Of a stretch of DNA of 64,000 nucleotides, positions 1 to 64,000 are shown in pieces. A program made the position numbers and the translations under genes. Every line of letters begins with the position of its first letter. Within the stretch, counting starts at the first letter, position 1. Under the pieces are notes generated by a model. That model was given only the letters and a program-made list of their open reading frames with translations, did not search any database and had not been told where the DNA came from. Origin of the DNA: Zygnema circumcarinatum SAG 698-1b (Eukaryota; Plantae; Zygnematophyceae); assembly GCA_037447605.1 (NCBI GenBank), contig CM074813.1, positions 1,922,001-1,986,000 of the forward strand. The letters run 5' to 3'.

Positions 1-177
1 TGATGCATTCCATGCTCACTGATCCTCCTGGTTGGCAAAAAAAACTACTCGGTCATCGTCAAGTTTACACGTTGTGGCCCTCGGAGTCGACTAAAGACGA
101 CTTCAACAATTAGCTGGTCAATTTTTTTCCGACCTAGGGTACTGTACTTTGAAATATATTACCGTACACATTTTCTT

Positions 178-1538
178 GCTTTGGCTGCCCCAACCGTGAA
201 GCAAACGTCCGCGATTGGGCATGCGTCGTCCGGGCAGCTAAAGGTTTGGTCGAGGGCAGCCCTAAACTGTTTTTGGCTGCCCTGTCCTCGAAGAAAACGT
301 CCGCGATTGGGCGAGCGGCGGCCGGGCAAGCTGAAATTCTTTCTGGTCCTCCGTCGCCGCGATTCCGATCAGGTGCAGCCCCCCTACGGCGCGTCCCGTC
401 ACGTCGCGCGCACGGTACGGCAGCATTCCCCCACGGCAGTGGCGCCACCTGTCCGTCCTTACAGTCTTATCCACAGGGGAGATAAGGTAGGCGCGCGGCC
501 CGCCATTTTGGGCCACACCTTTCTCTTCCGGGCAGCTCGCTGCCAAACTTGAGCTGCCCGGCCGACGCTCGCCCAATCGCGGACGCTTGCCTCGCGTACC
601 TGCAATACGTTTGCTCTGCCGGGGGCCTTCCCCAAGGCCTCGCTCCGCGGTCCGGGCTGTCATGTCTCCCTCCCTCCTTCACCGACCACCCGCTCTCACT
701 TGCTCTCTCGCATTCTCGCTCTCTGTCTCACTCTCCCTCTCTCCTCTCTCTCACTCTCTCTCTCCTCCAACTCATCCATGGACGTGGCAGCACTCTCTCT
801 CTCCTCCAACTCATCCATGGACGTGCCAGGTGCTGCCAAGGCGGCAGTTTTCTGCGCTTTCTGGCTGCAGTTGATGCAGCTGCTGGTAGCGGCGTTGGGT
901 GGCGGGCTGAAGGCTGTTGCAGCCGCCCACCCGCACCTGGAAGACCTTTTTTTTTTCCGTCGTCGGCATGCGCTGGCTGTCATGGTGGTGCTTGGATACA
1001 GCGGCAGCCCGCCACCCAACGCCGCTGCGAGCAGCTGCATACAGCCAGCCAGAAGGTGCAGAAAGCTGCCGCCTTGGCAGCACCTGGTATGGCCATGGAT
1101 GAGCAGGAGGAGAGAGAGAGTGAAGAGAGAGGGAGAGTGAGACAGAGAGTGAGTGAGAGCGGGTGGTCGGTGAGGAAGGGAGGGAGACATGACAGCCCGG
1201 ACCCGAGGCCCGAGGCCTTGGGGAGGGCCAGCTCAAGTTTGGCAGCGAGAGCTGCCCGGAAGAGAAAGGTGTGGCCCAAAATGGCGGGCCGCGCGCCTAC
1301 CTTATCTCCCCTGTGGATAAGAAGACTGTAAGGACAAACAGGTGGCGCCAACGGCACTGCCGTTGGGGAATGCTGCCGTACCGTGTGCGCGACGTGATGG
1401 GACGCTCCGTAGGGGCTGCACCTGATCAGAATCAGAAACCAGAAACCAGAAAGAACTAGAAAGAATTTCAGATGCCCGGCCGACGCTCGCCCAATCGCGG
1501 ACGTTTGCTTCGAGGACAGGGCAAAAGTGAGCCAAAAG
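178..1538. mobile_element. Foldback (long inverted-repeat) element, non-coding, MITE/FB-like
   Basis: ~270-915 is the reverse complement of ~1005-1538 (e.g. AAGGTAGGCGCGCGGCCCGCCATTTTGGGCCACACCTTTCTCTTCCGGGCAGCTC at ~485-538 vs GAGCTGCCCGGAAGAGAAAGGTGTGGCCCAAAATGGCGGGCCGCGCGCCTACCTT at ~1249-1303). Extra copies of the ACGTCCGCGATTGGGC subrepeat lie at ~205 (direct) and ~570 (inverted). No TSD or transposase seen. Confidence 0.75.
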
Positions 1539-2351
1539 GCATTCCGTGAGCCACAGTACAGCCGCCGTGGTCCTTGAGGGGAAAATGCAAGTGGGAGGAA
1601 ATTTGCACAACTTCTCTAATTGGAAAAGGAAACAGGGAAGCGACTTGCAAGAATGGGTTACTATCCATGAAAGGCTGAACTTGGGATTTCGAGGTGAGCA
1701 AGGCGGCCTTAGCGTGAATCGGTTCTTTTGCGCCAGTGACTTGGCCGCTTGGACAAATCGCTGCAAGTCTAGTAAAAGCCTTTCCATCCGATGTGTACGA
1801 ATCCGAGAGGAGTTTTTTTTGCCATCTAAGGATCTCTTACATGATGCATAGTTTTTGTTTTGAATTGAAGCACAAAGTGACAATTGTTACGCTCTGTAAC
1901 GGTCCATAGTCCTTGAGTCCACGTAGTAGAATAATTGTGTCAGAAATTGCCAACTGGAATTTTGTTGCCTTAAAAGGCTGTCCTTTTGATGAAAAAAGGG
2001 TTTTTTTCTATTATATGACTCTCTCTTTGTGCCTTTTTTTTGCAGCACTATTTTGGTATGTTCATGCTACTATTGCGTGCAGAATTTGCTCTAGTGCTAG
2101 CTCGCAATAACATGAGTTCCTCATCCTTCGATACAGCAGCTATTTAACATCGTATTCATATCTTCTTAGCCTTAGCTTTGAGCCTCTCTTTCCACCCACA
2201 CTGTTACTTATCAAGGAAAAGGTTCCAAGCAGGGGTCTCAAGAGCAACCAGCAACCCTCTACCTGTGTTCTTAGCACATTCTGTGAAATGAAAACATGCC
2301 TTTAACATTTCCCCCTTTCCCCCTCTCTCTCTCTCGCTTTTTCCCCCTCTC

Positions 2352-2650
2352 AATGGTTGCAACCATTGACTGGCTTCCCAGCCAACCATTGCCAATAACT
2401 GCAACCATTGGACCATTGATTCCCTCCCCCCACCCAATCATTGGCAATGGTTGCAACCATTGGCTGGCTTCCAAGCCAACCGTTGCTAGTAACTGCAACC
2501 ATTGGACCATTGATTCCCGCTCCACCCAACCATTGCCAATGGTTGCGACCATTGGCTGGCTTCCCAGCCAACCATTGCCAATTACTGCAACTATTGGACC
2601 GTTGAATTCCCGCCCCACCCAACCATTGCCAATGGTTCCAACCAGCAACT
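2352..2650. repeat. Tandem repeat, 3 copies of a ~93 bp unit rich in AACCATTG/CAATGGTT
   Basis: Units start at ~2352, ~2446 and ~2538 (AATGGTTGCAACCATTGGCTGGCTTCCCAGCCAACCATTGCC...). Confidence 0.85.
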
Positions 2651-3177
2651 GAGCTGGAAAACTTAGTGAGTTGATTAACTTTAAAAAGAATCTTGAATTT
2701 TTGATTTTCTGAATTGTCGTGTTGTCGAGTCCTTTCCAGTCCTATAACGCGATTGGTTATTTCCTTGATCCTTCTTTGTATTCACTGTTTGCTTTGCTCG
2801 TGCATGATTTGAAGTTTTTGTTCCAAAGTGGAACTCAAAAGTGAACACAACTCACGAGACTTGTTCATATAAAGCAGGAAAATGCTTGGGATTCAGGCGC
2901 AACTGAAGAAAACTATGGGACGAATTTCAGATTTCGTCATTGCTTACATTTTAACTTGACAGAGGGACAACTGAAGGAATGTACATGTAACTCTACAAAA
3001 CTTAAAGTGCAAAAATAAATGAAAAAATGTTTACAATACTCTGGTCAGGTCAGGATTGTGACTCTTCAGTCAGTTCCCACGTTAGTCCATTCTCCGACCG
3101 TTGTCGTTATTCATTTTCCTGACCTGTCAAAAATGATGCCATTCTTCCAAGAATGGTCCCTAAGTGGCGCATGATGG

Positions 3178-5359
3178 TCAGTCGCTGAGTGCCGACGTTG
3201 GGAGCGCCACCGACCATCCCTTTTCGTCAATCTGCGGTGAGTCGAGTCGAGTCAAGTAAAATAAATAAAAGTAAAATTAAAATCAAGTCAAGTTAAATAA
3301 AAGTAAAATAAAGTCAAGTCAAGTCAAGCCGAGTCAATGGGCCAGAGCTGCATCCAACCAGAGAGACATACCAGTCTCAAAAGGTGAGAGAGTGTGCTCG
3401 ATGACGAAAGAGTTGACCTCGACCCGATGAGAATGAGCTTCTTCTGAACATGCCGCGCACCCAACCCCGCCCCATTCAAAAAGGAAAGAATCAGCACTTA
3501 GCCATTGAGGACGGTCAGAAGTGGTTCGGTTCACAACCAACCGATTTTTAGCTTAGCGAGTTTGTATATTTTTGGAGGCAATGATGAAAAGTAGGAGCCG
3601 CTTCCAGCAACGGTCCTGTCTCCAAGAGGGAGGGAGGGAGGGAGGGAAAGAACGAGGGCGTTACGCACCGCCGCTCGAGTAAGCGCCACATTCAAGCGCT
3701 GTAAATCCGCCACGTGGCGCTCAGAGATCCTTTTCTCTTCATTTGAGCTCACGAAGGACAAAAAAATGCAATCTTTGTCTCGTCCCTGCATGCATTCCAA
3801 CGTGCCATTGCAGAGAATCTGATCAACAAAAGGAAGGCGCTGCCGTCTGCCTTGGTCGCCAACAGGTTCAATGTATCTGGTCGTGAACCGAACGAAAGCA
3901 GTCGGTCCGTGCAGTAGTGCCCCTACCTGAAACCTGTCCACCGTGTCCACCTCGAGCCCTTCAAGGCCCCTCTCCTCCTTCAGTCGCCGCAAGAGCCGAA
4001 CTTGCGCTCCGTACGGCGACATGGCCCCTAGACTCCCCTTCACGCCACCGGCTACAAGGGTCTCGGCTATCTGTATTAAAAAAAGAAAGGAATGAAAATG
4101 GGTTAAACTTCAAAATAGTTTAAGCGAATAGACAAACATGAAGGCGGAAGTTAAAGCATTTTTTCCTTTTTCTGAAACGCATCAGAAGGTCAATTTTTGC
4201 GGTTCGTACGCGGATAAGGAGGGCCGCTTCCCCTGCATTGTGTCGATTTCCCTGTAGGCGCGTTTCCGTTGCTGGTAAAGCATCTGAAAAAATACCCAAA
4301 AAAAAAAAAAAAAGGTGAATTCATTTAAGAAGCAAACATTCATGCCTTTCTGGACCCATTTGATTCTGAATATCGCACTTTGTGGTTTCCGTTTGACTAA
4401 AGAACTAAGGGCAATCAGCTCACCGGTATCGAGGAATATTACTCGATTTTTTGGTTCAACCACCTGCAGACAATAGGTATCGTTGTAGAGTTTCAGTATT
4501 ATCACAGCTTTGAACATTGGCAGGTTGAAGTCTACAGTAAAGTCAGTGCCAGTTTCAGAACAACAGTTTTCACTTTGAAGAACATGGAGGCAGAGGAAGC
4601 AATAGGAAAGAAGGATAAAAGGAGTGGGGGGGGGGGGGGGGGGGGGGGNNNNNNNNNNGTGATGGAGAGGATGGGGGAGAGGGCGAGAGAGAGGGTGCGG
4701 GGTGAGAGAGAGGATAGAGAGTGTGAGAGAGAGGGAGGGGTGGGCGAGGGGGAGGGTGAGAAAGGGGTTGAGAGGAGGTGAGAGAGAGGATGAGGAAGAG
4801 GGTGAGAACGCGGGTGAGAGAGTGGGTGAGCGATTGAGGGTGAGGGAAAGGGTGATGGAGAGGATGGGGGAGGGGTGAGAGAGAGGATAGAGAGGGTGAG
4901 AGAGGGGGGTGGGGTGGGTGAGGGGGAGAACAAGAGAGAGAAGGGTTAAGAGGAGGTGAGAGAGAGGGTTGGGTGGGTGAGGGGGAGAGTGCGAGAGAAA
5001 AGGGTTGAGAGGAGGTGAGAGGGAGGATGAGGAAGAGGGTGAAATAGCGGGTGAGGGAGAGGCTGAGAGATTGAGGGTGACGGAGAGGGTGAGGGGGAGA
5101 GGTGAAGGAGAGAGGATGAAGGAGAGAGATGAGGGAGGGAGGGTGAGGGCGAGGGAGGAGAGCCCTGAAAGCGAGCTCCCTTACATGGAGCAGCCAGTAC
5201 GGCAGCCGCCCGGCCGCTTTCCCGTCCCGCAGCTCACTGAGCCCTGCCACGTGGAGGCAGGCGGTCGCGACAGCTGGCGATGCGCAGGAGAGCCGGCCGC
5301 CATAGACAAGCTCGTTGCTGAGCAGCATGACGTCAGCACACATGCGGAACTGCAGTCCA

Positions 5360-5391
<32 letters not shown>

Positions 5392-8300
5392 AAAACACAC
5401 ACACATGGCACACGTAAAACGCATTTTCAGAACTGTACCGGTACTCACAATGGACATGGAGCACAGGAGCATCTACTGAAGAAGGAGCCCTATTTCGAGT
5501 CAGCCCCTTTTCTTTCTTTAAGAGTTTTTTGGGAGCTTTTCTAATTGCATGGCTTTAGGGCTGAGTCAGCTGCTGCTGGGCCACCTGGCAGCGCAGGGCG
5601 CTGACAGCTGTCGGATGCGCATTTGCAAGCCGCGAGAAGAGGCTCTCAGCCATTCCGCCTGCTCGGGCCGCCTCGCTCTGCTAAAGGGAGTGAGCAAGCT
5701 TGTTTAAATAGAAAGATGAACGAAAATGCAAAGGAGAGGAACAAACAAGCTGTTGTGACGCTGCTGAAAGCCACTCCTACCATCTGTTCAGTCAGTAACT
5801 TGTAGCATACAATGTTTCTCTCACTTTACTGTCCTTTTCCATTCATCCAGCCCTCTCCCTCTCCCTCCTCCGTCCTCCCTCTTCACTGCTTCCGCTTCCC
5901 TCCCAACTCCCTATCCCACTCCACCCTGAATGTCTTTGTTCTGGTGACGTACCTATAACATAAAACGCTCTCTCTTACTCTTTCTCTCTCTCTCTCTCCC
6001 CCCTCTCTCTCTTTCTCTCTTTCTCTAGCTCTCTCGCTCTCGCTCTCTCTCTCTCTCTTTCTCTCTCTGTTCACATGAGGCACAAGGGAGGGGTCGAAAG
6101 TAGTACTTTAACCAGAGGAGGGAGCTGGTGGGGGTCCCCAACGAGCACGAACGTCCGCGCACAGCGCAACGGGCCGAGGCACACCTGCGAGGGGTCGGGA
6201 CTCGCTGTGAGCACAGCCCTAGGACGCTTACGAATCCCATGCGCACTCAGTGGGACCTTCTCGTACCCTCTCCCGCCCCCTCTCTCTATATCACTCTGCC
6301 TATGGCTCTCACCTCCCCCCTCCGCCGGGGTCTCTGCGTCTCCATTTCCTCTCCCCTCCTCTACCCTATCCAATTTCTATTTCCCCTCGCATTCCCTCTC
6401 CACTCTCCCCCTTTCCCTTACCCCCTCCCTCCCTATCTTTTGCCATCCCGATTCCCCTCCCGCTCTCCTTCCCACTCCCTCTCCCTGTCTCTCTACCTCA
6501 CACACTCACTCTCCCTCCCCTCCCTCTCCCCTCTCTCACCGGCAGCGTGACCTGCCCTGCCTCGTCCACAATGCACATGTCGAAGCGCTTGCGGGCGAGC
6601 AGTCCTCCACTCGCCGCGAGACACGTGGCGCCCACCACTTGCGCCGCCGCCACCTCCCGCGCTATCTCCGCCGTCGAGCCAACCCTCCTGCCTGCGCCCA
6701 CTCCCGCACGCGGCTGCTGGGAAGGGGGAGAGAGAGAGAAGAGAGAGGAGAGAGAGGAGAGAGAGAGAGAGGAGAAAGAGAGGAGAGAATGGAGAGACAG
6801 CGGAGAGGGGGGAGCGGCGGGAGAGGCAGCGGCTGGGCAGAAAATCACCTTCACCGAAAAGAGTGTACGGCAAAATGCCCGGGTGCACCGCATCCGTCCT
6901 TCCGACTCGCAGAAATTGAACTCCCTGTGACAATAGAGAGACTGCGCCTTGCTCAACCTTTTAAGGAGCAGTAGTCACATTCAAATTTCTGCTTTCCTTT
7001 GTGAGAATTCCGTACAACTCGAAGCCCGTCAATTCCTCTAAACACCCGAAACTCGAAACTCGTAACAGAAGGACGTGTTAGTTTTCTTCCGACCTCTTTC
7101 AGGAGCTTGAGAAGAACATTGTCGACTGCGGAATTCGTGTACGAAGTGAGCAGTACGGATTTTCCCTCCGCGACTAATTTTTTCACCGCCTGCACAATGG
7201 TCGACGTTTTTCCGCTGCCCGGCATTCCCAAAATTAGGGCGTAGTCCTCCGCGGAAAGCATCTGTTCAGGACCTCCGAATAAGAAAAATGTTAACCGAGA
7301 GGCTAAGGGTAAAAAAAAAAAAAAAAAAATGAAAAAAAAAAATGTACATCAGAACATTTAAATTTCTAAATTTCTAGTTTTTCCTTTTTGTCTTTACCTT
7401 CTTGACGGCTTGCTTCTGGTCTTCATTCAAATGAGCATCTGCCGGATCGCTGCTTTCTGGGCAAGAAATACCGAAAGACGGAGCCTGGAAAAACCTCCAA
7501 ATGGAAAATGACATCAAATCAAATGGTCAAAAAAGAGCGTCTACGCCCTCACAGCCTAGCTTTCCCTCCGTAAGAAATAAAATCTCTGCAGTATTCATAA
7601 AGAGACTAAAAAAGGGGGGGGGGGGAAGGGGTGGGGGAGGAAACCACTAGAAGAAAGCAACAGTCTTCACCTCAAGATCAACCATCAATCGCCGCCTTCT
7701 CGTGTCAGCATTCTCCCTCCCAAAAAGTTGCATCAAGTTTGATCTGCCGCTCCCAAGACAACAAAAGGGAAAAAGTTGGAAAAAAAAAAAACAATTCATA
7801 CCCTCCAGCCCTTTCTCGACAATCAAATGGTTGATATTTTTTTTTTTGAAGTATCGAGAAAACAAGGGGGAAACCCCTCATTTCTTCAGAAGATTGGAGT
7901 CCTTTTTTTCCGATCGCACGAGACTGACCGCATTTGCGCCCCAATCGATGCGCTTTCATCTTTGTCGAACCTCCACACCTCGGCCCACAGCCTATCAGAA
8001 CTTGACACGTGGCGATTTCCGTGCAGTTGCAGTCGACGAGGAAGTGACACCTGTCCAGAAAGCCGAACAAGGAAAGGAGTTCCTTCAACTTCAGCACCTT
8101 CCTTAACATGTACAGATCCCAAAAAAATGAAAATAGAAAGAAGATAATTGTTTGCTATAGAGGTCATCAGGTTTTAGTTTGGATTTTATTCGTCGCTCGT
8201 TAAATCTTTGCCCCCGAAACAAGGCTCCCCTTTCACTTCACAAAGCAAAAGAAAAAAAAAGTTCCCAGGAACTCACCTTCAGAAAATCGGCAGAAATCTC

Positions 8301-11300
8301 CTCAATTATGCAGTTGGTTGAGACTGCCACGTGGCCAGACTCAGTGCTTAACACCTGCATACGCATTCAGATCCAAGGTCCAATGCTTTAACTTACTTGG
8401 GTTCAGAAACGTTGTAAAGCAGTCATCAATTCCTAGGCTTCAGAGCTTTCAACGTTTGACTGATTCCATGGTTTCCGATTCAAGCTCTTGAAAGCTGTCC
8501 ATTTGCCTGCTGCTGCTGCTGTTCAAGGTTTCACGACCACATGCATTCAAAAGTTTTCTTTCATTTCATTTTTATTTCATTCCATGTTCAGTGAGTTGAG
8601 AACATCCCAGCGGCGGCCCCCACCCCTCTCTCGCCCCTCCCCATCGCCGTCTCCACAGGGCTCGCCCCGCGCCGCCGAAACGTGTACGTGAATTTTCCCC
8701 CCGAAATTTTGCCTTCGCCTTCGGGCTGCCCGCGTGTCACGTCACAGCTCTCCAGCAGCATGCCGCCGATGCAGAGGCCCTCCCTCTCCCGCGCGCTGCT
8801 CTCCACCGCCCAAATGCCTCTCCGCCTCTCCTGCACGCAGCGCCGCCCTCCCACTCTCGAACGTTACCGACCTCCCGCCTCTCTCTCCCTCACTTGTCAA
8901 TTCTCTCGCACCTTTCCCATCCCTATCTCTCACTCTCTCTCCCTCTCTCTCTCTCTCTTTTACCCTCCCCCTCGCGTCCTCACATAACCTCCCTCGTTCC
9001 TCTCCCACCCCCACCTCTATGGCCCCCATCTCGAGGTCGATGAGGCGGTTCCATCGCCTGAGAAAGTCCCCCTCGCCTTCCGAGAGGTGCCCGGTTCGAT
9101 CCGCGAAGACCTCGCCCAGGCCGCTGCTCTCCTCTGTGCCGCCCTCCACCGCCTGCACGCTCCTCGCCCCAACTCGCTCCTTCAACAGAGGAGCCATTTT
9201 GGGCATTTTCTTTTTTTTGAATGGTTTATTTTTTATGAATAAGCACGAGCTTATTGATTACAGCTGTACAACAATCTAATGTCGTTCTTTAGTTTGTGTT
9301 TAGACCGTAATCTGATCTTAGCAGCACAGATGATGTGAGATTAGCCGCTCGCCACCTTGTGGTACAGGGCGCACGAGTCGAGCTGGTAGCAGTTACGACA
9401 TATGTGAGCGCTCTGCATAATTTAACTCGCGAACAGACATTGTAAGTTTCCCTCGTTGACTGGAGTCATCTGGTTTAGAGAGGGGGAGGGAGAAGAAAAG
9501 ACGAGAGAGGAGGTGGGGGAGGAGAGGAGTGAGGGACTGAGGAGAGCACAGGAGGCAGAGAGGAGAAAAGGACAGAGGCAGAGCCAGGTCGAATTGTCAG
9601 CAGCTGATGAGACCAAGTCAAACTCATTTGCCTTCAACCACTAATACAAGTCACTCTTTCAATTCATTACTCCCCTCTGCCCAGCCCCCCCCTCCCCCAC
9701 CTTGAGCATGGCCGGCAGGCGCTGCGTGGCGGCCGCCTGAAGGAGGCTCTGCGCGTGCTCGTTGCGGCGCGCGAGGATGCCCGCCACCTCGCTGCGCGCC
9801 GCCTCCACGCCCTGCACGCACAGGGGGGGGGGCATGGGGACATGGGGCATGCGGGGATGTGGGGATGTGGGGATGTGGGAATGTGGGCATGTGGGCATGT
9901 GGGGAGAAAAGAGTTCCCCCTTTCCAACCCTTCTGCATGAAGGGGAAGGGAGGCGGCGCATGCCTGCGTGCGGCCCGGCTGGAGGTAGTGCAGGAGCCCG
10001 CTGCCCGGCTCCGCCTCGTAGCGCTCCGCCACCAGCAGAGTGTACAGGATCACCTGCGCGCGGTGCTCTATGGCGGCCTGCATCCCATCAGACCGCTGTC
10101 ACATTCTCTCCTTTCTATCTTCCTCCCTCTCGTCCCTTTTGCCCCTTCAATCCTCCCCCCGTCCATTGCTCTCTACTATATTTCGCATCCCACTCCTTCC
10201 TCCGCCCTCCTCCCGTTTTCCTAATCTCACCACTCTCCTCTCCGTCCCAGCTCTCCCCTCCCTTTCATCCCGCTCCCTCCGCACTCTCCTATTTCCTCTC
10301 CTCCGCCGTACATTCCCTCCGTCCCCATTTCCCCCTCTCCATCTCCCTCCTCCCCTTTGTCTCCACCTCTCTCCTCGTTCTCTCCTACTTCATCCTCTCT
10401 CTCTTCTTGGTCCCTCTGAAATCCTTCCCTTTCCCAACATACGCTCCCACTCTCACCTGTCCAGTCGTTGCCTTTCCGGTTTTGAGTTCAAGCGGCACAA
10501 TGGCGTCCACTGGCTCTGCAGACTCTGTGCCAATTTGGGTTCCGAATTTCGAATGTTTTCTGCGAATTTTCACTCTTGCTGTCACATCGATCATGCCCTT
10601 CAGACCGTAGCGCGGAGACCAGACCGACTCCTCGATGTCCACCACCTGATTCCCCTCAAGCCCTCGTCATAATGCCATCACTCCATCATCTTAAAAATTA
10701 AAGTAAAATAGTTGAAGTTCAAGATAAAGGTAATGCGCCTTAATCAGCTTGAAATTCACTCATCTTTCATCATTTTAGTGGTGAAACTTAGCCCGATTAC
10801 CTTAATCATTATCTGTCAACCTCGCCCTTAAGTCTACCTTCATCTCAGATCTTGAATCTCATTGTCCGATCAGTTCTCACCTCTGCAACAGCGACAGAGG
10901 CGGAGTTTCCATTCCATCCAAACTCCACATTTGGAGTTTTCGGCACCTGCAAGGCATGCGTGTTTCAGGACAATAAAAAAATATCTCTACTCTGTTCCCA
11001 ATCACAAAAATGAAATCAGCGCTCGCGCTCTATGAGCATAGCGAAATCACTAGAAAATTTTATGTGAAAACATCGCACCTCCTTCGTTAAGAACCCGTGG
11101 ACCCATTCCAGAATCTTCGGAATGTTCTCCTGTAAATGTTTATACACCGAGCTCTCCTCCACTGAAACAGCACCCAGATATCCCCCTCTAGTCCGATGAA
11201 AAGATGATTGGTTTTTACGACCGTGAGAAGTTACGTGACGGGATTGCTCTTCTCGAATTAAAAAATGACCTCTGCTAAAAAAAAATTATGCTTCTGAAGT

Positions 11301-11439
11301 CCAAGTGGGAACCTACGCTGCTTTCACCTTTGCAGGGAAGAAAAATGAAAGGGCTTCAAGCAAGAAGGGTTTCTGATTCCAACGGCCACACTTCATTCCT
11401 GGAAATGTGAATGGAGGGAAAGAGAAGTGGTCACGACGG

Positions 11440-11506
<67 letters not shown>

Positions 11507-14500
11507 GAGACGCAAAAAACCTCCAATAACATAGAGCTTCTCCACGTGGCGCTGCATGATGGAACGCGCCTCTTCCTCCAATGCGGCCACGGCGGGCTTG
11601 CGCATGCGCAATGCAGCCTGCCAAGGCGAGACGCTATGCCGCCAGTCAGCCTCGCTATCTCTCTGCCCCCCCATCCCACCTCCCTCCCTCCCTCCCTCCC
11701 TCCCCTTTCCACACCCCCTCTCCTTCCCCCACTTTCTCTCTCTCACAAACACGCAGACATAGATCTGCCTCTTGAACTATATTTCAGAATATACGACTTC
11801 CCGTTCGTTTCAAATTGAATGGAGAATTGCGGGTCAATTGAATCTTTGCCTTGAAACGGAATGAAGAAAAGTAACTCGAGCGAAGCGCGTGAGTTGGTAA
11901 GTGGCCCGGACCTGGAACAGCTGATGGAGCAGGGTTCCATGCAGGGCAGACACTGAGGTCTCCTGTGACTGAATTCTGTCACTGATAACGGACCTCCGCG
12001 GGCACATAAAACTCGACCCCACCTGCCCAAATCAATATACCCTCACCCCTTAACCGTGTTGGCCCACCTACACCCTAACTGTGCAACCCCCCAATTCAAA
12101 GGGTACTCTTAACTTCAAACCCTCTCTACCCTCTGTCCCTACCCTGCCTGTCTCCCCATCTTCCCCTCTCTCCCCCACCCTCTGCACTCCCGTCTCCCTC
12201 CATTCCCTCCCTTTGTTGACAAGTTTCTACCATTGGATTTGCATTTACGCATCACCAATATTTTCCGCTTTCTGCCCTCGCATTTCTACTTTCCTTTTCC
12301 TTTTCATAGGAGTTTTAGGCCATACCTGTGATCCAGAAATCAGAACATCCGGATGAAGAATACAAAGGTTATTTTCTCCGTCCACGATGCAGCTTCGATT
12401 TGAATCAAAATCTCCAATAATTCCAACTCGATGCCCAGATTCTACCGGCGTTGAAATCCTGAAAAGACGTTGAGTGATAATTAGATCGCAACATAATACG
12501 GTCAGGCCGAGTAAAAATGATTTTCGTGAACATAGAATGGCGTATATAGGAGCAACCGAAAGTAAAATCAAATCTGAAAATTGAATGTATGTGATGGGGG
12601 GGGGTGGGGGTGTGGGGGGAGAGTGAGACAGAGAGAGAGAGAGAGAGAGGGGGGTGGGGGGGAAAGGTGGAAGGACTACGCAGAGATTCCGGATGAAAGG
12701 GAGATGGGAGTAAGACTCAGGAGAGGAATTGAAGTGTGACTGAGAGATATGAGGGATGGAAACGCGGGGAATTAGGCAGAAGGAAAAACGAGGGAGAGGG
12801 GAGGGAGACACTAACTGAGACCAAGGGAGAAGAAGCGGGGAAGAGAAAAGGAGTGATAAGGGACAGGTTCGGAGATAGTGAGATAAAGGTGGGGAAAACA
12901 GACAGGCAGAGAAAGTCTGAGAGAGAAAATAGGAGATAGAAGGCCACCCACCACTCGTCGCGTAAAAGCACGACGAAGAATTCTTTGCTGCCTTCTCGAC
13001 AGAGCTTTAATGCCTAAAAACAATAAGGAAATTACCCAACAGCATAGCATTTTTTAAGTTTTTTTCCTTTTCAAGCTTCTAACCCCTGGATTGCAAAGCG
13101 AGCAAGCAATGCCCACCTTTCACGGACTCTAAACCCGCCTAGATTTTCTAAACACTTACAGAATTAAAATAGGCTTCATTGCATCTTCTGTCTGCACGGA
13201 AAGCTTGTGAAATTTGGAACCTTTGGCACCGTCATTCAAGTGAACAAGAATATTCTTAAGCGTATCCATACGAATTTGGGCTCTTCCGCACCATAAACAC
13301 AACTCACCTTTTGAAGCATTACCCCATTAGAACTAACATATTCCTCCTCAGTTACCTGTCGAACAAACCCACAGATTCACCCAAACTGGCCTTCCTGTTA
13401 CTGACACCTTTCACCATTGCAGCTTCACTGTCCTTTTCAATATTCTCTCTCTCGCTTCCACCTTCCCTCTCCTACTCTCCTCGTCACCTCTCGGCTTCTC
13501 CTTTCTCTCCATCCCGATCCCCTTGGCCTCGACCTCTACTTCCCTTCCCTATCCTGCTTCGCGCCCTACACATAATCGCTCTCTCTCCATTTCCCCTCCT
13601 CTCGCTAAATGTCCCTCCCTCCCTCCAAGTCCGTCTCTACCGCCTCTCCTTCTTCCTCTTGCTCTCCCTCTCCGTCTCTTATCCCTTTTCTCTCTCCCTC
13701 TCCATTTCTTTCTTTTCCTCCCATTCCGACTCTCGCTTCCTCTACCTCCCCTTGTTCCTCTCCCTCCTCCCTCCCTCCCTGTTCCTCCCTCCCTCTCTGA
13801 CTCCCTGTCTCGCTCTTTTCTTTCTCACCCTCTTCTTTTCCCTTTCCCCTCTCCCTGTTATCCACCCTTCTCTCACTCCCTTTTCTCCTGTGCCACTTTA
13901 TCTCTTCCTCATCGCCTACCTCAACGACGACAAAATGTTGTCTGCCTCCCGTGGAGGATCCCTTAGTGGGGGGACTTTCTGGACCTTCGCGTCCATTTAA
14001 TTCAGCAGTTACCTCCCTTAAAGCAAGCCTTAAATCATTCTCCAACTCTCTATTGAGCCCATTACATTCGGTTATTCTATCGCTTTCATTCTCCCGTGTC
14101 GTATCCGTCTCCCTTTCCTCCTTTCCTCCTTCCACGGGTCCTCTCTCTTTGCCAGGTGTCTCAAAAAGTGCGGCCAAATCTGCTCCTTCTAAAAGCTCAA
14201 CTAAATCCGGAGGCCACCCTTCAAACTCAACTTCCTTTTTGCTTCCGGCGCTGCTGCTGGAGCAGACTCCGTCTATTGCAATTCCTTCCTTCTCTAAGTT
14301 ATTTTCATCGTTATTAGTATTTTCATTACTAATTTTTTCTGCTTCCGTCTCCTGCACTAAGCACCGCTGTCCCTCTCGTCGACTTAGCTCACTTTCAACG
14401 CGATCCAGTAAATCCAATAAACCCTGCGCAGGTTAATGGCCATCAGTAGCAATAAATGAAAAAAAAAATCAGGAGGAAAGCTGAAAAAAGTGCGTCCTCT

Positions 14501-16938
14501 TCAAGTAGTTTTACTTTTTACCTTCCTGCCTTGTCCTTTTTTTGGAATAGATTGCCGGCTTCTTGTTGATTTGTTGTCGGATTTTTTTCTGCTCCCTGAC
14601 TGCACAGCATCGTAAAGTCACATCACAGTCCAAGTCAAAAAGGTTTCGAACCAGCCTCGGTCCTAGTGAAGATTTTCCTTCGGAAGTGAAGCGGGAAAGC
14701 AAATCGGCACGGACAGGAGGAGACGGAAAAAACGGGAGGGGGGGAAGGAAAGGAGGAAGATAGAGAGAGAGAGACAGAGAGAGAGTGAGAGTGAGAGTGA
14801 GAGAGAGAGTGTGTGCTCACTTGACATTCCTTTTCCTCGGCAGAGCCGTCGAAGCAGATCCTCCGGCTCGCGGCAAAAGACAAACCATCCTTCAGTTTAC
14901 TCGCCGACTTCTTCCCCCTCGGAGGAGTCGCTTCCCCGCACCTTCCACGTGCATTTTCCTTGTCGTCATCCGCCTCATCTCTGCCCTCTCCATGCATTTC
15001 CGTTCTGCCTCCGTTCTCTTTCACAGACTTCAGTTCGGGAGATTGAAACCAGTTTTCCAACATGGCGGAAGCTTCCGAAGGGAGAGGCTGTAGCAAGCAG
15101 CGAGAGACATGCCTTAGGGAGAGGGGGAAGTAAGAGGGTGAGGTGTATGGTGATGGAGTTAGAGAGGGGGAGGAAACAGGAAGAGAAACAGCTAAGTCCC
15201 ACACAAAAGCTTGCTTTAACCAAGCCAGAAGAAAGGGCGAAAAATATAAATGCCTCAAGCATTCCTTTCGAAAGGAAGCAATTGGAAAATGCAAAAAAAC
15301 GTTTCTATGGTGAACTAAGCACCTTCATATCGGTCAAAGTCTCCCCAGAGCATCGATGAAGAGTGGACGCAGTAATCATCATTTCCCGCAAGACGCCATC
15401 CTTTGAACTCGGCTTCTCATTCTCCAATGCGGTTGTTGTACCAGAAGTTGAACTCAATTGTTTGCTGCACATGGAGCCTTCGTTCTGTTCCCTTCCCGCC
15501 GTTCCCATGGATATCCGTTGAAGCCGCAGAACGGCAGGAGTGACCTCCCATATGACCTGATCTGTAGAGTCGTCCTGGCTGGGTAGGAACTGGCAGCAAG
15601 ACAAAAGAGAGAGACAGTGAGGAACTAAAATAAGAATAGGCCTATCAAGGTAGAGGTGTAGATACTCTGGCAGCATTGTTTTTTGTTTGGAGAACTCTTG
15701 AGTATGGATGATGAGAAGAGATTTCCATACTCTGCCTTCTTCCTGGCTGTCTTTCTCCATCCATCCCTCTCCCTTCCTATCTCTGTCTCCCTCTCTCTCT
15801 TGTCCCTGTACTCTCTCACAACTCTGTCTATCTCTCCTCGCTCTCTCACCTCTTCACTCCCACTTCCATCTCTCCTCGCCCCCTCTCCGTCTCCTTCTCC
15901 TCACTACCTTTCTCTGTGTCTCTCCTCACGCCTTCTCTCTCGCTTTCACATTCTCACAGTTCACATGAGGTGAGTAAGAACTTCCCCCTATGTAGCCTGT
16001 GCAGCTCGCAGCCTCCGCCAACATTAGCAGCAATTGACCAGGAATGGCACATGAAAGGGAAGAACCGAAAAGAACCCAAAATTATGCAAGAATGTACAAT
16101 ATGAAACTGGTGGGCGTACTTCCTTCGGAAAAATCCGTAGCCGCTTTTGTGAAGGCGGCGTCACGTCATCCACGATGCAAAGGGGCGGTCCAACGGGGGA
16201 CTCTGCAGTTAATACATGGGAACAGATTCGTTAATAAATGATTAGAGTTAATGATAACATTTAATAACAGGTTATAAACAAAGCAAAAGGTGAAAGAAAT
16301 GATGAAATCGAATACTGTCCCTTTATTCCCTTTAAGAATTTTTAATTGCGTTTAATCCACACCCCCATTTTGTTTTACCTTCCACATCCGCTGAATTTTC
16401 CACTTTCTTTCTTTTTCCGGAACTTAATTCAAGGTTCTCGCCATTGGGTTTCTCTGTAGCCAATATTTGGGAAATTAGGGTTGAATCTCGCGCTGAAAGG
16501 CCCATTTCCATGCGCGTGTCTCCTACGGCGAATCCGTTGCCACTCGCAGGCTCAGTTTTGCTATTGTTCCGATCCTGATGTCGCGAGAAGAAGAAATCGA
16601 CTCCGCGGCTCGAAACTTGCGACGCTGAACTCGCCTTTTTAGGGCCTCCACGGGCTTTCTACAAAAGCTCACTCCAAAAGAAAAGAAACTGACAGCATTT
16701 ACGGATTTATCATGTGAAAATTTTCTGGCTTCAGAATAATGGGATTTCCATGGGCTACATTCCTGAAACTGCGCCCTTGTCCTCTCTCCCCACCTCCCCT
16801 TTTTCCCACCCTATTGTTTAAAGTCTTGCTGATCCATTCTCCCCCACCCATCGCCATGAATCATCGCAATGATTCATCACGATTCAGTGTTCTAAAAGCC
16901 CCAAAACCCCAGAACCTAGAATTCACCTTCGAGGCCAT
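3178..16938 (-). CDS. DNA2: DNA replication ATP-dependent helicase/nuclease DNA2 (JHS1-like), ~35 exons
   Basis: Spliced motifs: MASK|KARGG..., [20 protein letters not shown]|[58 protein letters not shown] (Fe-S), [10 protein letters not shown] (Walker A), [23 protein letters not shown]|[22 protein letters not shown]. Exons (approx.): 16927-16938, 16379-16658, 16120-16202, 15323-15589, 14821-15087, 14522-14599, 13920-14423, 13308-13355, 12952-13013, 12326-12458, 11912-12022, 11521-11617, 11079-11161, 10881-10946, 10457-10645, 9964-10077, 9701-9811, 9356-9412, 9015-9152, ~8620-8830, ~8277-8355, 7929-8050, 7671-7743, 7398-7484, 7094-7261, 6855-6924, 6540-6691, 6107-6184, 5585-~5680, 5185-5349, 4424-4463, 4210-4283, 3927-4070, 3669-3785, 3372-3443, 3178-3231. 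Splicing in 8356-8620 is unresolved. Confidence 0.95.
4659..5160. repeat. Intronic GA-rich low-complexity tract with ~200 bp internal duplication (DNA2 intron)
   Basis: GTGATGGAGAGGATGGGGGAG...GAGGATGAGGAAGAGGGTGA occurs from ~4659 and again from ~4852. Confidence 0.7.
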
Positions 16939-17194
16939 GGCTGCTGCTCCGTTCCTCGCAGAACACTGCCGTCAAACTGTGCACAGGCACACATGGAGCC
17001 GCGCGAATGCTACAATCTGAACGAGAAGAAGCCAACGATGAACAGATTTATGAACGACAGCCTTCCTCCAGCGACCCCTACAAGCAGCGATAGAGCCTGC
17101 GCCATACGAGCTGGGCCCCCGGGCGGGCAGCCGGCGGACCGAGGAGGGACCGACAGCTGGCGGGGAGGGGGGGGGGGGGGGGGGNNNNNNNNNN

Positions 17195-17226
<32 letters not shown>

Positions 17227-17291
17227 GAGAGGGCCCTTCCCCTCGGCCCCTCTTCAGAGTGAAGGCGGTCCGCGACTCGAGGGGATTCGAA

Positions 17292-17305
17292 TTTTGGCGG
17301 GAAAA
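17292..17305. promoter_or_regulatory. E2F site (TTTTGGCGGGAAAA / TTTTCCCGCCAAAA) upstream of DNA2
   Basis: Matches the canonical TTTSSCGC-type E2F element and lies ~350 bp upstream of the DNA2 ATG. Confidence 0.65.
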
Positions 17306-17394
17306 GGGTTTAGGCGGGAGGGCTGGCTCACTGTTCAAAGCGGGGGTTCAGAGCGCGCCCTACTCGTGGTTTTACCGAGAAGCCAAAAGGACTG

Positions 17395-17781
17395 CCACGT
17401 ATGCAGTTTAATGACGTGGCATGTTGAGATTGGACTACAGTGCACATCTTTTTTTTACAGCGGAGTCAGTACACGTGGTGAGTACACGTGACATATCGAA
17501 CGGTTGAATCGCAATACGATCACACGTGGTTGCCTGTGCGAGTGCACGTGGCATATCTAACGGTGAGATTCCAAACCCTCCCACGTGGCAAATAAACTTT
17601 AACCAGATTTCCAACTGAAAATGACGCCATCCTCCATCATCATGCAAGATTTGATTTAGCAGATTCTCCTCATAGAGTTTGCTGGGGAATGACGTCATTA
17701 AACATCATCATTCGCTTCATTGCTACCTTCCGATCTTCTGAGATTCGTCCGATACGCTTCGAATCGGTGTGTTGACGTGGC
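17395..17781. promoter_or_regulatory. ACGT/G-box cluster in the DNA2 / J-TPR-WD40 divergent promoter
   Basis: Nine ACGT cores including CACGTG at 17472, 17485, 17523, 17545, 17582 and TGACGTCA at 17690. Confidence 0.55.
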
Positions 17782-19126
17782 CCAATGGCAGAAGCGACCG
17801 AATCACGCGCGGCCAATCAGGGGCCGCCAACTCAAACACGTATAATTGGACTCCCATTGAATTTGAGAGAGCGGGCCTGGACCCGTCAGGACCGCGCTAC
17901 GCGACAAGCGTTGACGCCAACAGCCCCTTGGCCGCCAGCCTGGCGCCGTGCTGCCACAGGGCCGTTAAGGCTGCCAGCTCAGCTCAGACCGCCGTTGACG
18001 CCAACGGCTACCGGCGACTCCCTGACGGCCGGTTTCGGCCGTTGCCTGCCGGCCCGGCAGGCTGCGGCGAGTACTGGGCTCCGAACCAAAGCCACAGCCG
18101 GCGCCGGCCATCCAGCTTCGCCGGCCAGTCACGTCACGCCAGCCGGGCAGTTGCTACGGCAAAGGCCAAAAGCAAGCGGCTGCAGACCGCCTGCAACCGC
18201 CGCTTTGTCAGTACGCGTGACGTGACGATGCTGATGATTTGCACCGACATCGACTGTTGCATCCGAATCCCAGAGCGTACGAACGCCCCGCGCGCCCAGC
18301 CTGCCGGCCTTGGAGGGCGCGCAAGTGGCCAAATCGCCGACACCCAAATGTCGGCACACGTGTTTCGGGTAGCCACCATTGGTTTCCGATTGAGACCTGT
18401 CGGCTGAGGCCGTACGCGCATGACGACAAAACCAGCCCAACCGCCGTCCGACAGCTGCGGGCTTGTCCAATGCGATGGGCTGCGGACGGCTACGACGGGC
18501 CGCCGTCGACCCCCAAAATTGCCGGCCACGTAGTGGCCGTTGCCGGCCGGCAGTCCGTCCAAAGTCTTTCCGGCTGCTAGAGGCGGGCGGCCCCCCCGTA
18601 GCCGGCAACAATGTCGCCGGCGAGCAGCCGGCCGCGCGGCCCCGCCCGGCCATCGTACAGGACGGGAGGATTCGCAGGCGCTGTGCGACCAGGCTGGAGC
18701 GAATGCGACAAATCCGACGTCGATCGCAGATGTACGGGCGCAGCCCGGGCGGGTGGCGCGTGCGGCGCGCGGCGCCGATTGGGCGGCGGTGGCCCCCCGC
18801 CGCGCGGCCCCCCCCGCCAGCGAGCGAGCGAGCGGTTCAAACGACCGCCCGCCTCCGCCCGCGTACACGCCCACCCGCCCTCTCTATCACACCCTTCCCT
18901 CCCTCCCTCTCTCGCCCTCCCTACAACCCTTCTCTCCCTCCCTCCTTCCCTCCCTCCCTCCCTCTCGCCTCACACACGCGCGCTCGTCAGAGTGCATGTC
19001 GGTGCTGAGCTCCGCCGGGAGGAAGCAGAGAGACGTCCGCAGCTTCGCGTTCCATACGCTACTGAATCCGCAAGACAGAAGGCTCGTGGCGGCAGCAGCA
19101 TAGAGCGGCCCTCTCCCCCGTTCGCC

Positions 19127-22100
19127 ATGGCCCCTCGCTGGGACTCCTTCCCCTTCGCCAGCGCCCTCCCCTCCCTCGTGTCGCCCAATTCCGTGCCGCC
19201 ACCTGGCACGGACTCGGGCAGCCACAGCGCCTCTCCGCCATCCACACCTTCCTCGAAGCCGCTGTCGCCCTCTCCAGAGCCGAGCTATGGCGCCTCGAGC
19301 CCCCAGCTGCTGACACCTGGCACTGGAAGCTACCTCGCGCCGTTCCCGACGACGCCGCGCATGCGGACACCTGGCACGCCGCCCCGAGGGGGGGGTGGAA
19401 GCTTCGTCCCGCCTTCCCCCTCGACTCCGAGAAGCCGTGAGATAGCCGCCAGCGAACTGAACAAGCTGAAGGAAGAGGTCGGGCTGGGTGACGCCTGCTC
19501 TGCAGCCGACTTCCGCCTCGCCTTTCAGGCCGAGCTGAAGAAGGCTCATCCCGAGAACGGCGGAAACATGGCGAAGTTTGAGAGCATAATGAGCAGCTGG
19601 GATCGAACAACGCGCCTCCTGGCGGTCCTGGACAACGACGATAGAAGAAATGGGAGTTCGGAGCCTCAGAAATCACCAGGAGCGACCTCTGAAGACCCCA
19701 AAGCCGACCCCATCATGCGGATTTCGGACTGGGAAAGAAGGGGGCTGGGGGTTTTAGCCGACAGTTTCAGCTGTTCTGCGAGTTGTTCTGCCGATGTGAC
19801 AGGTGGCAGGGTCCCAGGCCTGCCCCCTAAGCGGCCGTTGAAGGCCGCCAACAGGTTGAAGAAGCTTCTGTTGATGGACCGGCGGGAGGCCGCCTCCTCC
19901 GCCGACTCGCGAAGCGTGCAGAGCGCGTGGGAGTCGAGCCGCTCGTTTGGGAGTCCCTTCAGGGAGGGGCAGGAGGCCCTCCTGCAGACCAGCGAGGGTC
20001 CCGATGTGAAATATGATTGGAGTCCAAAATCTGCGGCAAAAATGGGCGACACGGCATTTTTGCAGCGGAATTTTACGGCGGCTGTGGAGCTGTACTCCAT
20101 AGCAATGGCCATGCGGCCGATGGACGCAGGACTGGTTCTGTGCCGCTCTGCAGCACAGTACAAGAAGGGATCGTATTCGCAGGTGCGTTTTTCTTCAGAC
20201 ATTTCAGAAAGGCGGAAACGCACGTGCATTTGTCTTGTGTTCAAGTGATGTGATGATCTTTCGTTTCTCTATGTTTGATGATGTCCGGGAATTATCAGAG
20301 ACTGTTTTTATCTTTTTGTGATTATCTTGACCTTCATCACAACTCTCCCCCCCTCCCTCTCTTCCTCCCCTGTCTCTCTCATCAACCCCCCCCGTTTCTC
20401 TTCCTCCCTATCCTTCCTCATCGCCTCACGCTCGCCAACTTTTTCCTGCAGTGCCCCCACCTTTCCTTCTCTGCTTCTCCTCTCCCGTTTCTTCCCTTTG
20501 TTTTATCTCTCTCCCTCCCCCTCCCCCTCCCNNNNNNNNNNCCCTCCCCCTCCCCCTCCCCCTCCCCCTCTCTCTCGTCTCTCTCTCTCGTCTCTCTCTC
20601 TCTCGTCTCTCTCGTCTCTCGCGTCTCTCTCTCTCTCGTCTCTCTCTCTCTCCCTCTCTCTCTCCCTCTCCCTCTCCCTCTCCCTCTCTCTCTCTCTCTG
20701 GCCCGTGTTTGCCCCTCGCTCACTCCCTCCCTCCCTCCCTCCCTGCACGTGCAGGCCCTGAGCGACGCCCGGCGCGCCATCCGTCTGCGGCCGACGTGGC
20801 CGAAAGCGCACTACCGGCTGGGGCTCGTCCACAAGGCCCTCGGCCAGCTGGCAGCCGCCGTGGCGTCCTTCCGGAGGGCGCTCGAACTCGAGGAGGACCC
20901 CTCGCCCGCCCTCGTCCTCCTCACTCTCAAGGCGGAAGCAGTACTCAGCGACTCGCGCCAGGTGGCGGCTCTCAAAACCTCCCCCGGCGGCAGCCCCACC
21001 TCCTCCCTCGCCTTCCAGCCCTCCCTCGCCGCCCTCGACTTCCGGAATAATGATTTTGAGAGCACCTCTACTCCCTGCCCCAACTCATTTACTTCGTGGG
21101 CGAGTCCAGTGGGATCGGTGTTTTCATCTGTGAGCTCGCCACGTGTCAAGTGGGAGCAGTCGACGAAATCGTTGCCGGCATCACCTTCAGGGGAAGCGGT
21201 AGCAAAAGTGGTCGTGAAAAGTAGAATCAAACCGGCTCTGACTTTGGATCTGAAGTGTCTGGAATCGTCAGGGTTCGAGGAACCGGGCGCCCAAGAAAAT
21301 TTTCATTCAGACTCGGCAGTAAGCTATTCGCGAGAGCCGAGTTCGGAGTTTGGTGAGTCGGCGCCGCTGTTCGTGACAGGCTCAGAAGACGGAACAGTGT
21401 CCTTCTGGAACAGTGCCACGTGGCAGAAGGTAGATGAGCAAAAGCCCCATCAGGAGACAGTGACGGAAGTGCTGTGGTCGCCAGAGGGCAACGTTGTAGC
21501 CACCGCTTCGGAAGATGGCACGATTTGTGTGTGGAAAGTGTGCAGCCGCGGGGAGAGGGATGAAAGCTTCTTTGAAGGAGAACCAGAAATCGAGGAGGAC
21601 CCGTCGGCTCAAAAGTCGATTTCTGTGAGATGGGTTTTGACAAGCCACACAGATTCAATCACGGGGATGAGTTTCAACAGTGATGGGTCTTGTCTTGTCT
21701 CAATCTCGGCGGATAAGACGGCCCGGCTTTGGAATGTGGAGCTGGGGAAGCTTTTGGATGTGTACGAGGGCCATGAGGGGGCGCTGACGAGCGTGACAGT
21801 GTCACTCGATGATGCGTTCATCGCAACTGCGTCCGTAGACTCCACAGTGAAGATTTGGGACACCACACAGGGCAAGTGCGTGCACACGATCGAGGGGCCT
21901 GCCGGGTGCGCGCTCACATGCAAGTTTTTCCGGTTCAGTCACCGCTTCCAAGATGCAGGAAAGCATTACTTTGCTTCGAGTCAAAACAATGCGAATGAGG
22001 AAGAGAGTTGGGTCAATCTTTGGCTCGTGAAGGAGGACGAGCCGAATTTGACAGTGATGCAGAGGAGCCAAACTCAGTTCGACCAACTGATAACGGCAGT

Positions 22101-22476
22101 TGAGTTCTATCAGATGGATAACGGAGCGGTCCTCGCAGCTATCGCGTTGGCCGACGGAAAGTTGAGCACATGGAACCTCTGCGCGCTTGGAATGCGGGCA
22201 CAGTGCCTCCACATCCTTCAGATGCCCGACCAAACCCCCATCTTTTACACACTGAGATTCTCTCCCTCGGGGGACTGCTTGGCGGCCTGCGGCATGGACA
22301 AGCGCGTGAAGGTGTGGCGGCTCTCTAACGGCGAGCTCGAGCATTGGTTCAAGGGCCACAGCAAGTTCGTGACATCTGTCGCGTGGTCGAGCGACGGCCG
22401 CCTGCTCGCCTCGACCTCGGCCGACGAGACCGTCCGCGTGTGGAGCGGAGAGGCGCAGAGCGAAGACGCGTTCTGA
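19127..22476 (+). CDS. J-domain-like (HPE) + TPR + WD40-repeat protein, 2 exons (19127-20182, 20755-22476), ~925 aa
   Basis: gccATGG start; Pro/Ser-rich N-terminus; EEVGLGDACSAADFRLAFQAELKKAHPENGGNMAKFESIMSSWDR (J-like); TPRs KMGDTAFLQRNFTAAVELYS...|ALSDARRAIRLRPTWPKAHYRLGLVHKALGQLAAAVASFRRALEL across a GT-AG phase-0 intron; WD40 repeats (GSEDGTVSFWN, ASEDGTICVWK, SADKTARLWN, SVDSTVKIWD, GMDKRVKVWR, SADETVRVWS). Confidence 0.85.
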
Positions 22477-23854
22477 CGCATGGCATCATGGCATGCATGC
22501 ATGCATGCATGGGTCATGCCGTCACGTCACACGGAGGATGCCACCCATCATCCTGCCATGACTGTTCGTAGGTCTGCATGACTTGAAGATTGTCTCGCCA
22601 CAAGGATGAGGATGCCATTGTTGGCGCCATTGGATAGTGTCAATAAACCGTGTAGCAATAAGCTCGAGCGTTGAAGGTTGAAGCGCACTTGAGGTGCGTC
22701 ACATGCAGATGTACACGATAGGTTGCAGAGTTGTCATATACGGCCAACGCCTCACCTTATCTCAGCTCAGTCTAGTGACCTGAGTATAGGGTGTTTTTTC
22801 TGGCCTCGGATATATTCGTTCATTCTTTTTACTATTGATCTAGCAGTTCCAAGACTTAATGTTCTATTTACAAAGTGACGGTGGCTCGTTCTCCTCCCAC
22901 TCCCTTCTGTCGGAGCATCACGCCTCTCGAAAGCTCTCTGGATGTTAGCAGTCATCCATGCATGGAAACGTGCCTACCATCTCGCCGACTCACCGCCTGC
23001 GCGAGGAATAACAGCATCACGTCCAGTATGGGTGGGCCTTTCATGGACATACTCGGCATGTTATAGCCTGCTCAGAAAAATGAAAAAAAAAAAAAAAAAA
23101 CCAAAAATAAAAAAAAAAACATTGAGCATAGAGCTCATGCCGCGGACATCGTCTCCTCCCCGACCCCGACCCCTCCGGCCCTCCCCCACTCTCTCTCTCG
23201 CTCTGCCTCCCCCCCTCCCTCCCCGAGCTCCCCCCCCCTCCTCCCCGCCCGCGCCCCCCCACTCCCCCGGCACGCGCAGGTAGTGCCTGCCTGGCACGCG
23301 TCTCTCGGACGCTTTGTCAGAGTCAGCGCTTCCTCCAATGGATGAGCGCCACGCGGCATGCCCACATGGCACCTCCCGGGCCACACAGTTCCTGCACGAT
23401 CGACGACGGCCGCTGCGGTGCTGCCGTTGGATCACACTTGTGAGTGACGTCATTCCCGTCCGTTGACGGCCGGCAGCAACAGCACAGAACCACCACTCCT
23501 GGCCACGTGGCAGCGCGCGACTAAGCTGGTCGTCCGGCAGCGATCCAGCACATGGAACGGCGGTTACGGAGCCACGAACTGGCGCGCATGTGACGTTACC
23601 GGGACCGCTTTCTCCTTTCGCGAGTGTGAATGGCCCGCACAGAGCCATTCACACAGTGTGAGCAAAACATTTAAAGAGCCGACACGTCCGCAGATATTTG
23701 TGTGAGACGCGCCCCTCATTGGCTGGCACCGTCTACCACGTGGCGCTCCCGCCCGGCCCTGCCTGGAAAAAGCGCCCAAAAGCGCCCAAGACGTCCCTCT
23801 ATCCCGCCCGCCTGCCCGCCTGCCTGCTCGCCTGCCTGCCTGCCTGCTCCCACC

Positions 23855-24056
23855 ATGGCCGCTCTGCATGCAGCAGCCTCCTGCGTCGCGCTCGCCTGCA
23901 CGCCCGCTTCTCTGTGCCCGCACCGCTCCTCAAAGCCGTCCGCATCCACCTTGGCGGGATGGCGCAGTGCGGACAAGCAGCGGTACGAGTTTCCCCTCCT
24001 GAATCACGCCACCTGCAGAATTCAGGACCTTCTTGGAATTGCAGCAAGAATGTGGC

Positions 24057-24107
<51 letters not shown>

Positions 24108-26207
24108 TCTCTCTCCCTCTCTCTCTCCCTCGACCTCCCTTTCCCCTTCTCGTTTTTCTCCCCGAGCTCTCTTATTCACCTTCATTTCTTCTCCTTTCTC
24201 CCCTCCCGTCCCGAGGGCTTTCGTGGCTCGCCTCCACTTTTCTCTCTCTCCTTCATCTTCTCCGTCTCCTTCGTTTTGCCCTCTTGGCCTCTTCTCTCTG
24301 TCCCTCTGCCCCGCCCTACATACGTCAGCATTGCATCCTGTCTGCGTCTGCGTGTCTGCTGCACGGAATGCAAAGTGTTGCTACGTGCTGCCTTATCTCA
24401 AATTTCGTTTGGGTCACGGATTACTTATGCTGGAAGACGCATGAATTTGTGGATTTCGAATCTCCGCACTTCATTCAATGCGGAGTGCAATGCTTGTTCC
24501 TCTTTCTCTGCAAAGTGTTTAGCAATACTACAGGAGCCCTTTTTCTCTCTTTCCTTCTCTTCCTCTCTTTTTCTCTCGCCTTTCTTGTTCTCGCCCCCCC
24601 TGCCTGTGCCTGTGCCTGTTCCTCATGGACGCCATTAGCCTCTGATCCCAATGCATGTCTGCCGTAGTTCTGCCTGCCTGTAAAGTCTGTCCATGTGAAA
24701 TTTTTCATGTCCTAGTTTTTTGTGAAGCTGTCTGTGGGTCAGCCTCCGTTCTGTCTTGCAGGACTTAACCAACCAGCGACTGCAGACCGACGAGTTCTGA
24801 TCCCCCCGAATTTCCTCCATTCTATGTGCAGAAAAGTTGGACAATTCAACAGAGGTTCAGCTGGTGGCGGCGTGAGATGCGCGGCGGCGGATGCGCGCGG
24901 GAGCAGGCAGCAGCGCAGCAGTGAATCAGCCGACGAATTTCTTGCACACGATTACTACCGCCTCCTCGGAGTGACTGTCAACACGCCGCCGAGCGAAATC
25001 AGGAAAGCGTATTGGCAGCTGCAGAAGAAGCACCACCCCGACATTGCTGGAGAAGAGGTAAAGTGGATCCTGCAGATCATTGCTTTCTCCGTTGCTCCAT
25101 CCATCTGAGCCGCCTGTTCCTTTGATGAAGGGCTTTCAGGCCATGATCATGGACTGCTGCAGAAAACTTGAAGGCACTAACCGGTTGCCCACGTGGCGGC
25201 GCAGGGCCACGCCACGGCGCTGCTCCTGAACGCGGCGTACGACACGCTGATGGACGCGCGGCGGCGGCGCGAATACGACGCGGCGGGGCCGGGCCTCGCG
25301 GCGGGATTCACGGGCCGCCCGCGCAGCGCCTGGAGGGGCCCCGACTGGCCGCAGGGCATGTTCGTGGATGAGGCCGCATGCGTCGGTGAGCCGCGGGGGC
25401 ATGGCAGGGGCATGGCAGGGGCATGGGGTACTGGGGGGGGCATGGAAGGACATGGGAGGGGGCATGGGGAGGCATTGGGGGGCATGGAGGGTCACGATGG
25501 GTGGGAGGTGCTCGTTCTGTTGTGTTTTATTTCCATGTGTGAAGAACGCCCTTACACTTTTGCACTACTTTTATTTTCCTGCCAGGCTGCCAGGAATGTT
25601 TCTTCCACGCCCCGAACACTTTCACGATCGACCCCGAGACCGCCAAAGCGCGCGTGAAGGTCCAGTGGGGCGATTCCGAGCCGCAGATCAAGGTGGGTTC
25701 CGTTTTATATCTCAAAAGAAACCAAACAGCTGTCTTCTTACTCTAATAGAATTTCTATATTTGCGTTCACGGTAGAGGGGAAACCTTAACGGACTCGATC
25801 TTAGAAGTCCTGGAAAGCTGAGAACAATGTGCAGAAGGGCTTTTAACTTCAAATCTGTGGTGGGTGCGCTCGGTGAGCTGTACATTGCTGTTCTGCAGTA
25901 TGACCAAGATTCAAATTGTCCTGAAATAAATGAACACACACGAAAAAAACCGTATTCTTTTTGCGAATTTTTCGCAGGCTGCGACGGATGCGTGCCCCGT
26001 GAGCTGCATCCACGCCGTGCCGAAGGAGGACATTGCCGCGCTCGAGTTTCTGATGCAGCCGAGGCAGAGGGAGAGCAACGGAGTGTGGGGGGGAGGGTGG
26101 GAGAGGCCCGAGAGGGGGAACATCTTCATCGCGGCGCAGAAGTTCAAGCGGAGGATGGAGGAGCAGCGCGGGGAGGCAGCGCGGGAAGGTGGACCCACAT
26201 CCCAAAG

Positions 26208-26271
<64 letters not shown>

Positions 26272-27258
26272 GGGGGCTAGGGCCTCTTTAGGGACTTGGG
26301 ATCTAGAGACTATGGAGTAACTTTAGGCTTTTTCGAGGTTGAAACTCGAAAAAGTTGTTCTAACTTTATCAAAAATCGTTTGTCGCGATTTGTGTTTTTT
26401 ATAACGGTCCGATTCTATTGTAAGTTTCATCTTTGTTTTGACACTCAAATTTTTCGCTTGTTCCCTCGCCAGCAGCGGCCGGTTCGCAGGAGACCCCGGC
26501 GCAGAGAGCCGCCCGGGAGCAGGCGGATCGCATGAACAACGGAAATCCGTTTTGGCAGCTGTGGAACTGGGGGGCCCCGCAAGGATCGCCGGCCGATCCT
26601 TACTCCGCCGATGAGGGTCAGAAATTCAGAAAGTCTGAGAGGAGCGGAGCCAAGAAGGTCGAGTTTTCATTCCAACGGATATTTGGGCGCGCGGGCACTT
26701 CGGAAATTCTCAAGTATCGAGTGGCAGCCGGCGAAGTCCCGCGGGTGAGTCCCACCCAAGCTAAAGCTCCTATAACTACAGTAACCCTAACATCGACCAA
26801 TCAAGATAAATCTTCTAAACCGGTTTGCTTCTGTCTGCGCTGTGCAGGTGATCGCGTTCGTGCAGGAGTGGGCCTCCCTCTGGCCATCCATGAGCGAGAT
26901 CCCCCTCCCCATGCCCTTCAGGGCGGACCCCCTCCCCGAGGGCGTGCGGCTCACTCTCGTCACGACCTCCTCCGGCGCGCTCACCTCCATCGGGGCGCTG
27001 CTCATCACGGTTCGGAAGGACGGAACGGAAACTGAAACGGACGACTGCGTGTCGGCAGTCGAACTCGCCGCGCTCGGAGGGCCCCCCGAGGGGGGGGAGG
27101 GGGGGGAGCGGTGGACCCTGCGCGTGCAGCGCGAGGGCGCCGCGGACTGCAGAGCGGTCCCGGGGGAGGCCCGCATCGTACGGCACCTCCAGGACGCGCT
27201 CGCGCGCCGCGACCACGCGCGGGGGTATGAGGCGTACCACCTCCCGCGACGCATGTGA
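23855..27258 (+). CDS. DJC76: Chloroplast DnaJ with 4Fe-4S ferredoxin domain (DJC76/CDJ-type) plus C-terminal domain
   Basis: Transit-peptide-like MAALHAAASCVALAC; DYYRLLGV...KKHHPDIAGEE J-domain; FVDEAACVGCQEC and ACPVSCIH Fe-S motifs. Exons ~23855-23982, 24832-25057, 25205-25385, 25586-25692, 25978-26188, 26473-26744, 26848-27258 with GT-AG borders. Confidence 0.85.
26207..26270. repeat. (GTT)n microsatellite in DJC76 intron
   Basis: ~21 GTT units just after the donor at 26189. Confidence 0.95.
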
Positions 27259-27584
27259 GGGAGAGGGAGAGGGAGGGGGAGAGGGAGGGGGAGAGGGAGA
27301 GGGAGGGGGTGAAGGAGAGGGGCTAGATTTGGCAGAGGTAAGGGGGAGCGGGAATGGGGGACGTTCGAAAGTGGGGAGGGGAGGAGAGGTGTACATATAT
27401 ATATATTCTTAGGGGGGCATGGCGCAGTGAGTCACGCATGGCGGCTGGCAAGGGCGAACATCTGCGGCTGCGGCTAAGTGTACATAGTTCCGCCGCGCAG
27501 TTACAAATTCGCATTGTCTATATATATATATAATTGTTGTGCGGAGGGTCCAGCCGTTCTCTGGCGGGGTCAGACCAGCGCTGG

Positions 27585-27618
<34 letters not shown>

Positions 27619-29589
27619 CCTCTTCTATCTCTTAAATCTCGTCTAAACGGCGAACATAACATTTTCAAACGGCGCTGCGAACAACAAACCCACTTGTGGC
27701 TGACGAAGATGAGATGAATTGTCGGTCCGCTGCATCCGTGCCGTTGCCTCGCTCTCATCAGAAAATTTATCAACTTACTAAAATAAATAAATTAAAATGT
27801 TAAGAGTGGGCAAGCGTTGTGGATCCATCCAAACTCGTGGGCACTCACAAGGCGATGCAAAAGATGGGTAGCTATCCAATGAGAGCTCACCACGTCATCA
27901 TCGGACGGTAGTCCACGCTGGCAGGGACAGCGCCTGCCACCACCATCGCGGCCGTACGGTGCTCCCGGATGAACGTTGTCCGTACAGTCAGAGCTCGACC
28001 GACGAGCCACCGCCGGTTCGGTGGTCGCCACGTGGCCTGCCAAGGCCGAGCGCCGCGATCATGGGGAAACATGGCGGTTGCTGATTCGTGGAGCATAAAT
28101 CAAAGGCCAATCGACATCCAGCTTGACAGCCACGTCGGACAGAAAGCTGTGCCACCTCGGCAGGTCGGACCAGCGGATCGCCAACCATTGGACAACCATC
28201 CGATCGCAATGGTTGGCTATCCAATGGTTGGCAAAACCATCGCAATGGATGGTTCATTCGGTCCGACACCAATGGTTGGTCTTGAAAGGTGCCCGTCTTT
28301 TGTGAACACGTGGCACCCGGATGACCGTTGATCTCGCAATCTCCAATTTGAACCGTGTCGCTGAAGTTCCTTCCTTTTGCCTGTGCGTCCAACGGTCACC
28401 TCCGCGACTGCCGGCGGGAGAGTGAGGGAGGGAGGGCGCGCTCTCGTGGGCGGAGGAAGCTGGCGGGCCTCGGCTTCCGTTGGAATGCGGGTGTTTTGTG
28501 AGCTTGGGGCGCCAGCAGAGCAGGTAAGGAGGAACCGTCGACGTGACAAGAAAGTTAATTGATTTGATTTTGACTCCTCGGATAGCAGAGGTTCTTTTGT
28601 TGGCGGGAGAGCTATGAGAGGACTAAAGAGTAAGGAATTTAGGATATTGGGATTTGTTACTATACTTTGTGAGGCTGAGAATACGTAGCTGCTCCGCATA
28701 CGACAGAAATTAGTGGTGGGTTGGAGGTGAATAAGAAGATTTTGGGTTGGGATTACGGTCGCAATTAGGTTAGGATTAGGGCTGTGATTTTAGAATTATG
28801 CCTTCGTTTTCAAATATCGCAATGGTTAGGATTAGGGTCAGTCTGGGCTAAGTGGGAGTCATGATTAGGGTTAGAGTTGAGGTCAAGTCCAGGGTTCAGT
28901 CGGATTAGGGTTACGGTTAGAGCCTATATTAAGGCTAGTGTGGTTAAGATCGAGGCACAGTGTTGGGCCTGGCACTTAAGTGAAGTAAAGACCCTAAAAG
29001 CGACTTATTGTGTATCGGAGTGATGGTCAAGTTGAGAGCGGGCCCAGGCCAGGTGTCAAGGGGATACTGCTGAAGGAGATTTTCTGTAAAGAGTTGGTAT
29101 TTCTCTTCACTGTTTTCTTTCGACGATTGAATTCTTACCTTATTTGCACCGAAGACAACCCTAGCGACTCATAAGCCTCGGAATAATTATTGTTGTTGTT
29201 TCTTGGAATCATTGAGAGAAGTTCTGCATATTTATAAGTGCATGACGATAAAGACTTGGTGGCATCTTTAGACTTCTTCGCCTGGAAATTTCTCATATGC
29301 ACTGCCCTCTTGAATCGTGCAGTACGGCCAAACTCCACTCCAAGCTCCTCTCCGTAGAATAGGTCGAAGGGGAAACACAAGAGGGGTAGAGTGTCAGAAG
29401 GGAGAGAGGAGGGAGGGAGAGTGAGAGAGGCCGGAGAGGCAACAGCTGACCAGCAATTCTGTCGGCAGTGATGTTGAAGTGTTCCATGAGAGGTTCGAAA
29501 CGAGAGTGGAGTAAGGGATATGAGTTGGAAATACTGGGGGGGGAGGTCGGTGGGAGCTTAACAGCAGAGAAGAATAAGGAGAGCACATA

Positions 29590-30934
29590 ATGGCTAGGGC
29601 AGCTGTGAAAAGAGGGGTGCAGAAGAGGAAGTCTGGGCCGTTGATTGGAAGAAGGGGGGAGAGGAGTTCATCGGATGCAAGGAGAGAAGCAGAGGGCCTG
29701 AGCGAAAAGGGGGACATCAAGAGGCGGCAGACTAAAAAAAAGACTACGGGAGAAAGTCTGCGAGGGACTCCCAGGCGGGCGGTGCGTGGAAAGGAAGCGC
29801 GAGAGAGGCCGGGGGGGGAGGAGAAGGAGGGAGAGGCGTGGACGGCAGGAGAGACAGCTGCTCTGCGAAAGGCCTTGGTGGAGTTGGACCCCCTGACCGG
29901 AAACTTCTGGGCAGAAGTGGCTGAGAGAGTAAGACGAACTTTCCCTTTTTCCCTCGCTCTCTCTCTCTCTCCCCCTCTTCCTCCTCTCCCTCTCCCTCTC
30001 GCTCTCCCTCTCCCTCTCCCTCTCCTTCTCCCTCTCCCTTTCTCTCTCTCCCCCTTTTCCTCCTCTCCCTTTCCCTCTCGCTCTTCCTCTCCCTCTCCCT
30101 CTCCCTCTCCCTCTCCNNNNNNNNNNTCCCTCTCCCTCTCCCTCTCCGTCTCCCTCTCCCTCTTTCTCTCTCTCTCCCTCTCCCTCTCGCCCTCTCCCCT
30201 CCCCCCGACTCTCGTCCTGTCCCCATGTAACGAATTGCTTTCAACTTCACCTTTGCCTTCACTCAGGAACTCCTGAGGGTCTGCCAAAGCAGAACCTGAT
30301 TTCTTCAGTGCCCTTTAATGCAAGCACTTGCCTCGACCCGATGCTGAGGCACTGCTCCCCCCCGTCCTCACTCCCGCGGGCAGCCACGTGGCAGGTTCCG
30401 GGGAGGTCCGCCGCCGCGTGCTTCGCTCGGCACCACGCGTCGCACTGCACTCCGCCCCTCCGCGCGCCGCGCTCGCGCGTCACTGCGGGGAGGGCCGGGA
30501 CGACCGCGCCACTGACGGGACGGAAGGGAACGGGAAGTGCAGATGAGCAGCAGAGGAGTAGCATCCTCTGTTTCGCGTCAAAGGAGGGAGCGGCGATGAA
30601 TGAGAGGAGGGAGGGAGAGTCGGCGTTGGAGGTGAGGCGAGCGCGGGAGAGGAGGAGGGTGGAAGAGTATGTGGCGGCGCTTAAAAGGCAGAGGCGGGCG
30701 GTGACGAGGGAGAAAAGGAGGAGGGGGGGGGTGAAGGATGTGCTGAAGGAGACGGCTGCGGGGAATAATGTTTCGGTAGGGAAAGGTGGGGGTGCTTTGG
30801 AGTCAAAGAGGGTGTCGGCGATGGAGGTCCAAAGAGATCAGAGGACGCCTGACGAGGAAGAGGGCGAGGAGGACGAGAGTGATGACGAGGACGAGGATGA
30901 TGACCTTGAAAATGATGAATTGTATGATTTTTGA
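29590..30934 (+). CDS. SANT/Myb-like domain protein (exons 29590-29928, 30395-30934; ~292 aa)
   Basis: WTAGETAALRKALVELDPLTGNFWAEVAER|VPGRSAAACFARH is a SANT-type fold split by a GT-AG phase-0 intron; basic N-terminus, acidic C-tail (EEEGEEDESDDEDEDDD). The 5' end is uncertain (in-frame TAA at 29575). Confidence 0.7.
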
Positions 30935-31711
30935 AAATTCCATAGCTTCAGCTTCAGGCGGAGCGACGTGGTCGAAGGGATGAGGATGGTTAGGCAACGG
31001 CGTTCACGACCCATTTCTTGGCATTTTTATGTCGATTTTTCCATTTTCTTTCGTCTGACTTTGCGCACTCGAGAGGAGGTGTTTTAAAAGTGTACAGAGA
31101 TGTTAGCGTAAGGTATTCTTTCATTTTAGAGCCAATCAATTCGGAGGCTGTTGTCTCTTTTACCATTTCTTGTCAGATGGAGAAATAAAACCGTCGTGCA
31201 AAGTGAGCTCCTTGCTTCCTTCCAACCGCATGTGTCATGATCGGGCGCATATTTGAGCAGCATGGCGGTTAAAAACTCCAACCACATGAGGCATCAAGAG
31301 CAGACATACATGAAGCCCATGACCTGCGCAGGCATGACCTACCATCACGCAATTCAAACAACACATCACAAAAAGATACAAACAGGCGCAAAAAAATCAT
31401 ATCAACCTTCGATTTTTTTTCATCCCACTTATACAAAGAAATGCACCTTTATATATAAGCCCAATATATGAAGTACAAGGACACCAAGAAAGAAGCCGCT
31501 TCCGTCCTCTCCTGTTGGAGCAAAGCTCAGACACGACAGCCAAAGCTGAGCCCCGCCATGGCTGCCGAGCTTTCACTGTCGTGTCTTCCTAAACGTTTAC
31601 CAGTTCTATCCCACCACCCCTTTGAATTAATATACACAGTGTACACCTCACTCCCTTCGCCCCTCTCCGTCTCCCTCCGCCTCCTCTTTTTCTCTCCTCC
31701 CTCTTCCCTCT

Positions 31712-33322
31712 TCAAAGCCGAAGGCTTAGGTCAAGCTCAGGCTCCGCCTCCATGGCTGCCGCGCCCCCCTTTCCGCGCCGAGCCGAAGAGTCCGTCCGCA
31801 GCATCTCCGCCGCCGCCGAGAGGACTTCGGGGGGCGGGCTCCCTCTCTGGAAGCTTCCCGGCCGGCTAATGGGGGCACAGCTGAAAACGGGAGGAGACAC
31901 AACTGTGGGGGCGAAACATCCGAAGCTTGAAGGAGCGGTCTTCCCTGAAGCAGCTGCGGCAGCCATGGCTGCCATCTGCTGAGCTGCCAGCTGCTCCTCT
32001 GCGGAGCAGGCCACAGCCGCAGCTCTGGAAGCTTCCTGGAAGGCGCGCTGGAGCTCAAACATCGCTGCAGCCGTGGTTGCCTGCGAAGAAGACGCGGGGG
32101 AGGCGGAGGGAGGGGAGGGCCCCAACAAGCGGCCGGTTATGGCGGAAGCTCCCTCCAATCCTACCACCATGTGTCGGTTAAATGGCGAAGCGGGAGAGAG
32201 AGGCGAGGTTGGAGACGGCACACAGCTCCCCGGCTGCAGCCATGGCCCCACCTTCAGCACTCCTTTCTCTCTCTCCCCGCCTCCTCTCTCTCCTCCCACA
32301 GCTCCGTGCCCGCCTCCCCCCTGCCGCATCCGGATGGAGCAAAAGCTCGAGATGTCCGAGTCGCTCGCCGTCGTCTCCATGTTCCCGCTGCTCGCCGACA
32401 TCCCCGAAAAGGACCGCTTTCGGGAGTGCGATCTCTGCGATTTCTCTGTGGACTCCGTTGCGTTGACCGCCACATGGAGCCCATGCGTCGCCCTCTCCTG
32501 GTGGTGCGCGAGCAGGCGGTGCGCAACCAGCTCCTGCAGGTTCCCGAAACTCTGCGAGCAGGAGCTGCAGGGATGCCGCGCTCCTCCTCTCTCTCCCGCT
32601 CTCTCCCCTCCAACGGAAGAAGACGTGCGGGACGAGAAGGCCTCCATGGCGTACAGCTCGGCGAGCTCGGAGGTTCCAATGGGTCTTTCAGGAGCGTAGC
32701 CATGGGCGCGGGCGCTCCTCTCCTTCCCCCTGTCTCTCTCTCCTTCTCCGGCTCCCACCTCCGCCCTCCACCTCTGCTCCCTCGGCTCTTCCGCCACAGC
32801 TGCAGCTGAGAGGAAGCTTGACAGTTGTCCTCCCTCTCCCCTTACCATACTTTCCAGCATGGAGTACACTGCGCTCTCCCCTCCTCTCTCTCCTCTCTCT
32901 CCATCTCTCTCCCTTCCTCTCCCACCACCGCTACCCTCCGCTATAGCAGCCTCCAAAAGCATCTGCAACTTGACAGCTGTCAGGGCCTCCTCCGCAGCTC
33001 CCAGCCATGGCGTCGGGGTCGAAGGCGGGGGCGCACCGGCCATGGCGGCAGCAGCAGCCATGATCATCAGCATCTGGGGGGAAGGAGGCGCGTTCCCTGT
33101 GGCACCGCTCAACGGATTTTGAGCAACTGCAGAGATTGGGGGGTTGAGAGAGGAAGGGGGGGAGGGGGGGTCGGCAAGGTTGGCGTTCAGTTGGAGGAGG
33201 GCGGCTGTGAGGGAGGAGGGGGGAGGGGGAGGGAGGGCGAAGGAGGAGTGGGAAGTAGAGGGAGAGGCCGCCACCGCTTGCCAGATGAGAGCTTGCGCGT
33301 AGGCGCGCTCGGAGGCCGCCAT
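31712..33322 (-). CDS. Intronless C2H2 zinc-finger protein with C-terminal EAR repression motif (536 aa; 581 aa if the ATG at 33457 is used)
   Basis: ccgccATGGcg start; HPCSSCSQSFGNLQELVAHRLLAHH (C-x2-C-x12-H-x4-H); ends in EPELDLSLRL* (LxLxL EAR). Confidence 0.8.
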   Translation of the reverse strand: MAASERAYAQALIWQAVAASPSTSHSSFALPPPPPSSLTAALLQLNANLADPPSPPSSLNPPISAVAQNPLSGATGNAPPSPQMLMIMAAAAAMAGAPPPSTPTPWLGAAEEALTAVKLQMLLEAAIAEGSGGGRGRERDGERGERGGESAVYSMLESMVRGEGGQLSSFLSAAAVAEEPREQRWRAEVGAGEGERDRGKERSARAHGYAPERPIGTSELAELYAMEAFSSRTSSSVGGERAGERGGARHPCSSCSQSFGNLQELVAHRLLAHHQERATHGLHVAVNATESTEKSQRSHSRKRSFSGMSASSGNMETTASDSDISSFCSIRMRQGGGGHGAVGGERGGGEREKGVLKVGPWLQPGSCVPSPTSPLSPASPFNRHMVVGLEGASAITGRLLGPSPPSASPASSSQATTAAAMFELQRAFQEASRAAAVACSAEEQLAAQQMAAMAAAAASGKTAPSSFGCFAPTVVSPPVFSCAPISRPGSFQRGSPPPEVLSAAAEMLRTDSSARRGKGGAAAMEAEPELDLSLRL

Positions 33323-33546
33323 GGCGGAAGTGGGAGAGGAGGCGGGGGGAGGGCCGAGGGAAAGGGTGGGAGAGACGGCGCGGAGTCGCTTAGGGGGGTG
33401 GAAGGCGGAGGGCGAGGAGCGGCCCAGGGAGAGCGCGGGGGACGAGGCGTACACCATGAGGGAGGGTGGTCTGCTCTGCTCTCCTCTCTCCCTCTCTCTG
33501 TCTCTTTTTCTCTCTGTTTTTCTCTCTCGCTCTCTCTCTCTCTCGC

Positions 33547-33650
33547 TCCCTCGCTCCCACTATCCCTCCCTCCCTCGCTCCCACTATCCCTCCCTCCCTC
33601 GCTCCCACTATCCCTCCCTCCCTCGCTCCCACTATCCCTCCCTCCCTCGC
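33547..33650. repeat. Perfect 24-bp minisatellite, 4.3 copies
   Basis: TCCCTCGCTCCCACTATCCCTCCC at 33547, 33571, 33595, 33619. Confidence 0.9.
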
Positions 33651-36157
33651 TCGTGCGCACGCTCCCTATCCCCGACCCACTTGCCCGCCGCTATGTACTG
33701 TCACCGCCCGTTTTTTTCCGGGCAGGCTGCCCCCCGGCGGGGCCTGCCCGGGCCCCTCCAAGCGCGCGCTGATTGGCCGGTAGCCGCCCCGCAAAACCGC
33801 CCAACGGCTCGCGCGGGCGGCCGTTGCCTGCGCACCCACGCGGCGCGCCGCGCGGCCGCCACGTGGTGCGGGGCGACCGCCGACTCGCTCGGCGACGCCA
33901 GTGTGTGGCGCCGGGCGGGTGAAAACGACAAGGACACTGACCCGCGTGAGTTAATGTGGACAGGAGGGCGGTACGGATGGATCTGCTCGCCAGACTGGAG
34001 GACAGATGGCGAGCGGACAACGGGCCTGGTCGAAGTGGGCCCGGCCGGGCGGGCAAGGGGGCGGAAAGAGACAGAAAAAGCCGGCCGGGACCGCGCATGA
34101 TTCGACTTTTGGCGTATAGGGAGAAACCGACAAGGAAAGATTTGGTGGCTAGCGGGTGCGATGGCGACGCGAGGCCGGGCGGCATTGATGGGGGCGGGCG
34201 GCACTGGCTGGCGGAGGCCGCTTGGAGCGGGAGCGCGCGCCACGTGGAGGGAAGGGCGGGGCGCTTGGGCGGCAGAAGTGGTCACTCTATGTTTGTCGTT
34301 TTGCGCCGTAAGGATCGTGTCAGGCTGGAACGACTTTGCAAGCTGGACAGTGGAACGTTTCGGAATTTGACCGAGAAATTTGGATTTTCTATTGGCAACG
34401 AGCTCGGGCGAGGGCTAGAATGAAAATTAGATTCAGATGCAAACTTTGAAAAATCTAACAAGAGATGAAAGACGACAAATCCGCCGCTCTCGCTCATTAT
34501 TTTGTCTCTAGTTTGGCTGTCGCTTTATCAAAATCTGTTGCCTTCGTACGATCATGATCCGTTACATCGCGACCGTAGGTACCGCCCCGCGCCGGCCCGC
34601 CTCCGCCGCCGGGTCCTCGCAAGCGCCAAAATCGCATTAGTACGCGGATCGCTCCGCGCGGGCCAAAAGGTCCAAAAGGGCCAGAAAAGCCTTGTCGTTT
34701 CGGCTACTGTTAGCGCCCGGCCGGGATAATTTGTCGTTTAGTGCGTGCCTGGCCGGGCAGCCCGTTGTCGAGACGCCGGATCTGTCCCCGCCGCATGGCG
34801 CGTGTTGACGGACCGGGAAACGGGGCGGAGCTGGCAGGGGGTGGACGGCTCGATGGGAATCCACGTGGCATAGCGGACGGGGGAGATGGGGGATAATGCG
34901 GGTGAAAACTGACGCAAAATAATCCAGCCCGTCGTTTAGCAATGTCGCTCGGCGCCGTAAATCGCGGGTGGGCGGGCTGGCGGGCGGGCGGGTGTGTCGC
35001 AGACGGTCCGATTGGCGATCGGTCGGCGGAGAGCAAACAGCCCCGTCCGTCGCGCACCAACCGCCCGCCCCCGCTCCCGCCAGGCGACAGTCTGAACCTT
35101 TCGGCGCCGCCCGCCCGCTCGCCGCGTGATGATGACGAGGGCGCGCTTGGGCCGAAGTCTGCCGCGCGGGCCAGCGACCGACCGTACAGCAAGTGCCCGC
35201 CCGCCCGCCCGCCCGCCCGCTCGAGCAGCGCCGACCCTCCGTCCGCGCCAAGCGCCAAGTGCGGCGGTTGGTTGGTTGGTTGGTTGCCCATGCACTCGCG
35301 CCGGAGGCGATCCGTGCCGTCCTTTTGTGCCCGCGCGATCGCGGCCGCCCATTTTGCGCGCGCGCAGGCGGGCGGGCGAGCGCCCACTTGGCGCCGCGCG
35401 ACGTGGCGCACGCCCGGTGGCGGGGGCCGCGGGGGCGGACTGGAAGGCGCCACGTGGCCATTGAACGCCTGGGCGGTCAGCGGCCGTACCGTACGGCCGG
35501 AATGGGCGGGCACCTGGAAGCAACGCGGCGCCTCGCCACCGATAACGGTCTGATTGGACCAGGCCTGAAATATGTTTGCGCGATTTGGAAGGCGCGGTCA
35601 GCGTCTGAAAACATTTCACAGGTCGGACCATTGGATGGCAATGGTTGGACGACCAATGGTTGGCAACCATTCGAATGGTTGATCCAATGGGTCCGACCTG
35701 TGCAACATTTTGCTCTGCTCCTACCGACGGGTGGGTCAGCCTGACCGCGCGGAAGGGCAAGCTGGCAACCATTGGGCAAATCATTGCTGGTTGGTTGCCA
35801 GCCATTGGCAATGGTGTGGTTGATACCAGTGCGAGTAATTGACAAAGGCAAAGCCAAGGAAAAATAAGGACTACAAGCTGGTCGGCCAAGCTATCTTACT
35901 GAATCATTAGATATGGTTAGCCGTTGTTTGCAATGGTTCAGGCGGAGTCAGACTCAAAAAACGTCGGTTTGCCTGTTCGTATGGTTTACGCCAAAATGAG
36001 TACCGTACTCTGAGGACATGGCTACTGCGGACTACTTCCGTAACTTTTCTTTCAGTTCAGTACACCCCCCTAATATTTTCCACCCGAGTACTTTCGTTAC
36101 CCAAAAAAGTTGCCCTGATTTTGAGGAAACCACTTTTAGTACGGTAAGCCTGTGTTA

Positions 36158-36348
36158 CAGTAGACCCCCCCAATATTTTCGCCATGGTTTCGGCAAATAT
36201 TGGGCGAAAATATTGGGTAGCGAAAATATAAGGGTGCGTGTTAACAATAGGCGGGCAGTATTATATTAAAAAGTGGTTTTGGCAAATTCAGGGCGAAACT
36301 ATTGGGGAGCGAAAATAAGAGGGGCGAAAATATTGGGGGGGTCTACTG
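36158..36348. mobile_element. Tc1/mariner(pogo)-type MITE, 191 bp
   Basis: Perfect 26-bp TIR CAGTAGACCCCCCCAATATTTTCGCC ... GGCGAAAATATTGGGGGGGTCTACTG, flanked by TA on both sides. Confidence 0.85.
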
Positions 36349-36383
36349 TAATTATAGGTCCGTACTATACACCGGTGTTCTAT

Positions 36384-36895
36384 TGTGCTTAGGTCCTTTG
36401 CGACCAGTCCCTCGTGGTTCCACACCATGCTTTTGTCCATGTACATTTGATGGCCTCCCCATCGTGAGTTCAATGAAATTTCCTTCCAACCTTGAGGTTC
36501 GATACAGTATAGATATACTGTAGTATAAATCCGTACAACAGGACATAGAATCGTACGGTGATTATGTACGAAAGTGGTGTACGAAACTGTACGGATCGGG
36601 TCACACGTGTTGAGTGTTTAGCAACTGTTTAGTTCCATGGACTTCGATGGGCTGTTGGACGATCCAAACCTCATGCATGCCTGATAGTGCACTCGTCGGT
36701 GACAACTCGGGCGCTGGCGTTGATGACGATATTCTTGACCAGATTGATCTCAATAACTAAAGCATCATCAATGAGACAAACGATTCACTTGTCTCCTTTC
36801 TTTTGTGCTTCGGTCCTTTGCGACCAGTCCCTCGTGGTTCCACATCATGCTTTTGTCCATAAACATTTGATGGCCTCGCCATCGTGAGTTCAATG
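36384..36895. repeat. ~92 bp direct repeat (36384-36475 and 36804-36895)
   Basis: TGTGCTT.GGTCCTTTGCGACCAGTCCCTCGTGGTTCCACA.CATGCTTTTGTCCAT...ATCGTGAGTTCAATG occurs twice, 420 bp apart. Confidence 0.85.
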
Positions 36896-37339
36896 CCATT
36901 TTCCTCGCCATTCACTTGTCTTCTTTGGGTGTGATTATTATCAATAGTAGAAGAAGAAGAAAGGTGTGACTTTTTTTTCTGTGTGCACAAAGAGTTTTCA
37001 TCATCATTTTGTTGTTGCTCTTCTACTCTTATCCTTCTCATGATGCCTTCACCGCTGTAGGTAGCAGCACTGCCTCATGGACCATCATCACCGTCCCCCT
37101 TGAAACTGCTTTTGTGGGCCTATTTTTCAATATAACTATTTTGAGACGAGTATAAGGTGTCCTAGAGCTGCCTTGCGGCTTGAAGCTTCAATTATTATAA
37201 TCAATCTCTGTCTAACTAGCAAGAAAACGAAGAGAAGACGTTAAATACATATAAAGTATACTGTATTTTAAAATGTCGTATAATACGCACGTATTATACA
37301 CACGTTTGATACATACAGTCCTTTAGTGTTAATGTATTA

Positions 37340-37430
37340 GGGGGAGTCAGACCTTGACCATCGCCAAATCAATTTCGTACCATCGGCCATCGACCTTGAC
37401 CATCGGCGATGGTCAAGGTCTGACTCCCCC
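37340..37430. mobile_element. 91-bp MITE with perfect 26-bp TIRs
   Basis: GGGGGAGTCAGACCTTGACCATCGCC ... GGCGATGGTCAAGGTCTGACTCCCCC, flanked by TATTA on both sides. Confidence 0.75.
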
Positions 37431-38233
37431 TATTAGGCGGAGTCAGACCTTGACCTTGACCTAAAAACCTAACCTGACTTATTTTTCAATACAAAATCTG
37501 TTAATCGAAACGGATTTCGAGCATGGGTCACGCTATTTTGCTGTACGGTGAGCTCGGTTAAAATTTCTAAATCGTACAGTATATGTACCACACCAATAGG
37601 AGCTCGTGTAGTTAAACGTACGGCACCAATAGGAGCTCGCGACAGGACCCGCCGGCCGGCCATACGTCTCCGTATAAAGAGAAACAGTACGGTCGCAGGC
37701 AGATTTTCGCCCAATAATTTGCCGAAACCATGGCGAAAATATTATGGCCGGGTTTTGTAATGCATTTTGTAAGATTTTTTTAGTTTGACACGCCATATTG
37801 ATACCGTGACAAAGGGTACAATGGAAGGACCAACCTAAGTTGTCACGTAGGCATGGGTCCAACGTGGAGGGCAGTGATTGGAACACATATTACAAAGTAA
37901 CCTCAACACAAGAGTACGGTACCATGAGGCGTCCGCCCCTGTTTACTTCCCAAAACGTTTGCAAAAACCAACTCCGTCCGATTTTCTTCCTGAGAATCGC
38001 AATTTGAACACTAAGGCTCTGCTCGTCGGCTCTCCCCCTCGATTCTCTCACCCTCTCTCTCTCTCACTCTCCCTCTCTCTTTCTCTCTCTCCATCTGCAT
38101 GGCTCCTTTCCACAAAGAAGCGATTGCATGACAGTGAAATGACACAATCACAAATGCATCTGCATTATACCAAGGCCTCAAACCATAGACTCCGAGAAAT
38201 ATCGCGAGCTACGCAGCTCACAGCCCCCTCCGT

Positions 38234-41200
38234 TTAGATCGTCTCAAACACCTTCTGCTGCCCGAGATCAAAATCTTCTGGATCGCCGTACCGCCCATGC
38301 CGGTCCTTCATGCTTATCTGCAGCACCGCGACATCAGCGTTCAGTGCATTCCTCATGACCCGTGTGAACATCGTCATCACCATCCTGACATCATCATTTA
38401 TCCACCACGAACTACACAGTGACATCATCCTGTCCTTGATGAGCCGCAAAAAAAAAAAACCCACCATCTGATCACGTGATAAAGCTTAACCCACTTCAGT
38501 CGACCTTGACCATACCTCCAACCCTAATTGCGCGACATCAATAAAATCTCAATTTGATTCTCTCGAAACCTTCACATTACTGCCCCTCACCCTGCTGAGG
38601 TAGGTCCTGTCGCAGGCCACCGCCTCATCGAGGGCTGCCAGCCGGCGGGCCAAGTGGATGGTCCTGAGGACCCCAACCACCCTTTCCAAGTGAGAAAAAC
38701 GTACGGAATCCCTCCCACTTCCCCTTTGCTCCGTTCCGCTTCAGAACAGCACAGCCACAGCCCTACAAATCAAAGAACCCCGGACCTTACAAACTTGAGA
38801 CTCTAAAAGCACATATGTTGCGATTTCTACATTTATGCTCGCACGTGTATGCCAAGAAGGCCAACACATAAGAAGAAGAGGTACCTCTGAATGTGGGTGT
38901 CAATCTTTTCCGCCATTTCCCGGCTGTTGTACTGCTCAGGGTCTTCCTGGAAGCGCACCATTCCGTCCTTTTGATTGATGCTCGCAAAAATTTCTCCATC
39001 TTCAATCTGCATTGCGGGACATATCAGCTCATGCTGCTCAGTTTGGGAGGAAAGTGTGAGAAAGTTGGAAATGGAGCGGTGGGGGGTAGGGGGGACGGGA
39101 GGGAGGGAGAAGGGAACAGAGGGAGGAAAGAAACAAGGGACGTAGTAAGGAGCAGAGGATAAGGGGAGAATGAAGGGGGGAGGTAACAGTGAGAGATAAA
39201 GAACGGTGGACAAACGAGCAGGCAGAGAAGGAATAGGAATGACAAGGGGAAAGAGAGAGGGAGACGGAAGAAAGAGTGAATGACAGGCTAATACAGAAAG
39301 GGGGAAATGAGTGAGAGCGAGGGAGGAGAGGAGAGAGAAGGAAAATTGAGAGATGGCCAAACGAGAAAGTAGCAATCTAACTAATCTGCCTAGACATACA
39401 ATTCACAGCTACCAAAACAGTCGCACTTGCCAGACAAAGCAGAAAACAGAAAGTGAACAGAAAACCGCGAGGAAAAGAGGTAAACGAAAACGGACCATTC
39501 GTAGCACATGGAGCTCCGCCTCCTTGGGTCCCTGCAGCTTCACGCTGCTTGCGATATCTCCGAGAGAGAGTGTCAAATACGTTTGCGTGAGGCGCTGGAT
39601 GTTTCGTTTGTGCACGGATTCAATTACTTGCTTTGCCAGTCCCAAGTTCGAGTCCTGTTCTTAACCCAAGACCGTGCGCAGTCTAAATAACTCGACCCAA
39701 AGTCCCACGCTCCCCAGAAGCCATAGAAACCCCAAAGAAGACTCTGACGAAGCTTCAATCGTGAAAACAAAACGAGAAATTCATATGTCATTAATGCGAT
39801 CAATGTGCTAATCTAGTATAATGCATGCCCATTCGTAGTCACAAGGGTTCCATTTGTACATACATTCTTAAAGGTTTCTTCATGACTCGCCACACAGCGC
39901 TTGAGCTCATCCACATCCTGAGTTGCATAGGCAGTCGCGAGCTCCGTGTAATCCTGTCACATGGAACAGAACTTCACAGAATTCATTTCCATGTAGCTCT
40001 TCTCAAACGCTCTTAATCGCTTCCACTTACTATGCCTTCAATTTTCCATTTTTCGCTCGACAATCTCCCGCTCTCCCCCTCCCCCTCTCCCTCCCCCATT
40101 CTCCCTAGACCTCCTTTCGCTTTTCCCCCACCCTCTACAGTCCCACTCACCTGACAGCAACTCTTCAGATTTCGCTGCACCACCGAGGGAGTGAACTTTG
40201 GAAACGGAGGGACCTGCATGGAGGAATCGCCATCCTTCTCATCACGTCTGATAAAAACCAGACCGATTTTTCAAGCTCAAAGACTTACAGCTTATACTCT
40301 CTGGAACTTTACCATGCCATTTTTTTAAAACCATAGTCATTCGCTGTGGTGTTTCTGTCCTCTTTCGTTCTCCATCAAGACTCCAATTAACTGCTCTCAT
40401 TTATTCCAAGAAAGTATCTGCAAAACGAACGTAAAGTTGAACTAACCTGTCCGACCGCGATGAGTGAGGCGAGAATGAACTTTTTGTACGAGGCGACTGT
40501 GATGGCGTTGAGCACATTAGCCGGCGCAGTGATTGTCTGCCCTCCCGCATGCGCAGCCTCATCCTCCATTCACCTCTACTCCTCCTATAGAGTATAGTTC
40601 ACATATCCTCAGCCTCACACTCCCACCCTGCAGCAAAACGAGAGAAGGCGGGAGAAGCTTCCCAGAAGCATCACATCCTCATCTCATCTCCTCTGGTTTC
40701 GTATTCCTCACAACTGAACTATTACAGACGTTTCAACCTACCAGAAGTGGATGTTTCACAAGAAGCAGAGTTGTGAGGCTGGGAAGAGAAGGCGAACGAC
40801 TTACATGGTGGAAGAACTCCAGAGCACGTTGAAACTGCTTCAGACCGAGATATATCACCCCCCTGCGCAACATTAGGGTTATGATTTACCAGGTTAGGGC
40901 AAGGTCTACGGCGAATTCAGGTTAGAAGTAAGACCAAAATTAGGTCTGATCCTATACAGGGGAAAAATAGGGTTAGAGATTCACTCGAAATTAAAGCAAC
41001 GTAAACTCGACGTCTACACGCAGATGAGGAGAGGGTGCGTAAGGTTTGATGAAAAACTGAATTTGGACTATGGCCTGTGAGGCCTGTTAAGAATGACGCT
41101 GACAGAATGAGAACTCGATGCGCTCCCAAAAACGTGATCAAATCTATCGTACGATCAAATTAAAGTCGACTAAATGCATGCCAAACACAGAGAAAACGCT

Positions 41201-41846
41201 AGGTTTAGAATGCACACCCGTAGTAGCAGTAGAGCAGAAAGTCGCGCAGCTGCAACGCCGTCCTCTTGGGCTCCACTTCGAAGATGTCGTCGTCGAGCAG
41301 CGGCAGCGCGGCGGAGTAGCACTTGGCCAGCAGGCAGAGCAGCGCCACGTCGGCATGCTGCGGCGTGAGGTGCTCCCGGCTGGGCTGCACCTTGCGCACC
41401 GCAGCCTGCAGGGGCGCAATGGCGCGCGCATGCTCCTTGCAGAACATGGCGTGCTCCTTCAGCTTCGAACACAGCGACGCGACTGACCCACCCGCAGCCA
41501 TGCAGACAACAGTTTAAGTTTAGGGATCTGGATAATCAATTGGTGCAGGTGCATGCATCTGACATGGTTGGATAGACACAAGCAACAGAGATTGCATGGC
41601 TGAGTAAGTTGACCAAGGCGTGTGAAGTGCGAACGAGAGTGCAACTTACATTTTTCAGGAGCGAGGCGAATCTGCTCTGCTGAACAAGTTTGCAGGAAGG
41701 AGCTGATAGTGGCCAGGGCCTGCAGCGACTGCTCACGGGATACTGGTGCGGATATGTGTGCGTCTCTGCAAGGGGCGAGCAAAAAATACACGCCAATGCA
41801 TACTGCTAAGGAGACATGATCTTTACCGCAGCCTCTGCATCAGCGA

Positions 41847-41917
<71 letters not shown>

Positions 41918-42137
41918 ATATAGTGGACCTGGGCATGTCGGGTGGCAGGGCGTACAGGAAGAAGAGGCAGCCGAGGGAGTGGCGCGCGGGGGAGAGGCGG
42001 GCGAGTGCAGGCCCGAGGCGCGCGGCGTGCTTGGCGAGCAGGTCCTCCGTGGCGGGCGCCGCGAGCACAGCGTGCAGCTGCGCCGCGTCGTCCGTAAGCG
42101 CCACCACCTGCGCCACCACCGCCTCCACCGCCTCCAT
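38234..42137 (-). CDS. CSN3: COP9 signalosome subunit 3 (FUS11-like), 11 exons
   Basis: [46 protein letters not shown]|[77 protein letters not shown] (PCI). Exons 41956-42137, 41650-41765, 41218-41482, 40805-40862, 40447-40536, 40151-40213, 39864-39953, 39496-39654, 38885-39006, 38591-38663, 38234-38317. Confidence 0.95.
41847..41916. repeat. (ATC)n microsatellite in CSN3 intron 1
   Basis: ~23 CAT/ATC units. Confidence 0.95.
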
Positions 42138-44132
42138 GGTGCGCCCGCTCGAGAGGGCAGCCAGTACCAGGGAGGCCGCCACCGCTGCTGCCTTCTGCCT
42201 TCGGCCTACTGCCTTCTGCCTTCCTGCTCCCTGCTGCCTGATGCTTGCTGCGCCTTCTTACTGTCCGAGGCTCTCTCTCTCTCTCTATCTGGCCGTCTGG
42301 TGAGAGCGAGCGCCTCCTGCTTCCGCGGTTCCTTGCACCAGTTGCCAACGCAGTGCTGCGCGACGACACATCGCTTGAACTGAAACTTATTTTATTACTG
42401 GATTATGAGAAACTGAGCAGTTATATGTGCCGTACAGCCTAGGCCGCGGCCTCCGCCAAGCGCGTCAGTTGACAGTTCGCAGCCTGCGATCGGATACTAG
42501 AACGCCTGTGTTCGTGGAGTAGAATTCCCCCAATCAAAAACTCTAAAAATGAGACCGTTTTATAAAACACTTTTAGAATGGATGTACGGTCATACGGTCG
42601 TTTGGCTGTACGGCAAACCCTCTGACGGGCCAACTGTGTAGCGTAGTGGAGCTGCGCTCGACGGATCCGCGTCGGTTCAGTTGTACTTGACATATGTCTC
42701 TTCAGTGTCACGGACCGGCATAATCCAAGGGCTGCCGACGGAGAATGCGAGAAGGCGGCGCCATGTGTTGGCGGCCCACGGAACAGCACACCATCCAGCA
42801 AGGCGCACTCGGAAGCGCCGCATAATGCCGCCGATTGTCATTTGTTGACCTATCAGAAGGCTCCACGTAGTCAGTCAGGCCTCTCAGTGGGCAGTTGGCC
42901 AATCAGAGACTGTCACTCCTAAGACTCAGGATCTACTGTCAGTGATAAGTAGATGGGATGTCAGTGATGCTAGTTTGTCTTTTAGTGCTGGGCTTAGTAT
43001 TTGTATTTGCTGTGTGGTTTGTTGTCTTGTTCTTCTTTTTCTGCCTCTTCAGCTCCAGCAACAGATGCTAAGTAAGAGAGAGAGAGAGAGAGTTCCATTG
43101 CATAGAGAGAAAGAGAAAGAGTCTTCTTGCTGATAGCATTTAGACATCCCATTCAGCCCAGCCAGACAAAGATTTCAGTGAGAAGACACTTTCATTGTAA
43201 TGACAATCCCCAGCCAATCGCTGGCTGGGGTGAGTTTCCAAAACACGACCTTTATCTAAGCTGAGTCCTATTTTCCCTTCGCTGTCACTATGCCAAGCTA
43301 CCATCTTGTGATATCCTGCCTTACACTCCTCCCAATGACCGATGATAACTAGAAGTCTAGCGAAGAGAATAGCCGAAGAGAGGACAGGGGAAGAGAGCCC
43401 CCAAGGAAGGGCTCTTTGCGCATCGAGTCCAGCCGCCGGTGGGAACATCTTCAGGATCCCTACGTCTTCCGCTGCGCGTACCTCTGAATCCCCCGGATCC
43501 TGGCTCTATGCTGCAGGCAGACCCACAGGACCAACCCAACCCTTCATCAGTTTCAGCACGGACGCGCGAGTGGCCGTACAGCACCTGCAACTAGCTCAGC
43601 AGTCTCCCCTTAACCCCACTTATCTTGTGCTACAACTGGCCCAACTCCAATTCACCAATCGTACGACCGTACGTTACGTTCAATTTCAATGGTCGTACGA
43701 GCATTCTAAAAATGTTCTAAAACTCTGAAACGTAGATACTGTATTAGAACGTCCAAAAGTCCCTTGTACGGACTTTTTGCCATCCCTGCGAATCGCGGGG
43801 CCGGACGGCGGACGCGCAAGTGCGTACGAACCGTACGAACAAAGACGGACCGTACATGATCGTACGGACAGGCGGAGCTTCCAGCTGCAGCGCATGGCCG
43901 CCATGGACCACCTCTCGCCCGCTCCCTCCCTCCCCCTCCTCCCGCGGCCCCCAGCGCCGGCAGCGATTGGGTGCATTCTCGCCGCTTGGGAAGCCTGGAT
44001 GGATGTTCGGTAGGGGGAGGTGGGAGGTGGAGGTGATGGACCTCAGCAGCTGCTGCTCCCCGTTCTGCTCCTGCTACTGCTAGATGTGTAGGGCAGCACT
44101 TGGTGGAGGGAGGGTTTGCTTCCACGTTAGCC

Positions 44133-45412
44133 ATGGTGAGCTTGTCATGCCATGGTATAGGATGGGGGCTGGCTGGCATGTGGTTTGGAAAGCATGGCGA
44201 GAAGTGTGATAAAGTGGCGCTTTATGGACTCGTGTGAGATGGGATGAGGCGCGGTAGCATGGGATGGGATGGGATGAAATAAGATAGCATGGGATGGCAG
44301 GTAGCATGGTATGGCATGAACTGAGATAGCATGGTATGGCGTGAAAGGATAACATGGGGCGCCAAAGCATGTAATGTGATAAAATGGGCTGGTATGACAT
44401 GCATGACCTGGGAGGTGGCATGTTGTGACATGGCATGAGGTGGCACCCCATGACATGGATCAATAAAGGGAGAAATATTGAATTGCTCAAGAATTTTATG
44501 AGAGGATGAGACAGCAGGAAGTGGTGGTAGCAGACAACTCCATGAATGACCGTGTATGGTACAATAAGTGTCCCATCTCATTCAGAACCTTCTGCATTAC
44601 AACTCACTCCAAGTTGCCTCCAAGTTTCTCGCGTCTGAAATTTGATGCTCCTCACTGTGTTCCAGTCGATGTACATCCGCGTGAAGAGGAAGATGACGAC
44701 ATATTTTGTTCACTGCGAGCCCTCAGAGACCGTGAGCGATGTGAAGCGGAAGCTGGAGGCCCTTGTGGACCGCCCCGCGGCCGAACTGCAGCTCCGCCTC
44801 ATTGTGCCCTCGGTGGAGGGAGCCTTAGAAGAGGGGAAGACGCTGGCGGAGCAGAAGGTGCCTGTTTGAAAACTCTGAATTCCTATCCGAAAGCGCATCT
44901 TTTGAACGTCGGCGGTTTGTTTTCGTCAAAACCCAAAAAAAAATCAGGAATTGCAATAGATTACTGCAGACTTTTGAACAGAAAATAGCTTGGGTAGAGT
45001 CAGAGGCTGAAGTTAGGATGCATAAAGCACGAGTGCACAGTTTGAAGAAATATTTGGCAACCTTCTGTGTCGATAGGAAACAATTATCCATTTGGCTTTT
45101 TGGGCTTCTCCATCGCAGGTGGAGAACGACTGCGCGCTTGCTCTTGCCTATAAACTGGGTACGCCCACTTCTCCTCCGTTCCTCGTCGCTCAGCTCCTTT
45201 TCTGCATTTTCTTTGCACAACGATGCTGAGCTTGTACAGTTTTGGGGCTTTTGGAGTCGCTTAGTTTTGGGTTTATAAGATTATTCGGTCATATGCTAAC
45301 AACGTCAATTGTAGTTTCATGCGTTCTCCGTTCCTCAGATTCCGGAGATTTCGAGCCCGTGCAGATCGACAAACCTGCCGAGTACGGTTCAGCAGACGTG
45401 GATAACGCCTGA
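44133..45412 (+). CDS. Elongin-B-like ubiquitin-fold protein (~102 aa)
   Basis: ATG|gtgag (44133-44135), then 44666-44857 SMYIRVKRKMTTYFVHCEPSETVSDVKRKL...EEGKTLAEQK, 45119-45158 VENDCALALAYKL, 45339-45412 DSGDFEPVQIDKP...*. The MYIRVKR..TTYF..C.P.ETV start is characteristic of this family. Confidence 0.85.
44150..44460. repeat. Degenerate CATG/ATGGC-rich satellite in the Elongin-B-like intron
   Basis: Repeated GCATGG(T/G)ATGG(C/G) units. Confidence 0.7.
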
Positions 45413-46222
45413 GTGCTCGTCTATGGATAAAACGTCACGTGATGGCTTCTCTGCCTCTTTACCGTTTAAAAAGGCTTTTCAAAGTGAGGGTTTTAACGGT
45501 TTTTGTGTAGTTTAGAAAAGATTTGTAGCTTTGCACGTTGATAGTTTGAGGAAGGTTCATTCCCTATTCTTGTATGAACTGAAAGTCACAGGCACAGTTG
45601 AGAGTATGTATAAAGCAGCTGTGCCGTTATTTGTATCCGCAACAGAACAGCGTTAAACCGGAAACTACGTGAACGAAAGAGATCATGAAGAGATGTCAGT
45701 TGTTCCTGTAGAGAAAGAAACACTGTCAATTTGTGCGTCACAAGAGTTCTATACACCTCAAGCTATTTGCTATACATGCTTTCACATGCCCATGTCCCGC
45801 TATTTGTCCGCAAATCTGCAGTTTGAAACTTCCAAAACCGCCTCCTGCCGAGAAGGAATGTCAGCCCTGGGACAGTATAAGCCTACGGTCCTACCCCTGT
45901 CCTTCCTTCTCCTGCCCGTAATTCCGGACAGCCATGTGGCACACTTCTTCTCCACTCGCAAGTCGCCAGCTCTGTTCTCATGTTCCCAATCCTCTTGTAA
46001 TTTTGCTTTCCTTTTTACTGCTCTACTACCACCCCTCCTTTTCCTCGTCGTTCGAATTATTTTCAATTTACATTCTTTAATGAACTCCTTCCTCCTTCCC
46101 GCCTTCCAGCTCCCCTCCACCCTCTCTCTCCCCCCCTCTCCCCCCATCCCCCTCTTTCCTAACTCCTACTTCCTACTACTACTATTCCCTTTTCACTTTG
46201 AGCCTTGGAGGCCAATATCCTA

Positions 46223-49200
46223 TCACCTCCGGTGGCCCCCCGTGGAGTGAAGGAGCCGAGCGTAATCTGCAAGGAGAGGAGAGCCTCTCACCGCCTCCCA
46301 CACGCGAGCTGTGCTCTGCAGCCACTCCCTCTCACTAATGCTCCGAGCAAACGGCTGGCGAGAGACTCCCAAAATCTGCACAAACGAAAGGCACATGGAA
46401 AAGGCTCACTTGAGATTGAGATTTGATGATGATTGAGATTATTTGAGATGATTTCCAGAGTATGTTAACCCTAAAAGAAATTAAAGGTTCAAAGGAACGA
46501 AAGGAAGGTGGGGGAGGAGGGATCTCCTATTGATCGTTGTCACTTGAAGAGGAAACTTTGCAACGCAGACAACCACCGACTGAAGTAAGAGGGGTTCTGA
46601 CTTCAAGAATCACACTGTCGGGATTCAAAATCAGTACACGCCTTCCCCCCAGAAAGGTAGTGGCGGCGAAATCCGAAGTACTTCCTCCAAAACAAACTCC
46701 AAACTCCCACATTTTTTCAAGTCCGAAAGCCCCTACTATAACAATTTCACATGAAAAGTATTCCTACTCAGGAAGAGGAGGGCAACTTAAATGCTGGACC
46801 AAAAAACGGCAATAGAAAAAAATACATAAATATATGGATCATGGGACCCATCTTGCACTTTGACTTTTACCTGGTTCCTAAGGCCATGAAGCATAGTCAC
46901 CCAGCTCTCATGCTCCTGTGAAAGAGCTTCTTGAGAGTTCCGCATAGGCAGGACCCAATAGTTCACTCCCTCATCTCCCTCCCTCTCCTTCTCTATCTGC
47001 TTGTTAGAAACAACCATATGGGGAGGCTGGTATTGAATGGTTCCACTTCTCCGAAAAGGGCGGGATGGAAAGAAGGCGTGAAGAGAGGAAGCCATGGCTC
47101 GAATCCTGCTCCAGCTGCAGTCGTCTCCTCTCAATCGTGTGTGTATAAACACTACGTCTGAAAAGTACTCTACCACAGGCTCTCCCTCAGCCTCCTCCTG
47201 CTTCTCTCCCGCTACATGCTCTGCTAGAAGCTGAGGAGGCCCTGAAGTTCCACTAGAGGACATGCCTACTGCTGACGACCCTAAAGGCGAGGGAGCAGTT
47301 GCCGAGGGCTGAGGCAAGCGGGAGGGATCTGCAATGCCGTACTTCAGCATTTCTACCTGCAGGAATGGGTCGGTTTACAGAATAAGGGAATTGTGAGGCA
47401 AAAAGGTTGTATCTTGTAACAAGCTTGAGCTTTTCTGGGCTTCTGAGGCTGAACAAAGCACAATTCAATTCACAATTCGATTGCTCAAAGAGGCTGCTCT
47501 ATCGCTTCTCTTATTAGTTTGAAAAGGGTGCAACATTGTCTTACTCTTGCAAGGCATTTGAAAGGCAGGAAATGGCTCTTGAATTTTTTTTGCAGGTTTT
47601 AGAACTCTCACAGTGTGCATAAAGCGCCACATGCTGACGTCATGGAGGCCCTCTGTCAGGACAAGCACCACGTGGCAAACAGAGCAGAGGAATATTGCAA
47701 GCTGTTCCATGCAGCACAGTTACAGAGCACAGTCAGACGACCAAGCACCCAGTCTCTCAATATCTCTCTATTTCTTCCTCCCCCCCTCCCTCCCTTCCCT
47801 CTCTCCCTCCCGCTCCGCTCTATTGCCTATCAAAACATCTTAAGTTAGGACAGTTCCAATCTGAATTCCACTACTGACTTTTTTACTTAAGGCAGCTGCA
47901 ACCACTATGCCCAGAAGATTCCACCCCTCATCCTAAAAAAACAGAAATAAAAAACCTCAATGCAAGCTACTCCTCGCAGACTCGCCTTCCCAAGACTCCG
48001 CATTCGTTGAGCAAAGAACGTGAACAAAACACAAAACACAAAAAACCCTGACCTTCTAGTAAAAAAACGAACTCACAGTTGATCGGTTTGGCTACTTCCA
48101 GGCTACGCAGAACCTATTCTAATCTATGCTCGTATTATGTGTACCTGAAGGTCTCTCATTTGGTGGGCCACCTCTGCCGGAAGGTAGGCGCTTCCCTGCA
48201 CCGGACTGGCAGACGAGCCATCTGGTCTCAGTCCCTCCAAAAGCCCCGCAGCGTTCTGCACTGGCTGTTGCGCAACTCCCCCTTCAAAGCCTGGTCATCT
48301 ACCTTATATTGGCTGACATAAAGGTAGATAGCTTCAGCAGAGTTCCTCACTAGAGCAATGCACTCGTACTCATTACGGTTCATACGCAGCGTAGTTAATG
48401 AATGAATGATATGAATGCATGAATGAATGAAGGAAGTTAGGAAGGAATGACGGAATGCAAAATGTTGTAGAAAAGTACAGATTTGCAGAGATGTTTAATA
48501 AAGTGCAGAGTCAGGAGAAAGCAGCAGTACCTGTGTGTCTAGAAGAATGAAGCGTTCAGGAGAAATCCGCACTTCGATGCCACCTGTGCAGTACCTCCCG
48601 GCTGCTCTCATCTCCTCTGTCTGCACACCAAACATCGGCAGAGCGCCACCTGGCTCCTCACCATTGGTCACCACATGCACTCTGACTGATCACATTTGAT
48701 ATTTTGATATGCATACATCAATAGTTTTAACAACAGTAAAAAACTACTAGTAGTACAGCTTGCTAACAGTAAATTAATGTAATCTAATGCGTCATTTTCA
48801 CATGCTTAGTAAGTTATAACTCATGAAAGCTCAAGCACTTCCAACACCATCGAAGTACGCCTTACTCCAATGCAGAATCCAGTACACAACTTTGTAACTA
48901 TTCACGTCGTTTACTCACAATCTCTGCTATTCATTAAGAAATAACAAACTAGTAATGAGACTTACTTGTGGAAGGATCGAAGCCGTACAATTCATTCATA
49001 ATGGTTGATTTACCCACTCCAGGGGGACCGACAACTCCGACGACTGTAAAGTCGGTGTTCTCTGTCATCAGCTTTGGGGGAAGACAGCCACAAGCCAACG
49101 CAAGCATTAAGAGTTGCATGTAACCAGTGATGCTCAAACATATGGATTGAACTTTAATGACTTTAATAAGAAAAATAGTGCTATCCTTCCAAGAAAGACA

Positions 49201-49807
49201 CATCGAGAACTTGGATCCAAAGTGACCTGCATTAGCTCCACGAATGATACAAGCTGAATAAATTTCGGGTTTCAGAGTTGGCAACGTTTGCTTGCTCCTT
49301 CCTCCCGCCCATCATCCTACCTAGTCTTTGATTGTTACATTAATTTGATGTACCTTTAACTTTCGTGATTTCTATAATGAACACTGCCTTCCAAACAAAC
49401 CCTTACCGTTTGCATGTTAGCATCAACAGCATTGAAATATATTCGCAGAGTCAGCACCAATCTACTTACCGTTCATGTCCTAGAATTAGGACTGCCAATC
49501 TCCAACCATGGGTCCAACACCACCCTCCTTAACGTTCAATTTTTAAGGTTACCAGCCTCGATAGCACATCTGTAAGCAGGGAGTCAGCAGCCACCTGCTG
49601 CAGCCTCTCCCCGCAGTGCTCCCACGCCTCGTTCACGAGCTTCAGGCTGCCCACCGCCACCTTCGCGCGCCCCCCCGCGCCCTCCTCGCGCAGCATCTTC
49701 CCACCGCCCGCCTGCGCCCCCGCGCCGCCCTCTCCTGCGGCGCCGCCTGGCGGGGGCTTGGCGAGCAGGATTTTGGGAACCTGCCCCGCGGAAAGGGACC
49801 CCGCCAT
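46223..49807 (-). CDS. SMG9: Nonsense-mediated decay factor SMG9, 7 exons
   Basis: DFTVVGVVGPPGVGKSTIMNELYGFD (P-loop), CTGGIEVRISPERFILLDTQ|PV, LAIFLCSVCHVVLV, PFARSISEREWLQSTARVWEAVR. Exons 49595-49807, 48966-49071, 48531-48649, 48145-48264, 47612-47701, 46871-47356, 46223-46375. Confidence 0.9.
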
Positions 49808-50703
49808 GTCCTTCCTCGCCTGCATGCCTGCCCTCTTCGGGTTCTAACCCCCCCCAAAAACCCCTTCTTCCGCTTGCATAAACAACCCCTGACAACCCTA
49901 ATTTCGGTGGGCCTCCCTCCCACCCTCCCTACCTCCGGCTAAGGCGCTCTCGCCTACCTTTTAGGGCCGTTGCGAACTAAACGAGGCTAACGCCACATCT
50001 GTCTACGAACCACGACGTGCCACGCGTACGATTTGTACACGTGGCGAGTCGTGAATGGAGGTATTCGAATCATCTCTCTCTATGAAGGGTAGTGAATGAC
50101 TTTTTCTTGCTCTCGCCTCTCCAGTGGCAGTGCGTGCCCTCCAGCTTTGCAGTCAAATTCTGCAGGCGCGAGTTTCGACGAATGAGGAGTCGGGATTTTA
50201 GGATTTTCAAGATTTTTAGGTCTTTTATGGTGGGCATTAAATATATGGCAGGAGGCTTGAGGGGAGGTGCTGGTGAGGCGGCACTTCCCTAGAGAAAGGC
50301 CCTCTGTGTGTCTCCGCTTCTCTCCCTCTCTCTCCGACTTGTCTCCTTCTCTCCTTTCTTTTCCCATTTTTCTCCTCTCCACGCCGTCTCTCTCGCTTCC
50401 TCTCTCCCTTCCCTTCGCGCTCTCTCCCAGCTGTCAGCTGTCTCATTCTCTCCCTCCCCGTCTCCCTCGACCTATTCCCCTCTCTGCCTCTCGCTACTCC
50501 CTTCCCCTCCCTTCCCCTCCCTTCCCCTCCCTTCCCCTTCCTTCCCCTCCCCTTCCCCTCCCCTTCCCCTCCCTTCCCCTTCCCCTTCACTCTCTCTCAG
50601 TCTCCTTCAACCCCTCTTTTCTCTCCCTCCTTCCCTCCCTCCACCCTCCCCCCCCCCTCTCTCTCTCGCTCTCTCTCTTTTCTCTCTCTTTATCTCTCCC
50701 CCT

Positions 50704-53700
50704 ATGGACACTCCTCCAAGCGCCCCCGCTCAGGAATTAGGGTTCCGGGCCCCACCGGAGGGCTCATGGCGAGAGACGTGGTCGCGGCGGCAGGGGGAGC
50801 TGCAAACCCTTCAGCTTCAACTCGCAGTAATTCCGCCATTCTTTTTCCTTAACCTACACGGCCATCTCAGGGGCTCAGATGTCGGGGTCTGAGAAATGTC
50901 GCCAGAAAATAGCGCGAAAATAGCGGTTTGGCACTCTAAATCGTTCGGCTAAAGTTTACTGGAACTGAAACTGCAGTGCAATTCAGTTCAGCTTAATTCG
51001 GTTTAGTTTGTTTGGACATTCAGACTTGTTTAACTTTTCGAGATAGCTTTGAGCGGTTCTATACATTCCTGGCAGTTCAAAGAATGCTGACACCCGCTTT
51101 GTGCTATCGTTTTTGCACACATTTGTCACCATACTCAGCTGCGGAGTTTCTAAACATGCAGCAAATTGAATTGAAGAATAAAGTCAACACAAGCAATTTG
51201 AAAAAACAAAAGGAGAGGAAAATAAAATAAATTATCTGCTGCATTGTTGCAGCGGCCCCCTGCCCTCCATGTGCTTCGCGTGAACCAAATGGACGCGGCG
51301 CGACTCGACATCGAAATCACAGCGATGCTCCGCGAGCAGTTTCTGAAAATGTTTTCGCTCGTTCGGGTATGTTTGTAACCCTAACCCTATAAAATGTTTG
51401 GCAATTGAGTACGGTTGGCGCTATTCAAATTTTCCACTACATGAAAACTCACTGTTAGACCAGTTTGTCATTTTTTTGTTGTCGTAGCAATGATGTTCGA
51501 AAGATAGGGATCATGTCACGTTAAGAAAGCAAAAAGGCTGTTTTACCCATGCCTGACAATGATGTAGCAAGGCACTACTGTCAAATTCATACACTTATTG
51601 GCTATATTGTTCGGCGTTAGAACCGGAGTTGAGATGTTTAGAAAGATCTTAGGTAGGGGTGAGGAAAGCGAAGGAGAACAACAAAAACTGCATAAATAAG
51701 TGATGAAGCTCCGATGCGACAAACTTGGTTTCCTTTCCCGTCACTCCCTAAATTACAAACATTGTCTATCTTTTCCCAGATGTTTGGTTTTGACAAGCCA
51801 AGGGTGGTTTTTGGGGTCTAATTTTTGGGCGCTTTTCCATGCGATAGCTTTAAAATGTCTGTCGCAGCATTCCTGTATCGTCTCACTAGCTATGGAAAAT
51901 GACTAATTAGCCTAATTAATGCTCAAGTATTGCAGCAAGACGTTCACCGTCCCTAGGGCTGCGGAGGGCTCTGAAGTGTCTTGCCAGTTTTTCACTTTGA
52001 GCATGAAAGATATTGTCTCACAACAGAACGCGACAAGAGCCACTTTGCAAACACTTCTGATCTCTCCTTTAGTTTCCTTTTCACCGTTTCCCTCTCCTTT
52101 TTTTTTCTTGCTGCACCTAATGAGAACCCTTATTTGAAAACCTAAATCGTGAGGGGAGGGGTCCTGCCAGCCAGGCCTGTTATCGCGATATGAAGCGGAA
52201 CTGAACGCAGCGTTGGAGTTCCTTGTGTGGCGGTTCTCAATATGGAATGACAAGCCGACACCTGGCAACGCACTAATGAACTTACGGTACCGGAACGAGC
52301 GGCGCATGGAAACCCTAATAGAAGCAGGGCAAGGTGAGGTGAGCACCCTCTTTGTTTGGACCTTCTCTTTGCAAATTTCTTCACTTTATCTCCTTGTTTT
52401 GCTTTGCTGATTTTCCGTATCGAACCGCTTTCAGGTGTTTTAGGGTGCGTCTCAATCGACTTTGTCTTAACTTTCTAATTCTAATTGTTAGCGTGCATAT
52501 TGCTGACAATTTTAGAGTTTTAAGGCTTTTGAGCTTCATACCGATATATGGATCAAGAACTTCAACTATCACTGTGAAAAATCAAGAGGAGATTGTGGCC
52601 CACTTTAGTTGTAAAAAAGAGTCTTCTTTCCCTTTTCTGCACTTGGTTACTTAATTGCGGCTTTTGGGATTTTTGGTGAATCGCAGTGCGAACGGGTCTG
52701 GAAGGACCCGGTTTGACTGCCGCCCAGAAGCTGCTGTACGGACTGCTGACAGTGGGAGGGCGGTACGGATGGACTCGCTTTAATTCTTTTTCCGCTTTCC
52801 AAAGATGGGGGGAGAGAGATTCGGTTGGTTCCCATCTTCCCATCAGTTTTCGTTTAGTTTTAGTTTTCGCTTTAGTTTTAGTTCTCATCTTGATCACAGT
52901 TTTAGTCATAACTCTTAAGGCTACCATACTGAGAGATTCATAATCTCATTGACTTTAATTCGAATTATTTCGTTAAAGTCATTTTTGTCATACTTGAGTG
53001 TCGAGCTTTGAGACCTTCAGCATCAGATTTAATCCGGATAGTTTTGCTCACCTTCCGCTCCTTTTTCTTCTATTTTATACCTATTTTCTTTTTTAGAGCT
53101 CGTGGAGCTGGCGAGCTTGGCGCCTTCTTCAGCGCGGGGAGAGCCTCTTTAATATTGCAGCTCTTATCAATCTTTTTGTTTTCTTGCGCACCGGCAAGTA
53201 AGAATTTCTGTTTCCCCTCTCTTCCCCCCTTCCCGTCTCTCTTCGGACCCCCTTTCTCCCCCACACTCTCTCCCCCCTCCCTCTCTCTCTCCGCTCCCTT
53301 CCCACTCCCTCTCCCCTCCCTCACTCCCCTCGTTCCCCTCTCTCTCTCTCTCGTCCCCACCCTCCCTTGTCCCCCTCTCGCTCGCTCGCTCTCCGCCCCT
53401 CCCCCTCTCTCTCGCGCTCCCCTCGCTCTCTCTCTCTCCCTTCCCCCCTCTCGTTTTCCCGGCTTTTTCCATTTTGTATTGCATCATTCCAGAGCCATTT
53501 TAGACATGAATAGGAAGCGGCCGGGAGGGGCGTTTTCCTCCGTCGTGAAGTTCATCGTTGTTAGCTTTGAAACTGTGAAACTTAGTCTTGGAGCTTTCTT
53601 TAGGCCCTTAGGGTTTCCACTTCCAGTTTTTGCAATTTCAAGCGATCATTTCCATCAACAACGTATTCATAAGTTTATCGAGTTTGCAGTTTCTGCAAAT

Positions 53701-54543
53701 TAAGAATTAGTTTGAGAAATTTAGGGTTTCTGTGTTGCAGGTACCGCAGCATCGTAGAGCGGCTTCTAGGAGCTCGTTTGGTGTATGAAAATGCCACTAT
53801 GAACCGAGCCGTCAGTTTTGAATATATGAACCGACAACTTGTCTGGAATGAGCTTTCTGTGAGGCCAGCGAATCCCCTTTTTTCCCTTTAAATATACTAA
53901 TAAATAGTAAGGGTTGGGGGAGAGGGCGAAGAAAGGAAACCGATAGTTCGTTCATTGATGTTTTGAAAGTCGGATGATTGAAATCAACTGCGAAGTTTTG
54001 CATGGCTTGGATCCACCTTCACTCTCTGCTCCATGTGGTCCACTTTAACGCCACTTCCCGGATCGACCCAAGCAGATCAGAGTTTTCACAGCGCTGCTTC
54101 TTAAGCTTGATCTGTTTCAATTCTGAAACGTCTGTTCCACATTAGTTTACGAGTTCAAGTGTCTCGGGTTCAGAGACTTCAAACGTTTTAGGGTTGAAAC
54201 CCTTCCCTTCACACATCCTCCGTTGAACCATGTGCAGGAACTGCTCCTTTTGGTCCTCCCTCTGTTAAACATCGGCTCCATCAAGCAGGTCCTCGCCTAC
54301 CCCTTCACTGGCGACCGCTCTCCTTCTGCCGCTTCATTCCCTGACGAAGCGTGTCCCATATGCGAAGCAAATCCGGCCAATGTGCCCTACGCCGCGGTCC
54401 CCTGCGGGCACCTGTTCTGCTACTACTGCCTCCGCACGCGCACCCTCGCCGACCCGCGCTTCCGCTGCCCGCACTGCGCCGCGGAGGTCGCCAGCATGCG
54501 CCGCTTCTTCAAGCGGCCGAACCCTAAAAAGGCGGACTCCTAG
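50704..54543 (+). CDS. PEX2: Peroxin 2 (RING E3, TED3-like), 7 exons
   Basis: RVNQMDAARLDIEITAML, PTPGNALMNLRYRNER, GLEGPGLT, RAVSFEYMNRQLVWNELS, RING CPIC...CGHLFCYYC...RCPHC. Exons 50704-50826, 51253-51366, 52171-52333, 52687-52823, 53097-53197, 53741-53858, 54238-54543. Confidence 0.95.
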
Positions 54544-54634
54544 CAAGCGGGGGCGGCTGGGACTCTAGGGAGGGAGGTCGATTTAGGCACATTGGGAGGT
54601 CGATGGGGGGGGGGGGGGGGGGGGNNNNNNNNNN

Positions 54635-54670
<36 letters not shown>

Positions 54671-55160
54671 GTTGTGCCATGTGAGGGGTCTCATGGCATG
54701 GATGGTCCCAAATTGTAAATATTTTTCGGGTATTGTGCAATAGAAAAGAGCCATGTTTGATGAACACACATGGAACCGTTTTTTGGGTTTGGGGGATGGC
54801 GGAGGGAAGTGGTACGATCGTGCGATTGGCCGTACCGTACGGCCATGAACAGACAAGGACTCGCTGTCCGTACTGTATGGTTCTTTGTCGTATTGTGCCA
54901 CGTAACTCGCAACGACAAAAATGTCCGTACGACGCTGACGGGGCCACGGGGCCTTCAACGCGCCACGTGGCAAAATGGGCCTATCTCCGTTTGGACGTTA
55001 TCTAACGAGGGCCAATGGCTGGGTAACACGTCAGGAGTTTGTGTGAGCCGAATTTCATGAAGTTGTTTAACGGGTTCGACGAACTGGAGGGCCAACCGCC
55101 GCATGTGAACGTTGAAGGGGACGGGCCGAGGGCGGGGGAGGGGAGGGGAGACAGGCAGCC

Positions 55161-60785
<5,625 letters not shown>

Positions 60786-61039
60786 GCGGTCGCTGGGCGA
60801 TCATACGAAGGACAATCACAAGTCATTATGTGTGGTTCCTGTTGAATGAGTCAATGAGACACTGCGCATTCATGTGGGGTGTTGTACCGGGCTTGTTCTA
60901 TGCTTAAAAACCATTCCAATGTCCATTGGCTTTGGGCATGCAATTGTATGGCCATGAGCTCTATTAAGCATACGGTAGTCATGCACTGCGGCTGAAGGAC
61001 CCGCGGATGACAAGGCCCTTACCGGAAAACGAACATGCC

Positions 61040-61470
61040 TGTGCATGCGATTCGTGCCCACGTGGCCCATCCAACGGTCACTACCCAAAATCGCGCACGC
61101 GGCTATCCAACGGTCAAAGCATTGCACTTGTCCACGTGGGCCCATCCAACGGTTGGCAGCGATTGGATCCTTGGTTGGCAACCATTGTCCTTGGTTGTAA
61201 CCATTGATGGGAGGATCAGCCAACCATTGGCAGCGGACTATAGCCAACTGTTGGTCAGCCAAGCGTTAACATAGTCAATAGTTTGCACATTGGGGATTTG
61301 CCGCATTCGAGATTTTTTGAGATTTCGGTGTCCGTTGGATTGCCGCATGCTAGATGCTGCCACGTGTCACATGAAGAACATTGACCGTTGGATAGGCACG
61401 ATATTCAGCCAATGAGCCGTTGGATGTGCCACGTGTGATTTCGCAAATCTAGACCGTTGAACTGCCGCGT
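61040..61470. promoter_or_regulatory. Inverted array of G-box + ATCCAACGG (MSA-like) motifs upstream of AMPD; possibly MITE-derived
   Basis: ATCCAACGG forward at 61069, 61105, 61144 and reverse at 61332, 61385, 61417; CACGTG at ~61059, 61133, 61361, 61430. Confidence 0.55.
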
Positions 61471-61638
61471 GCGAGATTGGAGGCGGTGGGCCGTTTGATG
61501 TGCCAGCGGGGACTGTCCGTATGGCTGCATGGCATGAAGGGGATGGGCTCTGCGGCACACGGGCCAGCCATGGCTGCCGGCTGACGGACGAACGGACGGA
61601 GGGAGGGGAGGCGCGAATAAGGGCGGAAAGAGGGAGCC

Positions 61639-63930
61639 ATGGACTCCGCCAGAGCTCCCGCACTGCCGGAGGACGGAGAGGCGTCCAAAGAGAGGCGGAG
61701 AAGCAGCCATGGCTGGGGCCCCGTCATCCTCGCAGCGGTAGCCAGTAGCGCGCTGACAGCTGTCACTGCGGCGTGGCTCCAGGGGCGCGCTCGGCCGGGC
61801 TCCCATAAACGCCGCTCGGGCGAGGTAGCTGCATGAATCGAAATTATGACCGTTGCATATGTAGAGAAGTAAAAATTATTTTATAGTCTGGAAAGGAGTA
61901 AAAATGCTTTATTGAAGTTTTATTCATGTAAGGTGGACGATGGTTTTGCAGAAGAGAGTTTCGAGAAAGGAGCATGTGAATGGCAAAGCTGACATCGTTA
62001 CCCAGCTTGGAGATGGCGTAAAGCGATCCCACTCTTTAGGTAGGCACCTTATAGCTTAATCTTCACTTCCTGGAAATAAGATGGCTGCCTTCGGAAACGT
62101 AAGCCTCTCTCTTCCCTCTGCGTCTTCCGCCACTTCGTTTTCAACTTCTCAACCAGTACTTTCCTGAGTGCCTGCCATTTGATTGGTCACCTCATGGGAT
62201 TGCCTTGGTTCCTCTGTGTGTGCACCATCTCTCAAGATCATTCTTTTTACTTTAGGAGAACCGTTTTTTCAAAGATATGGCCGCTGTTTTCTGTCCATCA
62301 TCCTCGTAGTGTCCTTTTTTTCCTTTCCCTGCCTTTACCTTCTTCCTCACCTAAGCACTCATGCGTTCTCCACCCTTTCCCCCATTTCCAGATTCTGCCT
62401 CTTCAGGCCTACCAGCTGCTTCAATTCGTCGCGCTCCAAGTGTGACCAATGGCATGGCAGCAGCCCCCGCTTCTTCAGGCCACCATCTTCCGGAAGTGGG
62501 AGATGATGATGAGGATGAAGAAGAGGAGCTTCCTGAGGATGATGAAGAGGTTGGCAAAGAAGAGGACGAAAATCAGCCAATAGTCTCCTCTGCCAAGTCA
62601 AATGAAAATGGCGATTTACAGGTAAGAACTTCATCTGAAGTCCGAAAATGTTACCCTCTCCCTTTCCTCTTTCCGAAAGTGTTCAAATCCTCTGGACTAA
62701 TAACCTCCTGTATGATTCTAGAGAAGATCCCCTTCATTCCTCCCTTCTTCCTCTTTCCTACTCCCTCACTCCTTTCCTTCCTCCTTCCTCCTCCTCCCTC
62801 TCGCCGTCCCTCCCGCCTCTGTGGAACCATCATTGAAGTTCTAAACTTCACTTCATAATGTATGGGAATGCCACGCAGGAGAGGCCCATGGAGGCAGCAG
62901 GGAACCACCATGGCCATGGCCACGATGATTCCGCCATGGCAAGGTCCCGCAGTGTGCAGGAGCTTCATGGCTTTCTTGCTCCCGATCCTGTTGCTGCCGA
63001 TATTCTCCGTAAAGAGCCGGAGCAGGAGACTTTTATTCGCCTTCGGGTGCATCCTGTAGGTGCGCTATCGCATAGCCCATCTAAACTGTACTGGAAAAGT
63101 GTACATGTTTTTACGTACGCAGCCAATGCAGTACAACTCGATTAAAGACTCGACACGCTTTAGGTTTTTTTTTTTGTTTTTTTGCCTCTGTACGTGAACT
63201 GGCTCAAGTGTGAAATGAAGCCCAACTGATGTGGTTCAAAGGTTGCTTCACGGGTCTGTGGCGGATGGACATGTGGTGTCCATTCACCGAACCCGGATTG
63301 CAGATGATAAAAATAACTGTAAGCTCTTCTTAGCCATGCCAAAAGACTTCGGCTATTGCCTCTTTAGGGATGGAAGTTAACGTACCTGGTTTCTGTTTAT
63401 AGAAGGATAATGCTGGTGAGTTTGATTCATGCAGATAAGCCATCGGCAGAGGAGGAAGAGGTATGCGTAATGATGCAGCAGCTTCTAGCCATGCGGGAGA
63501 GTTACGTATTCCGGGAGCAAGCTCCTGCATGGAGGACTGAAGCAATAGACCCGGGCACCCCTAAACCCAATCTTGTGCCGTTCAAGTACGACCCAATGCC
63601 GCCATCCGAGGTGCTCTCTCTCTCTTTTTCGCACTCGCCCTCTCCCTCTGTCTTCTTTCCTCATCGTGTACTTCGCTATAGAAAATGAGATTAAATGGGC
63701 CTCTATCTCGGGCTTTTCTGACTCTTTGTTCTTTCGACATTTTCTCTTCTCCCTCCCCCACCCTCCTCCCTTTCTATTATTTTCCCATAATGTGTTTTTT
63801 TCTAAGGAATTTGTGGATCCTCAAACTTCGAAAAACCGTAATGTGTTCTAAAAGCCCACTTTACCCTGCGTTTGGCAGCATGTGTTCGCCATGGTCGATG
63901 GCGTGGTGCGAGTCTACGCCAACCGAGATT
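61639..63930 (+). CDS. AMPD: AMP deaminase (FAC1-like), 5' part; gene continues beyond the window
   Basis: SRSVQELHGFLAPDPVAADILRKEPEQETFIRL, DPGTPKPN..PF, HVFAMVDGVVRVYAN match the plant AMPD N-terminal region. Exons 61639-61824 (hydrophobic anchor; junction to next exon unresolved), 62392-62621, 62879-63059, 63435-63610, 63879-63930. Confidence 0.85.
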
Positions 63931-64000
63931 GTAACTCCGACTCCTTACCACTGCCCTTTATGCCATACTGTGTTTAGTCCATGCCGAATAGAAAGCCGCG

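Follow-up and report, generated by a model that had tools for sequence, protein, structure and literature searches.

The stretch of DNA analysed here, called the window, is 64,000 nucleotides long and comes from the streptophyte alga Zygnema circumcarinatum SAG 698-1b (contig CM074813.1). It contains a two-exon gene coding for a protein of 352 + 573 = 925 aa, in which a J-like segment, a TPR module and a WD40 propeller can be recognised (Table 1). As originally described, the gene is transcribed divergently from DNA2, the recognisable exons of which begin at a distance of about 6 kb, and it lies beside a second J protein with a genuine J-domain exon. At the main ATG both -3 and +4 are G, and a short upstream open reading frame in another frame precedes it.

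Table 1. Features of the gene and its neighbours (positions in the window)
Feature	Position	Strand	Remarks	Source
Upstream ORF	18996-19103	+	35 codons + TAG; 5' leader, other frame than main ORF	sequence, ORF list
Exon 1	19127-20182	+	352 aa	sequence, ORF list
N-terminal region, Ser/Pro-rich	19127-19426	+	aa 1-100, predicted disordered	translation, AF2
J-like domain (predicted)	19427-19651	+	aa 101-175	AF2 of aa 98-180, shape searches, PDB phmmer
Spacer	19652-20023	+	aa 176-299, low confidence, basic stretch KRPLKAANRLKK	translation, AF2
TPR1 and first half of TPR2	20024-20182	+	aa 300-333 and aa 334-352	Pfam, PDB phmmer
Intron, phase 0	20183-20754	+	GT at 20183, AG at 20753-20754	sequence
Exon 2	20755-22476	+	573 aa + TGA stop	sequence, ORF list
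Second half of TPR2, TPR3, capping helix	20755-20979	+	K369 and R373 in PKAHYR (TPR3)	PDB phmmer
Ser-rich linker	20980-21351	+	exon-2 aa 76-199	translation, Pfam
WD40 beta-propeller + stop codon	21352-22476	+		Pfam, PDB
DNA2	12245-12808 (Dna2 domain); 6498-7258 (AAA_11); 3531-4040 (AAA_12)	-		domain matches
Genuine J-domain exon	24932-25057	+	PF00226, E 1.4e-09	

The claim that the two exons encode a single protein of about 925 aa was borne out by a 3337-nt contig in sequencing run X1 (record 1, depth 113). This contig covers positions 19000-20181 and 20754-22600 uninterrupted, which is the spliced form; it joins 20181 to 20754 at the GT..AG sites and in frame, with more than 1100 letters on either side. 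Since it extends about 65 nt upstream of position 19000 it also contains the upstream open reading frame. Run X1 was taken to be RNA by guess only; that it is RNA is likely, because DNA would not readily account for a contig devoid of the intron, and exon 1 and exon 2 are then carried by one presumed transcript. The same exon joint is present in runs X2 and X3, which come from separate studies, with 28 letters on the exon-1 side where the rule of the tool is 31 letters. Fragments retaining the intron (20154-20496) are found in both of these runs, and X2 has a 13-nt deletion at position 20348, inside the intron.

The intron is a CT-rich, microsatellite-like sequence with an assembly gap at 20532-20541. 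None of the contigs from runs X1, X2 and X3 bridges this gap, so 572 nt is the assembled length of the intron and the real length may differ; the gap has no effect on the protein, since the X1 contig joins the exons exactly and in frame. Because the gap separates the two coding blocks and is crossed by no contig, one could imagine that two genes, one J-like/TPR and the other WD40, have been wrongly merged, or that the region is mis-assembled, but this is already contradicted by the exact junction in the deep X1 contig, by the same joint in the two other studies and by a TPR repeat which is complete only across the exon junction, its helix running on over the splice site, and we consider it highly improbable.

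The C-terminal propeller is solidly recognised, and here the original assignment was confirmed. Pfam PF00400 matches exon-2 aa 200-567 with six repeats (E 1.4e-49; 164.8 bits, the cut-off being 27), an array of propeller length, and whole-propeller models of Pfam match the region as well. The number of blades is probably seven, made up of the six scored repeats plus degenerate ones. The similarity to canonical propellers in the PDB is strong at the repeat level (E 3e-92 for 2ymu from Nostoc and about 1e-48 for WDR5, with DAW1 and Apaf-1 also matched), whereas the full-length database proteins found by a word search with exon 2 are generic WD40 proteins of just 24-28% identity, with no orthologue among them; what is shared is the type of repeat. 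A reading as a DWD-box (WDxR) receptor for CUL4-DDB1 was dropped when inspection by eye found no repeat ending in WDxR. Ahead of exon-2 aa 200, through the Ser-rich linker, no Pfam domain begins.

The TPR module is divided by the intron, and its two halves were aligned separately. Together they form three repeats and a capping helix (aa 300-401), in agreement with the three or so repeats first proposed. The Pfam match to the exon-1 part is weak (TPR_BSK1_C, E 0.0028). With phmmer against the PDB this half matches consensus TPR proteins (E 1e-19 to 1e-11) and Hop (1.9e-08; TPR2A 7e-04, TPR1 0.025) as well as SGTA (0.047), and the exon-2 half matches OGT (E 3e-20), SGTA (1.5e-05), PEX5, CDC27 and RPAP3. 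The alignment to Hop TPR1, TPR2A and SGTA extends over the entire three-repeat module with its capping helix.

The carboxylate clamp of Hop TPR1 consists of residues which we take to be K8, N12, N43, K73 and R77. The equivalents of K73 and R77 are kept as K369 and R373 (PDWGKGYSR in Hop, PTWPKAHYR in the algal protein), while the place of K8 is taken by A304, which a Lys directly follows, that of N12 by D308 and that of N43 by C339. The observation that the K and K/R positions are kept and that the two Asn positions read D and C was thus correct. In Hop and SGTA the module carries the two-carboxylate clamp by which EEVD-binding TPRs are defined, and this clamp is incomplete in the algal protein, where two of the five residues remain; canonical binding of EEVD tails is therefore unlikely, judged from the aligned residues, and so is the suggestion that the TPRs serve as a tether for such tails.

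When aa 98-180, which contain the J-like segment, were folded alone and without an alignment, AF2 gave a pLDDT of 80.8 and predicted a helix at aa 101-117, helix II at 126-140 and helix III at 148-175. The predicted hairpin of antiparallel helices II and III with helix I packed against it is that of a J domain, and the sequence HPE (aa 141-143 within KKAHPENGG at aa 138-146; codons 19547-19555) falls exactly in the loop between helices II and III, at the place of the His-Pro-Asp triad. A shape search of the ESM Atlas returned eight rows, every one a cluster of J domains; the best of them has a TM of 0.73 and superposes over 69 residues at 1.8 Å. With Foldseek about 16 of the best 20 PDB matches are J domains (top 1faf, TM 0.59/0.62), none of the matches reaching an E of 0.001. 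The structure-only aligner VIA, run against 48,161 chains, placed the T-antigen J domains 1faf and 2pf4_E at ranks 2 and 5 with Z 6.8 and 6.2, values below 8 being common for helical models. The segment is thus predicted to take the J-domain fold. It should be noted that AF2 may just recognise the motif, so that the evidence from the fold is not independent of the sequence.

The sequence itself is much less telling, with P values of about 0.01-0.09 throughout. PF00226 matches neither exon 1 nor the isolated segment at E values up to 10, and NCBIfam gives no match to the segment. The hairpin originally described as J-domain-like is predicted by AF2 to fold as one, a prediction in keeping with the ESM Atlas, Foldseek and VIA comparisons, and is missed by both profile libraries, and of the original proviso that the segment might neither fold nor score as a J domain it is the scoring half which came true. 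The best match by phmmer in the whole PDB is the J domain of NDUEG6, in register, at E 0.058. A custom DnaJ HMM gave 1.9 bits (P 0.016), and hhalign gave P 0.028 across 43 columns of DnaJ with a probability of just 1.8%, and P 0.013, a weak match in register, with the HPE J domain of E. coli DjlC. When the flanks were shuffled with HPE held fixed and scored with a bacterial DnaJ profile, which is a narrow one built from E. coli DnaJ, 454 of 5000 shuffles reached the real score; from sequence alone the J assignment is therefore not significant. In the hhalign register K26 and R27 of DnaJ helix II read Q and A, and the basic face of the helix is thereby weakened. In language-model features the nearest cluster is DnaJ (score 0.88).

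The genuine J exon of the neighbouring gene also matches the NDUEG6 J domain. A word search with this exon for gathering J domains gave two proteins only, and a scan of bacterial genomes with the alignment built from it found no match; E. coli DnaJ was substituted.

About 1% of J domains carry HPE (PMC10410713), which has been described as the sole tolerated replacement of HPD, as in DjlB and DjlC of E. coli, proteins working with HscC (PMC13254874). HPE alone is therefore no sign of an antagonist of Hsp70. DjlB and DjlC resemble the algal protein in having HPE in the helix II-III loop; they differ in being bacterial, in having unrelated C-terminal parts and in a shorter loop after HPE, and outside the J hairpin homology is undetectable.

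The J-like segment lies between two regions to which AF2 gives low confidence. The first 100 residues have a pLDDT of 32-41 and lack secondary structure, and the spacer, which has no family match in Pfam, has a pLDDT of 25-35. A prediction of the entire exon 1 without an alignment gave a pLDDT of 38.6, and the Foldseek search made with it was meaningless and was discarded.

The original prediction did not recognise the three-domain order from any characterised plant protein, and our searches agree with this. A word search of the exon-1 region, made by way of a longer ORF because of length matching, found no match. HMMER with exon-1 aa 100-352 against 1.84 billion representatives found five proteins, all through the TPR stretch; Pfam shows these to be TPR or PKD proteins of a generic kind, with neither DnaJ nor WD40. 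Metagenome scans with each half of the protein gave no relative, and no paper was found which describes a protein with J domain, WD40 and TPR. Among protein representatives and metagenomes no orthologue was seen that could show conservation of HPE or of the J fold.

The combination of J domain and TPR is an established one, the "DnaJ-TPR" class (PMC10410713). DNAJC7/TPR2 and DNAJC3/p58IPK, TPR-containing J-domain proteins of class C, have a J domain and Hop-like TPRs in one chain. These are adaptors carrying Hsp70 to partners bound by the TPRs, and the likeness lies in this combination of domains and in the proposed role. DNAJC7 and DNAJC3 lack a WD40 propeller, and their J domain, a canonical one with HPD that Pfam recognises, stands at the C-terminal side of the TPRs. 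In contrast, the J-like domain of the algal protein is N-terminal, has HPE and lies under every profile threshold, and its TPR clamp is degenerate.

The reading we prefer, with a probability of roughly 0.45, is that the gene encodes a lineage-restricted adaptor of the class C type with a very divergent J domain. From the N-terminus such a protein would consist of a disordered Ser/Pro-rich region, the divergent HPE J domain (aa ~101-175), the spacer, three TPRs of the Hop/SGT type with capping helix and degenerate clamp, the Ser-rich linker and the WD40 propeller. The mechanism is most likely that of an adaptor: a partner protein or complex would be bound through the surfaces of the TPRs and the propeller, and the J domain would bring Hsp70 to this partner and stimulate the recruited Hsp70, although the stimulation may be weak or selective; contact of any kind with Hsp70, the nature of the partner and the location in the cell are here inferred. 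Of the original proposal of a chaperone adaptor, antagonist or tether, the single protein, its domain order and the predicted J fold stand; an antagonist is not supported by HPE, and the EEVD tether is unlikely. That the protein is in addition the founding member of an undescribed class of co-chaperones, which arose within one streptophyte-algal lineage and in which an HPE J domain delivers Hsp70 to clients or complexes bound to TPRs that lack the clamp and to the WD40 propeller, seems to us unlikely.

A quite plausible alternative to the adaptor is a plain TPR-WD40 scaffold which only bridges partners, the hairpin being a decayed J domain, a pseudo J domain or a fortuitous resemblance, in any case devoid of activity on Hsp70. 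The statistically solid parts of the protein are the TPRs and the propeller only; the silence of Pfam and NCBIfam, the outcome of the flank shuffling and the partial loss of basic residues from helix II all fit such a scaffold, and the long disordered stretches and the lack of relatives would suit one that evolves fast in a single lineage. This is at variance with a predicted fold which is repeatedly and specifically J-like with Foldseek, VIA and the ESM Atlas, with the position of HPE exactly in the predicted loop, and with HPE being the one variant known to function (PMC13254874).

The possibility that the protein is an antagonist or tether of Hsp70, in which the J-like domain binds Hsp70 without activating it or the TPRs clamp EEVD tails, appears improbable. 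The model for an antagonist is Tim16/Pam16, which restrains Tim14. Chains of Tim14/Tim16 (2guz) are among the Foldseek rows, the weakened basic face of helix II could lower stimulation, and one half of the clamp, K369 and R373, is retained. Tim16 and other J-like proteins share with the algal segment a J fold with a non-canonical, weakly scoring sequence, and a role which is possibly regulatory and not stimulatory. Tim16 is, however, a small membrane-associated subunit without any HPD-type triad, whereas the algal protein keeps H and P and replaces D conservatively by E. As to the tether, loss of the equivalents of K8, N12 and N43 in a clamp like that of Hop TPR1 should abolish EEVD binding, and the algal protein has lost these three of the five residues (A, D and C, respectively). 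Against the antagonist it also speaks that HPE is reported to be tolerated and not inactivating (PMC13254874).

The protein is best regarded as a modest curiosity, in which a J domain is probable but very divergent. As no relatives were found, its biological reach is probably confined to the alga's own lineage. The case illustrates that a J fold can lie under every profile threshold and yet be caught by structure prediction. Few repeat domains are as promiscuous as TPR and WD40. Should the J-like domain be active, J-TPR-WD40 would be a new architecture among the highly diverse class C J-domain proteins, for which well over a thousand domain combinations are already on record (PMC10410713), and the protein would provide a working HPE J domain in a eukaryote, with which the scope for variation in the HPD triad could be explored.

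The product of the gene, in which the original prediction saw a J-like segment, TPRs and a WD40 propeller, is correctly described in this way. It has 352 + 573 = 925 residues by reading of the open frames, and both junctions are in phase 0. Sequence searches were made exon by exon, and folding was done on exon 1 and on aa 98-180. Exon 2 holds six WD40 repeats (Pfam, E 1.4e-49) and whole-propeller models match at length over exon-2 residues 200-567. The best match of this part among PDB sequences is Nostoc 2ymu (E 3e-92); WDR5 reaches ~1e-48, and DAW1 and Apaf-1 are also matched. Two more degenerate repeats can be discerned by eye, from which a propeller of seven blades seems likely.

The J-like segment (aa 101-175) carries the motif KKAHPENGG at aa 138-146, with HPE in the place of HPD. 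Pfam does not match DnaJ in exon 1 nor, with the E limit relaxed to 10, in the segment taken by itself, and NCBIfam gives nothing for the segment. The best phmmer match among all PDB sequences is the J domain of the Euglena complex I subunit NDUEG6 (E 0.058, 47 residues, HPE opposite HPD). The genuine J exon of the neighbouring gene matches 58 PDB sequences, essentially all of them named J-domain proteins and NDUEG6 included, so J domains make up a very small fraction of that library. Against a custom profile built from the J domains of 81 proteobacterial DnaJ the segment scores 1.9 bits in register (P 0.016, single target), and in hhalign 43 columns align at 30% identity with P 0.028 and a probability of just 1.8%. 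An in-register alignment (P 0.013) is also obtained with E. coli DjlC, whose J domain is known to carry HPE. When HPE was fixed and the flanks were shuffled, 454 of 5000 sequences reached the real score. By sequence comparison in itself the J identity is not established.

Folded without an alignment, exon 1 as a whole yielded no usable model (pLDDT 38.6), but aa 98-180 in isolation reached pLDDT 80.8 and pTM 0.59, with predicted helices at aa 101-117, 126-140 and 148-175 and HPE in the loop behind the second helix. Foldseek against the PDB returned no row at E 0.001 or better for this model; J domains account for about 16 of its first 20 rows, among them polyomavirus T antigen 1faf (TM 0.59/0.62, 2.6 Å, 63 columns), Sis1, DNAJC12, NDUEG6, Tid1, DNAJB9, CbpA and SV40 small t, and Tim14/Tim16 chains (2guz) follow at ranks 29 and 34. 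A structure-only aligner placed 1faf second (Z 6.8) and SV40 small t fifth (Z 6.2) among 48,161 chains, where Z below 8 is common for helical models. In the ESM Atlas all eight rows of the shape search are J-domain clusters (top TM 0.73, 1.8 Å, 69 residues), and the nearest entry in the feature search is the same cluster (score 0.88). Modelling thus moderately supports a genuine, though highly divergent, J domain, with the caveat that the predictor may react to the very motif which drew attention to the segment.

In the hhalign register R22 and Y25 of DnaJ stand opposite R and F, and K26 and R27 opposite Q and A; helix II thus has a weakened basic face. HPE occurs in 2,921 of about 280,000 surveyed J-domain proteins (~1%), roughly 1,200 of them eukaryotic (PMC10410713), and according to a 2026 review it seems to be the sole tolerated replacement, as in E. 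coli DjlB/DjlC, partners of HscC (PMC13254874). HPE by itself is therefore no argument for an inactive or antagonistic domain, and the earlier proposal that it means an antagonist lacks support. We favour an adaptor with an active J domain at a probability of roughly 0.45. An inert scaffold is a serious though somewhat less probable alternative, and an antagonist is unlikely.

Consensus TPR proteins align both to the last part of exon 1 (aa 300-352) and to the first part of exon 2 (aa 353 to ~425), and the two parts together form three repeats and a capping helix. Compared with natural three-TPR co-chaperone modules the halves give E 1.9e-08 for Hop overall, 7e-04 for TPR2A and 0.025 for TPR1; the values for SGTA are 0.047 and 1.5e-05, and OGT, PEX5 and RPAP3 are also among the alignments. 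The carboxylate clamp of Hop TPR1, as known from Hop-peptide structures, consists of five residues. When the protein is aligned to human Hop TPR1, N12 and N43 correspond to D308 and C339, and K8 to A304, with a Lys one residue further on. PTWPKAHYR is in register with PDWGKGYSR of Hop, and K73 and R77 are therefore retained as K369 and R373. These clamp residues had been read rightly, with D and C in place of the two Asn and with K/R kept; the claim that the module binds EEVD is unsupported. As just two of these five residues survive, canonical EEVD binding is unlikely.

Coordinates of the gene and its neighbours in the window
Feature	Position	Strand	Remarks
DNA2 (nuclease-helicase gene)	3531-12808	-	Dna2 domain, AAA_11, AAA_12; many short exons
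AAA_12 of DNA2	3531-4040	-	domain match
AAA_11 of DNA2	6498-7258	-	domain match
Dna2 domain of DNA2	12245-12808	-	domain match
Start codon ATG	19127	+	good context: G at -3, G at +4
Exon 1 open frame	19127 to GT at 20183	+	352 residues
Exon 2 open frame	after AG at 20753-20754 to TGA at 22474-22476	+	573 residues
Neighbour, first J exon	24932-25057	+	PF00226, E 1.4e-09
Neighbour, remainder of J domain	near 25220-25280	+	E 0.011
Neighbour, ferredoxin-type Cys motif	near 25975-26015	+	weak; Fer4_13, E 0.042

The two frames are separated by 572 nt as assembled, a CT-rich, microsatellite-like interval in which an assembly gap of unread letters falls at 20532-20541. Public contigs aligned to 19000-22600 settle the question of continuity. 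A single contig of 3337 nt (depth 113) from the sequencing run X1 spans 19000-20181 and then 20754-22600 unbroken, which is the spliced form, and overshoots these limits by ~65 and ~244 nt. It agrees with the expectation of one transcript; that X1 is RNA is only a guess, though an intron-free contig is hard to account for otherwise. The same joint occurs in contigs of two other studies (X2 and X3), with 28 letters on the exon-1 side, under the 31-letter rule of the tool, and both also contain intron-retaining fragments (20154-20496). The splice is independently supported, because one TPR repeat is whole only once the exons are joined. None of the aligned contigs crosses the gap or the stretch 20497-20753, and 572 nt may not be the true intron length; the protein is unaffected by this. 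An artefact is very improbable for this gene. From 20300 to 20750 the intron is nearly pure CT-rich microsatellite of CCCT/CTCT units, with 13 nt missing at 20348 in one run. Within the 5′ extent of the spliced contig an upstream ORF of 35 codons (18996-19103, plus strand, ATG to TAG) lies in the leader; its frame differs from that of the main ORF, and it stops 24 nt before the main ATG. In the 3′ UTR a run of GCATGCATGCATGCATG (22480-22515) comes directly behind the stop.

The surroundings are as had been proposed: DNA2 is transcribed divergently, its recognisable exon being ~6 kb from the start of the gene, and a genuine J-domain gene, also on the plus strand, follows ~2.5 kb downstream (24932-26130). 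With its J domain and weak Fer4_13 motif the latter resembles chloroplast DnaJ-ferredoxin proteins. An intron splits its J domain directly after HPDIAGEE; two short ENA fragments (P0126 and P0127), 76-80% identical to the J exon, cease to match the window there too, consistent with a shared exon boundary. Downstream of the ferredoxin-like exon a long trinucleotide repeat (~26190-26270), with poly-Leu, poly-Cys and poly-Val in the plus-strand frames, fits ~22 TTG units.

Word-index searches found nothing beyond generic WD40 proteins (24-28% identity) for exon 2 and zero matches for the exon-1 region. Exon-1 aa 100-352, run in full HMMER against 1.84 billion representative proteins, gave five matches, every one via the TPR stretch and none with DnaJ or WD40. 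Metagenome contigs, scanned for patterns from each of the two halves of the protein, gave nothing. The protein itself is also absent from the searched collections, so coverage of the lineage is poor; the ENA fragments indicate that a relative has been sampled, though thinly. A full-text literature search found no description of a protein combining J-domain, WD40 and TPR. The original interpretation is thus right in part: its HPE-antagonist and EEVD-clamp elements lack support, and the protein is probably a lineage-restricted J-domain adaptor.
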